Source of the DNA: Adineta vaga
Lineage: Eukaryota > Animalia > Rotifera
NCBI GenBank assembly: GCA_021613535.1
Contig: CP075493.1
Coordinates: 2,914,001 to 2,978,000, forward strand
DNA: 64,000 nt
Direction of reading: 5' to 3'
The notes beneath the pieces were generated by a model. The model worked only from the letters and a program-made list of their open reading frames with translations. It was not told the DNA's origin and ran no database searches. Every line of letters starts with the position of its first letter. Within the stretch, counting starts at the first letter, position 1. Below, piece after piece: positions 1 to 64,000 of this stretch. A program made the translations under genes and the position numbers.

Positions 1-728
1 ATCGTTCAAATGAAGTGAACTTTAGAAACATTTGCTTTCAAAGATATTTAAAAGGTATGTTTCAATCCATTGATATAAAGATACTTCCATATAATAGGAA
101 ATGAAGATGATAGTATGAACTGAGACTAGATGAAGTCTGTATTACACCCACTTGGGATATTTAGTACTACGGTACCGAAAATACGATTTCCAAAACAGAA
201 TAATTGTCTTTTGTTTTGGGGATGACACTTCCAAGTAGTGAGTATTGTTGTTCTGCTTTTGGAAACTGGTTGAATAACGATTAATTATTACATTGTATTT
301 TGATGGATACGCTGTCTCCGTATCAAGGAAGTCATGTTTCTTTAGCTCACTTCTTATAAACCATCGATATACCGTATACTATTCGAACTGATGAACTATT
401 CTAAAAGTTCAGTTAATTAAGCTGAGCTTTTCTAAAAACTGATCAATTCTGAATTAGTACTGAGCTTTGTTGATCCCTAATGGGAATAGAAAAAGTAGTA
501 TCAAGAGAAATGTACGACTAAAGTTGTTTGTAGAAGAAAAACAATTTCTTGAAGAGATGATGTACTCAATGATCAGATCATTCGTAGCTATTGGTAAAAG
601 TATCAAGAGATGGATTTCGTATTGAAAAACGTTTGTTTTTTCTTCTATATTTTAATCAAATGAAAAAGAAACCAAAAAAACCTGATGATAAATGTTCCCG
701 TTAGATATAATATATATATATTCAAAAT

Positions 729-2605
<1,877 letters not shown>

Positions 2606-3100
2606 ATTTTTGTATTGAGAAGCTACCTAAACGAAAGTTTTGTATTGAATATGAATAAGAAAAGAATGAACTTTTATGTTTGAGATGACCTATCTCTCTC
2701 TTCGTTACAGTCCGTTGAACATACGAAATCTCTCATCCATGATATGAATATAGAAGAGAAACAACAACAACGAATGATCAAACAATTGAAATTGACATAA
2801 TTAGAATGAATGAATGAATATATATATACACACATGTGGAAATATTGAAATAGATTTATAGTTAATATCCATATAAATGTTCTTTATTAATTTAAAGAAA
2901 AAGGAAAACTTAATTAAATATTCTTTTTTGTGTTCAGTAAAATCATTTCGTGTTATTGGATATATATATGTATATATATAGTTGTATATGATGAGATTAT
3001 ATTGATACTATTTTTCCGAACAGTCATATACACAAAAAAAAGGAACAGAAAAGAGAAAAATATGAACAAAAAGAAAACTTCTTATACTGATTAGACTAAT

Positions 3101-6100
3101 TTAATCAGCACACATTGGTTCGGATAGATTGAAAGTATTGGATAGAGGTCGAAGAATAATTGTTGTCGATGATGGTGATTCTTCGGGAATAGGTGTTGTA
3201 TCCATTGAATTATCATCACAAGTATTTCTGATCGTTTTCTTGACACCTGTTCTAGTAGGTTTAATATCTTCTCTTTTAACAAGCATTGTTTCAACTAAAT
3301 CAACATAGGACATCAATTCATTAGCTTCATCCGCTTCAAAACCCTATGAAAACGAAATTGATATACACATGATGGTTATAGAACTGTTTACAAACCTTTT
3401 CAATTGTTTGTTCAATAAGTTTTGTTAATAAATATCGAAGTTCATCAGTATCTGTAACACAATCTACAATTAATTGTGGATCAGGACCTTGAATTAATTC
3501 ATTCTCTTCATCGTGATCATCATCATCATCATCATCGTTATCATAAGCCATTAAGACTTGTTGACATGAAGATATTTCAGAATTTAAATAAGCTATTGTC
3601 GTTTCTAATTTATTTATTGATTCTCGTAATGGTGTACATTGAGAATCTTCCGATGGATGACTATTTGTTGCACTAGTTACAATCGCATTACTTAAACGTT
3701 TACAAAATCGTTCACGTTTACGACTTGCACGTTCACGGTTGTCAATTAAGGTATTCATATCACGATTAATACCAGAAATAAGTTTTCGACGACGAATAGC
3801 ATTCGTAATCTAGAAATGTTTCCTATGAAAAGCAAGCTGATGAGGGAAAAATTGTATTACATACGCCTTGTTGAATAGTAGCATAATGTGCACTCATTTC
3901 TTTAGTTGTTTTACGCACTCGAGTTGAACGCATTTGACGTCGTAATAAATGTACCTAAAAAGCAAAAATTTATTTCCGTAACATTACTTGTGACGAAGGA
4001 AAATCTATTCTTGTTGAAAAATATTATGCATCTTACTTCTTCTTGTTTACGTTTAAGAATCATTTCTTTTTGTTTATGTTTAGCACGTAATGATCGAATT
4101 TCATTATCTTTTTGCATTTGTGTCTACAAGAGCAGAAAACAGAGGAGTGTTCGAGATATTCACTTTTGTATATTACTCTAGAATAGTACTTACTCGTTTC
4201 AATGTTGCTATTTCTCGTGCTTTTGCTTGTTCAGCTTGTTTATGTCGTAGAAATTCTTGTCTTAATTCACGTGTTAATTGTACTTTCATTTTACGTAAAT
4301 CTTTCAATTCATTCGTATGTTTTGCTAATTCTTTCTTATAATATTCACCATCTTTTAGGCAAACAGCATATTGTGCACGTAATGTTGATAATTCATTATT
4401 TTCAATTTCTAATCGACGAATTTTTTCTTCATAATCACGTCGAGCTAATTTTAATTCTTCAGCATTATGCTGATCACGTGCTGCCGTATCTAAATAAAGA
4501 CAAATACGAAAGATATGAAACCAAGATATTCAAAATCAACTGACTTAATTTCGATACGGCAGCTTGTTTTTCATCATCAGCATTTTGTATACGTTCAGAA
4601 AGGAGTTTGATACGTTCTTCGTAGCGTTGACGTATAGCATCACTACGTTTACGTGCATTTTCAAGCATTTCAAGACATTTTTGTTTTGCATTGATTTCTG
4701 TTGTAATAATAACTAATTTTTCTTCTTGAACATCAGCTGAAATGAAAATGAAAAATAGTCGAAATGTTAAGACAATCAATGATTGATAAACTTACATTCA
4801 GTTTGAACTTCATCTTCAATCGGTATTTGTGCTTGTTCATCATCATCTTCACTATTCAGCATGTTTTCTTGTTCTTCAATGATAGGCATATTTGATCGAC
4901 TATCAAGCGGATCGGATAATGGATTAGTTGACAGAGAATAGATCGGTTCAGTGTTTCTTTGTGGTGCCATTTCGTGTGGTTCTTGAGGAGAACCAGGAAT
5001 AGTACTGAAACCAATACGAATTGGTTTTGTTGAACCACTTCAAATAGAAATATGAATCGATAGTGAACGTTTTAAAAATTGTTAACACAAACGTTTCACG
5101 AAGTAATTGTTCTTCACGTCGTAGACGATCGATTTCTAAACGAATATCTTCAATACAAGGTTGTAATTCATCTGAACCAATATTATTTTGATTAAATTCA
5201 AGTGATAATGGTTGATCAGCGGAAAATGATCCTAAAGAGATAGAAATATTTTGAATTATAATGAAATGATAAACAAAATAGAATAATCATTATCTTTGAT
5301 GAGCTACTTACGTGTCGAGAGACGAGTTTTTCGACGATTGGATATTGGACTACGTTTTCGAAGAATACTACTAACATCATTCATCCGTGAGAGACGAGAT
5401 CTATAGGGGAAAAAATCATTTATTTTCTTAAATGAAAAACAAATTGTCGTTTTTCTTACTGAATTTCATCGCTTTTCACTAAACATTGATTTAACATTTG
5501 TTCATAGTCAAATGTTGTATCACTTGTTTGTCGATGATCACGAACTTTTTCTAGATCATGTTTTAATGTTTGTGATATGGTATTTGTTTCATTAATAGAA
5601 CGCTGAATTGTATATATATATGAACGTATACGTTCGAGTTCTTGATTTAATGCACTCGTACGTGCTTGATCAAAGTCACCCTGAAACAAATTCAAAATTA
5701 ACAATGACATAGATCTGATTTGCCGTTTTTCTTTTATTTACCGATGATATATGTTCATTTTTATCGACTAATGTACGTAACCGTTCAATTTCCATTTGTA
5801 ATTGAACAATTTGTCGACTATGTTTGTCTTGATTTACTTTAACACGATTACGTATATTACGTGCACGTTGCGCATAATTAAGTGTACTTTTAGTTTCAGA
5901 AAAATCTCGATCAACTGGAGATACACATGCTATCATTAATGTTCGACTATTAAACGAGAAAATAAATATTTCTGAACGAGAATAAACATATGATGATTTC
6001 GACATACCTATTGCCACCTAAAGAATCTTGTAATAAACGTGTTAATTTTGAATCACGGTACGGTACATGTGCTCCTTTTTTCAAAGGATCACCTAAGATT

Positions 6101-7338
6101 GATATAACATTGCCAAGGACCAACTAAAAATATATAAGAAAACAATATTTTTAGAGTTTCAAAAGAATTCTTTGCTTTTTTTCAATGAGACGAACCAAGC
6201 CACTGTTGATACTGATGCCTTCTTTCGCACGTTGACCAGTTGCACCCGTTCGTTTTAAACTTTCTGAACCAGCTAAATCCACGAAATGAATTTTTGCACG
6301 AATTTGTTCACGTAAATTTGGATTGGGTGTCTGAATAGATTTCAGAAATAAAATCAATATTTTTTTAAATTTATTTATTACTCACAGATGTGGACGAAAC
6401 AACACGTTCGAATTGTAAATTTACAGTAAATATGGCGTGTGAACGACTAGATACACTGTTCATACGTGTGGATGCTGTCGTTCGACTTAGTGCACCTTCT
6501 CGTAAACAATCAAGTGTCTAGAATTAGCAATGAAGAGCTTTGGTTAAAAATTCAATCGTATCAACAAACCTCATGTGCAGTTGTAACATATCGTGTCGTT
6601 ATATTCGTAACTGCAATTTCTCCATTACTGTTTTCAAATACCACATGTTTATCTGTATTTTTTTGTAAACGAAAATCATTATTTTCTTTATTAAATAAAT
6701 CATAAATATTTTCATTATAAATCTAAGAAAGAATTGAAGAAAATAACAATGATAAATATGGCAATAGTTACTTCAATAAATTGACATGAGACTACACATT
6801 TTGGTAATACAATTCCTTTTGCTTCTGCTTCACGTTCATAACTTGCACATCGTTGAAAAATATGCATAATTGCACGAGGTAAGATTCCTTCTTTTGATCG
6901 ATCCATATATTCAATTCCACTTCCCATCGTAAAAGTTTTTCTATACAAATCAAGTTAATCAATTGTTTCTTTCTCATCGAACTATATACCCAGAACCGGT
7001 TTGCCCGTAGGCAAGTATTGATGCACTATAACCATGAAAACATCCTTCGATCATATCATGAACACATTCACGATAGAGATCTTCTTGATCTGTATCGGAT
7101 AAGAAGACATGATCAAATGTAAAAGCTGAACTATTAGCTAAAATAATTTCATTTGTATTTCGTTGAACTTCGACACATGTTTGACAGAAATCTTGTTGTT
7201 CATTATTTGATAGTGGACGGACACTATTATAAAGAAATGTATCTATGGACAAGATATTTTCTTTGAAAAAAAATCCATTTACCGAACAGCTGCTTTAACA
7301 CAACTAGCAATTTCCTTATTCAAATTTGCCGGTTCCAT
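3101..7338 (-). CDS. Kinesin-4 family motor, KIF21-like (N-terminal motor plus coiled coils; no WD40 tail seen), multi-exon
   Basis: VAVR/VRP-type start, P-loop AYGQTGSG|KTFTMG, switch [12 protein letters not shown], switch [11 protein letters not shown] followed by [18 protein letters not shown] (KIF21 signature), [31 protein letters not shown]. Long coiled-coil exons run 3336-5710. Confidence 0.9.
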
Positions 7339-7886
7339 TTTCTTGGACAATCAAATACATGTGTAGATATATGCAGTAGGAAAAAACGAATTTTTTCAAG
7401 AGACAAAGAACTTCTGTAAGACAAAGCATCCGACTCGCGCTTGACAAAAGAACTCCTCTTAATTTATCAATTTACATATTTTATTCAATAGAATTCTTTT
7501 GTATTTTCAAAAAACGTTTTTTTAGTCAAATTTCAATGCTCATATAGATGTCGCTAGAGGACTTTGATTGTTTTGTAATAGAATATTTTTTTTTGAAATA
7601 AAAATATTCTATTTCTTTCGAAATTCGAAAAAAAAACAGAATTTATTTCAAAAGATTTTTAAGATCATTACTGTGGATAGGCTGATTTATGTTACCAATA
7701 AATCAATAAATGAGAACAAAAAAAAAGAAAAATGACGCGAGGAGGAACAGAATTAGTTAGTCTTTTTTTTTCTTTTCTTCTGTTACATATTTGTTGAGAA
7801 ATAGTAGCACAATGGTGCAATCTGCTTAATGAATAATCATATCTTCTAGATTTCATTATTCATAAAATATCTTCGAAAATTCTACA
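7339..7886. promoter_or_regulatory. Probable bidirectional promoter region between the kinesin (-) and CNOT4 (+)
   Basis: Head-to-head ATGs only ~550 bp apart; contains TAGATGTCGC at 7545-7554. Confidence 0.5.
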
Positions 7887-10800
7887 ATGGACAGTGACCA
7901 AGAGTCATGCGAAGTAAGACAATGTTTGTTCTTATCAATATAAATCTTTTATTCAATATGATTTTAGTGTCCATTATGTTTGGAAGTACTTGAAGCCGAT
8001 GATTTGACTTTTTTTCCATGTACATGTTGTTATCAGGTAGAAAGAAGAATGCTTCGAGCATAAAACACTAAATACATTTCGAAATATATTTAGATTTGTC
8101 GATTTTGTTGGCATCGTATTCGAACAGATGAAAATGGTCTATGTCCAGCATGTCGAAAAGTAAAATTTGTTTTGCTAGAACAATCGAGAAGTCCACAGAG
8201 AAAGTTCTTATTAACTATATCAAAATCAAAATCATATTATTATTGAATAAAAACGTGTAATAGTAGTTATGACCTATGATTATATGATCTTTAGTGAAAG
8301 AACGATACTCAAGTATTTGATTGTTGTAGAGTAGGAAAGAGATTATCATATACGATTTCAACCAATTGAATGTGTATGAAATGAAAAAAGAATAATTCTA
8401 TAGCATTTTTTAGAACTCGTAAGAATGAAGATTAGATGAAAGAATTTTTAATATTGTATAATTGTTTTTTATTTTTCTAGCCGTACAGTGAGAATCCAGC
8501 ACAATTTAAACCATTAACTGACGAAGAGTAAATATTCGATGAGTATATTTTAGGATAATATTCGTTATATTTTAGAATTCAACAAGTAAAACGTGATCGA
8601 AAATTAAAAGATTCAAATAAAAAACCAAAAATAACTGAAAGTCGTAAACATTTGGCAAATCTTCGGTAGATATATCTATTTTTCTCTATCTAAAAAACAA
8701 TAAACATCTATTCTTCAGAGTCGTTCAACGTAATCTTGTCTTTGTTAATGGTCTTCCATCACGTTTAGCTGATATGGAATTACTCAGACGAAACGATCAT
8801 TTTGGTAAATATGGTAAAATAGTTAAATTAGTAACTTCACCAGCACACAATGGACAAATGAATTCAATTTGTGTATATATAACATATTCACGGTCTGAAG
8901 AAGCTTTACGTGCGATACAATCTCTATGTAATTATCATGTGGATGGCCGTACATTGAAAGCAACATTAGGTACAACGAAATATTGTAGTCGTTATTTGAA
9001 AGGTGCATCATGTCAAAAAGCTGACTGTCTTTATTTACATGAGCCCGGAGATCCATTAGCAAGTTTTACTAAAGAACAAATGCAACAAGGGTATATTAAA
9101 GGATAGAAATATTTCTGTAGAAACATTTCTTTTCATCTAGTCTTCATTTGGAGTATGAACGAAACCTTATGGAACAGTATACAACGAAATCAACATCTAG
9201 TACGCCAAAGAATGGCCGAACAACGGTGAATGGGTAAGTTTTCTATTCGAATAACTTGTAAAATTGATGTCTCATTTTTGTTCTAGACATAAAACTGAAT
9301 CATCACAAAGACGGAAAGATCCTCTATCATCATCATCCACAGCAAATAATTCAAATACGGCAACATCCAATTCTATGAATGGACATTCAGATTTTGAATC
9401 AGGAGATGAAACCAATCATCTACATACCACATCAAATGGATATAATAATGATACATTCACTAGGTAAATAAATTTCAAAAGAAAATCTACAGAATACCGT
9501 GAATAATTATGATATTGTAACGATCATTTTCTTTTGAATAGTACAACTGCTATCAATGGTGATACATTGAATGGTGATTCCGATATGTCTTCAACATCAT
9601 CCCAAACATCATCTGAACATGATCCATCTCTTCGAACACAAACATATAATATTTCACCATCAAAGAATTGGCCAGATGAATCCGGAGCATATTTTCCTCC
9701 TCCTCCTCCTCCAAATCTCGTTTCTTCTTCTTCATCTTCTTCTCAATTACCAAACAAACCAATTGTTTCAACATCATTAAATTCTCCGAAAGATATTCCA
9801 TCGAATGAACCAACAGTAAAAACATATGATCAACTGCCAGAATATAAATTATTTGGTTCCAATGGTCCATCCATTCATTCACTTCTATTTGGAAATAATG
9901 AAAATAATCCACAACCTCAACGATCAGTAACTAATGGAATTGATCACGATTTAAGAGAAATTGAAAAACGATTAATGGGTAACATTAATTTGCTTTTTGT
10001 CATGTTAATTTTCATTTTTTTCTCTTTCATTAATTAGCAAATGGCCTTGAAAATACAACTTATGCACAAACTCAAGAAAACGATGAGCTTGGTAGATAGT
10101 TAACGATTTGAAGTCAATTAATTTATGTTCTTTTTCCATTAGGATTCGATCCATGCAGTTTGTTTATGTCAGCACTTGCATCCGATATTGAAGATGAACG
10201 ACGACCCTTATCATCCCAAACATCTGTATCCTATCGCCCAATATCAAACAATTCATATGGATTTCCATCATCTCAGTATATGTCTTCAGCAAATAATCCA
10301 TCTATAGGACAAATCAATCCATCATGGATGATGCAGCAGCAGCAGCAACAACAGCATCAACAACATCCGTATCATCATTATCATGAGCAACCAACCACAC
10401 CACCGAAACAGCAAAAATATCCAGTTGCATTTAGTAAATATTTCTTCTGTTTCGAGTATGATTTCAATTCATTTTGATTTAGATGGTTTATCTCCACGAC
10501 AATTGTGGAACAACACTCAACAACCACCACAACAGCATCAGCAATATCCAACACAGATTCCAACACGTTTAGATTTTTCTAATCAAATTCAACTACCATC
10601 GCAACAACAACAACAACGGCTTCCACCCAGACAATCTTCTCCTTCACCACAATATCCTCAAGCAATAAATCACACATACTCTTCTAATAGTACAGTGACC
10701 ACAAATAACTGTAAGAATAAAATAATTCAAAAACATATTCCGATCTATTTCTATTCGTAATATTAGTACCACCCAATGATCGATGGGTTAATTTACCATG

Positions 10801-11023
10801 GACAGATCCAGCTATTATATCTCTTGGAAATAAACTTGAACCCACATCCTCTCAATGGTCAACTACTTCTTCACAATCCCAAGGATCATCTGCGTTGTCT
10901 TCAGGGTCAAATCTCACATCAAATCCTCGTTGGTCACAACAATTACAAACGCCAATGTTCACAAATGGAATGTATATGCCATATTCAACAACATCAACTT
11001 TGGATGATGGAAATCGACCTTAA
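7887..11023 (+). CDS. CNOT4: CCR4-NOT subunit 4 (RING E3 ligase, RRM, C3H1 zinc finger), multi-exon
   Basis: C4C4 RING CPLCLEVLEADDLTFFPCTCCYQ|ICRFCWHRIRTDENGLCPACRK; RVVQRNLVFV RRM with FGKYGKI; LGTTKYC...CLYLHEPGD; CAF40-binding-motif-like NDEL|GFDPCSLFMSALASDIE (~10075-10195); WTDPAII in the last exon; TAA at 11021-11023. Confidence 0.95.
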
Positions 11024-11477
11024 TCTTCACAGTTAATCAAATCAATAGAAACAAACAAGGTCTTATTTTTCTTCCTCTTCTATCTATATGATGTACCATG
11101 CCCGGCTGATGGTCTGTTCGTTTTTTTTTCTCTCTTGTACTTCTTCTATGCCTATGATAATGATATTTTGCTTGTTTGTTTTCTCTATCACTCGTTGTCG
11201 TTTATCATATATACGTACTTATATACATATATACATACATGCAAATTATTTATATTGATAATTTATTCATAGTAGTACAGAGAAAGAAGAATCAGAATGA
11301 TACATTTCGCAAACATGAGAATTACCTATTCGTACGACAATAAAATGCAACATATATCTATAAAGCATCAAAAGTTAATCATACATATTTTTTTGTTTAT
11401 CGTCATCAACGTTTTTTTTGTTTCATTTGCAGCTCTTTTTGTGAGTTTCTTTATTCTTGCTTGTTTTTTTCGTACAT

Positions 11478-11502
11478 GTGTGTATGTGTGTGTGTGTGTG
11501 TG
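11478..11502. repeat. (TG)n microsatellite
   Basis: tgtgtgtatgtgtgtgtgtgtgtgtgt. Confidence 0.85.
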
Positions 11503-12314
11503 TCTCGACTAACTCCAATAGAGATCAACACAAATCATTGCAAACTTTCAAATAGATAAAAGAAACAAATTTATCAACGAAAATCAGCAGTGATACATAT
11601 AGAAACTACTCTCGTTTCGGAAGGCAAAGGTCAAATTTGAAGAAATCAATTTAGTTTTCAGTTCTATTGCTGAAAGTAAAACTAAGTTATAGAAGGAAGT
11701 TTTTCGCTATTCAAAAGCTTAGAAATGAAAACTAAAATTAAAGGAAATAGTGAGACGATGGAAATAGGATGAATAAATTAAATATTGAGATTGTAATAAG
11801 TGTGAGTAGTATTTCGATGAAAAACATTCAAGAACCATAAGTAAAGAAGCTACAAATCCAGATTTTACATTTAGATAATATTCAATGAATCTACTACTAA
11901 CGAACAGTTGATAGAAATCATGCGAAAGATGTTTCACAATTTGCATAAATGAAAATATATCATATACTATACTTTCCATCAAATCTTAGCTTTGATATAC
12001 AGAATTACTCACTGTCACTCATAGTTTATCAACTGCTAATTTCTTTTGCGTGATATTTATGGAAGATAATAATATATTAACGATACAATTCATTTCCATT
12101 TTTCTCGATATTTAAATAAAATCAACGATTCACAATATCAATTTCCACCTATTGTTAATTATTATTTCGATTTGTAAACAAATACAAAAAGCTAATACTA
12201 ATTCATAACTGTCAAACAAAGAAGAAAAAAAAAGAAAAAAAACGAAAAGGAATATTCATGAAAACAAAAACTATGAAAAAAAGGAAAGAAAGAAAAAAGC
12301 GGATTCTATAAGAA

Positions 12315-14923
12315 TCATAAACATCGTTCATAAAATAACAGATAACAATTTTCAGTAATATATGGCGTTTGAAAAATTTGATCGATTTGATTGATTTCTG
12401 TAATACGTTCATCATCACTTAGAAACCAACGTGAATGATCAGTACGATACAAACAAACATAATGTCCATTTGTGGATGATCGAGAAACATTCTTAGATAA
12501 ATGTAAACATACTGCAATTAATCGATAACGTGAAGGAATTGTTATCGAAAGATTTGTCAATCCAAGCCATGTTGTATAATGAATATTGGATAAATCAAGA
12601 ATTTTTGAAGGTTCTATAAAAATATTTGTAGTTAATTTTGATGTTGTTTTTGAAAGACGATCATAGGAAAAACGTTTTAATTGAATACAAAGAACATTCG
12701 GAAAGTTTGCGATCATTGTTTGACTTTTTATTTTTGAATATTGACGATTAGTAATTGATGGAATGATAGTAATAGGAGCTAAAATAAAATCAAAATAGAT
12801 TCGAAATTTTCAATTATTCATAGAGTCATATTTACAAGAGACGGATGCTGAAGATAATTGAGGACGTGTCGTAAGAACAGGTGACAGAGTAGATCTAAAT
12901 TCAACAGAAAATATCTTCTTCCGAAAACCTGAAGTTTCATTTTTGAATATATATACGCTATTTTAGTAAAAAGTTTTGTTCCATAGTTATCTATTCTTGT
13001 TTCTCTTTCGTAATTAGCATGATTTTGACTAGAACAATATGAACAGGAGATGGAATCAATCTAAAATAAAGGAGATATTATTTCTGTTTAATTAGAAGAA
13101 GATTTCATACTTGTTCAATTTTGGGTAGTTGAGAAATCAACCGTTCAAATGTGATATCTGTCCTATTCACCGGTATTGTTAAAATTTGAAATGGTTCCGA
13201 ACGAAAACGTATATGAGAACAACTAAAATATGGAATTTTATTTTGAGGAAAAGAAGATCAACTAGAGATATGACTCACTCAGTACAACAATGTGCATGAA
13301 GAAGTTGACCAGAAAATGTATGTTTTAGAATTGAACCACGTTGAAGTTGATGCATCAGCCAAGTTAAATCAACGTATTGAATTAAATACGATGCTTGTGC
13401 ATCAAGATTGTCTAACGTGATTTTATTATGAAGCTAAAAAAACGACGAAAACTAATTGATATTTTGTTTTTCAAATCATAACATTGTTCATACTTGTGCT
13501 TCGTTCTCAATAAAGATTTTATTGAGATAATCCAATGAGAATGTTGTTAATTTTTGATTGTATACTTGTTCAAGTACACTAAATATCAATGATATTTACA
13601 TAGAGGAAAGATCATTCATCAATTCTCACTTTGTCGAACAAACGGATGTTTGTTTTGATAGTGCATTATTCAATACATCGATTATTGATTGAAATAATTC
13701 GGCTATATCTGTTGTAGAATGTTTTGTTAATAAATCTGGATAGATTGTGTTTAATTTCGAGATGAATAACGATGTATCAATCAACGCATTCCATCGTTTA
13801 TGTTCAGATATACGATGATCATTACGTAATTGAGCCATAAGATCAAGAAATATTGGTACAATTGAATCATAGGTTGAATTTGATAACTAAATTATAAAAT
13901 CATTTTGTGCGAGTGAATTATTTTAAAATATCGATATGTTTGTGTCTGATCAAAGAATAGTTGCATTAGAAAAGACGATTGAAACCTTAGAAGTGTGTGT
14001 GACTACTTCAGTTGCACTTGAAAAGTCTGTTCAAATTAGTTTCTTCTCATCAGTAAGTTGAAATTTTGTATGAAATTATCAATTCAAATCTCATTACTTA
14101 CATTAACATTCCGTTGTAATGAAGTACAAAAAGTATTTAATGATGCTAAACTTTGTAAAAGAGCATTTAATGAACATGTTGTCCCATGTAAATTAAGAAT
14201 GCCTGGTCTTGCTAATGTCTGTGCTGATGATGATGGCTAGAAAATTCCAAGTAGAAAAGAATTTTGTTATAAAAAAAGATGTCCTACCAATTGAAGTTCT
14301 ACATTATTGATCGGTTTTATATGATAACTGTATAAATGTTGTTGTGGAACTTTTTGTGGTGTGAGAATTTTAGAAGGTGTACGTTGAATGAAATTTTTCA
14401 AAATGAAATTGTAGAAATGAATTAAAATTGAACGCCATATTGTAATCCAAATAGAAAACAATATTTTTATTCCATATTTTAGAATATCAAAACGTTTCTC
14501 AGTATAAAGTGTACCAAGAATATGAATTAGAAGAAAACTTATAAGTAAATAAGTAATATGAGAATAGATTGATATAAAACCAATTAAAAAACCCAAAAAC
14601 ATACATTCATTAATTAAAATATTAAAACGATTTTCTTTTCTAAATAAATCAAATAGAATAGACTGTTTCGTATTCATCTTTGACAATACATACTCGTTAT
14701 TAATAATGAATAATTTTGTAATATTATCAACAAATAAATAAAGTAATAATTCAAATATAAGATTTAACCAAAACCGCATTATTGCAGATAATATAAACCA
14801 CAAAATATACTTTTCTAATAAACAAATTTATAATGAGCAAATTTCATTCGTTCATAAATCTACCAATGAAACATATGAGTCATATCTAAGGCGAAGGCGC
14901 GGCTGAACTCGATACGAACACAT
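12315..14923 (-). CDS. Ubiquitin-specific peptidase (C19), USP30-like, with a long hydrophobic N-terminus; start uncertain (ATG at 14923 or ~14779)
   Basis: Cys box RPGILNLHGTTCSLNALLQSL (~14140-14210); TDIAELFQ box; PNVLCIQLKRF; His box YRLIAVCLH...NGHYVCLY...WFLSDDERI; YLLFYER terminus. The 14267-14803 ORF is rich in transmembrane-like segments. Confidence 0.85.
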
Positions 14924-15064
14924 TTCTCTTCTCTCCTTCTGTTCTGTGTAGCTCAATAATAATGTTGTGAGAATGAGAACAGACGAATTTATGTAGTCTG
15001 TATTCGTGATCTATCAAATTTCTTGTTATTAGATATCTTGATTTGATAAAATTCAAGTTGAGAA

Positions 15065-16079
15065 TAGTGGCGTAACCAGGGGTGGCCAGGGGGGCTCAGC
15101 CCCACCACCGGGCTTTTGAGCCCCACCATCCAAATTTTAGAAAGGGAATGAAATTTGGCAATTGAAGGTCTGTTCTTGCGCAAATCTTTTTGAAGTGAAA
15201 CTGAGCTTATCTTTCACTCTCATTTATCGATATTATGAACATCTTGTAATAATGAAAGTATTACAGATCTAAAATATTGATCTGCATATGAGCTGTCTCA
15301 GCGCTTGTTAGATTAGTAAAAAGTACAATCTATATTAGTGTCGTTGTAGATATGTGAAAAGAACGTTCTCAGAAAGGGAAATGATCAGAATGACTGATGG
15401 TCGATTGAGTAATATTGCTTTAATTTCTGTTGAACATTACATTGAAATTATCTAGGAAGAAAAGACGTTCAAAACAGTTGTCAGATTATACTGATATAAA
15501 AATTTGTCTTATTTCCTTGTCTTTAGAAATATTTTTTGCATGTACACATGAGCTGATCATTCATTGACATCAATCAGCTTATAGACTTCTAAATGTACTT
15601 TAATACGGTGTTCAAAAATTTAGTAATGTTAGCATTTCTTAATCAACTTTATTATTAGTAATGCAATCTTTGAAGTATCAATTAGGTCTTTTTTAGTCTT
15701 GCCTCAAATCTCATGTTTTTTCCCAAAAAATATACCTGCGCAAATCTTCCCAAGAGATTTGTAGAAGTGCACTTGGTTTTTAAACATTAACTTAACTAAA
15801 AAACGAGTTACTTCAGAATTTAATACGGTTTCTTTAAAAATTATATAAGCATATGAGACATCCTTGCGATTTTTCGCACTAATTCTCATACTACACATCC
15901 GAAATTTTCAGAACATGCTTAGCATAAGAGGATGCAACTTTGTTATAAAAAATGGCGTATCAGTCCGACCCTCTCGACAGAAAAATGGCAGAAACTAGAT
16001 TCGTCGTTTAATTTCACTAAGGGTATACATAGCATGGGGGCTGAGCCCCACCACTCTAAAATTTCTAGTTACGCCGCTA
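15065..16079 (+). mobile_element. Non-autonomous hAT DNA transposon (internally deleted)
   Basis: TIRs TAGTGGCGTAACCAG / CTAGTTACGCCGCTA; perfect 8-bp TSD GTTGAGAA (15057-15064, 16080-16087); GGGGCT(C/G)AGCCCCACCA subterminal repeats; remnant of the hAT dimerisation domain (ERTFS...MTDGRLSNIALISVE, ~15355-15435). Confidence 0.9.
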
Positions 16080-17776
16080 GTTGAGAACACTTTCAGTCTT
16101 CAATATTTATTAGAAACAATTCGCAAAAACAGATTCCCTAATGTAAATTAAAGCTTTTTGAGACATACGTCTGTCTCGATTGCTTGATGGAAACAAGAGA
16201 TGTTTTTCTTAGTGACACTCGAGATATAGAGAGTTGATTTTTTCTTCGAAATAACAATCTGAAATTTGGAATCTCATTTAATTTTACTTGTATTTCACGC
16301 TTAGCATCTACGTCGTAATTATGCATTTATTTTAAATCTAAATCTGAAATTCTGTTATCTAAATGTTAGTGCGACATCTGTGGATGTAACTGGATAATAA
16401 TTTAATAGTTTAAATAAAACTGATTTTTGAATATTTTTCAATACTCAATAATATTTTATGATAAGATTTATTTCGAAAAAAAACATGAAGTTGACCAATG
16501 AAATTTTAAATTTTATCCTCTCTTTGAATTTTCTCTTCTTTACTCTATTTCTATTAATCCGTACGATGACGCATTTGACATCTGTACAGTGCAGTACAAA
16601 TGAGAACGAGAACGAGCAAGTGAAAGAAAGAGAATATTCTTCTCTCGTCGTTTTTCGTTCCCTTAATAGATTTTCATCCTAAATGATTACGTCATTTTTT
16701 ATGAAGATCATATATTTGTTCTGTTCTGTTTTGTAACTTTTAAGTTCATATAATGTACCGATATATTTTTCCTTTTCGAATTCATGACTTTCTAAGCATT
16801 CAGTAAAGAATATTGTTGATGTTTACTCTCAACTATGAAATCGATTTTCTTCTTCATAATCTTGCAAACTAGGTACGTTATATGACATAGAATTCTTACA
16901 AGTAAACCTACAAATAATTTCATTAAATAGCGAAGGATAATGGACAAAATGAAGTTATAGGATATCAAAGATATAAATGATGATGACACTACATCAACTA
17001 GTAAGACGATATATCTCGAGATGTTCATCTGTTCTTGATGTTCGAGTACGTATACATCTATTGTCAGTACTTTCATTGATTTCTATAAGAGATCATATGA
17101 TTGTTTTTCATTTCAATGTCACTTTATGCTTTTTTTTGTCTATAAAAAGAAACTTTAATGAACTATCAAAAATACGCAGTTTGATACATAATTATCTTTT
17201 GAAAATAATCAATTCAATACTAATGTCGCATCTTGTAGTGATCGTTTTTTGCTAAGAGAGAGAAAAATCGAGCAGACGGATGCTTTTTTGTTTCTTTTCA
17301 CAAACACTTACATGTATATATATATATATATATAAGACCTTCTTCATTTCGTTGTTTCATTCTCCTTTTTAAGTAACAATATAGTTATTATATTTTTCTC
17401 TATCTTCCTACGCATAGTAACACATGTGTGCACCATCATTCCGCATACTTTCCTTACTTAACAATTTCATATTTTATTCTCGTCTACATGAACTATAACA
17501 TAGTCTTTTAAGTACTTCGAGAGACTTCATATATTTGAATGTTATTTAATTGAATCAAATATAACTAAAGAAATATTTCTGAGGCTTTTCTCTCTCTCTC
17601 TCAACTATTTACATTAATATTATATTCATCAGACAATGTCGATATGTTCGTTTTTTCTTCGTTTAATGTAAATAAAATATTGCATAAATTAACTTTGCAT
17701 TTCTATAATCTGAAAAGTGCATACTTTAGAGATATTTATATAAAAAAAATTAGACCAAGAAGAAGAAATACGTATA

Positions 17777-19803
17777 ATGTCACGAAAAAATACCATGCGT
17801 GATAATGTCAATGCTATTCGATCTCGATTACCTTATTTATCTGATCTTCCACGTGAAAAAATTGAATTAGCTTTACTTTATCATGAATCAAATGTTGACG
17901 AAACTGTTGCTGCATTTGAACGAAGTAAGTACTGAAAATCGAATCTAGTTATTTTGAAGACTCAAACATCTGATGCATATTTTTTGTTTGTCCGTTCTTT
18001 TAGATGGAGCAGTTGAAGCATTAAGTGGCTGGAATGAAATGAATAATGATCGAAGACATGTAAAAATTGATCTTTTGATTAGTTTTTATCGTTATATATT
18101 CCATGTGTTTTAGATGTCAGGAAAACGAACGAATAATAGACCAAATAAACCATTAACATTGAGTACTACTTCATCACAAATATCTCCGTCCAATGGTATT
18201 TTACGACCATCACAACGTGTTTCAAGTATATTTCAAACATTTGCTGAAGGAGGTGTGCCATCACCCACTACAAGTAATAAATTAAATTTCTAAAAGAAAA
18301 AGTTCTTACTAATTAATTCTTTATATTTAGCAATAAAGACAATAGTTTCAAGTACTTGTTCACCATCATCATTGTCTTCATCTTCATTTCTTGAACAATC
18401 AAATTCATCTGTTAGTCTAGGTATGAATCCGTCATTGTTTTCTTATCAATTAATAAAACTAATTGTCTTCTAGATTCTCCAACAACAGTAACAGTAGATA
18501 CGTCTCAAGATTCACCAAATACTTCGCAACGATAAATGCTATTATACCTGAAGAAACAACAGAAGTACAAAAATCTACCAAATCACAACGTCGAAAAAGT
18601 ATAAAAAATCGTAATAGTTCCACATCATCTATTATTCAGACACATGAAACTTCAAATAACTCACAAACAACGACTACAACTGCGAAAGGTTCCAATTCAA
18701 TAACACTTAGTAACAATAAAAAAAGTAAACATATCCTCATATTGCTTGAAAAAATGTGCATTTTTACAATTATTCTTTATTTTAGTTCTAGCAAAATCAG
18801 TTAAGGATCTTCAACGACAAACATCCACTCTAGCCAATGTAGAATTATTATTTAATAATGAAATCAAAGCATCGTTAAAACGTATTGATGATGTATTCAA
18901 ACAAATTCATGAAATTCTTAAAGAACGTGAAGTTGCACTTTATCTTGAAATGGATAAAGCGAAAGAACAAGGTTTAAATGTTATTCATCGACGACAACAA
19001 CGTGCAATTGAATTACGTCAACGTATTGATCGTTGTGATCGTCTTGAACCATCGGAAATTGATAATCTTCGTCATGATATCAAACAATTTGTTACTGATC
19101 GTCGTTATGATTTAGGTGAAGAATTAACATCCGCACATCGTTTTGATTATGAACAATCATTAGTTGAAGCATTGAAACATTTTGGAACAGTTTTAACTTG
19201 TGATCGAAAACGTTCGATATCGACGACATCTCCATTATTAGAAACAAGCACAACTACAGAAAATTCTATCGTACATACAATATCAGAAAATGTACCAGTA
19301 GCAAATAGTCGAAAACCATCAATATCTCCGTCATCAAATGAAGTTGTTTCAACAAATCAACAACAGCAACCGATGGAACAACGAATTCAACATAAAACGA
19401 ATAAGAATGATAAACGTTCGAATGGTGAAATGATTCAATCTCCTACAAATGAGAATGGTACCGGTGATTATCATCAAAATTATTATTATTCATCACAAAC
19501 AAACGGTTATTCAAATTATTATGATGATTCGTATAACTATCAAAGTAAATCTTAAATAATCAACTATTCATTTATCATAACAATTCATTTTTAGATATGA
19601 ATCGTCGTCGACTTGCACAACAATATCCTTCAAGTGCTTCTCAACGACCACGTCCATTACTTGATTTTCAGAATGGGAATTATCGTCGTACAACACCAAA
19701 ACAGATAAATACTCGTAGTAATATGTATAATAACAGTGAAACAACTACGGCATATCATCGTCCTCGTCCATCGTCTCAATCGATTGTTCCCGTACAAACT
19801 TAA
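17777..19803 (+). CDS. SPATS2/SPATS2L-like protein (DUF1387), multi-exon
   Basis: N-terminal VNAIRS...IELALLYHESNVDETVAAF...GAVEALSGW; core KSVKDLQRQT...EREVALYLEMDKAK...LRHDIKQFVTDRRYD, matching the SPATS2 conserved domain. Confidence 0.85.
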
Positions 19804-20767
19804 AATTCTTGTGTATACAAACTTTTAGAAATGTGTTCGAAACACTTCTTATACATAACGCAGTTTTTAGTATGGGCTGATGTGAACGTCTTTTTGTTTT
19901 CTCTTCGTCCGGCATATTTATTATTCTGTTTTAGTAGTTTGATTACAACAAAAGCCAAAAAAAAGAAACATTTAATTCAATTTATTACAGATAATTGTTG
20001 TATTTGGAAAGAATAATGTTGTCTCTCTTTTCTTTTTGGTTCTGGTGCTGTTTTGTTTTTCTTAAGTGAAAGAATGGTTACACAGCTCAAATTCTTTGTT
20101 TTTAATTCCTTGGGAAATTTTCTTTCATTGTTTTTCTTTCGTCTCTTTTTTCTCAATTGTTAAATTACAGAAACAAAAAATCATTTTTATTATGTATCAT
20201 ATTAAAATATATTCGATGCTATATCATACTTAACATATCGTAAGAATTAATTAAACCATGAAGAAACTTTTCTGATACGAGAAAAATCGATCGATTTCTT
20301 CACCCAAATTATCTATCTTTAGATGTCGCTAAATCCTTTTTTTATACATATATATATACTATACTATCCATATAAATCCACTATTTGCCCTTGACATGTA
20401 TGTCAATCAATCAATCAATCAATAGAAATGCAGCGCAATCTTCACTCGTACTCTCGCCATATGCGATATATCAATCGAAGAAAGGAACCTCACTATGCAT
20501 AATAGGAGTATCTGAAGAAATAAATGAATGAACGAACGAACAAACGCGACGGCGCGACCTCTCAGAAGGTCAATATACATACGTATATATAGATGCATAT
20601 ACTTATATGCATTGCCTTGCCTTATCTTTACATATTAACAAAGAGGCCAAACTGTTTCGTTCACAATATCCTGTCCCGACGTCGAGACATTTACTAATTT
20701 AATTCAAATTTTCATTTCTTTTTCTATATTTTAGATAATTCTCTTTTTCTTCTTCACATTTTCGGCC

Positions 20768-22280
20768 ATGATAGACGGTGTGTGTCTTAGTCAAGCATCT
20801 ACTCGTACTCGCAATCCACTCTACCGATATCGATTCCATGTAAGTAATCATATCAATAAGAATTATCAAGTCGTATCAATCCAGTATAATCTTTATTTTC
20901 TTTCTCGTCTAGTTTATTCTAATTAATATCTAAGTAATCTCGTTTTCTCCTTTCCCTTGATGTGTAAATTTCAGCATGATCGATTCGATGTTTATATAAT
21001 ACTTAGATATATGTTTTGATTTAGAATTCATCCAGTATTGTATCTTCTTTTACTCTGACACCATCGTTAACAGACGGAATGATTCAATCAACTGCACCGA
21101 ATGAATTCAGTCATCTTTGTGCCACCGTATCATTTGATTCAATCTATAATTTAACCGAAGATCTTTGTCGGTAAGAAAATTCTTTATTGAAATGAAGACT
21201 ATATATATATACTGAAAATTCTCTTTTATTTAGAGGCCGTTTTTCATCCGTAAAAAAATGTGTGAAAAAAGATTCATCCGATCAAATCTATGCTGCAAAA
21301 ATAATCAAAAAACGAAATATACAACATGCCTTAAATGAATTACGTATCTTTCAATTATCACATAAGCATCCAAATTTTGTAAGACTATATCAAGTATTTG
21401 ATTTACCAACTGAAGCAATTATGATTCTTGAATAGTATGTTTAGAAACGAGATTATTTCATTAAATATTTGTTTTGGGGAATGTATTCTAGTGCAAAACA
21501 AGGTGATTTACAATTAGCTTTGGAATTAGAAGGTTGTCTCGAAGAATTACAAGCTATACATGTGACAAAACAAGTTTTAGAAGCAATTGCATTTCTTCAT
21601 GAGAATAATGTTGTTCATCTTGATATTAAGGTTTGATTTTTTTCTATAACAAACATTGATTGTTTAGAAATCGAAGTATTTCTAGCCGCAAAATATTCTT
21701 CTAATGGAAAAATGGCCAAGTACACAAATAAAACTTTGTGATTTTGGTCTTTCACGTGTTTTAACTAATCAACGTTTATTAGAAATGTCAGGCACAACAG
21801 ATTTTCTTGGTAAAATAGTTACTTTTATAATTGATTTTCTACTTTATTATTGAATCTAGCACCTGAAGTTGTCAATTATGAACCATTAACATGTGCTACT
21901 GATATGTGGAATATTGGTGTTTTAATCTATGTACTTGTCACAGGTCATACACCATTTGGTGGTACAACAAAATTAGATACTCAAAGTAATATTACACATT
22001 GTGTACTCGATTTTCCGAAAGATTTATTTGAAAAAATCTCGAAAAATTGTATGGATTTAATTGAAAAATTAATCGTTCGAATACCAAAGTAAATAGAAAA
22101 TAAAAATTGACTAAGGACAATTTCTCTTATCTAAATAGACATCGTGCTACTGTACATGAATCACTTAAACATCCATGGTTATGTTTTAATGAAGATATGA
22201 CATTAACAAATTCACTTGACGATGATAATGAAGAAGAAGATGATGATCAAACACCATTACCAATAAATCTATCAAAATAG
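20768..22280 (+). CDS. DAPK-family Ser/Thr kinase, DRAK/STK17-like, multi-exon
   Basis: RGRFSSVKKC...YAAKII, HLDIK|PQNILL, IKLCDFGLSR, GTTDFLAPEVVNYEPLTCATDMW, LKHPWL; TAG at 22278-22280. First exon less certain. Confidence 0.88.
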
Positions 22281-23181
22281 TTTCTTTTCTTTTTCCTTTA
22301 CAGTATTGAATGATCCATCTTGTGTGTGATAAGTTGCAGTGCAGTGTTAACGTTCTTCCTTTTATATATATACATTCTTGTAATTTTTTCTTCTTAACCT
22401 TCGATCTCAGATATATATATATATACATAATTCTCAATCTTTATGACAAATACCTGATAAAATAGTCGTTTTTTCTTTCTCTGTCTCAGGCATCAGTAAA
22501 ACGATCTATTTTTCTTTTCTTTTCCTTTTTTGCTGTTATTGTTAAACATCTATGTATTAGTTGAGTGAAAGTCGATTTAGATGGAATGATATGACTTTAG
22601 AACAAAAAAAAATATAAATAAAAGAATCGTTATTTCAAAATTTGACTTATGAATCATGACATGATTGTTTGATTAGGTAATATATATAAATATATATATC
22701 AAATGAATACTTGATTACAATTGACTATCAATAATTGTCACGCGTGAATGACAGACAGTATGTAAATGAAAAAATAACATACTTTTGTTGTCAGTTGTTG
22801 AATGGTATATATGTATATGATGAACAATTCTACAGATGTCGTACATGTACATATGAATTTGACTTTTTTTCAAGGTATTTGTATAACTTTATTATGTATG
22901 AGAGTTTGAAATAAAAAACGAAATTTATTTTTCTTCAAAATATGTGATTCAAGTATGATAAAATTTCATTTCGATTGAATTATTTTGATTCGTAGATTAT
23001 ATTCTCTCAACATACACACACACACAGAGGGATATAGAGATAGTATCGTTTAGTGAGAGCTTAGCTTTACTTAAGGAAGAGAAGGAGACGACAATGATTT
23101 ATTGTCTTTTTAGTCTTAGTCTATGTATGATCTTGTCTTTTGTTTAGATTGTCTTAGATTTAAGCAACAAAAAAAAGTATC

Positions 23182-23539
23182 ATGGAACAAGGTTCGTCAA
23201 ACAATCTCGATATAGTTTCAATGGTCATTTGGCTATCAACTGGCAATGGAAAATTCTTTGAATTAGTAAAGTTAATCATATTGATTTCGATTCGAATTCT
23301 AATTAATTCTTTGCCTTCAGCATGGTTCTCGTGATATAATTAAACAAGTATTACCTCAATCATCAGAAACTGCTTTTCGTTGGGGTTATTATAATTCACC
23401 AGCTGATCCTGATCGTCAATCATATACTCAAGCACTTGAAGCTTTTCTTAAAGCTGGTTTTAAGATTGAAGGTTCATCTGGTGCTGGTACACAAGGTCTT
23501 CTTCGTGCACAATATATTCTTGTGAAACGTAGTTCATAG
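23182..23539 (+). CDS. Two-exon 100-aa protein resembling the KCTD1/KCTD15 C-terminal (GFRP-like) domain without a BTB domain
   Basis: Exon 1 is 23182-23265, GT..AG intron, exon 2 is 23321-23539. Protein: MEQGSSNNLDIVSMVIWLSTGNGKFFELHGSRDIIKQVLPQSSETAFRWGYYNSPADPDRQSYTQALEAFLKAGFKIEGSSGAGTQGLLRAQYILVKRSS*. An in-frame TAA lies upstream at 23161-23163. Confidence 0.75.
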
Positions 23540-24473
23540 ATATTCTTTTCTCAGGAAACTATATGTGTTACATGTCGTTTGTTTTTATTCATTTAACCAT
23601 ATTCTTGTTTGTCATGATTTGTACTTCTAGTCTTCTGATATTTTCTTGTTGCAGGTATTTGGATATCTTTACAGTGTTTTCTTTTAGTCTCATTTTCAAA
23701 AGTTGAGATTGATTTTAGTTCGTAGAAAGAAACATGTTGGTTATGGTCTTTTTTGTTGTTTTTCAGATATCATTCAGACACGGCATGTCTTCATTGATTA
23801 TCTTCTCAATGATATAAAACAAACAAACGAACCATTTCCTCTATTTTAGATCAGATATTAATATTGAGAATTATTTGAAATATGAGAATGGATATTCGAC
23901 CTATAAAAAGCCAGTTATTGACACTAATGCCAACATTCCATGAGTATGTATCTACTTTACTTCTTCCTCTTTTCACACACCATTGTTAAACAATATGTGT
24001 CGAACAGTTGCACTGATGTCTTGATTCCTTTTCTCTCTTTTTTTTTCGTATTACTGTTTTAGTTCGAAAGGACAAGAAAGTGCACATGCGAAACGTTTCA
24101 ACAACGTAAAAAAAGAAAGAAAGAAACGAGAACGAAAGCGAGAGAGAGAGAGAGAGAGAAGGCGAGCAAGGGGTAGAATACTTCATCGTTTTTTTTTCTG
24201 CTTGCAAACAACGCGTCGCGTCCTACCAATTTATAGCATTTCAAAGATGTCTTTTGTTAATTAAAAAAATGCGAATCAGTGAACAACTTATTCGATTATA
24301 CTTGAGATATTAAACTGCTGACATTTATTCATTTCTCTTTCTTTCTTTTTTTTTATCTCATATAGTGATTATTCGAAGTATGCCAAATCAACAAGAACAA
24401 AATCATGTAATATGATAATTATTTTCGTATAATATTTCTCAAGCCAAAGTCAACATATAACCAAAATACTACG

Positions 24474-26599
24474 ATGGATCATTCCGAACTTATTCAAGAA
24501 ATGGTGCTGCTAGAAAAAATGACGGCACAAGAACGGCTCAAACATGCACGACGAAGACGACAACAACAATTAAAAAATTGGATGCAACGAGAAGGATTAA
24601 CAAGTAATGGTACTAGTGTATCGAATGGTCTTACAACGAAATCATCAAAATCCTCAGCAAAATTAAAAAAACCATCTGTTATATTTCCTGAAAATGTTGT
24701 TCTATTAGAAGGTACAAGAAAACATCAATTTCGCTTCTCATTCATATAAAATTCGATTTTTGTGTCTCTAGCAACAGCACGACAAGATATTGAGGAAGTT
24801 CGTAATCTTCTTCAATCGGGAAAATACAGTCCAAATACAGCAAATGAAGATGGCCTAACACCAATTCATCAGTGTTCAATTGATAATAGTGAAAAATTAT
24901 TGAGATTACTGATTGAATACGGTGGTGATATCAATGCAAAAGATCGTGATCTATGGACTCCTCTACATGCTGCAGGTATTTATCATCTAAACATTTTTTT
25001 TTCATTTAGTTAGTTTCAAAAAAGAATATTGATAATGTACTGTTCGTATTGCATACAAAGTTACTTTTATCAATATACAATCGTATGCAAAATTTATACG
25101 AAATGACTTATGTGTATAGAATTTATTACTATATTTTATTGAATGAATCATATCTTTGAACTTTTGCTTGTTTACTTTTAGCAACTTGTGGTCATCTACA
25201 AATTTGTCGAGTGTTAATAGAAAATGGTGCTGAATTATTAGCTTTAAATGCAGATGGTAATATGCCATATGATATATGTGATGATGACATAACTCTTGAT
25301 TATATTGAAACACAAATGGATCGAATTGGTATCACACAAGAAATGATTGATAAAACTCGAGCAAAAGTTGAAAATCAAATGTTAATTGATTTACAAAATC
25401 TTGTTAAAAGAAAGTCACATGGATCGTTACGATCGATTGATGATATACTTTCATATCGAAATGCTGAAGGTGTCACACCATTACATATTGCTAGTGCAAA
25501 TGGTTATCAAACAGTAGTAGAATATCTTTTAAAACAGCATGTATCGATTAATCTTCAAGATGGTGATGGATGGACACCTACTCATGCCGCTGCATTTTGG
25601 TGTCAACAACCAATTCTAAGTAAATAATTAAAATAAAAGTTCAATCTTTTATTTTTTTTTGTTTTAATAGCGGAATTGATTAAAGCTGGGGCAGATATTT
25701 ATGAGAAGATTCCTGATGGTCGTTCTGCTGCTGATCTATGTGATGATCCTGATTTACGTTCGTATATGATCGAATTTTATGAACAAAATATTCGTAATCA
25801 AGAAAAAGCTGCAGCCGCCGCCGCTGCAGCAGCTGCACAATTACAACAAAAACTAAATAATCGTACACACCTCAATACTAATTCTTTACCTAATGGAACA
25901 ACATCACGTACAGGTACATTATATGAATCTCGTTCAAGTGTTTCTTCTCCATATGGAAGTGGTTCATCATTAAATCGAACAAGTTCAATACGTCGTGCAT
26001 CGATTCGTGATCGTGAAAAAGTTAAAAAATTAAATGAAAATTTCTTCGAAGTTTTACAAGCAAAAGATAAAATTCAAGAAGATGTTGATGAAGGTTTAAC
26101 AAATGGAACTCTAAGTAATGGAACATTAACACCTCATACAACACCAAAAATATCTAATAGAGAAGAACAAGCTCATAGTATAACAACAACAACAGCAACA
26201 GATTCAACTGTACGTGAACCAATAACAGTAATTCCTTCAAAAAAATCACTGGCACCAGTTATAGAAACAAGTCTTCCTCCATTAAAAGCACCACCACCTC
26301 CACATACTCAAAGTACGGCTGATACATTAAGTGATGTCAAACGACGACGTGAAGAACGACGTCGTGGATTAAATGGTATCTCATACAATGATCCTTCTAC
26401 GATTACTTCTCCGCCACTTTCATCTCCATTAAATGATTCTAATCATAAAAATAATAATAATCATACGAAAATATCAAATGGTATTCATAGTTCAACAACT
26501 TATGATATAAAAGACAGATATGCTTCACCAAAACAAGTTGAACTTCATCATATAGCAGATGATGATCGAGAAAAACGCATTTGTTGTACTATTTTGTGA
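24474..26599 (+). CDS. PPP1R16: Protein phosphatase 1 regulatory subunit 16 (MYPT3/TIMAP)-like ankyrin protein, 4 exons
   Basis: MDHSELIQEM...QERLKHARRRRQQQLKNW, RVxF-like KKPSVIF, ankyrin repeats NEDGLTPIHQC / DRDLWTPLHAA / GNMPYDIC / GWTPTHAAAFW, C-terminal CAAX CCTIL. Confidence 0.92.
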
Positions 26600-27195
26600 T
26601 TTCTTCTGATACTCTTTATCTGTCTATCCGTCCAATAAATACTACCACTGCTCCTCTTTGTCTTCCATTTTCATATAGCAATATTTGATAGATATGATGG
26701 CGCTATTCTCTACTATCTTCTTCCATCGAAATAAAGGTCTCTCTTTACATATCCTCTCATTTGTTTTGTTTTGTTTTTGTTTTTCATATAACTTTTTCTC
26801 ATGTCATTTTGTGAAAAACTCCGTTTTTAAGCTCAGCTCTGTGCATATCTTTACGTTTTCATATAATAACAACATTCCTTTCATCTTCCTTTTGTTAATG
26901 TGTTTGTTTTGGCTCGTTTTCTTTCTTTCTTTCTTTCTTTCTTTCCTTCCTTCTAGAATATATCCAATACTACTGATCTTTGCAACCGTGCTTTTTTTTG
27001 TTTTCTTTCATGGGTCCTGCCCTAGTTATTGACGTACAGTCTAATATGTAAAGAAACAATGAATAAGAGAGAGACAGACAAAAAATGAGAAGACAATTAT
27101 TGCATTTTTTTTTGCGTAAATACAACAACAATTAGACGATGTCTGCATATATCAAATTAAGTTCTTTTCTTTCGACATCCCATTTGTTTATACTA

Positions 27196-28858
27196 TTATT
27201 TCGGTTGTAATATTGCTTTAAACTCTTCATATGACACTTTTCCATCATGATCAAGGCAATCAGCTTCACCAATCATTTCTATCACGTCATCCTAAAAATT
27301 TAAGCAATCAAATCAAAAAAGAAAAAAGATTATATAATATATTTTACTTCAGTAATATGTTCACCGAGTCTTACAAGCATATCATAAAGTTCATTTTTAT
27401 CAATAAAACCATCTTTATTCTTATCAAAAACCTATATAAAATAAAATAAAATAAAATAAAATAAAAGAATAATAAATCAATAGAAATAATCATTTACATT
27501 GAACACTTTTTCCAGTTCCATACCACTACCACCGGTTGATTTACGTCTTTGCATCATTATAAGAAATTCATCAAAATCCACGCTTCCATCACCTAAATGA
27601 TAAATTTAACGAACAATCTTATCAATGAAATTTAGTGCACAATTGAAAAGAACTTTACCATCAATATCTACTTTTGATATCACAGATGAAATGTCTTCAT
27701 GACTAGGTGAATATCCCAGTGAATTCATTAATGAATGAATTTCTGAATTCGATATACTTCCATCTCCATCTCTGTCAAGTAAAGAGAATGATTCTTCGAA
27801 TACTAAATACAAATAGTAAGAACACTGAGAATCAATAATGAATCTTCCTACCAGCAATTTGATCTTCAGAAAATCCATGTGCTTCACTCAATTCTCGTCG
27901 ACTTTTACCAGTAGTTGTCTAAAGAAGAAAAATTGAAACAATTGATTTCTTTTTTCTTCTTCTTCTTCTTCTTCTTCTTCTAAACCTACAATTAAAACAT
28001 AAGTTGTCGTACTAGTAACGGTATGTTTGTACGTTATCGTATTTTCACAATGCATCGACGAGGCTGTTATCAATCTATCAGAATTATTCGAATTTACATA
28101 TAAACTATTTTCTCCTGTTGATATTGATGTTCTGTACATACATGTACTTGTCTTAACAAGGGCAGATTGCAGACGTAGTAGAAGAGAAAAAGTACATCGA
28201 GATGGTTATTTACATAGAAGAGACCATCATTAACTGTGATAGCCAAATGTAATATCTCTGTTTTCGATTCTCTAATGTCTTCTTCGTGTGTGTGTCTGTG
28301 TGTGATGACAACACAATGTAGCGAGAAAATATTAATCTAATTCTGAAGTCTTTCCTTAACCTTTGTTTGTTATTTATGTATTTATTGAGACAGAAACTAA
28401 ATTAAGTTTGTTCGTTTAATTAAACATTTCTGTTAAGATTATTAAATGATAAAACATCAGTTAATTTATTAGTTGAGATGAAAAATTAACTAACTTAGTA
28501 CACTCGAAGTTAATTCGATGATACATCGCAATAAGAGAGTATCTTGACCTTAATAGCTAGCATATGTAGACGATAACAAGTCATCATCAATCTTATTTGT
28601 CATTTATGTCGTTCTTTTACGAATTTTTCATCCTAATCTCTCCGATAAGAAAGTTATTTTAAATAGGAAAAGCAGAAGTAACTTAACTTACAATCATCCA
28701 ATCATCAAGAATTTGAAGATTAGGTGTTAATTGATAAGGATCTTCAATCAATGGTCGACGTCGTGGACATTCAAGTGTACATGATTCGGAATGTTGATGT
28801 ACTCGATTTTCTTTCGTAGGTGTTTCAAATGATGTTCGATCATTTTCTTGTGAACATA

Positions 28859-28897
<39 letters not shown>

Positions 28898-29045
28898 GTG
28901 AACCTAATGTAAATGTTACTGTACGTGACGATCTTGTCGGAAGATTTTCATCATTAATTGCAAGATCCAATCCTTCTCTTGTCATATCTGGATTAAATGT
29001 GCACATACTAAATAAGATGAGTTTGTCATAATGACAAATGCTCAT
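27196..29045 (-). CDS. Calmodulin-like four-EF-hand protein with N-terminal extension, copy 1 (two alternative first exons)
   Basis: FSEDQIA|VFEESFSLLDRDGDGSISNSE...DIDG|DGSVDFDEFLIMM...FDKNKDGFIDKNEL...EADCLDHDGKVSYEEFKAILQPK*. First exons starting at 29045 and 28139 both end in phase 0. Confidence 0.88.
28861..28896. repeat. (GAT)12 microsatellite encoding poly-Ser on the minus strand
   Basis: Pure gatgatgat run; shorter and interrupted in copy 2 (~37983-38005). Confidence 0.9.
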
Positions 29046-29419
29046 TGACTGACAATCTGAGTTTATTTGATAAGGAGAATTTCAAAATATGATAATATTG
29101 TTAACAAGAAAGACGTTAATCGAGATATTGACAATAGTCCAAATGGGTGAACTGGCGTTGTTGCTTTCTTTTATTGATTTACAGCTAAAGTATGAGTCGA
29201 CATCGAGATAGGGTAGTGAAATAAAGAATAGTATCTAAGAGAAAGAAATGTCGAAGATTTGTTCTGTCGTCTGTATTTTTGTCAATGATCTGCAAAAGAA
29301 ATTAGCTTTGTTATTGGTGCTTTTGTTTCCTTCTGATTCTCTTCGATTGCCATTAGATCTAATGGTAAGCACAAAACAATTGCTTCACAATATATGACTG
29401 TTTTGAGGATGTGAGTTAA

Positions 29420-30088
29420 CAAGAGAACGACTCCTGCACCCACCCGAAGTCAAAACATATGGTGCGAGACAAAATCCAGTCCATTGTACCATACTGGCAG
29501 TAGCAATAAATTTCGTTTTATATTGTCGATATTTTTCCAATGGTTTCCTGACGCAATCTTCCACAATGAAATCTTCGACCCATTGTGGTGTATGACAAAG
29601 AAACGCATCTTTTGGTGGATTCACTAGACCTTGTATCCCAATCTATTTGATTATATTCACCGATGTTGATAATAGAAGCGAACATACTGTTGAAATCAAC
29701 GTTATTCTAGGTCGCGATATCGATACATACATTGCCATGAAGATTCTCAATTTTATCGTGCATCACTTTTATATACTCTTCGTCAGAAGCGATACAACCA
29801 ACTATTTCATGAATAATAGCGCTTGGTCGAGGATCTTGTGCATACCAATCGATATCACTCGAATAGCAATCACGTAAAGAAATCTATCCTTTCTCATCAT
29901 CAGGTAATTGTTCTTGAAGATTTTTTGCAAATCGATGTTTTGTAACTCCATGTTGAATCAATAAACGAGTCAATGGCATTTATGCACCAGTACCTTTGTC
30001 TAACCAATAGAAAATACATACTAATACATATAAAAGTGAGAGTAGAAGAATAATAGAGCAGCACCCAATTGGAATGGACGTACTCATT
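29420..30088 (-). pseudogene. Degraded coding fragment of unknown family abutting the end of duplication unit A
   Basis: Spliceable frame MPLTRLLIQHG...LPDDEKG*ISLRDCYSSDIDWYAQDPRP...LHGN|IGIQGLVNPPKDAFLCHTPQWVEDF...SMVQWTGFCLAP, with an in-frame TAG. Confidence 0.35.
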
Positions 30089-30359
30089 TTGAAAGTTTTA
30101 ATAAAATGGTATGTTGGAAATTCTGAAGGATTTTGATAAAAATTAAATATAGGGTGCCGTCATGAATGGTATGCACATAGAATAGAAGAGAAACACATAC
30201 TCCGATATCTTGTTTGTCAATAGTTTTTTTTTCGAAGAAAATTAAAAGAACTGCGCAAATACGAATATCAGTTTAGAAAAACACCCTATTTTTCAGTAGT
30301 ACAAATACGCTCGACATTTGCTGTGTATCTATAACACATTTTATTGATCAAATTGTAAC

Positions 30360-30590
30360 ATGGCATCATTCCAACCAGTCGTTATATCATCACGAGATAT
30401 CGAGTATATTGTCGAACGACTTGAAAAATAAGAACATATGGCTCGTGAAGAAGCTCTGAATTGCGTCATCGAATTGGCTCATTACTATATGGAACACTGA
30501 AACAAGCTAAAAATGGTAGTCCATCGGCTACCATTGATAAAACATGGTACAGCTCGATGCTTGAACATTATCGATTTATTTTACTCTTGA
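30360..30590 (+). pseudogene. Pseudogene fragment resembling DUF1399/glycine-rich-domain (GRDP)-type proteins
   Basis: MASFQPVVISSRDIEYIVERLEK*EHMAREEALNCVIEL, then a frameshift to ...GSPSATIDKTW. This resembles the RL.KE...A...E / PS..ID..WH pattern but has stops and a frameshift. Confidence 0.35.
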
Positions 30591-30779
30591 AATAATTTTG
30601 ATTTTCAGAAAAAAAAAATTTTTTATAAGATTGCACAATCATAAGTAAATATTCATAGGAGTAATAATATGCATGATATACCAATTTATACTTTTCTACA
30701 TCGATCTATGACTCGTGTATGCTCCATTAGTTTTCATTTTTGACGCATGTGCATGTTTTTTTCTCTCTAAAACGACACG

Positions 30780-31784
30780 ATGTCGGTTCGTATTGTTACA
30801 TACAATTTACTAGTGCCCATTTTTGCTGAAGCAATAGGAAACTATGTAGAATCTCGACCAAAATATCTCAAAACTGAATATCGATGGAAATTAATTCGAT
30901 CTCTATTGGAACAAGAGATTCATTATCATCAAAACACGATTATCTGTTTACAAGAAGTGAGCAATACCCTATTATCAACATTACAAACATTTTTCCATCA
31001 AATGAATTATAAGTTCTTTGAAAATCTATATGGTAATGAACGCAATGATTATATGGGAGTCGCTTTAGCTGTACCTGCTAATATACCTATAATATATAAA
31101 AATGAAGTCAGAATTGGAGAACATCTGCGTTTAACTATTCGATCGTTTGATAGAAGTTCCAATTCATCTGCATGGTGGGAAATTTTCAAAAATTCAATTA
31201 TGAAAAATATCAAAGATCAATCTGTTAATATATGGGAACGAGCCATGTCATTAAAAAATGTTTTGATTTGTGTGGGAATAATGATCCATAGAAGACCTTT
31301 GTTTGTGGGTACATATCATATGCCTAATCTATTCAGAGAACAAAGTATAATGATAATTCATGCCTCTGCAGCAAAAGATCTTATGTTTCAAATAGCCAGT
31401 GGTCGTCCTTTTGTTCTCGCTGGTGATTTCAATATGAAACCAACTGACAGCGTGTACCGAGCGATCACTCATCGAGACAATGTCGAAGATCGTGTCCTAC
31501 CAAGAGTTGGTAATCATGAAGTTATCTATCGATTCAATAAACAACAAGTATTACGAAGTGCCTATCGAGAGAGAAATAAAAAGGAACCAAACTATACAAA
31601 TTTTGCCACGACAGGAGAAGCATCTAACAATTTTTGTGGCACACTTGATTATATCTTTTCTGCTGGAAATCTAACTGTTCACGATGTACTACAATTACCA
31701 AGTCATCCAACTGGAAAATCATATCCTGATAGGACGCATCCGTCAGATCATTTGATGTTGGCTGCAACATTGCAGCTCGTATAA
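30780..31784 (+). CDS. Intronless endonuclease/exonuclease/phosphatase (EEP; CCR4/nocturnin/Angel-like) family protein, 334 aa
   Basis: Motifs VTYNLL, ICLQEV, TYHMP, LAGDFN, YTNF, TLDYIF, HPSDH; single uninterrupted ORF. Confidence 0.9.
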   Translation: MSVRIVTYNLLVPIFAEAIGNYVESRPKYLKTEYRWKLIRSLLEQEIHYHQNTIICLQEVSNTLLSTLQTFFHQMNYKFFENLYGNERNDYMGVALAVPANIPIIYKNEVRIGEHLRLTIRSFDRSSNSSAWWEIFKNSIMKNIKDQSVNIWERAMSLKNVLICVGIMIHRRPLFVGTYHMPNLFREQSIMIIHASAAKDLMFQIASGRPFVLAGDFNMKPTDSVYRAITHRDNVEDRVLPRVGNHEVIYRFNKQQVLRSAYRERNKKEPNYTNFATTGEASNNFCGTLDYIFSAGNLTVHDVLQLPSHPTGKSYPDRTHPSDHLMLAATLQLV

Positions 31785-32098
31785 TTATTTGCTGTAGTAC
31801 ACTTCACATATATATCATCAATATGAAAATCAAATCTTTTGCTAACAAGTGATCAGCAACATAATATCGAAGTCATCTATCTATTTATTTATTTATCTCA
31901 CTCTCTTTCTATATATATAAGAAGGAGGTTTGTTTGTCTGTCTCTTTCATTACGCATTCAGTCCCTGTAATAGCTAACACCACCAAACTGTCTATGATAC
32001 ACACGTATGTACAAAAAAACGTCGAGTCGAAGCTGGAAGACGGAAGGTGGTTGAAACTGAATCCAGTTTTGATTGACTCATTCGATCGATATGTATAA

Positions 32099-32819
32099 CA
32101 GGGTGGCCAGATGAAAAGGTTGAAAATCAGAAAAAGTTCAGAAAAGCAATTTTTGTTAGTGTTGTTATTCAGTGATCTATTGAAATATTTTTCATTCATT
32201 TATAACTTATTTGTACAATTTCGTATCAACAGAAAAGGTGACATTACAATGAATTTCTTGCCTAGCTAATATAAAATATAAAGAGAGGACTCTGGAAGTT
32301 CAACGTTTTCACAAAACTCAAAGGTTCTTCGTGAAGAAAAGGAACTAAGCCAAACTACATGCATAATATCCTGGTAAAGAGACTCTACCGAAGCAAAAAA
32401 GTTTAAAAAAATATTAGATCGATATGCTTATTTATATTTTGTTATTGTTCGAATTTGCTCTGCCAAGTCTATTTGAGATAGAAAACGTTTGTCAAATTAT
32501 GCAAAGAGATAATTAGCATTAAATGTCGTTGGAAACTCAGAACCACCTATAGTTTCATATATATTCGATAACGATATTCTGACCATAAACGTCTCGTAAT
32601 ACTGAATATTGATACCACCTAAGAATGTGAGCAGGGAATACAAAATATATAACAGATGATTTCGTCTCTTCAATGGAATTGTAACGCGAAAACAGCTAGT
32701 AACTGGGAGAAAACGGAGAAAAATGCTTCAACTGGAATCATCGAAAAGAAGTGTGAAAATCAGAAACAGGTTTAAAATTCAGAAAGTTTTCTTACTTATC
32801 GGAAGATTTGGCCTCCTTG
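32099..32819. mobile_element. Degenerate TIR DNA element
   Basis: CAGGGTGGCCAGAT ... ATTTGGCCTCCTTG imperfect inverted ends; AAAATCAGAAA/TTCAGAAA subterminal repeats at both ends; TSD not clear. Confidence 0.55.
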
Positions 32820-33880
32820 GATAGATACATTTTCCATGATTTCTTTATTTCTTCATTAATAGAATTCATTTTTTTCCGTTCCAGTTTTTGTAATGCCTAG
32901 GCAGCTTGGACATCAGTAGAAGCACCTTTTTTCAATGAATTTTCTAATCGTTGATTTTCTCCTTCGAGTAGCATTTAAGCTGTTTTTTGTTCTGATTGAA
33001 GCTTTTTAATATTTCAACATGAGTTCTGTCTCCTGTTCCAATGATTTAATTCTTTTCAGCATTGAGCTTTTGTTTTTTTTCACGCTATTCAATTTAGCGA
33101 TTTTGAAATTAAAATGAAAAAGGAGGAAAAACAAGAGCATCAACCAGCCAGTGAAAGCGACGACGAGTTTTGCAGCATGAGGAGTATGGAAAGGATTTTG
33201 TAGCGGAATCTATCGAAGAACGAGTGGACATGGAATGCCACATAGTACAAGTGGTTCTATCTAAGATATAGATTGTAGGATAGGATGGGGAAATAGATGA
33301 AAATTTTCAAAGACAACTTTCTCTGTATCTGTTATTTTCTGAAATGAAATTTTCAGTCTGAAAGGTTCTAGACCAACATCGGGTACGTCCGATAGTTAGC
33401 ATCTATTTTGATGATTTTGCACATTCCTTCAAAGACTGAATTTTTCTCCATAAACGACACCTCTTGAATACCTCGTATTTTTCGATCAGAAAGGGATTCA
33501 TTCTGACGCTAAAACGTTGTTATTCGTGACTAACATCTAAAAATCTCCAATAGTGTAAAGAAAAAGGAAAAAATTACTTGAAATTCTAGAATCAGTAAAA
33601 AACACAATATAAAACTCGGACTTTTTCATACAATGAATGACAACGAGAATTCTGGTTTATGGTGTTTTATTTTCATGTATACTAATTATTACAAAAAAAC
33701 AAATCGAAAAAAATCATTTAAACTTTTCATTATTTTATTATTAAGAAAAAGAAATTCGAAGTTGCCGATAAAGATGAAATAAGAAATGCTTAACAAAAGA
33801 GTTTAAATATTTTTTATTTGCTTTATCCTGGTGAATTTCTACCATCGGAATCAAGAACAGCTGATGACTTAGGTGACCAT

Positions 33881-34107
33881 TGTAACGACAAACTAGCTGA
33901 GTTGCTGACCGCTTCTCACGGTATAAATGTTTATTGAGCTTAGTCACACACTTAGAATGTATAACCACTCCACAATACAATGTACGCTTATATATAGAGA
34001 GAAGGAGAACGTGGAAGAGAGAGGAGAATAACGAAAAGATACGCATGCTTTGGGAGAGATAATCATATATTGATATCAACACAAGGAATGATATCTTTAT
34101 CGTTACA
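33881..34107 (-). mobile_element. Solo LTR, 227 bp
   Basis: TGTAACGA...TCGTTACA termini; 5-bp TSD ACCAT (33876-33880, 34108-34112); TATA-like tatata and AATAAA on the minus strand. Confidence 0.85.
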
Positions 34108-34193
34108 ACCATTTGTGCATAGATTATACGAATGGTAATATGAAAATTAAGTGTGATTTTACGTACAACAACGATCAAGTCACTTTAATATTG

Positions 34194-34315
34194 CCCAGGT
34201 CGATCAAAACGGAGCCGTTTACAATGCGTTCTCGGGACATAAACTGTGATAAAACGGACCGTATTACTGCGCCCGCTATTACACTCAGTATACGGACCGC
34301 ATTGCTCGACATGGG
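34194..34315. mobile_element. Short MITE-like element with CCCAGGTCGA / TCGAC(A)TGGG ends
   Basis: Inverted termini with a GC-richer interior; related ends at 39641-39812. Confidence 0.6.
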
Positions 34316-35269
34316 TGGTAGGTATTCGTCTATGGTTTTGTACTAATAATTATTTTATTTTATTTTTAGGAAAGGGAGAAGTCGGTTGGTCATTGCATAA
34401 TAATGAAGTTGTTTAAAAATGCAATCCGACACATCGAACAAAATCAAGGTATTTATTTAAATAAAACAATTAATCTAATAAGTCTTCATTAATTTGCAGG
34501 TGGTTCGTCAGTTGAATCCTCTCTTGCTCAGTCGTGCTCATGATCATCAAATGTTCAATCTTGTCATACGCAAGTTAGTTTGACAATCAACCATATGGTC
34601 AACATCATGTTCATCCATAGATGATCACTATCATTCACGATTTGATTTTATTCATACGAGAATGTATTAATAAGAAAAGATAACTAAATAAGATCATTTT
34701 CTTTTAATCATGTTCTTTCTAAGTTATGGATAAAAGAATCGAATACACCTTCGATATATTGTTAAATGCTGGATAAAGAAAGATTATTTGCTTTGTTAGA
34801 AAAGACAAAGAAAGTTGCATTTTTTATCTAGAGAAATGAAATCTATATTATTTCTTTTTTTATCTTCATCTATTTATTGTTAATTGTTATATGGGTGCGA
34901 TAATTCATGTTGTATAGGTTCTGATCGTTCATTACTTTAGTTAGAAAGCTGTTATTGTCAATGAATGAAAGAAAAAACATTTAAACAAAGAGAATCGCAA
35001 TCTGTTCGAAAGTATTATTTTTTCTTGTATTGATCATATGAAATCGACACAAAGCTTCTTTGTCTTTTATTCTTATGTAATTAATCACGAAATTGATAAA
35101 AATCGAACAAGAATTCTGTTTAAGTGTTCGAGTATTTTCAATCTAATTATATCTACACCATTTTATAATAAATCTTGTTATTAACATTTTCGATCCGATT
35201 CAGTTTTCTTAGAAAATGTTTTCGAGATATTCATTTTCATGCATAGTTAACTTTTAATAAATGCACTTA

Positions 35270-36030
35270 TAACCTCTCGATTATCTTCTACGGATTACTC
35301 ATCGCATTCTTCTTTGTATCATCACATAATGAATCATTTCTTCCGACAAACTAAATAAGCGTCTCAAGTTACTACGTTCTTTTTCGTGTTATAGGTAGTA
35401 CTTGTGAGATATGAGAAGGAAATTTCCAGCTCTTTCTGCCTCATTTGAATCTCTCTGCCGTTTTGTGTATAAGAGCGATAATAATTTCAAAATAATTCAC
35501 ATGTCGTTTCAAGAAACCGATATAGAAGACAGCGTCAGTTCACTCACTGAAGTGAGTTCATTAGACGACCATTTTGATGCACTGTAGCTTGGGATTGAAA
35601 GTTCCGACGAAGAAGTCATTGATAATTATATGAATTCTCAAGCTTGAAATGAAATAAAATCAGAATCCGATGAAGAAATTTTAGACGATCATGAACTCAT
35701 CGAAGAGGTAACCGCTACCTCAGAAGATAATTGTTAGGAAGGGAAATCTCCTCTATTCTATTTGTTATATCATGACGTCCTCATATATCTTCGTTCGTTC
35801 CACATGACGTCATACTATATGTTCATCACATGTTTTCCATCTCATTCTTACGTCATGTTCTCTCTATGTGTCATGTGCGTTCTCTAGTCTTCTGATCTTT
35901 TCATAAACCTACATAAACCCGATGTTTCTAAATAATAAGACGCTTTTGGGTACGAGCACATATCGATATAGTATTCTTCTACCGCTGTCAATCAACTAGT
36001 CGAACATCGTTACTTCACATAATGCAATCA
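35270..36030 (+). mobile_element. Decayed piggyBac-like transposon 5' fragment, interrupted by a solo LTR
   Basis: Acidic transposase-like N-terminus with stops, MSFQETDIEDS...NEIKSESDEEILDDHELIEEVTATSEDN|AI (35501-35731, resuming at 36024). Family call is inference. Confidence 0.45.
35732..36019 (+). mobile_element. Solo LTR, 288 bp
   Basis: TG...CA termini with 4-bp TSD TAAT (35728-35731, 36020-36023); removing it rejoins the flanking reading frame (EDN-AI). Confidence 0.7.
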
Positions 36031-36239
36031 CACCCACACCTTCAATCTGCCAAAATCAATTTGCGAATCATTCATTGTTTCCAATAATGATCTTTAAGCT
36101 TTCAGCCGCGCATCTACCCATCCACATCCATCGTCCTATCATCAATCTACAATCAATTTCCGATGTGTGCAGCAATTTCGAAGAAAATGTATTTTTGACC
36201 TTTCACCCACGATCTCACCCTCAAAGAGAAGAGAGAGAG

Positions 36240-38512
36240 AATGAGAAGACAATTATTGCATTTTTTTGCGTAAATACAACAACAATTAGACGATGTCTGC
36301 ATATATCAAATTAAGTTCTTTTCTTTCGACATCCCATTTGTTTATACTATTATTTCGGTTGTAATATTGCTTTAAACTCTTCATATGACACTTTTCCATC
36401 ATGATCAAGGCAATCAGCTTCACCAATCATTTCTATCACATCATCCTAGAAATTTAAGCAATCAAATCAAAAATGAAAAAAGATTATACAATATATTTTA
36501 CTTCAGTAATATGTTCACCGAGTCTTACAAGCATATCATAAAGTTCATTTTTATCAATAAAACCATCTTTATTCTTATCAAAAACCTATATAAAGTAAAA
36601 TAAAAGAATAATAAATCAATAGAAATAATCATTTACATTGAACACTTTTTCCAGTTCCATACCACTACCACCGGTTGATTTACGTCTTTGCATCATTATA
36701 AGAAATTCATCAAAATCGACGCTACCATCACCTAAATAATAAATTTAACGAACAATCTTATCAATAAAATTTAGTGCAGAATTGAAAAGAACTTTACCAT
36801 CAATATCTACTTTTGATATCACAGATGAAATGTCTTCATGACTAGGTGAATATCCCAGTGAATTCATTAATGAATGAATTTCTGAATTCGATATACTTCC
36901 ATCTCCATCTCTGTCAAGTAAAGAGAATGATTCTTCGAACACTAAATACAAATAGTAAGAACACTGAGAATTAATAATGAATCTTCCTACCAGCAATTTG
37001 ATCTTCAGAAAATCCATGTGCTTCACTCAATTCTCGTCGACTTTTACCAGTAGTTGTCTAAAGAAGAAAAATGGAAACAATTCATTTGTTTTCTTCTTCT
37101 TCTTCTTCTTCTTCTAAACCTACAATTAAAACATAAGTTGTCGTACTAGTAACGGTATGTTTGTACGTTATCGTATTTTCACAATGCATCGACGAGGCTG
37201 TTATCAATCTATCAGAATTATTCGAATTTACATATAAACTATTTTCTCCTGTTGATATTGCTGTTCTGTACATGTGCTTGTCTTAACAAGAGAAGATTGC
37301 AGACGTAGTAGAAGAGAAAAAGTACATCAAGATGGTTATTTACATAGAAGAGACCATCATTAACTGTGATAGCCAAATATAATATCTTTGTTTTCGATTC
37401 TCTAATGTCTTCTTCGTGTATGTGTGTGATAACAACACAATGTAGCGAGAAAATATTAATCTAATTCTTAAGTTTTTCCATAACCTTTCTTTGTTATTTA
37501 TGTATTTATTGAGACAGAAACTAAATTAAGTTTGTTCGTTTAATTAAACATTCCTGTTAAGATTATTAAATGATAAAACATCAGTTAATTTATTAGTTGA
37601 GATGAAAAATTAACTAACTTAGTACACTCGAAGTTAATACGATGATACATCGAAATAAGAGAATATCTTGACCTTAATAGCTAACATATGTAGACGATAA
37701 CAAGTCATCATCAATCTTATTTGTCATTTATGTCGTTCTTTTACGAATTTTTCATCCTAATCTCTCCGATAAGAAAGTTATTTTAAATAGCGAAACAGAA
37801 GTAACTTAACTTACAATCATCCAATCATCAAGAATTTGAAGATTAGGTGTTAATTGATAAGGATCTTCAATCAATGGTCGACGTCGTGGACATTCAAGTG
37901 TACATGATTCGGAATGTTGATGTACTCGATTTTCTTTCGTAGGTGTTTCAAATGATATTTGATCATTTTCTTGTGAACATAAAGATGATGTTGATGATGA
38001 TGTTGGTGAACCTAATGTAAATGTTACTGTACGTGATGATCTTGTCGGAAGATTTTCATCATTAATTGCAAGATCCAATCCTTCTCTTGTCATATTTGAA
38101 TTAAATGTGCACATACTAAATAAGATGAGTTTGTCATAATGACAAATGCTCATTGACTGACAATTCGAATTTATTTGATAAAGAGAATTTCAAAATATGA
38201 TAATATTGTTAACAAGAAAGACGTTAATCGAGATATTGACAATAGTCCAAATGGGTTAACTGGCGTTGTTGCTTTCTTTTATTGATTTACAGCTAAAGTA
38301 TGAGTCGACATCGAGATAGGGTAATGAAATAAAGAATAGTATCTAAGAGAAAGAAATGTCGACGATTTGTTCTGTCGTCTGTATTTTTGTCAATGATCTG
38401 CAAAAGAAATTAGCTTTGTTATTGGTGCTTTTGTTTCCTTCTGATTCTCTTCGATTGCCATTAGATCTAATGGTAAACACAAAACAATTGCTTCACAATA
38501 CATGACTGTTTT
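36240..38512. repeat. Segmental duplication unit B (direct repeat of 27084-29404)
   Basis: Near-identical to unit A; differences are scattered substitutions and microsatellite lengths. Confidence 0.95.
36350..38153 (-). CDS. Calmodulin-like four-EF-hand protein, copy 2
   Basis: Same exon structure and intact splice sites as copy 1; the EF-hand region differs only by synonymous changes. Confidence 0.88.
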
Positions 38513-39640
38513 TCCTATACAATTATCCATGATCCGAGATATGACAAAAACATTCGAAAGAATCTTCTCAAATAGACTAAGAAGTTTCTTGATTATCTTA
38601 CCATTTAATCAGAATTTATCTAAACAAATGAGATATTTCGAAAGCAAAAACAAGACGAGAATTATCTATTCGATGTATTTATATTACTTATGATTAGCAA
38701 TTGCAAACCATCGAATTGTATACATTACTTTGGATAAATTTCGAAAAACATATGTGTATGTATATCAAATATAAGATAGAGAAACAGGCTTAACTCAAAA
38801 AAGTGTTATTTGAGACTCGGAATACATATCGATTCGGAACAACGTCAATCGAAAAGAACACACATATACAAACAAATGTTTTTATTCAATAAATAAGTTA
38901 ATTTGATTCTCTGTTGATAATAGTAGAGAACATCGACCCCTTTTTTTCTCAGCGATAAGAAAAGACGAGTTCACAATCGAATATAGATTGAAAGCTCAAA
39001 TTAATCACTTCATTAGCTATAGTCTGAAAAAGTATGTCATTGATATAAGATAGCTTCTTTTTTTGATCTAGATATCTCTAAATCCGATATGATAAAATAT
39101 AAACAGTTAGTTCACTTATTATTATTCCTGTAATAAGAGTCAAAGTATTAGAGTGTAAGGTCAATAATAGGTCAAAATTGAAGAGTGCGGTAGTAGGCAC
39201 GTCAAGGTTTTATCAGTATGATTAATCGTTTTCTAGTCTGTCTGAACGAACGTGAATTGTAATTAAGTAGTGATAAAAAGTCTGTCTTAATTTGTTAGAT
39301 GATATCAAAAATTTTCTCGAATGGTTTTTTTGTTTACAAACACGACTGGAGCGGTTTTAACTAGATTCAAAATGATGTCTAAATAAGATAGAAATGGAGA
39401 CTAACTTATCATCTAAACTTTCAAATCACATCCTCATATCTTCACAACAAACATTGATTATCTTCAATATTCTTTTAAGATGAAAAATATATTTCCTATC
39501 AGTTTTCAAGTAACAAAGCAAGAGAAGAAAAATTGATTTGGACGTGAGGACCTGATGGTACATCATTGTAGACTGCTGTTAAATGAAGTTGATCGTAATC
39601 TTTTATTTTATATGATGGCAAAATAAAGTTGTGACTTGAA

Positions 39641-39812
39641 CCCAGGACGATGGTTCCAGGAAGCAATATTCCGCTTATTTCCGGTGAAAACCTGCAGGAT
39701 ATCTATGTTTTCCGCGTTGGATACTATGGGAAAGTGCCTGGAATCCTGCTTCCATGAAATCTTCGGAAGGTCCTGGAACTGAACGGTTCCGGACAGGATT
39801 GCTTGATCTGGG
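39641..39812. mobile_element. Short MITE-like element with CCCAGG(A)CGA / TTGATCTGGG ends
   Basis: GC-rich 170-bp island full of CCGG/CCTGG/GGAA motifs, with inverted ends like those at 34194-34315. Confidence 0.55.
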
Positions 39813-40498
39813 CATCTGTATAAGTCATATCGAATGTCATTGAAGCCAAAATCAACTTATTTCCATTTTTTCCCATTTTAAATCTAATTTTTTTTCGTCA
39901 AACAGTCATATGCCAGTTGAAGAGAAGATGGTTCAACAAGTTCAATTTCATCTAATAAAAAAAGTGATTAAAAGAAATGACTAATTTCAACAAAACTCCA
40001 AAAACACATAATCGAGAAATTATTCTTTTCGAAAAGAATTTCTACCTTGATGCTCATGAGAAAATGAATATTAACTTTAAGTTTCACACATATATCCTCA
40101 TTCTGACCGTTCTTAATTGTCATACGCACCATTTGCAGCTTTTTCTTTGTCGACAGTTGACTGAGCAGATGTAATTGGCCTTATGATTGTTGCATGATGA
40201 ACAAGTTTTTCAAACAAACACAAATATTCGGCGTCGTTGAATGATTCGATTTTATTATGTAAGGATTGATATGGCTCCATCAATAGAAACATTGCGTTTC
40301 GTTCAGCTGCTCTGCTTTTGTTGAATAGTGTAGAAATTGTTAACTCGATTCGAGTATTAAAATAAACTATTCAATCTCCACACTTTGCTCTTTGGCATAC
40401 AACACCTACACCCTCCAGATTTAAACCTCGTTTTGTAAGAAATTTCAAGTGTTCGTTTTCGAAATTCGAATTAATGGAAAATTATTAGAATTTATTAA

Positions 40499-40633
40499 TC
40501 CTAGTACTGGACAATAGCAAGTTTTAAATTGTAGGTGTGATTTTTAGATGAAACAGACGACCATATCGGGATATATTAATATAGCCCAATAATGTCGACG
40601 AAAACTACAAAAAGAGGTTCGGTAGTACTAGGG
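40499..40633. mobile_element. piggyBac-type MITE, 135 bp
   Basis: TTAA | (T)CCTAGTACT ... AGTACTAGGG | TTAA: TIRs with a TTAA target site on both sides. Confidence 0.75.
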
Positions 40634-40939
40634 TTAATAACAGTTCTAGAGTAAAAAGTAACAATTCTTGATCGTATATTTTCATATTAAATACAAGATT
40701 TTGTCCCAACAAAATCTTCGAAAAATGCGAGTTATTTATTGTATTTCTCTACATCTTATTACAATGTTAAATATTCATTTCTAGAATAGCTTCTTTTTTC
40801 GGTACTTTTCGCCTCATATTCTTAAGAATATGTAAGAAGAAATAGGTCTAATGAATTATGGTTGAAAATTTATAACATTCATAAGACAATATTTTTATTT
40901 GCATCTGAGGTTCTCTTGATAATACTGAACACAAAGCAA

Positions 40940-42400
40940 ATGAAGAAAAACGTTTGATCCATTGCTTTCAATGTTCCGTCAATGTTGTAGATATTTTTTA
41001 AACATTTGATCAAATAAAAATCTCATCCAATCATACTTATTCGAAATATATTTTGCCAAAGAAATCCAGAAATTACTAAAAAGATTTAATAATTATATTT
41101 ATCTGATCGAACTGTATGCTTTTCTATGTCAGAATATTCCAATCAATCTTTTCGTTTAAAAGAATTTTCTCAATTTTGATCATTTTTAACATTAATGACA
41201 TAATTACAGAAAAGCAAAATGTTGTTTTTCAAGAAGTAAAAATAATAATTAAATAATCATCTAGTTTAAAATGAATATTATTACATCGTCATTTCTACCA
41301 GACAAATGTATTTAATAATGTTACAAATTTATCTATTTCTCATAACGTGATAACAAAACAGTTTTCTAGTCAGTAACAACCAATATGCTATATTAACGAA
41401 ATATTTATTCAAAAAATCTGAAAAATAAATTCAAGACTATCCGTAAAAGAAAAATATTCTTAGTTTTGTAATTTTTTTCTTCTCTCGCTCTCTTCTGTTA
41501 ATCTTCCAGTCACTATACAAATATACTTGTCTTCATATTCTTCTCCAGTGTTTGAAATTCAGATAAAGTCAAATTAAAACTTTCTTTTTAATGAATTTTG
41601 ATTACTTATGTAAAATTTTGAAGTTATTATCCATCATATATCGACGAGTTTAGTCAATTAAAATCTGATAAAACGTGTATCTTTTGAAAGCATAAGTTAA
41701 ATGTTGTTATATGCTCATTTTTCAGATCATAAAAGATATGAACGAAAGTTTTACATTGTATTTTCTTCGTTGATTATGATTCAAATTTGATTGATCCGAG
41801 TATCACAAAGAATAATATAACAAAGATATTCAATAAATAATTTCATTACTAATTGTCGATATGAAATATAAAGAAATTCGAAATCATGAGAGATGCATTA
41901 ATTCCAATTCTAGAACAATTCTAGAATTAGATTTGTTGCATTCTTACTCCTTAAAACAAATTTAACAGAAAAAAATATCAAATTAACTGTTGAATCTATG
42001 TTTTATTTCGGAATATTTTCATTTAATTTATATCGAATAAATAAATTCTCGAAGATTTATGGAAAAAAATCTTCATCTAGGAAAAAATTTCAGACGAGAA
42101 CAGAGTGATAAAAATTAATAATTTCATTTGAAAAAGATTAAAATTATCATCAATCATTAATTTCAACATAGAAAATAATATAATGTGCTTTTTTTGTCTT
42201 TTGGAATATTCATATAGACGTCATTAAAGTCAAAAATAAATTTAGATTAATAATTTGTAATCGAATAAAATATCTTTTAAGATAAAATATTTATAAAATT
42301 CTTCATTTTATTGCAGCTGATACTTATTAGATATTTCACAAAAACTTTGGTCCGACATATCCGTTATACAATTATTTAGAAAATATTGATTATCTTATCT
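40940..42400 (+). pseudogene. Heavily decayed F-box/LRR-like gene remnant
   Basis: Frame-broken fragments LIHCFQ...NVVDIF*TFDQ...NPEITKKI...LYLSD resemble the N-terminus of the bdelloid-type F-box family; no ORF remains. Confidence 0.35.
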
Positions 42401-43703
42401 TAATAGCTTTAGTTTCATATCGCTTAAACTCTGAGGTTGTCCTAAAAAAAATCCTTGTATAGATGAAAAGGGTCAATCGATTTTGTGACGACGGAAAATT
42501 CCAAGATGATAGCAAAAATGTGTTCTCTCCTCTATTTATGTTATTCGCCTTGTCTTTTCATAGATGAATACAAGATAAAATTATTTCTCATTCATAGCGA
42601 GCGATACATAGATAAATTCATAGAATAAGATTTCTTTTACATTACTCATCACAAATAAACGAAAACTTTCATGCTTTATCTGTCTTTTTCTATCATCAGT
42701 TCATTAGAAATCAAAATAATCATGAAGTCAGTTACTGGAATCATATATTCTAATTGATTCAATTTCCATATTAAAGTTACATAAATGATTTTTCAAATAT
42801 ACGAGTCGTTTATAATTTAAATTACTGATATCAGATTTTTTTGCGAGAAATCTTCGAAAAATGAATCAAATAATAATAGGACTCGAATTTAATTTTAGTA
42901 CGAAACGAAACGTCAATTTGATTTCTTTTTCCCATCAATCAAAAGATAAGTTTTAAGGAACAATCTTCATCTTTTCCAATAAAAAAACAACACGGAAGAA
43001 AAATTCGTTGTCTCTGATGAAATATTTATGAATAATTTGAAATTATATTTCGAAATCAATATAAAAGCTCTTTTATCTTTATAATTCAAACTGAACAATT
43101 TTTGTCTTAATTTTATTAAATCAAAAAGATTGGTGTTTAAAACAGAGTTTTTGCTTCTTGTGAATTAATTGAAGATGATGAATAAAGCGTACATTATAAT
43201 ATTCTTAGTATTTGTTTTCAAAACCATTTTGAGTATGAATGATGAAATTCAATTCAACGTCATTATAAATACCTATACGAATAATAATAAAAGTTGACAC
43301 TTTCTTTTAAGAAAGATTGTATTCATTAAAGGAAAAAATAGAGAAATTTCTCTATGGTATGATAATGTGTAGAATTAGAGAGAAAGAAAGCAAGACGAAA
43401 TATAAATCGAAGAAGAAAACGTATAAAATATGTTGCTCACTTCTACCTATGATAAAATAATCGAAACCATGTATATATTAAGAGATCTAATTAATACATA
43501 GATTAGCATGGGATTGATTCATTTCTATACAACACAATGACAGAAAATCATATTCAAATTTAATTTAATTATTTACTAGGATAGAGATAGAACGATCAAT
43601 GAATAATTGTGGAAGTTTGTCTTTAATAAAATGGTGAAACAATCTATTGGTTTGTGTTATTCAACATTTTCTCATTGATTTTTTGACACGAATGGCAATG
43701 CTA

Positions 43704-45000
43704 TAGGCGGTGGAACGCCTAGGCTGAGTGAGGCTCATCCTTACCCGAATTTAGATTCTGATATTGAAATTTACTCAACATCGACTTGGTCGATAAGAAT
43801 AGTTTTATATAAATACAAAGATTGTACTTTATCGTATGCTTTGTGTTTAATCTCTATTGAAGAAAATTAGAACATTGATGTGAAACTGGACCTAATAAAC
43901 TATGTAATTATGATTTTTAATGACATCTTTTAGTTTATTTACAGAAAAAAGACAATGTTCTATCTGAATGAACAGTAGAATTATATGACTGAAACAAACA
44001 AATTAGGCATCTTCGACGAAATCGTTTCAGAAATCGTATGTTAGCTAGAGTGACAAGAGTGACAGAAGACTATAAGAGTGCTCTTCTTTCTTCTTAATAA
44101 AATCCGAGTTCATGTTTTCATAAATGTTTACTAGACAAGAAGTAATCTCTTCCGGGTATATCATCTATGTCAACGTTTAGATTTTAACAAATTATATCGA
44201 TGAAACGCTCTGCTGGATCAATTCTTGGATTTTACTAAAAAATTAATAGACAAAAAATCCTCGTTTTCTACAGAAAATTCTGATGATGACACTTTTCGGT
44301 CGATTTTATTGTTGGTCCAACGAATTCAACTAATGAATCTGAATGTCAATCCATATTTCCTCGTAACGCACATGAATTCTCAAACATGAATAATCTGAAT
44401 CATTTTCAGAACTAACAATATCATCTTTATCGTCTGTTTTGGATCAAAAGTACCTCTTATTTCGAAATGCGAGCTTCTGTATTATAATTCATCCACATCT
44501 TATCATCAAAACAAAGAAGACAAGCATTTTTTGGACATATGGCCTAATGTGAAATAAGTAGTTATCATATCTTTGAAAATAGTTTAAAATTCGTAAAAAC
44601 GCTGTTATAACGAAATTTCAACGCGTATTTTGACAAGTTTTGTCTATCTGGGAAGGAGACAGTACTTTGTTTCGAAAATCACAACACAAATAAATAGTTC
44701 GAATTTCAAACTACAGTTTTGTGTTCAGAACTTTTCATTTGTTTAGTAAAAGGAGAAAACAAGTTTGGCGCACAATATATAGGGTTTAACTGAGCACAGT
44801 GGTGAATCTATTATTTTTATAACTGGGTGCGATTTAGGTTACAAACCATTTTAAGTCTAATAAAGGTTATTTCGACTTATTTTGGGCTTGATTTATTAAA
44901 AAAAAACTTTTAATAAGGTGCGATCGCAACCACCCCCTCATCTCGTTCAATTCGCCATTGACTGAGCCTTGCCCTATTTGAAAACGTTCCGTCGGCCCTA
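43704..45000 (+). mobile_element. Old hAT-like non-autonomous element
   Basis: Imperfect TIRs TAGGCGGTGGAACG / CGTTCCGTCGGCCCTA; GGCT(C/G)A...CCTT(A/G)CCC subterminal motifs at both ends; flanks ggcaatgcta / ggaagtgtta are only partly similar. Confidence 0.5.
44797..44960. mobile_element. 164-bp hAT-type MITE nested in the right subterminal region of the 43704-45000 element
   Basis: TIRs CAGTGGTGAAT / ATTCGCCATTG; 8-bp TSD ACTGAGCA (44789-44796) / ACTGAGCC (44961-44968). Confidence 0.75.
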
Positions 45001-45674
45001 GGAAGTGTTATACACATAGAATTATATTAATTCTTGCAGCATTATCAAAAAGTGACATGTTTTCTTCCTCGCGATTAGATTTAAACATTCTGCGAGTATA
45101 CAAATTATGGATTTTAATGAAGGGAAATATCTTAGAAAGATAAAGAATAATCGATTTTATGTTTCTTATCTATTTATGCTGTCCGCTCCGTCTTTTCATA
45201 CATGAATACAAGATAAAATGATTTTTCTCGTCTGATATAATTACACTACCATATATAAACAGACTTTCACTTGTCATTCAGTCTATACTGATCTTAAAAT
45301 AGTGAACTGTTCCACACTATTTTAAAATGATATATATTCTTTTTCGATTTTCTTCTTCTCTATGCATTTATAGGATAAATGATTCTTTTGCCGGAACACA
45401 AATGAATCATTCATCAAATATATGTATTTTATTGTTACAAGTCTGTTGAGTGGCTATTCTTTCACACTCAACACAGAAAAATTCTTCTTGTTATGTTTGA
45501 TACCAGCAAACATAACCGTGTAGGTCTTTTCTAGCAATACATGTCTATAGTACAGACATGTATTATTTACCTCAATATACGGTGGGTGATACTGCCCAGT
45601 TAGTGTTTCTCTATACGCGCGCGACTACACATATTTATTAATCTTCTCTTTATTACAGAAAAATAAAATATGAA

Positions 45675-48446
45675 TTATAATTTCTTTTTTACTTCATCCA
45701 GTTTATTTTTATACCACAGCAGATGAGGATGACTTTCTGGTAATCCTTCTTGTGCGATTTTTACAGCTCGTTGACAAAACGAAAGTGCTTTTGGATAGTC
45801 ACCCATGTTGTAATACACATTACCGATGTTGTTGTAAGATGTAGCCAAATCAGAATGATTTGGAAGAAGTGATTGTTGTTTGATTGCAAGGGCTTTTTCA
45901 TGAGATGAAAGTGCTTTTGGATAGTCACCCATGTTGTAAGACAGCGCACCGATGTTGTTGTAAGATGCAGCCAAATCAGGATGATTTGGAGGAAGTGATT
46001 GTTGTTTGATTGCAAGGGCTTTTGCATGAGATGAAAGTGCTTTTGGATAGTCACCCATGTTGTCATACACATTACCGATGTTGTTGTAAGATGAAGCCAA
46101 ATCAGGATGATTTGGAGGAAGTGATTGTTGTCGAATTGCAAGGGCTTTTTCATGATATGAAAGTGCTTTTGTATAGTCACCCATGTTGTAATACACCGAA
46201 CCGATGTTGTTGTAAGATGAAGCCAAATCAGGATGATTTGGAGGAAGTGATTGTTGTTTGATTGCAAGGGCTTTTTCATAATATGAAAGTGCTTTTGTAT
46301 AGTCACTCATTTTGGAATACACCGAACCGATGTTGTTGTAAGATGAAGCCAAATCAGGATGATTTGGAGGAAGTGATTGTTGTCGAATTGCAAGGGCTTT
46401 TTCATGAGATGAAAGTGCTTTTGGATAGTCACCCATGTTGTCATACACCAAACCGATGTTGTTGTAAGATGTAGCCAAATCAGGATGATTTGGAGGAAGT
46501 GATTGTTGTTTGATTGCAAGGGCTTTTTCATGAGATGAAAGTGCTTTTGGATAGTCACCCATGTTGTCATACACATTACCGATGTTGTTGTAAGATGAAG
46601 CCAAATCAGGATGATTTGGAGGAAGTGATTGTTGTTTGATTGCAAGGGCTTTCTCATAATATGAAAGTGCTTTTGGATAGTCACCCATTTTGTAATACAC
46701 ATTACCGATGTTGTTGTAAGATGAAGCCAAATCAGGATGATTTGGAGGAAGTGATTGTTGTCGAATTGCAAGGGCTTTTTCATGAGATGAAAGTGCTTTT
46801 GGATAGTCACCCATCTTGCCATACACCAAACCGATGTTGTTGTAAGATGTAGCCAAATCAGGATGATTTGGAGGAAGTGATTGTTGCCAAATTGCAAGGG
46901 CTTTTTCATGAGATGAAAGTGCTTTTGGATAGTCACCCATGTTGTAATACACATTACCGATGTTGTTGTAAGATGTAGCCAAATCAGGATGATTTGGAGG
47001 AAGAGTTTTTTCGTTGATGGCAAGTGATTTTTCATACAATCTGATCGCCTCTTCATATTCTCCTCGATTGTATTTGATCGAACCAAGTTGATGATAAATT
47101 TGTGCCTTGTCGCTCTCATTCGTTGCTTGATCAAGTAGCATTTCATAAATCTCTTCAGCCTTGTCATTCTGACCCAGTTTAGTTAGTACCAATCCCAATC
47201 TGTACCACCCTTCTTCGTCTGGAAAACTCTCCTGTCGTATGCGCTCAGTCAGTGCATGTAATTCTTTGTCACTATCACTGGTCAGTGTCAAACTCACTTC
47301 GAAGAGTTTGTTATTTCCACCCATTTGTTTGATATCCTGAATTCGAAACACGCTGTGCATTGAAAAAAGTACTTCATCTTCACCTGGAATGGCACTAAGA
47401 TCACGAATTGATGTAAATGTTGTTGTTGATTGTTTTGGATCAATTGTCATTACGAATAAAATTGCCACCAAATCTGGATTACTAATATTCTCTTTGGCAA
47501 ACAAGAGTGAAACATCTTTATCCTTGCTGGTGGATAAGAAGTTGTTAAATGATAGTAATCCACCTTTTGTTTGCTTTAGTTGTTGGAAATCTGCCTTTGA
47601 TAATCCTTGTCCACGATAAACTGTGAAAACATGATCAATATGTTGTTCATGATGCACGGATTCGATATGTCGATGTAGATCATTAATAAAGAAACCCATC
47701 CGTGTCATGATGTCGCCATCCATCATTCGAATTCCACGATTGAGCATGCGATAAAAGAAACACTCATAAGTATACCACCAGATAGGTGTTCTACTATGAT
47801 ATTGCCGCTCTAACTGTTTAATTTTTTTCAACTCTTCTTTGTTATCATTAAAACCATCACGACAATAATTGGCGTAATCTCGAATATGTGTGTCGTCGAA
47901 TTTGATGGTCATTATGATCTCCTTGAGGATCTGAGTATACATGAAAGAAGGATCTAGTTGATCCAACTTTTTGCCAGATGACACGAAACTCATTGATACA
48001 GCATTTTGTTCACATTGTGCTGCTGCTTGTTTGAGAGCTTCACATATATGTTTGATCTCTGTGAAGACTCCCTTGATCTTTGGCCATTCTTTTGCCCATC
48101 CTTCATGTCGTTGTTTGTTGCCACAGAAGATGAAAATGGAGTCCACTTCAGACAAATCATGTACCTGAGGTACAATAAGCTGTCCAAGTGAACCTGAAAT
48201 AATCATACATCCTTTACGATCTTTGATGGTTTCAATGAATTGAATGCATCTATCACTATCTGTATAAATATTCAGATCGTTGACGATATGTCGAAGTTGT
48301 GTCATGGTATTTTGACAATCCTCGTTATTGTCATCGATGTTGCTATCTAACCATATAAGTAGCACATTTTGGATCTTTTGAATATCAAGACGACGATGAC
48401 CTCTATGCGTTTCCTTTGAAACTGATGTTGATTTGCTACTTACCAT
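45675..48446 (-). CDS. Intronless 923-aa protein: receiver-like alpha/beta N-domain, NAD(+)-arginine ADP-ribosyltransferase (R-S-E clade) domain, and TPR array
   Basis: LLIWLD...IISGSLGQ...VDSIFIFC N-domain; ART motifs VYRGQ, FLSTS, GEDEVLF; about 12 TPRs, of which 10 are near-identical 42-aa units LPPNHPDLAxSYNNIGxVYxxMGDYPKALSxxEKALAIxQQS. Confidence 0.92.
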   Translation of the reverse strand: MVSSKSTSVSKETHRGHRRLDIQKIQNVLLIWLDSNIDDNNEDCQNTMTQLRHIVNDLNIYTDSDRCIQFIETIKDRKGCMIISGSLGQLIVPQVHDLSEVDSIFIFCGNKQRHEGWAKEWPKIKGVFTEIKHICEALKQAAAQCEQNAVSMSFVSSGKKLDQLDPSFMYTQILKEIIMTIKFDDTHIRDYANYCRDGFNDNKEELKKIKQLERQYHSRTPIWWYTYECFFYRMLNRGIRMMDGDIMTRMGFFINDLHRHIESVHHEQHIDHVFTVYRGQGLSKADFQQLKQTKGGLLSFNNFLSTSKDKDVSLLFAKENISNPDLVAILFVMTIDPKQSTTTFTSIRDLSAIPGEDEVLFSMHSVFRIQDIKQMGGNNKLFEVSLTLTSDSDKELHALTERIRQESFPDEEGWYRLGLVLTKLGQNDKAEEIYEMLLDQATNESDKAQIYHQLGSIKYNRGEYEEAIRLYEKSLAINEKTLPPNHPDLATSYNNIGNVYYNMGDYPKALSSHEKALAIWQQSLPPNHPDLATSYNNIGLVYGKMGDYPKALSSHEKALAIRQQSLPPNHPDLASSYNNIGNVYYKMGDYPKALSYYEKALAIKQQSLPPNHPDLASSYNNIGNVYDNMGDYPKALSSHEKALAIKQQSLPPNHPDLATSYNNIGLVYDNMGDYPKALSSHEKALAIRQQSLPPNHPDLASSYNNIGSVYSKMSDYTKALSYYEKALAIKQQSLPPNHPDLASSYNNIGSVYYNMGDYTKALSYHEKALAIRQQSLPPNHPDLASSYNNIGNVYDNMGDYPKALSSHAKALAIKQQSLPPNHPDLAASYNNIGALSYNMGDYPKALSSHEKALAIKQQSLLPNHSDLATSYNNIGNVYYNMGDYPKALSFCQRAVKIAQEGLPESHPHLLWYKNKLDEVKKKL
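45760..47005 (-). repeat. Tandem array of ten 126-bp units encoding TPR repeats
   Basis: ccgatgttgttgtaagatg(t/a/c)agccaaatcag(g/a)atgatttgga recurs every 126 bp. Confidence 0.95.
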
Positions 48447-51024
48447 TAACTTTGTTTCTAATGCGAATTTTGTAGTGTAAAATTAGTTGAAGAAGTTATT
48501 ATAATGAGAGAGTAGTGAAAAGATGCTACTTTTGTAAGTCTTTCTTCTTTTCATATAACTTTTTATTGTTATCAATTTAACGACACTTGAATAAATCGGC
48601 GAAAACAAATATGATAAAAGTGAAAACAAAAGTAACGAAGACAAGTTTCTTATCATTTTGTTCTTAGTCTTTACTGATACATGACGACTTGAAAGTTGGA
48701 AAAAAATTCTTTTTTGTTTATATCAACAGATACATTATAAATCGATGATAATATATACAGTTCAAGTAATATCTTTTCATCTTTATATAATAAATATTAA
48801 TTTGAGAACAAACAGTAGAATAATGAATATTCTCATTAGTTTTTTAGTATATAAATCAATTCATAAAATGAGATTTTTTACATTATCCTGAACATGGATA
48901 AACTATCTAGAACTTTGATGATTTACTTTATGTTTCCTAGGAAAATTAATCAAATTTATAATGAAATAATAAATATTTCTCTTTATATGCAAAGAAAAGA
49001 CATGAAATGTTTTTTTCTAAAATAACGATACAAAACTTGTTGTTATCGTCTAAAATTCCACGTGGAAAGTTTTGTATATCTAAAAAAACGAACATCACGA
49101 TAAAAGTAAATTTTCTGTTTGTCATATAATTTGTTTTCAAGATTTCATTTATTTCAAAATAAAAAACTAACTTTGAATTAAATTGTCAAACATTTCTTTT
49201 TATCGAATATGTTTAGATAATTCATAGAAAAAAGAGAAAATTCTTTTTTATATTTTCATCCTATAGTAACAAAAATGAAATAGAAAATATTCAACTCGTT
49301 AAGAATGTCAAATGAGTTTTATTAATCGAAGAATAAGAAGACATTGAAAAATATTTTCATTCCAATTAAAATTTCATTTCTTTGCTCTCTTATCAAATCT
49401 TTTCCAACAAAGAACACTCAAGAAAAGCTTTTTATCTATGATGAAATATTCGCATGACTCATATTTAAACGTTGTTATAATTATTAATGCATTAATGATA
49501 TTAGAATAACGATCTTCGAAAGAATTTACATAAGTTAACAAATTCATTTAATTAATTTCATAATTATGATCGAAGGTGAATAAGTATTGACTTTCTAAGT
49601 ATGGATCGAATCATATTGACATTTAAATCACAGTTTTTGATTATAAATGATGGAATTGAATTCGATGGTAGTATAAAGAACTATGTGAATAATAAAAGTT
49701 AGAAAAAGAGAAAGACAAAATATAATCAAAGAAGAAAATATGTAAAATATTTTGTTCACTACTAACTGTAATAAGATAATTGAAACTATGTACTGTATAT
49801 ATATAGAAAGAAATCTCGTTTGTTAGACTCCATTAATATATAATTAAGATGATGTTGAACAAACATTCATATGCATCTGTTTTTCGTTTTTTTAATCGTA
49901 AATTTACTTTTTGTGTTGACATAATTCTTTTGTTCTTTTTCGTAGTTGGAAAGAAAAAACAGTCAATATATTATAACCTTTGATTTCATATCGATTCTAA
50001 TGATTTCTATATCATTAAAATATCTCTGTATAGTCCAAATATCCAATTAATTATTAACATTTTTTCTTCTCAAAATTATTGAAAACATCTATGAATCGAC
50101 TACTCAGTTGTAAACGCTGATTCCGAATCAGATATTGGCTTTGAGTTAAATCATAGTTTCCTGATAAAAAGATACTTGAAAAGATCACAAAATGCGCAAA
50201 AACTGTATTTTAACACCAAATTGCCTAGATACGTCTGAGATGACCTGTAGTTTAGGAGTTTCCCAAATGCTTAGTTTTGTAGTTACTCAGAAGGACTATC
50301 AAAGATCTTCTATAGATTCATGAGATTTCTTACGACTGTAATCTCGGTCAATTCAAACACAAGAATTCATTCAGAAATCTTGCTCATCGAAAAATTGCTC
50401 GTTGTGATTTTGTTCCGTAGACATTCTAGAATGGTTCATTTCTCTCATAAACTTTTTGCAGTACACATAACTCTCGGATAAAATCCGAAGTTGCCATATT
50501 TATTTAAAACGCTCTTTCAAATCCTTGAATAAAACTGATTAAATGCAATTCAATAAAATGTTTTTTATAGAGAATTCAATTGAAATTTCTTCAAATAAAA
50601 CAGTTTGAATCGCTTTTACATATAATTCATATATCGTTTTTCTCGAGATTCTTGGTAGAATTCATGAAGAAAACATTGAACCTTATCGTTCTATGGTGCA
50701 CAGAAGTTTTCCTAATAGTCGATGTGATGTGGAACTATCAAAATTTCGTCTATGGCTTTAATTTGATTTTTTTTACTTCTATCGAATAATGTTCTCAACT
50801 GAAATTAAATCACTGTATATTTGATCTATCTGAATAAAAATTGAGATTTGTCAATGAATATTGATCTTTACTCACCTTGTTATAGAATGATTCAAAAAAA
50901 TCTAGATTTTTATTTGTTTATTTTCTGTTTAACTAAATCTTTTGATTATATTGTCAATAAATGATAGATGTTTTCTACTATTATATAGTGTATCTGAGGC
51001 TCAGAAAAACACTCACACCCACCC

Positions 51025-51560
51025 CGTCGTTGCTTTTATTGATTTGCATCTAAAGTATGACTCGGCATCGAGATAGGGTAATAAAATAAAGAATAGTATC
51101 TAAGAGAAAGAAATGTCGAAGATTTGTTCTGTCGTCTGTATTTTTGTCAATGATCTGCAAAAGAAATTAGTTTTGCTATTGGTGCTTTTGTTCCCTTCTG
51201 ATTCTCTTCGATTGCCATTAGATCTAATGATAAACACAAAACAATTACTTCACAATATATGTATATATCGGCAATCATAATCAGCGAAAAAGACATACAA
51301 ATGAATTTGGTTTTATTGAATAGATAAATTGAATTGAATATTGATTCACTATAGTCGAGAAAATATGTCATTGATATAAGATAGCTTCAGATCAAATATA
51401 TAAACAGTTCTATTATTCTTGTAATAGAAGTCAAAGTATTATTAGAATGTAAGGTCAATGATAGGTGAAATTTGAAGAGTATGATAATAGGCACGTCAAG
51501 GTTTTATTAATATGATTAATCGTTTTCTAGTCTGTCTGAACGAACGTGAATTATAATTAA
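51025..51560 (-). repeat. Third, partial copy of the calmodulin-like gene's 5'UTR/promoter region
   Basis: 51025-51258 matches 38263-38500 and 29156-29392; 51360-51560 matches ~39030-39267. No calmodulin coding exons follow. Confidence 0.88.
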
Positions 51561-51936
51561 ATACTAATAAAGAAGTTCTTTGTCACTTTTTGTTGCTATC
51601 TTCGATTCATAAGAAAAAGCCTGTCTTTCTTTTTTTCCTTGTTTTTGGTACTTCAACATGTCTTAATAAAATTCCGAGAGAATCGATCATTCGATTAGAT
51701 TGAATGATTTTTCTAGATGTTCGCTTTGATGCGACATCTGGGAATAGTATTTTCCCTCAAAAGAACACGCACACGATTCTAATCGTCTACTCCTAAACCA
51801 GTCATTCAAACAAAACTCTCGTGTAGTATAGTATTTATGTGTGTTCTCTTTTCTTTTTCTCGTTTGTCACACACAAACATCCCGACAAGTCAGAAGATGT
51901 ATTATTATTAGTATTTGTCGCTACATTTCTTATCTC

Positions 51937-54900
51937 ATGAATTTTCTCTGGTATTTTATCAGTTTTTTTCTTCATCATTCCATTGTTCAACTTCAATTCA
52001 CTGAAAGTTATGAGAGCTCATTGAATAAAACAGTCGATTTTTTCGAATTTGAAAATCTTTATGTTACAATTCTGGGCGCATTGACAAGCGAGGAACATAT
52101 ACAAATTCTTAATACACATACCAATCGATTATATCGAGCATCTGTTCATCAAGAAATCTTTCTTTCATCTCAATCGTTCATTCTTGATTCGAATCCTTTA
52201 TTAATTGCATTAAAATTATGTGAAATCGGTAATCTATCACATGCTAAAGCAATCATTGCTGGCCATGGTTACAATGGAAATGATCTAACATTAACAGCAA
52301 TTTCATATGTATCCGATTTTTATCATATACCAGTTCTAACAATTGCTTCGCGAGAAAATCTTTTTTCTGATAAAGTAAGACAATGATTGCTGAGAAAGAA
52401 CGAGTCATTTGACTATATATTTTTAGGCATTATATAGTTATATTGTACGACTTGTTCCACCGTATTTATATGAAGCTGATGCATGGTTTAGTATTCTTCG
52501 ACGCTTAAAATATTCGAAAGTTGTATTAATTTATAGTCAAGACGAAGAAGGTCGAATGGTTGCATCAAGATTTCAAATGTTAACTGAAGATTCAGATATT
52601 CAAGTAATATTTCGATGAAAAATCTTCATAGAATTTTTAACATTTATTTTGTTTTCAAGATTGAACGAACAGAAGAATATGAATCAATAGGAAATTTTAC
52701 TTCAGTTATATCGAATTTAACATCAGAAGATCGTTTATTATCACGTGTATTTATTATTCATGCTAGGTTTACTAAAATAAAACATTTTTATTTCTATAAA
52801 AAAAACCAAAAATTTTGAATTTTTTTAGAGCAGAAGATACGGATGAATTCTTATCTGCTATTGTACGTTTACAGCATTTAGAAAATTTCGTTTGGATTAT
52901 AAATGAACGTGCATTATCATCGAATAGTTCAGCTTTATTTGATGGTCTTCTTGGCGTTCGATTGCATAGTTCATTTACAGAAGAAAATCTTTTAGTTGAT
53001 GCAACAAAAGTTCTTCTTGATACATTTTATAAATTCATTGAACATACATCATTTTGGAATCAAAAGAAACCATCGATTAATTGTTCAACAATTGAACCAT
53101 GGCCAGAAGGAAAAGAATTGTATAGGTAAAATATTTAAAAACAAAGCATATTTTGTGTTGATAAGTTTTCTTTAGTAAACTATTGGAAACAAATATTATC
53201 AATGGAATAACAGGAAATATTGAATTTAATGATGAAGGTGATCGTGTGGAATCATTATATGAAATAATCAATATTCAAAATAATCAAATGAAAGTCGTAG
53301 GAACATATCGAACGAATACAGTAAGTTAATTTTTAATGATCTATTCATTTTTTCTCGTGTTCTTTTTCTTTTTAGAGTACCTGTCATAAAAGTGTTCTTT
53401 GTCGACAAATAGTGAGTTTAATCGTCAAATGTGAAATGCATGGAATCTCAATGATTTCTTTCCCTATCCTTTGTTGTGTGTATGTTATTATTGTGAATAG
53501 TACCTGAATGTGATTAATTCAATATTATGTGAGAAATATTTCATTAGATTGATAAAACTGAATTACAACTTGATGAACAAGATATTGTCTGGCCAAGTGG
53601 AATTCGACGAAAACCCGATGGAATTCGAACGCGACGAAATGTTTCAGTTAGTTTGTTCTTTGTTTTCATACGAATATATTTGCGATCTAATTAGGTTGTA
53701 ACAATTCATGAAACACCATTTATTATTGCACGTGCTGGAAATGATTGTGAAGTTCAAAAAGAAGTAGCATGTCCACGATTGAAGAAGAATGGTATGTTGA
53801 AAAAAGAATTGTTTTTAATTATTGAAATAATTCATTACGTTTAGGATCGATTGTTGTTGGTCATGAAGATTTTTGTTGTCAAGGTTATTGTATTGATCTA
53901 TTACAAGAATTATCGAAAAATTTAAGTTTTGTTTATACATTACATCTGGTTTCTGATAATAAATATGGATCGTATGAAAAGGTAACGAGAGAAAATAAAG
54001 ATATAAATTCCGTGAAGAAAAATACAGGATTGATGATGTGTTTTTGCATTAGAATATGCTAATCATCAGATGAGTGTTAGCAAGTTGTATTTTTGTATTT
54101 CATAGGATAAAGATGATAAACATAAACGATGGGATGGAATGATTGGTGAACTGATTGGCTATGAAGCAGATATGATCATAGCTCCATTAACAATTAGTCC
54201 AGAACGTGCAGAAGATATTGAATTTACTAAGCCATTTAAATATCAAGGCATTACAATTCTTGTTAAAAAGGTAATTTTGTTTTCAATAAAAATCTTTTCG
54301 ATAGTTTATTGTGACAATAACATTTCTAGAGTACGAATACATCGAATTTAGCGTCATTCTTACAACCATTTAAAGAAGCTTTATGGTTGATGGTTCTATT
54401 ATCTGTTCACGTTGTTGCTGTAGTTTTGTATTTACTCGATCGTTTTTCACCCTTTGGTCGATTTCGTTTCTCGCCACGACAACAAGGAGCTGATCGTGGA
54501 AATGGACCAATGATTGAAGCCAATTCAGAAGATGATGCATTAAATCTATCGAGAGCACTATGGTTCACATGGGGAGTTCTATTAAATTCAGGAATTGGAG
54601 AAGGTTTGATAAAAGATAAAACACGATGGAGAGAGAGAGAGAGGGAAACAATCATTTTCTTTTTCTTTCTTAGGAACACCACGAAGTTTTTCTGCTCGTG
54701 TTCTCGGAATGGTTTGGGCTGGTTTTGCCATGATCATGGTCGCATCATATACCGCTAATTTAGCTGCTTTCCTTGTGCTCGATCGACCAGAAACAACTAT
54801 ATCGGGAATTAATGATGCACGAGTATATGATTAGAATTGTATTCGAGTGTTTTGCTTTATTTTCTCTTGACTTTTATTCTTAGTTACGAAATCCACAAGA

Positions 54901-56307
54901 TGGTTTTACATATGCAACAGTCAAAGGTTCATCAGTTGATATGTATTTCAAACGTCAAGTTGGTATGTTTGAAAAAATATTTCCAATCAGAAACAAACAG
55001 AACGAAATATTTGTTTTATGATAGAATTTTCTACAATGTATCGAACAATGGAATCAATCAATTATGTAACTGCTGAAGATGCAATAGCAGACTTAAAAGC
55101 CCAGTAAAATACCTAAGAATTTTCTTTACTATCTATTAAATTTTTTTTATTAGGAAATTGAAAGCATTTATTTGGGATTCTCCTCGACTTGAATATGAAG
55201 CAGCACAAGATTGTGATCTTATTACAGCTGGTGAACTATTTGGACGATCAAGTTATGGCATTGCTTTGAGAAAGAAAGATGCATGGATCAATCCCTTATC
55301 ACATGTCATTTTATCATTTCATGAAAAAGGTTTTATGGAAACACTTGATAATAGATGGATCTATTTTAAAGGGTAACTTTTATTTTGAATAGATCTTGAT
55401 GATACAATGAAATGATTGTTTTTTTTTCTAGAATGAAACAATGTTCGGATCGATCCTCAACACCAGCAACACTTGGTGTTAGTAATATGCTTGGTAAGAA
55501 TATTGTTTTTATCTGTTATGAGATGTAATTATTTGAATATATAGGAGTGTTTCTATTGGTGGCTGGTGGAATATTTGCTGGATTTTTTCTTCTTGCAATT
55601 GAAATAGCATTCAAACGAAGAAAAGATCAACGAAATAAAGAAACGGAAATCTCGCGAAGTGCTTTGGTACATTGGAAAAAGAAAATCGAGGTAAATTTTC
55701 GAAATATCTATATCACAGATCATTGTTGGAAAGATGAAGATTTTTAACGAACATATGATTGTTGTACAGTTTCTTTCTGAAAAGAAAACAATGTTCAGAA
55801 AGAACCGCAAAAGAATAGCAGATTAATTGACGTTCCTAACCTTTATAACAGACGCGAATGTCTGTTGATTATAGCACAGAAGAATATGATGTGAAGTATA
55901 GTCATTGTATAGTCTATTTAATACATGCATATGGCTTCTATTTTACTATCATAACAATGAATAGATGAAGTTAAGACAACTAATCTTTAAAGTTTTATAT
56001 TCGATATTTTTTCATTGTATAGAAATATGTATGAGCTATTCTTCTGTTTACATTACGTCTATTTAGTAAAACAATCCTTTAGTATATAAATATCAATATG
56101 AATTCTTGATCAAAAGCATTTCCAATAAAACATTTTTCTTAACTATTTACATTTGAATTCTTTTCTTTATTCTAGAAACATCGACAACATCCATCATCGT
56201 ATGAAACCGATAATCAACATCAATCAGTAACTGATATAGATTTACATAATAAAATCTCATTAAATCGAACTGATCAATGTCGATCATTAAAAAATACAAA
56301 TATATAA
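51937..56307 (+). CDS. GRIN1: NMDA receptor subunit NR1 (GluN1)-like, multi-exon
   Basis: Signal peptide; ATD ([24 protein letters not shown]); [10 protein letters not shown]; [21 protein letters not shown]; LDRFSPFG; pore [15 protein letters not shown]|TPRSFSAR; SYTANLAAF; KGSSV; AFIWDS; C-terminal ...KNTNI* (56305-56307). Confidence 0.95.
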
Positions 56308-57228
56308 TCTATTTTTTTCTATACATATATTATTCCAGAAAAAATATCTTCGTCAACTTTTATTTTTCTTTCTCTTTCTTTTTTTTTGATTTGTTCATTA
56401 TATTGTCTGATAGATTTTTTTCTTCTTCTTTTCTGGAAATCTATTTCTTAGCCGTCTCTAAATAAACCAAAACTAATCATTCGATATGTTGTCATCTACT
56501 CCTATGAAAATAAATACGGTGTCATTCAGCCATGTGACGATCGATAGCAAACAAGACGATAAAGAGACATATTAGAAAATAAATAATAAACATCACTGCT
56601 ACCAACATTCAGATACAGAAAGATGAAGAATGATGATTATTGACAGCATATCCTTCTTCTCTGCCTTTTTTTCTGACTTTTCTCTCCTCGTTCTCTCTCT
56701 CTCTCTGTTTCTGTCCTGCTCTTCATCAAGAACGATGGAATAATATAAATCTATACGTAATATCTTCCGTTACAAGTAAGCAAACGAACAATTCTATATC
56801 TATCTGTGTATATGCATTATCATCATCATCATCATCGATTGCTGGTCTACGTTCTTTATATGTGAAAGAGAGCGAGAGAGTATTAGTAGAACGATGCCAT
56901 TCTAGTCAAACTAACCAAGAGAGAATTGTCATAATAGATCGAGATAGGATATATACATCTTTCATCAACCAACAACTTGAAGGAGAACGTTGACGACAAT
57001 GACCGTGAATTGTATCGTTTCTTGTTCAAGAGATTTTTATTGAACTTCTCTTGAACATCATTATCATGATTAATCCAATGTAATTACGTAGAAGGTGTAT
57101 TGATTTTTAATGGTAAGTTAAACCTTAAAGATTGACAAAATACTTGAGGTAGTTTTTTCTTTGCTTAGATAAGATAATAATCATTTTTATCTATCTCTTA
57201 GATCTTCTTTCTATTATACAATATTTAA

Positions 57229-57882
57229 ATGATAACCGAAACTCGACAAAGTCGTACACGTCTCCTTCAATATTATGAACGACGTTCTCGTCGTCGACAT
57301 CATACGCTTGATAATGCAACTTTAGATAAGTTTAATTTTATCTGTGTACCATTACGTCTTGATGAAGTAAAAAAAAAAGAGGGGCATTCTTTCAATCTGA
57401 AAATTTCTCTTTTGATGATTAAATAGAGACATCTTGAACCATCATCATCTCAAACAAATCTAAATGTTACATCTTCGAAAGATATTAAAATTTGTAAACC
57501 AATTGAGATATCTTCTCCAACACGTCGTGTTCGTTTTCAATTCGATAAAAACGATAAACATGAACGGAATTTTCATTCGACAGATGATGAACGTTCACCA
57601 AAAAAATATTCAACTCATCGTGTTGAATTTCAAATTCCTTTGAATAAAGGTAATTGATAATTATAAAATTCATTCGATCAAAAATATATATATTTCCGTT
57701 TACCATTTAGAAATTAATCCTTGGTTAAATATTGATAGTCCATCTCCATCGGCTAAAGTACGTTCAATAACATCACAAAAAATTGATATAAACCATAATA
57801 ATATTAACAATACAATTCATCCACCAAGCATGACATCATATATTAATCTGGTAATACTATGTGCAATTGCTATTTCTACTTG
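57229..57882 (+). CDS. Three-exon low-complexity coding unit with two RVxF motifs; either an orphan gene or alternative 5' exons of the downstream SoHo-domain gene
   Basis: Exons 57229-57366, 57427-57649 and 57711-57850/57882 splice in frame: MITETRQSRTRLLQYYERRSRRRHHTL...PTRRVRFQF...THRVEFQIP...EINPWLNIDSPSP... Confidence 0.6.
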
Positions 57883-58791
57883 ATTTAAATGTATATACTG
57901 TTGAAAGTATTATCTCTTCAAATTCAATTATAGACATATATGTATATACGAAAGGAAATGATGATATTCGAACCTTCTGTTACTAGTTTATATATTTGAT
58001 AATATAAAGCTATCTATGTGTGATATGATACTGTTTGATTATCTAGTGGTATTATTCAACACATACATCTTTCGAGAAATGATTGACGTCTTGTTTATTG
58101 TCAAAAATAGTACTCTTTCGCTCTCATTGATTCAATATAATTAACGATGTTGTTAAGAAAAAGTTTTCAAGAACCTTCTTAGTAACCTACTTAGAACCGT
58201 TTTCTATTTGATTCAGAAAAGAAAGGGAAGAGAACGTAGAAGAAGAAGAAGAAGAAGAAGAAAAACCAGAATGAACATTGAATAAGTAGTTTTCTTCTTG
58301 TTCTTCTTCTTTCGTTCATTCGTTCGTTCGTCCGTTTGCATGTTTAGTTGGGAGAACAGCATAAGCACGCAAGTCATCGTTATAGATCCTTTATTTCCGT
58401 CGGCAAGTAATTCTTTACTAGTCCTCCCTTCGTCTCTCATTTTTCACAGTCGGTTGGTGCACCATCACACTCGACGGCAAGACGAGAAGGTCTATCTATA
58501 AAGCAAAAATAACAACACCGAATGTGCGGACGTTCTTTATTCGTCTTCTCTTTTTGCTTTCTTCTTCTCGGGTGTTAGTAACAGTGGCCTATCAACAATT
58601 TTCTTTTTGTTCGTAATATACGTGCCTGACTTAGAAATCAAAAGGACAAACGATAGATTGTGTTTTTTTCCTGCCATTCAATGATTATCAATTGATCAAA
58701 GCAAGTTTGATCATCACATTGACTATTGTTGACATTTTCATTCTATTCGACATCGACAGCATGATCATATCATAGGAACGATTGTTGATTT

Positions 58792-61700
58792 ATGGATAAA
58801 CTACAAAAAATATCATTACAAAATGCTGTTTGTCGTTGCCAGCAGGTAGTTAAATAATCGAAAAACTTTTCGTATTGTTTTGTGTTTTTCAATTAAAATA
58901 TATCTATACATATAATAAAAAACTCTTTCCTTTTCTTCCCTTCTCTCTCTCTCTCTCGTTCTTTTCTACCTACATGCGATTTTTTTAGTTGTTTATTTGC
59001 TTAATAACTTCATGTCAAGACAAGCGATAAAAAAAGAAGTGATTTCTTTCTTTTTCTCTTCATTTCGATGTTTTTCGTATAGAAACCTTGAGTGTTACCG
59101 TTGCCATTGACTGGATATTTGTTCACTCATGCAGTTTATCCGTGCATCAGGCCAGGTATGGATTCTTATTATTTAGATATGTAAATCTGTCTATGTGAGA
59201 AAATCATTTGACTTATTCCTTTTTTCATTAATCATTAAATTTATATCAATGAAGTTTCATCTTCTCCACCTTCTACTTTTTCTTCTGACATACGAACGCA
59301 CCCTTTCCAATCATAACAATATTATTATTATTATTACTTATTTGATCTATTGTCTTTTTGCTCGAACTGATTATTGTATAATAACTATCCAAAGATAGAC
59401 AAGAACATATGTTCAGTCAATAAATGGTATAAGCTAATAGATTGACATTGTTTCTTTGTATATTAGAAAGAAAAGAGCAGAGTAGAACACAGAGAGAAGG
59501 ACTTGTATTGATTTGAGTCGAACAGAAGGTATTAATTTATTATACTTATTTTTTAGCCGTCAACGGACGATCCAGACAGGACAAGAAGTCAATGGTATAA
59601 AGAGATGTACTGCCATATTCACAAACCATCAGAACACAAAAAAGGTAAATACTAACTATTGATGTTTTTCTTTCTACCTGTATCAAATTTTGAAACTGAT
59701 CAGAAAGATTCGTAGAACTCTTCAGATAATTTAGATGTTATTCTTGTGAAATTACCTTTAACACCTTCTCGATATCGAGAATATCATCAGAAGCGAGGTT
59801 TGTTTATAATCCTATTTCTTTTTTGCCATATTTTCTACATCAATGGGCATGTCGCTTCCCATTATGTCCTTTCTGCTTCTATATTAGGAAAATGTTGAAT
59901 AAACTCGATCAACATTCTCTTAATAGCTTTTATTAATTTTTATCTCTAAGAAATTTCAATTAGATTTAATGAGACAAATTCTTTCTTTCAATGTCAACGT
60001 ATCTAAAAGGCAATTGACTTTATTAATAGAAGAAGATCTTATATAATAAATTACGCGAAATTGAACTTTCTTAAATCTTTATATCAATATTGTATGCAAA
60101 CACCTTTTTTTTGCGTTGTTTAATTGCCTTTTTCTTTTTCTTTGTTTTATATTGCTGACCCATCGTTGTCGTCATATATACCTACGGCTTTCATTGTTTA
60201 GAATGCATGTTGTTATTTTTCTTTTTTTTTCATATTTTTCATTTGCTTGACAGGATACTTTTGAAACGAATAATATGTCAGAGATAAATGATAACTTTAT
60301 TTGCGTGTTTTTTCTTTCTTTTGTTTTCATAGACGAACAATCAAATCCATACAAACCGACATATACATTTCCGGATGAATTCAATGGTGATTTAGATCGT
60401 ATGGAAGAATATATACGAAAAACAGCTTCACACAAAAGTGATAGCGATCGAAGTAAGGCGTTTTTATTGAATATATTTATATGGATGTTCATTGTTTGAT
60501 ATTTTAGAAAATTTCTCGTCATCACCTATACGAATGCAAACAGCAAATGTTAAGTAAGAAATGAATAGATAGTTGTAATATACATTCTCATATATGATGT
60601 TTATTGTAGTGATTATCCAACAAACACGAAGCGAAATCCAGAAAAGATTACACGTTTTAGCGATCAATTAACATTTTCAAGTACTTCTCCTACCATAGAA
60701 CGGGCTAAACCTGTACGTTATCTTTATAGATATAAATGTATACAATTCATTACACAGATGTTCATTAATTCTTGTAGATAAATGTTACGATAGCATCGCC
60801 CGTAACGGTCAGTTCAAGATCAAACACAACTCATCCGTAAGTTTGTTGATAAAGAAACATTTCTGATCTTTATGATTTATTCTCTATTCTTAGAATCCAA
60901 CCAACATCAACAACAACAACAACAACAACAGATGATGAACAAAAATTAATGTATAAACGAGTGTTACGTGGTGGAGATATACCAGCAACCGGCTTACAAA
61001 AGTGTCTTCCTCACAATCGAGGTAAGCATATGGTTCTTGTTTTTTATCAATGTGAATAAAAATCTAGGCACCAGCTGTAGTTAGAAAGAAATAGACAAAG
61101 AAAGAAATCTAAACTCGATTCATTTCGTCCTCTGCGTTCATGATGACAGTTTCATCTTCCTCAATACAGCGTCCTCTAATACATTCTAATCATTCGTCTT
61201 CATCCATGAGATTATTTGCTTACTATTCCATACATTGGGAACACAATCAAAGCAATCAATTGAATGATTTTATCGATAATGACGTTCATTTCGAAATCAA
61301 TTCATGTTTATATTTTCAAACGAAAACTCAATCTATCAATGAAATCGATAATAATAATGATGATGATGACGATGATGAATGGGAACAAAAACGTGAAGAT
61401 GGTTGTGGATATGTTATTACTTATCCTTCTCATATACATCCAACAGAGAATTTACAAATCTATAATTTCGATCGTAAAAAAAATTTCCTTCTAACATCGA
61501 ACGATGTTTATGTAAACAGTAAGAATTCAAAATATTTTTTTTTGTCAAACAGAAATAACATTTCGTAGAAGAAAAAAACCCGAAAAGATGATTTATTGAT
61601 TGAATAATAAAATAGAAAAGATCAAGTTGTTTGACGAGCTTCTCTCTCTCTTTCTCTTTCACTCGTTTTTTTCCTATCTTGTTCTTTCTTATCAGTTTAT

Positions 61701-64000
61701 TCCGTTGAGAAAGTGTCAAATAAATGGCGAATGAATGCACTTAACCTTTCCATTAGGTTTTTTATTCTTCATTTTTATCTGCTTACATCATATTCAACAC
61801 ACTTTCAATTTCGTCATTACCACATACTTTACATTTTTCTTTCTAAAATCCTACATCTTGAGACACTTGTATTGTGTACTATGAAACCATTGAACAGTAA
61901 CATCAAAGAATATGCATATATGCATATATACTCGTCTTTTTTTTATGATTATAAGAAAAAGAATTAGGATATGTCAACCTTGAGAGATAGTGAGAAGACT
62001 TTCTCTCAACCTCCTTCCACTGAAACATCTGTCTTGTATCGTTTGATATCCATAAACATAATGTGTGATTAGACACAAGAATGGAATCGAAGTGTGTATA
62101 TATATATATATATATATATTTATTGTTGAGAAAGAAAATGTGGCATATTGATGGGCAGATTGCATAAATAATTTTGACCTCGAAGAGAAACAGTATGACA
62201 TCACGGTAAATCAAAAATCAATAAGAACGAGTGTTACCACTTGATTCCTCAAGACCAATTATTACTAGTAAATAATACTTACACCTGTGATTTGTTTTTC
62301 TTCATAAAATTATGATACAAATGAGTTGGTTTCTTGTCTGTCTTTCTTTACAAACCAATTAGTTACATCAGTCTAGTTCTTCTTTGACATGCATATAATA
62401 TATCTTTTTTTCTCTTGTTCTCTTCGCAAATATTAGATTTCATCTTTTTTGTATTCAATCGGCTTACATTCTTATGATTTTGCGTCATATTCTACTATGT
62501 GAGAGTAATATTAAACGAGAATAAATGTCCATGCATTTTTTTGATCGCTATAACTGTTAAGCAGAAAGTAAAAAGATCGAGGAATGTGTACATATGTATT
62601 CGAGATTCTGTGATGACAAATCGAGCTATGTGTGAGAGTACACAGAGACAGAGCATCAACATCAATAGCATGCATAAAAAAGGAACACTTATTGACACAT
62701 ATTGACATGAGTAAAGGCGTCGATAGGCAGAAAAGAGGAGAAAATCTGAAGCAAAATACTTCCACAATCATGAATCGACATGGCTGTACATTTACTTTGC
62801 TTTCTTCGTTCTCTCTTCTTTCTTCTCCTTCCTCTTGTTCTTATTTTTTGTACCATTTTTTTCATCTTTACTCTTTTTTTTCTCTTCTTTCAACGAATAA
62901 CTGCGACGGTGATCATGGTGAGAAAGTCTGTATGGTTTTTTTTCCTTCTTCTTATGTACAAAAGAAGAGAGAAAACGAGAAAGAGAGAAAGAGAAGAGGA
63001 AGAAAAAAAGAGCTGAAATGTAATTAATGAAAAGAAGACAAAGGAGAAATAGTTAAAACAACTACTCGTCATCTACTCGTAACATACCTGTACAATTAGA
63101 CTAAGAATAAGATCGATTATATCCGTTGTCAATCCAATATACATCCATATATATTTATCTATCCGCTCATGACACTTCACTTGTAGATATATATATATAT
63201 ATAGACACAAGCGTTTCGTTTCTTTTTTCTCGTTTCGCTTTCATCGCTATCATTCCTACGATTCATTGAAAAAAAAGCTAGGCGACAATCGTCCAGGTAG
63301 TACGCATATACATATACACGTATATATATAACATATACACCGGACCATCATCATATTACGAAGATTCGGATGAGCGCTTGTCATCTATAATAATTGTGCG
63401 ATCAACCGTATTGACATAGGAAAAAACGGGAACAACTGTCGTATTTAATATCCATACTTTCAAACGAAAAAATGACGGACATTAAAGATGTTGGTAAAAC
63501 AGAAGCTCATGCAGCTAGTACGTCTGAACATGCAGGAATCGATGAACTTGTTAATATTGTTAATATCCACATGAATCATGATACACCAACATCTTCTACC
63601 GTTAGTTCAACAACTGGTTCGTTACGTACGAATAGTCCACCATTAATGGGAACCTATGCACGTGCAGCTAAACGTCGCATGGATAGTGACTCTGGTGGAG
63701 TAACACGTATCGAAGGTACAGATACACAAAATCAACATCATTATCAAAATATTCGACAAATTTCAGATGATGGACAAAGCCAATCACAATCATCAAAAAC
63801 TGACATACCATTAGAATCTCGAGATTCATTTAGTGCCAAACGAGATTATTTCGAACAACGTTTTAAAACACCACCACCTACATACGATTCACCGCCGACA
63901 CGAAAACCATCGACACAAAAAATTATTACAACAATTACGACAACAACAACAACTGGCGTACCCGTACGATCAAATGTTCAAGATCGAACAAGTTCATCTT
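58792..64000 (+). CDS. Sorbin-homology (SoHo) domain gene, SORBS/CAP/ArgBP2-like; 5' part only, continues beyond the window
   Basis: Exon 59557-59644 PSTDDPDRTRSQWYKEMYCHIHKP resembles SoHo (KDWYKTMFKQIH). Downstream small exons at 59725-59797, 60333-60451, ~60508-60550, 60610-60712, 60778-60836 and 60894-61021 (MYKRVLRGGDIPATGLQK). SH3 domains are not within the window. Confidence 0.6.
63472..64000 (+). CDS. Open Ser/Thr-rich reading frame running off the window end; probably an alternative first exon of the SoHo-domain gene or a new gene
   Basis: MTDIKDVGKTEAHAASTSEHAGIDELVNIVNIHMNHDTPTSSTVSS...SAKRDYFEQRFKTPPPTYDSPP...; 176 codons with no stop; absent from the ORF track. Confidence 0.7.
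   Translation, partial: MTDIKDVGKTEAHAASTSEHAGIDELVNIVNIHMNHDTPTSSTVSSTTGSLRTNSPPLMGTYARAAKRRMDSDSGGVTRIEGTDTQNQHHYQNIRQISDDGQSQSQSSKTDIPLESRDSFSAKRDYFEQRFKTPPPTYDSPPTRKPSTQKIITTITTTTTTGVPVRSNVQDRTSSS

Follow-up and report, generated by a model that had tools for sequence, protein, structure and literature searches.

A single-ORF gene of the bdelloid rotifer Adineta vaga combining a predicted pseudo-receiver, an R-S-E ADP-ribosyltransferase domain and a hypervariable TPR array

The ExE motif of ADP-ribosyltransferase (ART) domains denotes arginine-specific ADP-ribosylation. O-GlcNAc transferase (OGT) is a glycosyltransferase with divergent repeats encoded by a conserved gene, and kinesin light chain carries an N-terminal coiled coil that binds the heavy chain. 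For the TPRs of fungal NLRs, the same regime of concerted repeat evolution as is described here has been published (Dyrka et al., PMC4986451, partial text), and high internal conservation is reported to be enriched in NLR-like proteins by Ament-Velasquez and Saupe (PMC13449251), the available portion of which mentions neither rotifers nor ribosylation. In TPR co-crystals the peptide is contacted by positions 2, 5, 6, 9, 12 and 13, and TPRs that bind diverse ligands generally show hypervariability of this groove, whether immune or not (Magliery and Regan, PMC1261162, in part). The R-S-E class of ARTs is recognised by an arom-R, an STS and a [QE]xE motif, as taken from the available text of PMC6829252, where XopAI serves as the example that an ART fold alone is no proof of activity; some R-S-E enzymes are NADases (PMC9503650, partial text). 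The cRec domains adjoin NAD+-using enzymes, and a kinase partner is not seen for them in the accessible parts of PMC7824862 and PMC9503650. TPR family expansions are on record for A. vaga, with defence among the suggested roles (Arkhipova et al., PMC3846280, in part). No description of an ART-TPR family was found in full-text literature searches, which covered few subscription papers, and the main text of Nowell et al. (PMC11258130) mentions neither ADP-ribosylation nor TPRs. The bdelloid family to which the gene belongs is auto-annotated and apparently undescribed.

The window, a stretch of 64,000 nucleotides of A. vaga contig CP075493.1, has a GC content of about 31%, and its ORFs are fragmented and exon-like. 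An initial annotation, made from the sequence, had pointed to an intronless ORF among intron-rich genes, and this was borne out: the ORF at 45675-48446 on the minus strand encodes 923 aa with no internal stop codon, while its neighbours are short exon-like ORFs containing glutamate-receptor and EF-hand fragments. A second long single-ORF gene lies at 30780-31784 of the window. ORFs on the opposite strand over the TPR array were rejected as repeat shadows. The features of the locus are as follows.

45675..48446, minus strand: intact single-ORF gene, 923 aa, encoding a predicted pseudo-receiver, an ART domain and a TPR array (ORF and translation)
48003..48374, minus strand: receiver-fold domain, residues ~25-148, with S84 for the phosphoacceptor Asp and T129 for the conserved Lys (model, VIA and residue profiles)
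47271..47951, minus strand: R-S-E clade ART domain with helical N-lobe, residues ~166-392 (Pfam PF03496 and PF01129, Foldseek, VIA)
47610..47618, minus strand: arom-R motif YRG, residues 277-279 (R278), with R in 119/120 close relatives
47526..47534, minus strand: STS motif, residues 305-307 (sequence and relatives' profile)
47373..47381, minus strand: ExE motif EDE, residues 356-358, with catalytic Glu 358 in 119/120 close relatives, the remaining one being uncovered at this site
47004..47219, minus strand: divergent TPR-like helices linking ART to array, residues 410-481 (sequence and model)
45744..47003, minus strand: ten 126-bp (42-aa) kinesin-light-chain-type TPR units, residues 482-901 (tandem-repeat scan and alignment to the TPR consensus)
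45675..45743, minus strand: C-terminal capping helix and stop codon (sequence and full-length model)
45634..45654, minus strand: two AATAAA hexamers immediately past the stop, possible polyadenylation signals (weak evidence in AT-rich DNA)
42521..43485, no strand assigned: diverged collinear copy of both gene flanks with the gene missing, ~3.6 kb being absent (alignment)

In the full-length structural model (mean pLDDT 84, pTM 0.73) an alpha/beta domain is accompanied by an ART domain and a solenoid of helical hairpins. A model restricted to residues 20-415 was weaker (pLDDT 64), confidence in the ART region being greater with the TPRs included. As the initial annotation had stated, a NOD domain is absent: residues 1-410 match only ART families in Pfam and no NACHT/NB-ARC NTPase, the 923-aa query has no Walker A motif, and the full-length model leaves no space for an additional domain. 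Walker A patterns were found in 3 of 271 proteins, none of them in a NOD context. For the same reason the NLR label attached to the gene had to be dropped, since the C-terminal superstructure-forming repeats of NLR/STAND proteins are present (ten 42-aa TPRs) but the central NTPase is not. Neither a signal peptide nor a membrane anchor was detected, the highest 19-residue hydropathy being 1.13 for the whole protein and 0.38 within its N-terminal region. A sequence search of the PDB with residues 1-410 gave 0 matches, and PADLOC and NCBIfam searches with the N-terminal half returned nothing useful.

The first domain has no Pfam match. VIA comparison of its model recovered numerous receiver domains at Z 10-11.3 and rmsd 2.5-3.0 (~112 residues), in agreement with a five-stranded alpha/beta receiver fold, so that the earlier designation as receiver-like holds for the fold and not for the phosphoacceptor, the Asp being absent. 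D34 is kept. From strand order and the receiver consensus, we take S84, where strand 3 ends, to be the phosphoacceptor site and T129, where strand 5 ends, to be the Lys site. The former is Ser in 117 and Pro in 3 of 120 close relatives, and the latter is Thr in 70/70 relatives. Because Ser84 and Thr129 replace the phosphoacceptor Asp and the conserved Lys and are nearly invariant in close relatives, the domain is, as judged by its residues, a pseudo-receiver. It resembles cRec domains in placing a receiver fold beside an NAD+-using enzyme with no kinase partner seen, but cRec has two active-site aspartates, whereas the rotifer domain has D34 and a Ser at the phosphoacceptor site (PMC7824862 and PMC9503650, in the portions available).

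The second domain matched two Pfam families above the cut-off, ADPrib_exo_Tox (PF03496; residues 224-380, E 3.4e-8) and ART (PF01129; E 1.6e-5), both inside residues 220-382. The complete R-STS-ExE signature noted from the sequence was confirmed as YRG, STS and EDE, with all three R-S-E motifs present; an aliphatic-R is also found at I239-R240. All of the top listed Foldseek matches of the model were ARTs or ART-fold proteins, Vis among them at E 4e-8, and VIA comparison of the pLDDT 64 model gave HopU1 (Z 11.5, rmsd 5.0, 174 residues aligned), 6drh (Z 10.7) and Vis (Z 10.4). The domain thus shares fold, arom-R, STS and ExE with the bacterial R-S-E mono-ARTs HopU1, Tre1, Vis and SpvB, at 10-21% identity in structural alignments. 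Unlike these it is not secreted or injected, being host-encoded in hundreds of copies and fused to a sensor-like array, and it differs from vertebrate-type ecto-ARTs in lacking the signal peptide and membrane anchor. Intact motifs, the ExE rule and the database labels together predict that the domain is catalytic and arginine-specific. Among paralogues the mean entropy of the ART is 0.85 bits versus 2.6-3.4 at the groove sites of the repeats; the parts of the ART that do vary are residues 348-355, preceding ExE, and the helix 309-322, which could mean that substrates differ among paralogues.

The tandem-repeat scan recovered the ten 126-bp units proposed earlier (period 126, 10.0 copies, 92% matches), all in register. 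Their description as almost identical at the DNA level is accurate for units 1-9, with 93.3% DNA and 0.87 amino acid identity, but not for unit 10, which is only 81.4% identical to the others at the DNA level and was dropped from the statistics because its last third diverges. The array exceeds 85% repeat identity over at least 100 aa. Units 1-9 contain 19 segregating sites and at least 25 changes; of the 42 codons, 13 are affected (permutation P 1.4e-4), and 19 of the 21 minor codon alleles are nonsynonymous, leaving two that are synonymous; the clustering of mostly amino acid-changing differences claimed at the outset is therefore real. All five variant sets that had been listed, A[T/S/A]S, IG[N/L/S/A], [Y/G/D/S][N/K], S[S/Y/F][H/Y/C] and AI[W/R/K], are present. 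The four-gamete test is failed by 26 codon pairs, which places the variants in mixed combinations across units, as expected of the recombining array that had been suggested, through recombination or repeated mutation. Adjacent units are not clearly more similar than distant ones, and unequal crossover or conversion is the presumed source of new arrays.

An ungapped alignment of the unit with the consensus TPR fixes the register, and the hypervariable unit codons 10, 17, 20, 21 and 39 correspond to TPR positions 2, 9, 12, 13 and 31, while positions 23 and 24 show two-state variation. By register and published contacts, the diversifying positions 2, 9, 12 and 13 lie on the concave face (PMC1261162, partial text). 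The prediction that the variable sites would face the groove is thus supported for these four and not for S[S/Y/F][H/Y/C] (TPR 23/24) and AI[W/R/K] (TPR 31), as 23, 24 and 31 fall outside the published set. Positions 2, 5, 6, 9, 12 and 13 carry 12 of the 25 changes (binomial P 6e-5), the set being literature-defined but applied after the variable codons were known. Omega on these six codons is ~3.5-8.4 relative to the array synonymous rate (P 0.013-0.0002, depending on the mutational path), whereas over the whole array it is 1.0-2.4, not significant and compatible with 1; both are parsimony counts and not estimates of a codon site model.

A search with residues 20-410 gave 2,948 clusters at 90% identity among 6,513 candidates. 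The best 120 of these clusters comprise 100 named to Adineta species and 20 without an organism label, the best relative being an A. vaga protein of 86% identity. In a 50%-identity library there were 6,026 matches, 1,350 of them at E <=1e-30; of 20 representatives looked up, 8 were bdelloid, 11 had no organism label and one was labelled as moss, which may be contamination. Atlas neighbours scoring at least 0.9 are rotifer clusters, and nearly all named family members are bdelloid. Of the close relatives, 112/120 conserve the R/STS/ExE set; among distant ones, 147 cover all sites and 119 of these have R/ST[ST]/ExE, at 40-60% divergence. As had been surmised, bdelloid members of the family already carry automatic annotations, namely 'NAD(P)(+)--arginine ADP-ribosyltransferase', 'ADP ribosyltransferase domain-containing protein' and 'Kinesin light chain'; these labels say nothing of the receiver fold or of the variable code in the repeats, and the last of them describes the repeat type only.

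The 42-aa unit is common to 127/134 distant-member tails, and the lengths of the database relatives move in 42-aa steps, 55 of 121 falling in two adjacent classes modulo 42. Repeat variability was surveyed in 76 other genes (of the 120) with at least three internal units, the last unit being dropped and the search pattern fixing five columns, position 6 among them. The most variable within-gene positions were 12, 2, 9, 31 and 13, with a variability of 0.67-0.83 versus 0.27 for eight positions presumed to be convex; this profile and that of the query are correlated (rho 0.66). In 77/77 genes similarity is lower at the five hypervariable sites (0.25) than in the scaffold (0.77), and 325 different five-site codes occur among 401 units. 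Near-identity of the repeats did not prove to be a family-wide trait: within-gene repeat identity averages 0.72 in the close clade and 0.43-0.47 in distant members, with a few separate high cases; in a set of 98 distant members the mean was 0.40 and only 2 reached at least 0.8. The query (0.87) stands at the top of the range. High repeat identity is mainly the mark of one subclade. Of 350 units, only 84 find their closest match within the same gene, so that homogenisation within genes is partial.

Among contigs assembled from four DNA runs of four studies there are pieces that differ from the window at 0-1 positions; the same runs yield hundreds of pieces at 90-99% identity over the gene and both flanks, which indicates many close paralogues, depth not being a copy number. 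No contig in the four runs spans the TPR array, whose unit number and order are thus as given by the assembly. The collinear copy of both flanks at 42521..43485 scored 90 in alignment, against a shuffled mean of 50 and a maximum of 71 in 500 shuffles. An 8-bp AT-rich direct word stands at both junctions (45252 and 48848), which is weak evidence, and terminal inverted repeats were not found at the cassette junctions. Insertion of the gene and its loss by short-homology deletion both fit this gene-less copy; because variant contigs extend beyond the right junction, loss from a tandem duplicate is slightly favoured. The 90-99% contigs, the gene-less copy and an internally deleted A. vaga relative are signs of gene birth and death. 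Scans that detect close relatives only gave 1 of 271 pattern matches in GTDB contigs, 0 of 184 viral matches, and none in plasmids, phages or 400 further genomes of the phylum of the one GTDB match. This single match was rejected as a likely chimeric assembly, since GC jumps from ~66% to 28-38% and a broken copy lies among eukaryote-like fragments; these scans thus yielded no genuine close relative in prokaryotes or viruses.

The protein shares with Podospora fungal NLRs the 42-residue kinesin-light-chain-type TPRs with >85% internal identity, the concave-face variable sites, the mixing of repeats and an enzyme N-terminal to the array (PMC4986451 and PMC13449251, partial texts). It differs from them, on its sequence, in having no NACHT/NB-ARC, in its predicted effector, an R-S-E ART that follows a pseudo-receiver, and in its animal host. 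It evolves like a high-internal-conservation NLR and is not an NLR itself. With OGT/SPINDLY it has in common a TPR superhelix joined to a nucleotide-using transferase, and a frequent Asn at TPR position 6; unlike OGT, the family is large and fast-turning, with near-identical repeats and an ART as enzyme. The N-terminal half, receiver and ART, sets it apart from kinesin light chain, with which only the repeat type is common.

A proxy for family expression was available in Supplementary Data 3 of PMC11258130, a GO enrichment file for horizontally acquired candidates whose number was deduced from the file list. It assigns 431 genes in A. vaga and 366 in A. ricciae to the arginine-ART class, which are inferred to represent the ART-TPR family. 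The arginine-ART GO terms occur only in three sheets of genes down-regulated after fungal attack (6/431, 19/431 and 8/366) and were not found in the up-regulated GO tables searched. For the suggested use in pathogen defence, this sole expression proxy indicates repression under fungal attack. Such repression speaks against an inducible antifungal effector but is compatible with sensors expressed constitutively or with defences directed at other microbes.

The reading that we favour, and to which we give about an even chance on sequence and model, is that of a constitutive cytosolic receptor-enzyme for non-self proteins, diversified by repeat shuffling, that would ADP-ribosylate the bound protein or a host partner. 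The conserved TPR scaffold would present a groove in which four or five variable residues per repeat grip a peptide, and exchange among units would reshuffle these specificity residues. In the ligand-bound state the ART would use NAD+ to modify an arginine of the ligand protein itself or of a host partner, with the pseudo-receiver acting as a phosphorylation-independent regulatory or docking module; the defence role would be exerted through constitutive rather than induced expression. A fixed chemistry coupled with variable recognition, in a family of very many copies that turn over rapidly, typifies biological conflict, which is why non-self recognition is favoured. The generality of groove variability among TPRs, the non-significant omega of the whole array, the low repeat identity of distant members, the partial homogenisation within genes and the confinement of the arginine-ART terms to down-regulated sheets count against it. 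It is rather unlikely, though deserving serious weight, that the TPRs instead select endogenous host substrates in the manner of OGT, with the paralogues controlling proteins of the rotifer itself, perhaps under desiccation or stress. Among the closest solved TPRs are indeed those of OGT and kinesin light chain, fungal induction is not seen in the GO proxy, and genes over-expressed during desiccation and rehydration show enrichment for 'ADP-ribosylation' (PMC10809525, in the part available); GO:0003956, though, was not found in the desiccation GO tables searched (two other GO files), and slowly evolving host substrates leave unexplained the multi-nucleotide amino acid changes in five codons of near-identical units, the 325 codes and the rapid gain and loss of copies.

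An autoinhibited switch of the NLR/Avs type has the defence role in common with the receptor-enzyme and differs in its target: the TPRs would only sense, and the freed ART would act on a single conserved target of the host or deplete NAD+, causing death or isolation of the infected region. The far more uniform catalytic half, the conserved regulatory-type receiver fold and the NADase activity of some R-S-E enzymes (PMC9503650, partial text) agree with it, as may the rise in ART model confidence with the TPRs present; the lack of an oligomerising NTPase (Pfam, Walker A scan) and the paralogue-variable segments 348-355 and 309-322, if these reflect differing substrates, make it improbable. Largely neutral amplification, in which duplication-prone cassettes and slipping repeats vary wherever the fold tolerates it, would accommodate an array omega compatible with 1, the broken or truncated relatives that exist and the gene-less relic adjoining the gene. 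That catalytic motifs persist at 40-60% divergence, that presumed convex positions are conserved while groove positions vary, and that nine units hold just two synonymous minor alleles render it highly improbable. An array assembled as a mosaic of reads from close paralogues is barely credible: near-identical paralogous contigs are many and none crosses the array, but the frame is intact across ten units and 120 independent relatives have the same architecture and variable sites.

If the receptor-enzyme reading is true, the family would form an intracellular immune system of an animal not described before, and animal intracellular immunity would gain a NOD-less architecture armed with an ART. 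How asexual bdelloids face pathogens is a long-standing question, to which mitotic repeat exchange on a binding surface offers a directly testable answer. That the bdelloid germline holds a repertoire of hundreds of NOD-less receptor-enzymes, in which TPR shuffling within and between paralogues would generate pathogen specificities without sex, is plausible, the balance tipping slightly against it. With this family, an animal would also possess hundreds of enzymes that ADP-ribosylate arginine in the cytosol. In the annotation of PMC11258130, 431 of the 542 'protein ADP-ribosylation' genes of A. vaga belong to the arginine-ART class, so that GO enrichments taken as PARP-driven DNA repair may partly reflect the ART-TPR family.

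The contig L001, from a bacterial genome assembly, was found to carry a match to the ART-TPR family. Within 3000-9055 it passes abruptly from sugar-synthesis genes at about 66% GC into low-GC, eukaryote-like DNA, which carries a frameshifted member of the family. The contig is therefore likely to be chimeric.

The closest relatives of the 923 aa protein are P0002 and P0129, both from A. vaga; in the P0002 model only about one repeat is present before the sequence becomes unrelated, and the P0129 model lacks about 140 residues by internal deletion. A further relative, P0004 (1567 aa), has two tandem receiver-ART modules N-terminal to the TPR array, with catalytic motifs that, as judged by eye, are degenerate in the first module and kept in the second.

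According to published GO enrichment data (PMC11258130 Supplementary Data 3, by presumed numbering), the arginine-ART class accounts for 431 of the 542 genes in the A. vaga 'protein ADP-ribosylation' set, and at 24 h an identical 19 gene ids underlie both this term and the arginine-ART term. In PMC12220480, the GO term 'protein ADP-ribosylation' is taken as PARP activity.

Both flanks of the ART-TPR gene (window 45160-45259 and 48848-49807) have a diverged copy at 42521-43485, where they are joined directly and the gene is absent between them. In the gene-bearing copy, an AT-rich 8-bp word is present at both junctions. Other genes in the window include:

30780-31784, endonuclease/exonuclease/phosphatase family gene (PF03372), single ORF, 334 aa
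51800-55750, ligand-gated ion channel gene (Lig_chan), multi-exon

The latter appeared NMDA-receptor-like on visual inspection. A 2.3-kb duplication (27068-29404 and 36225-38512, 95.5% identity) contains an EF-hand gene fragment, and 232 bp of it are repeated at 51030-51576, as is the separate segment 39009-39281.
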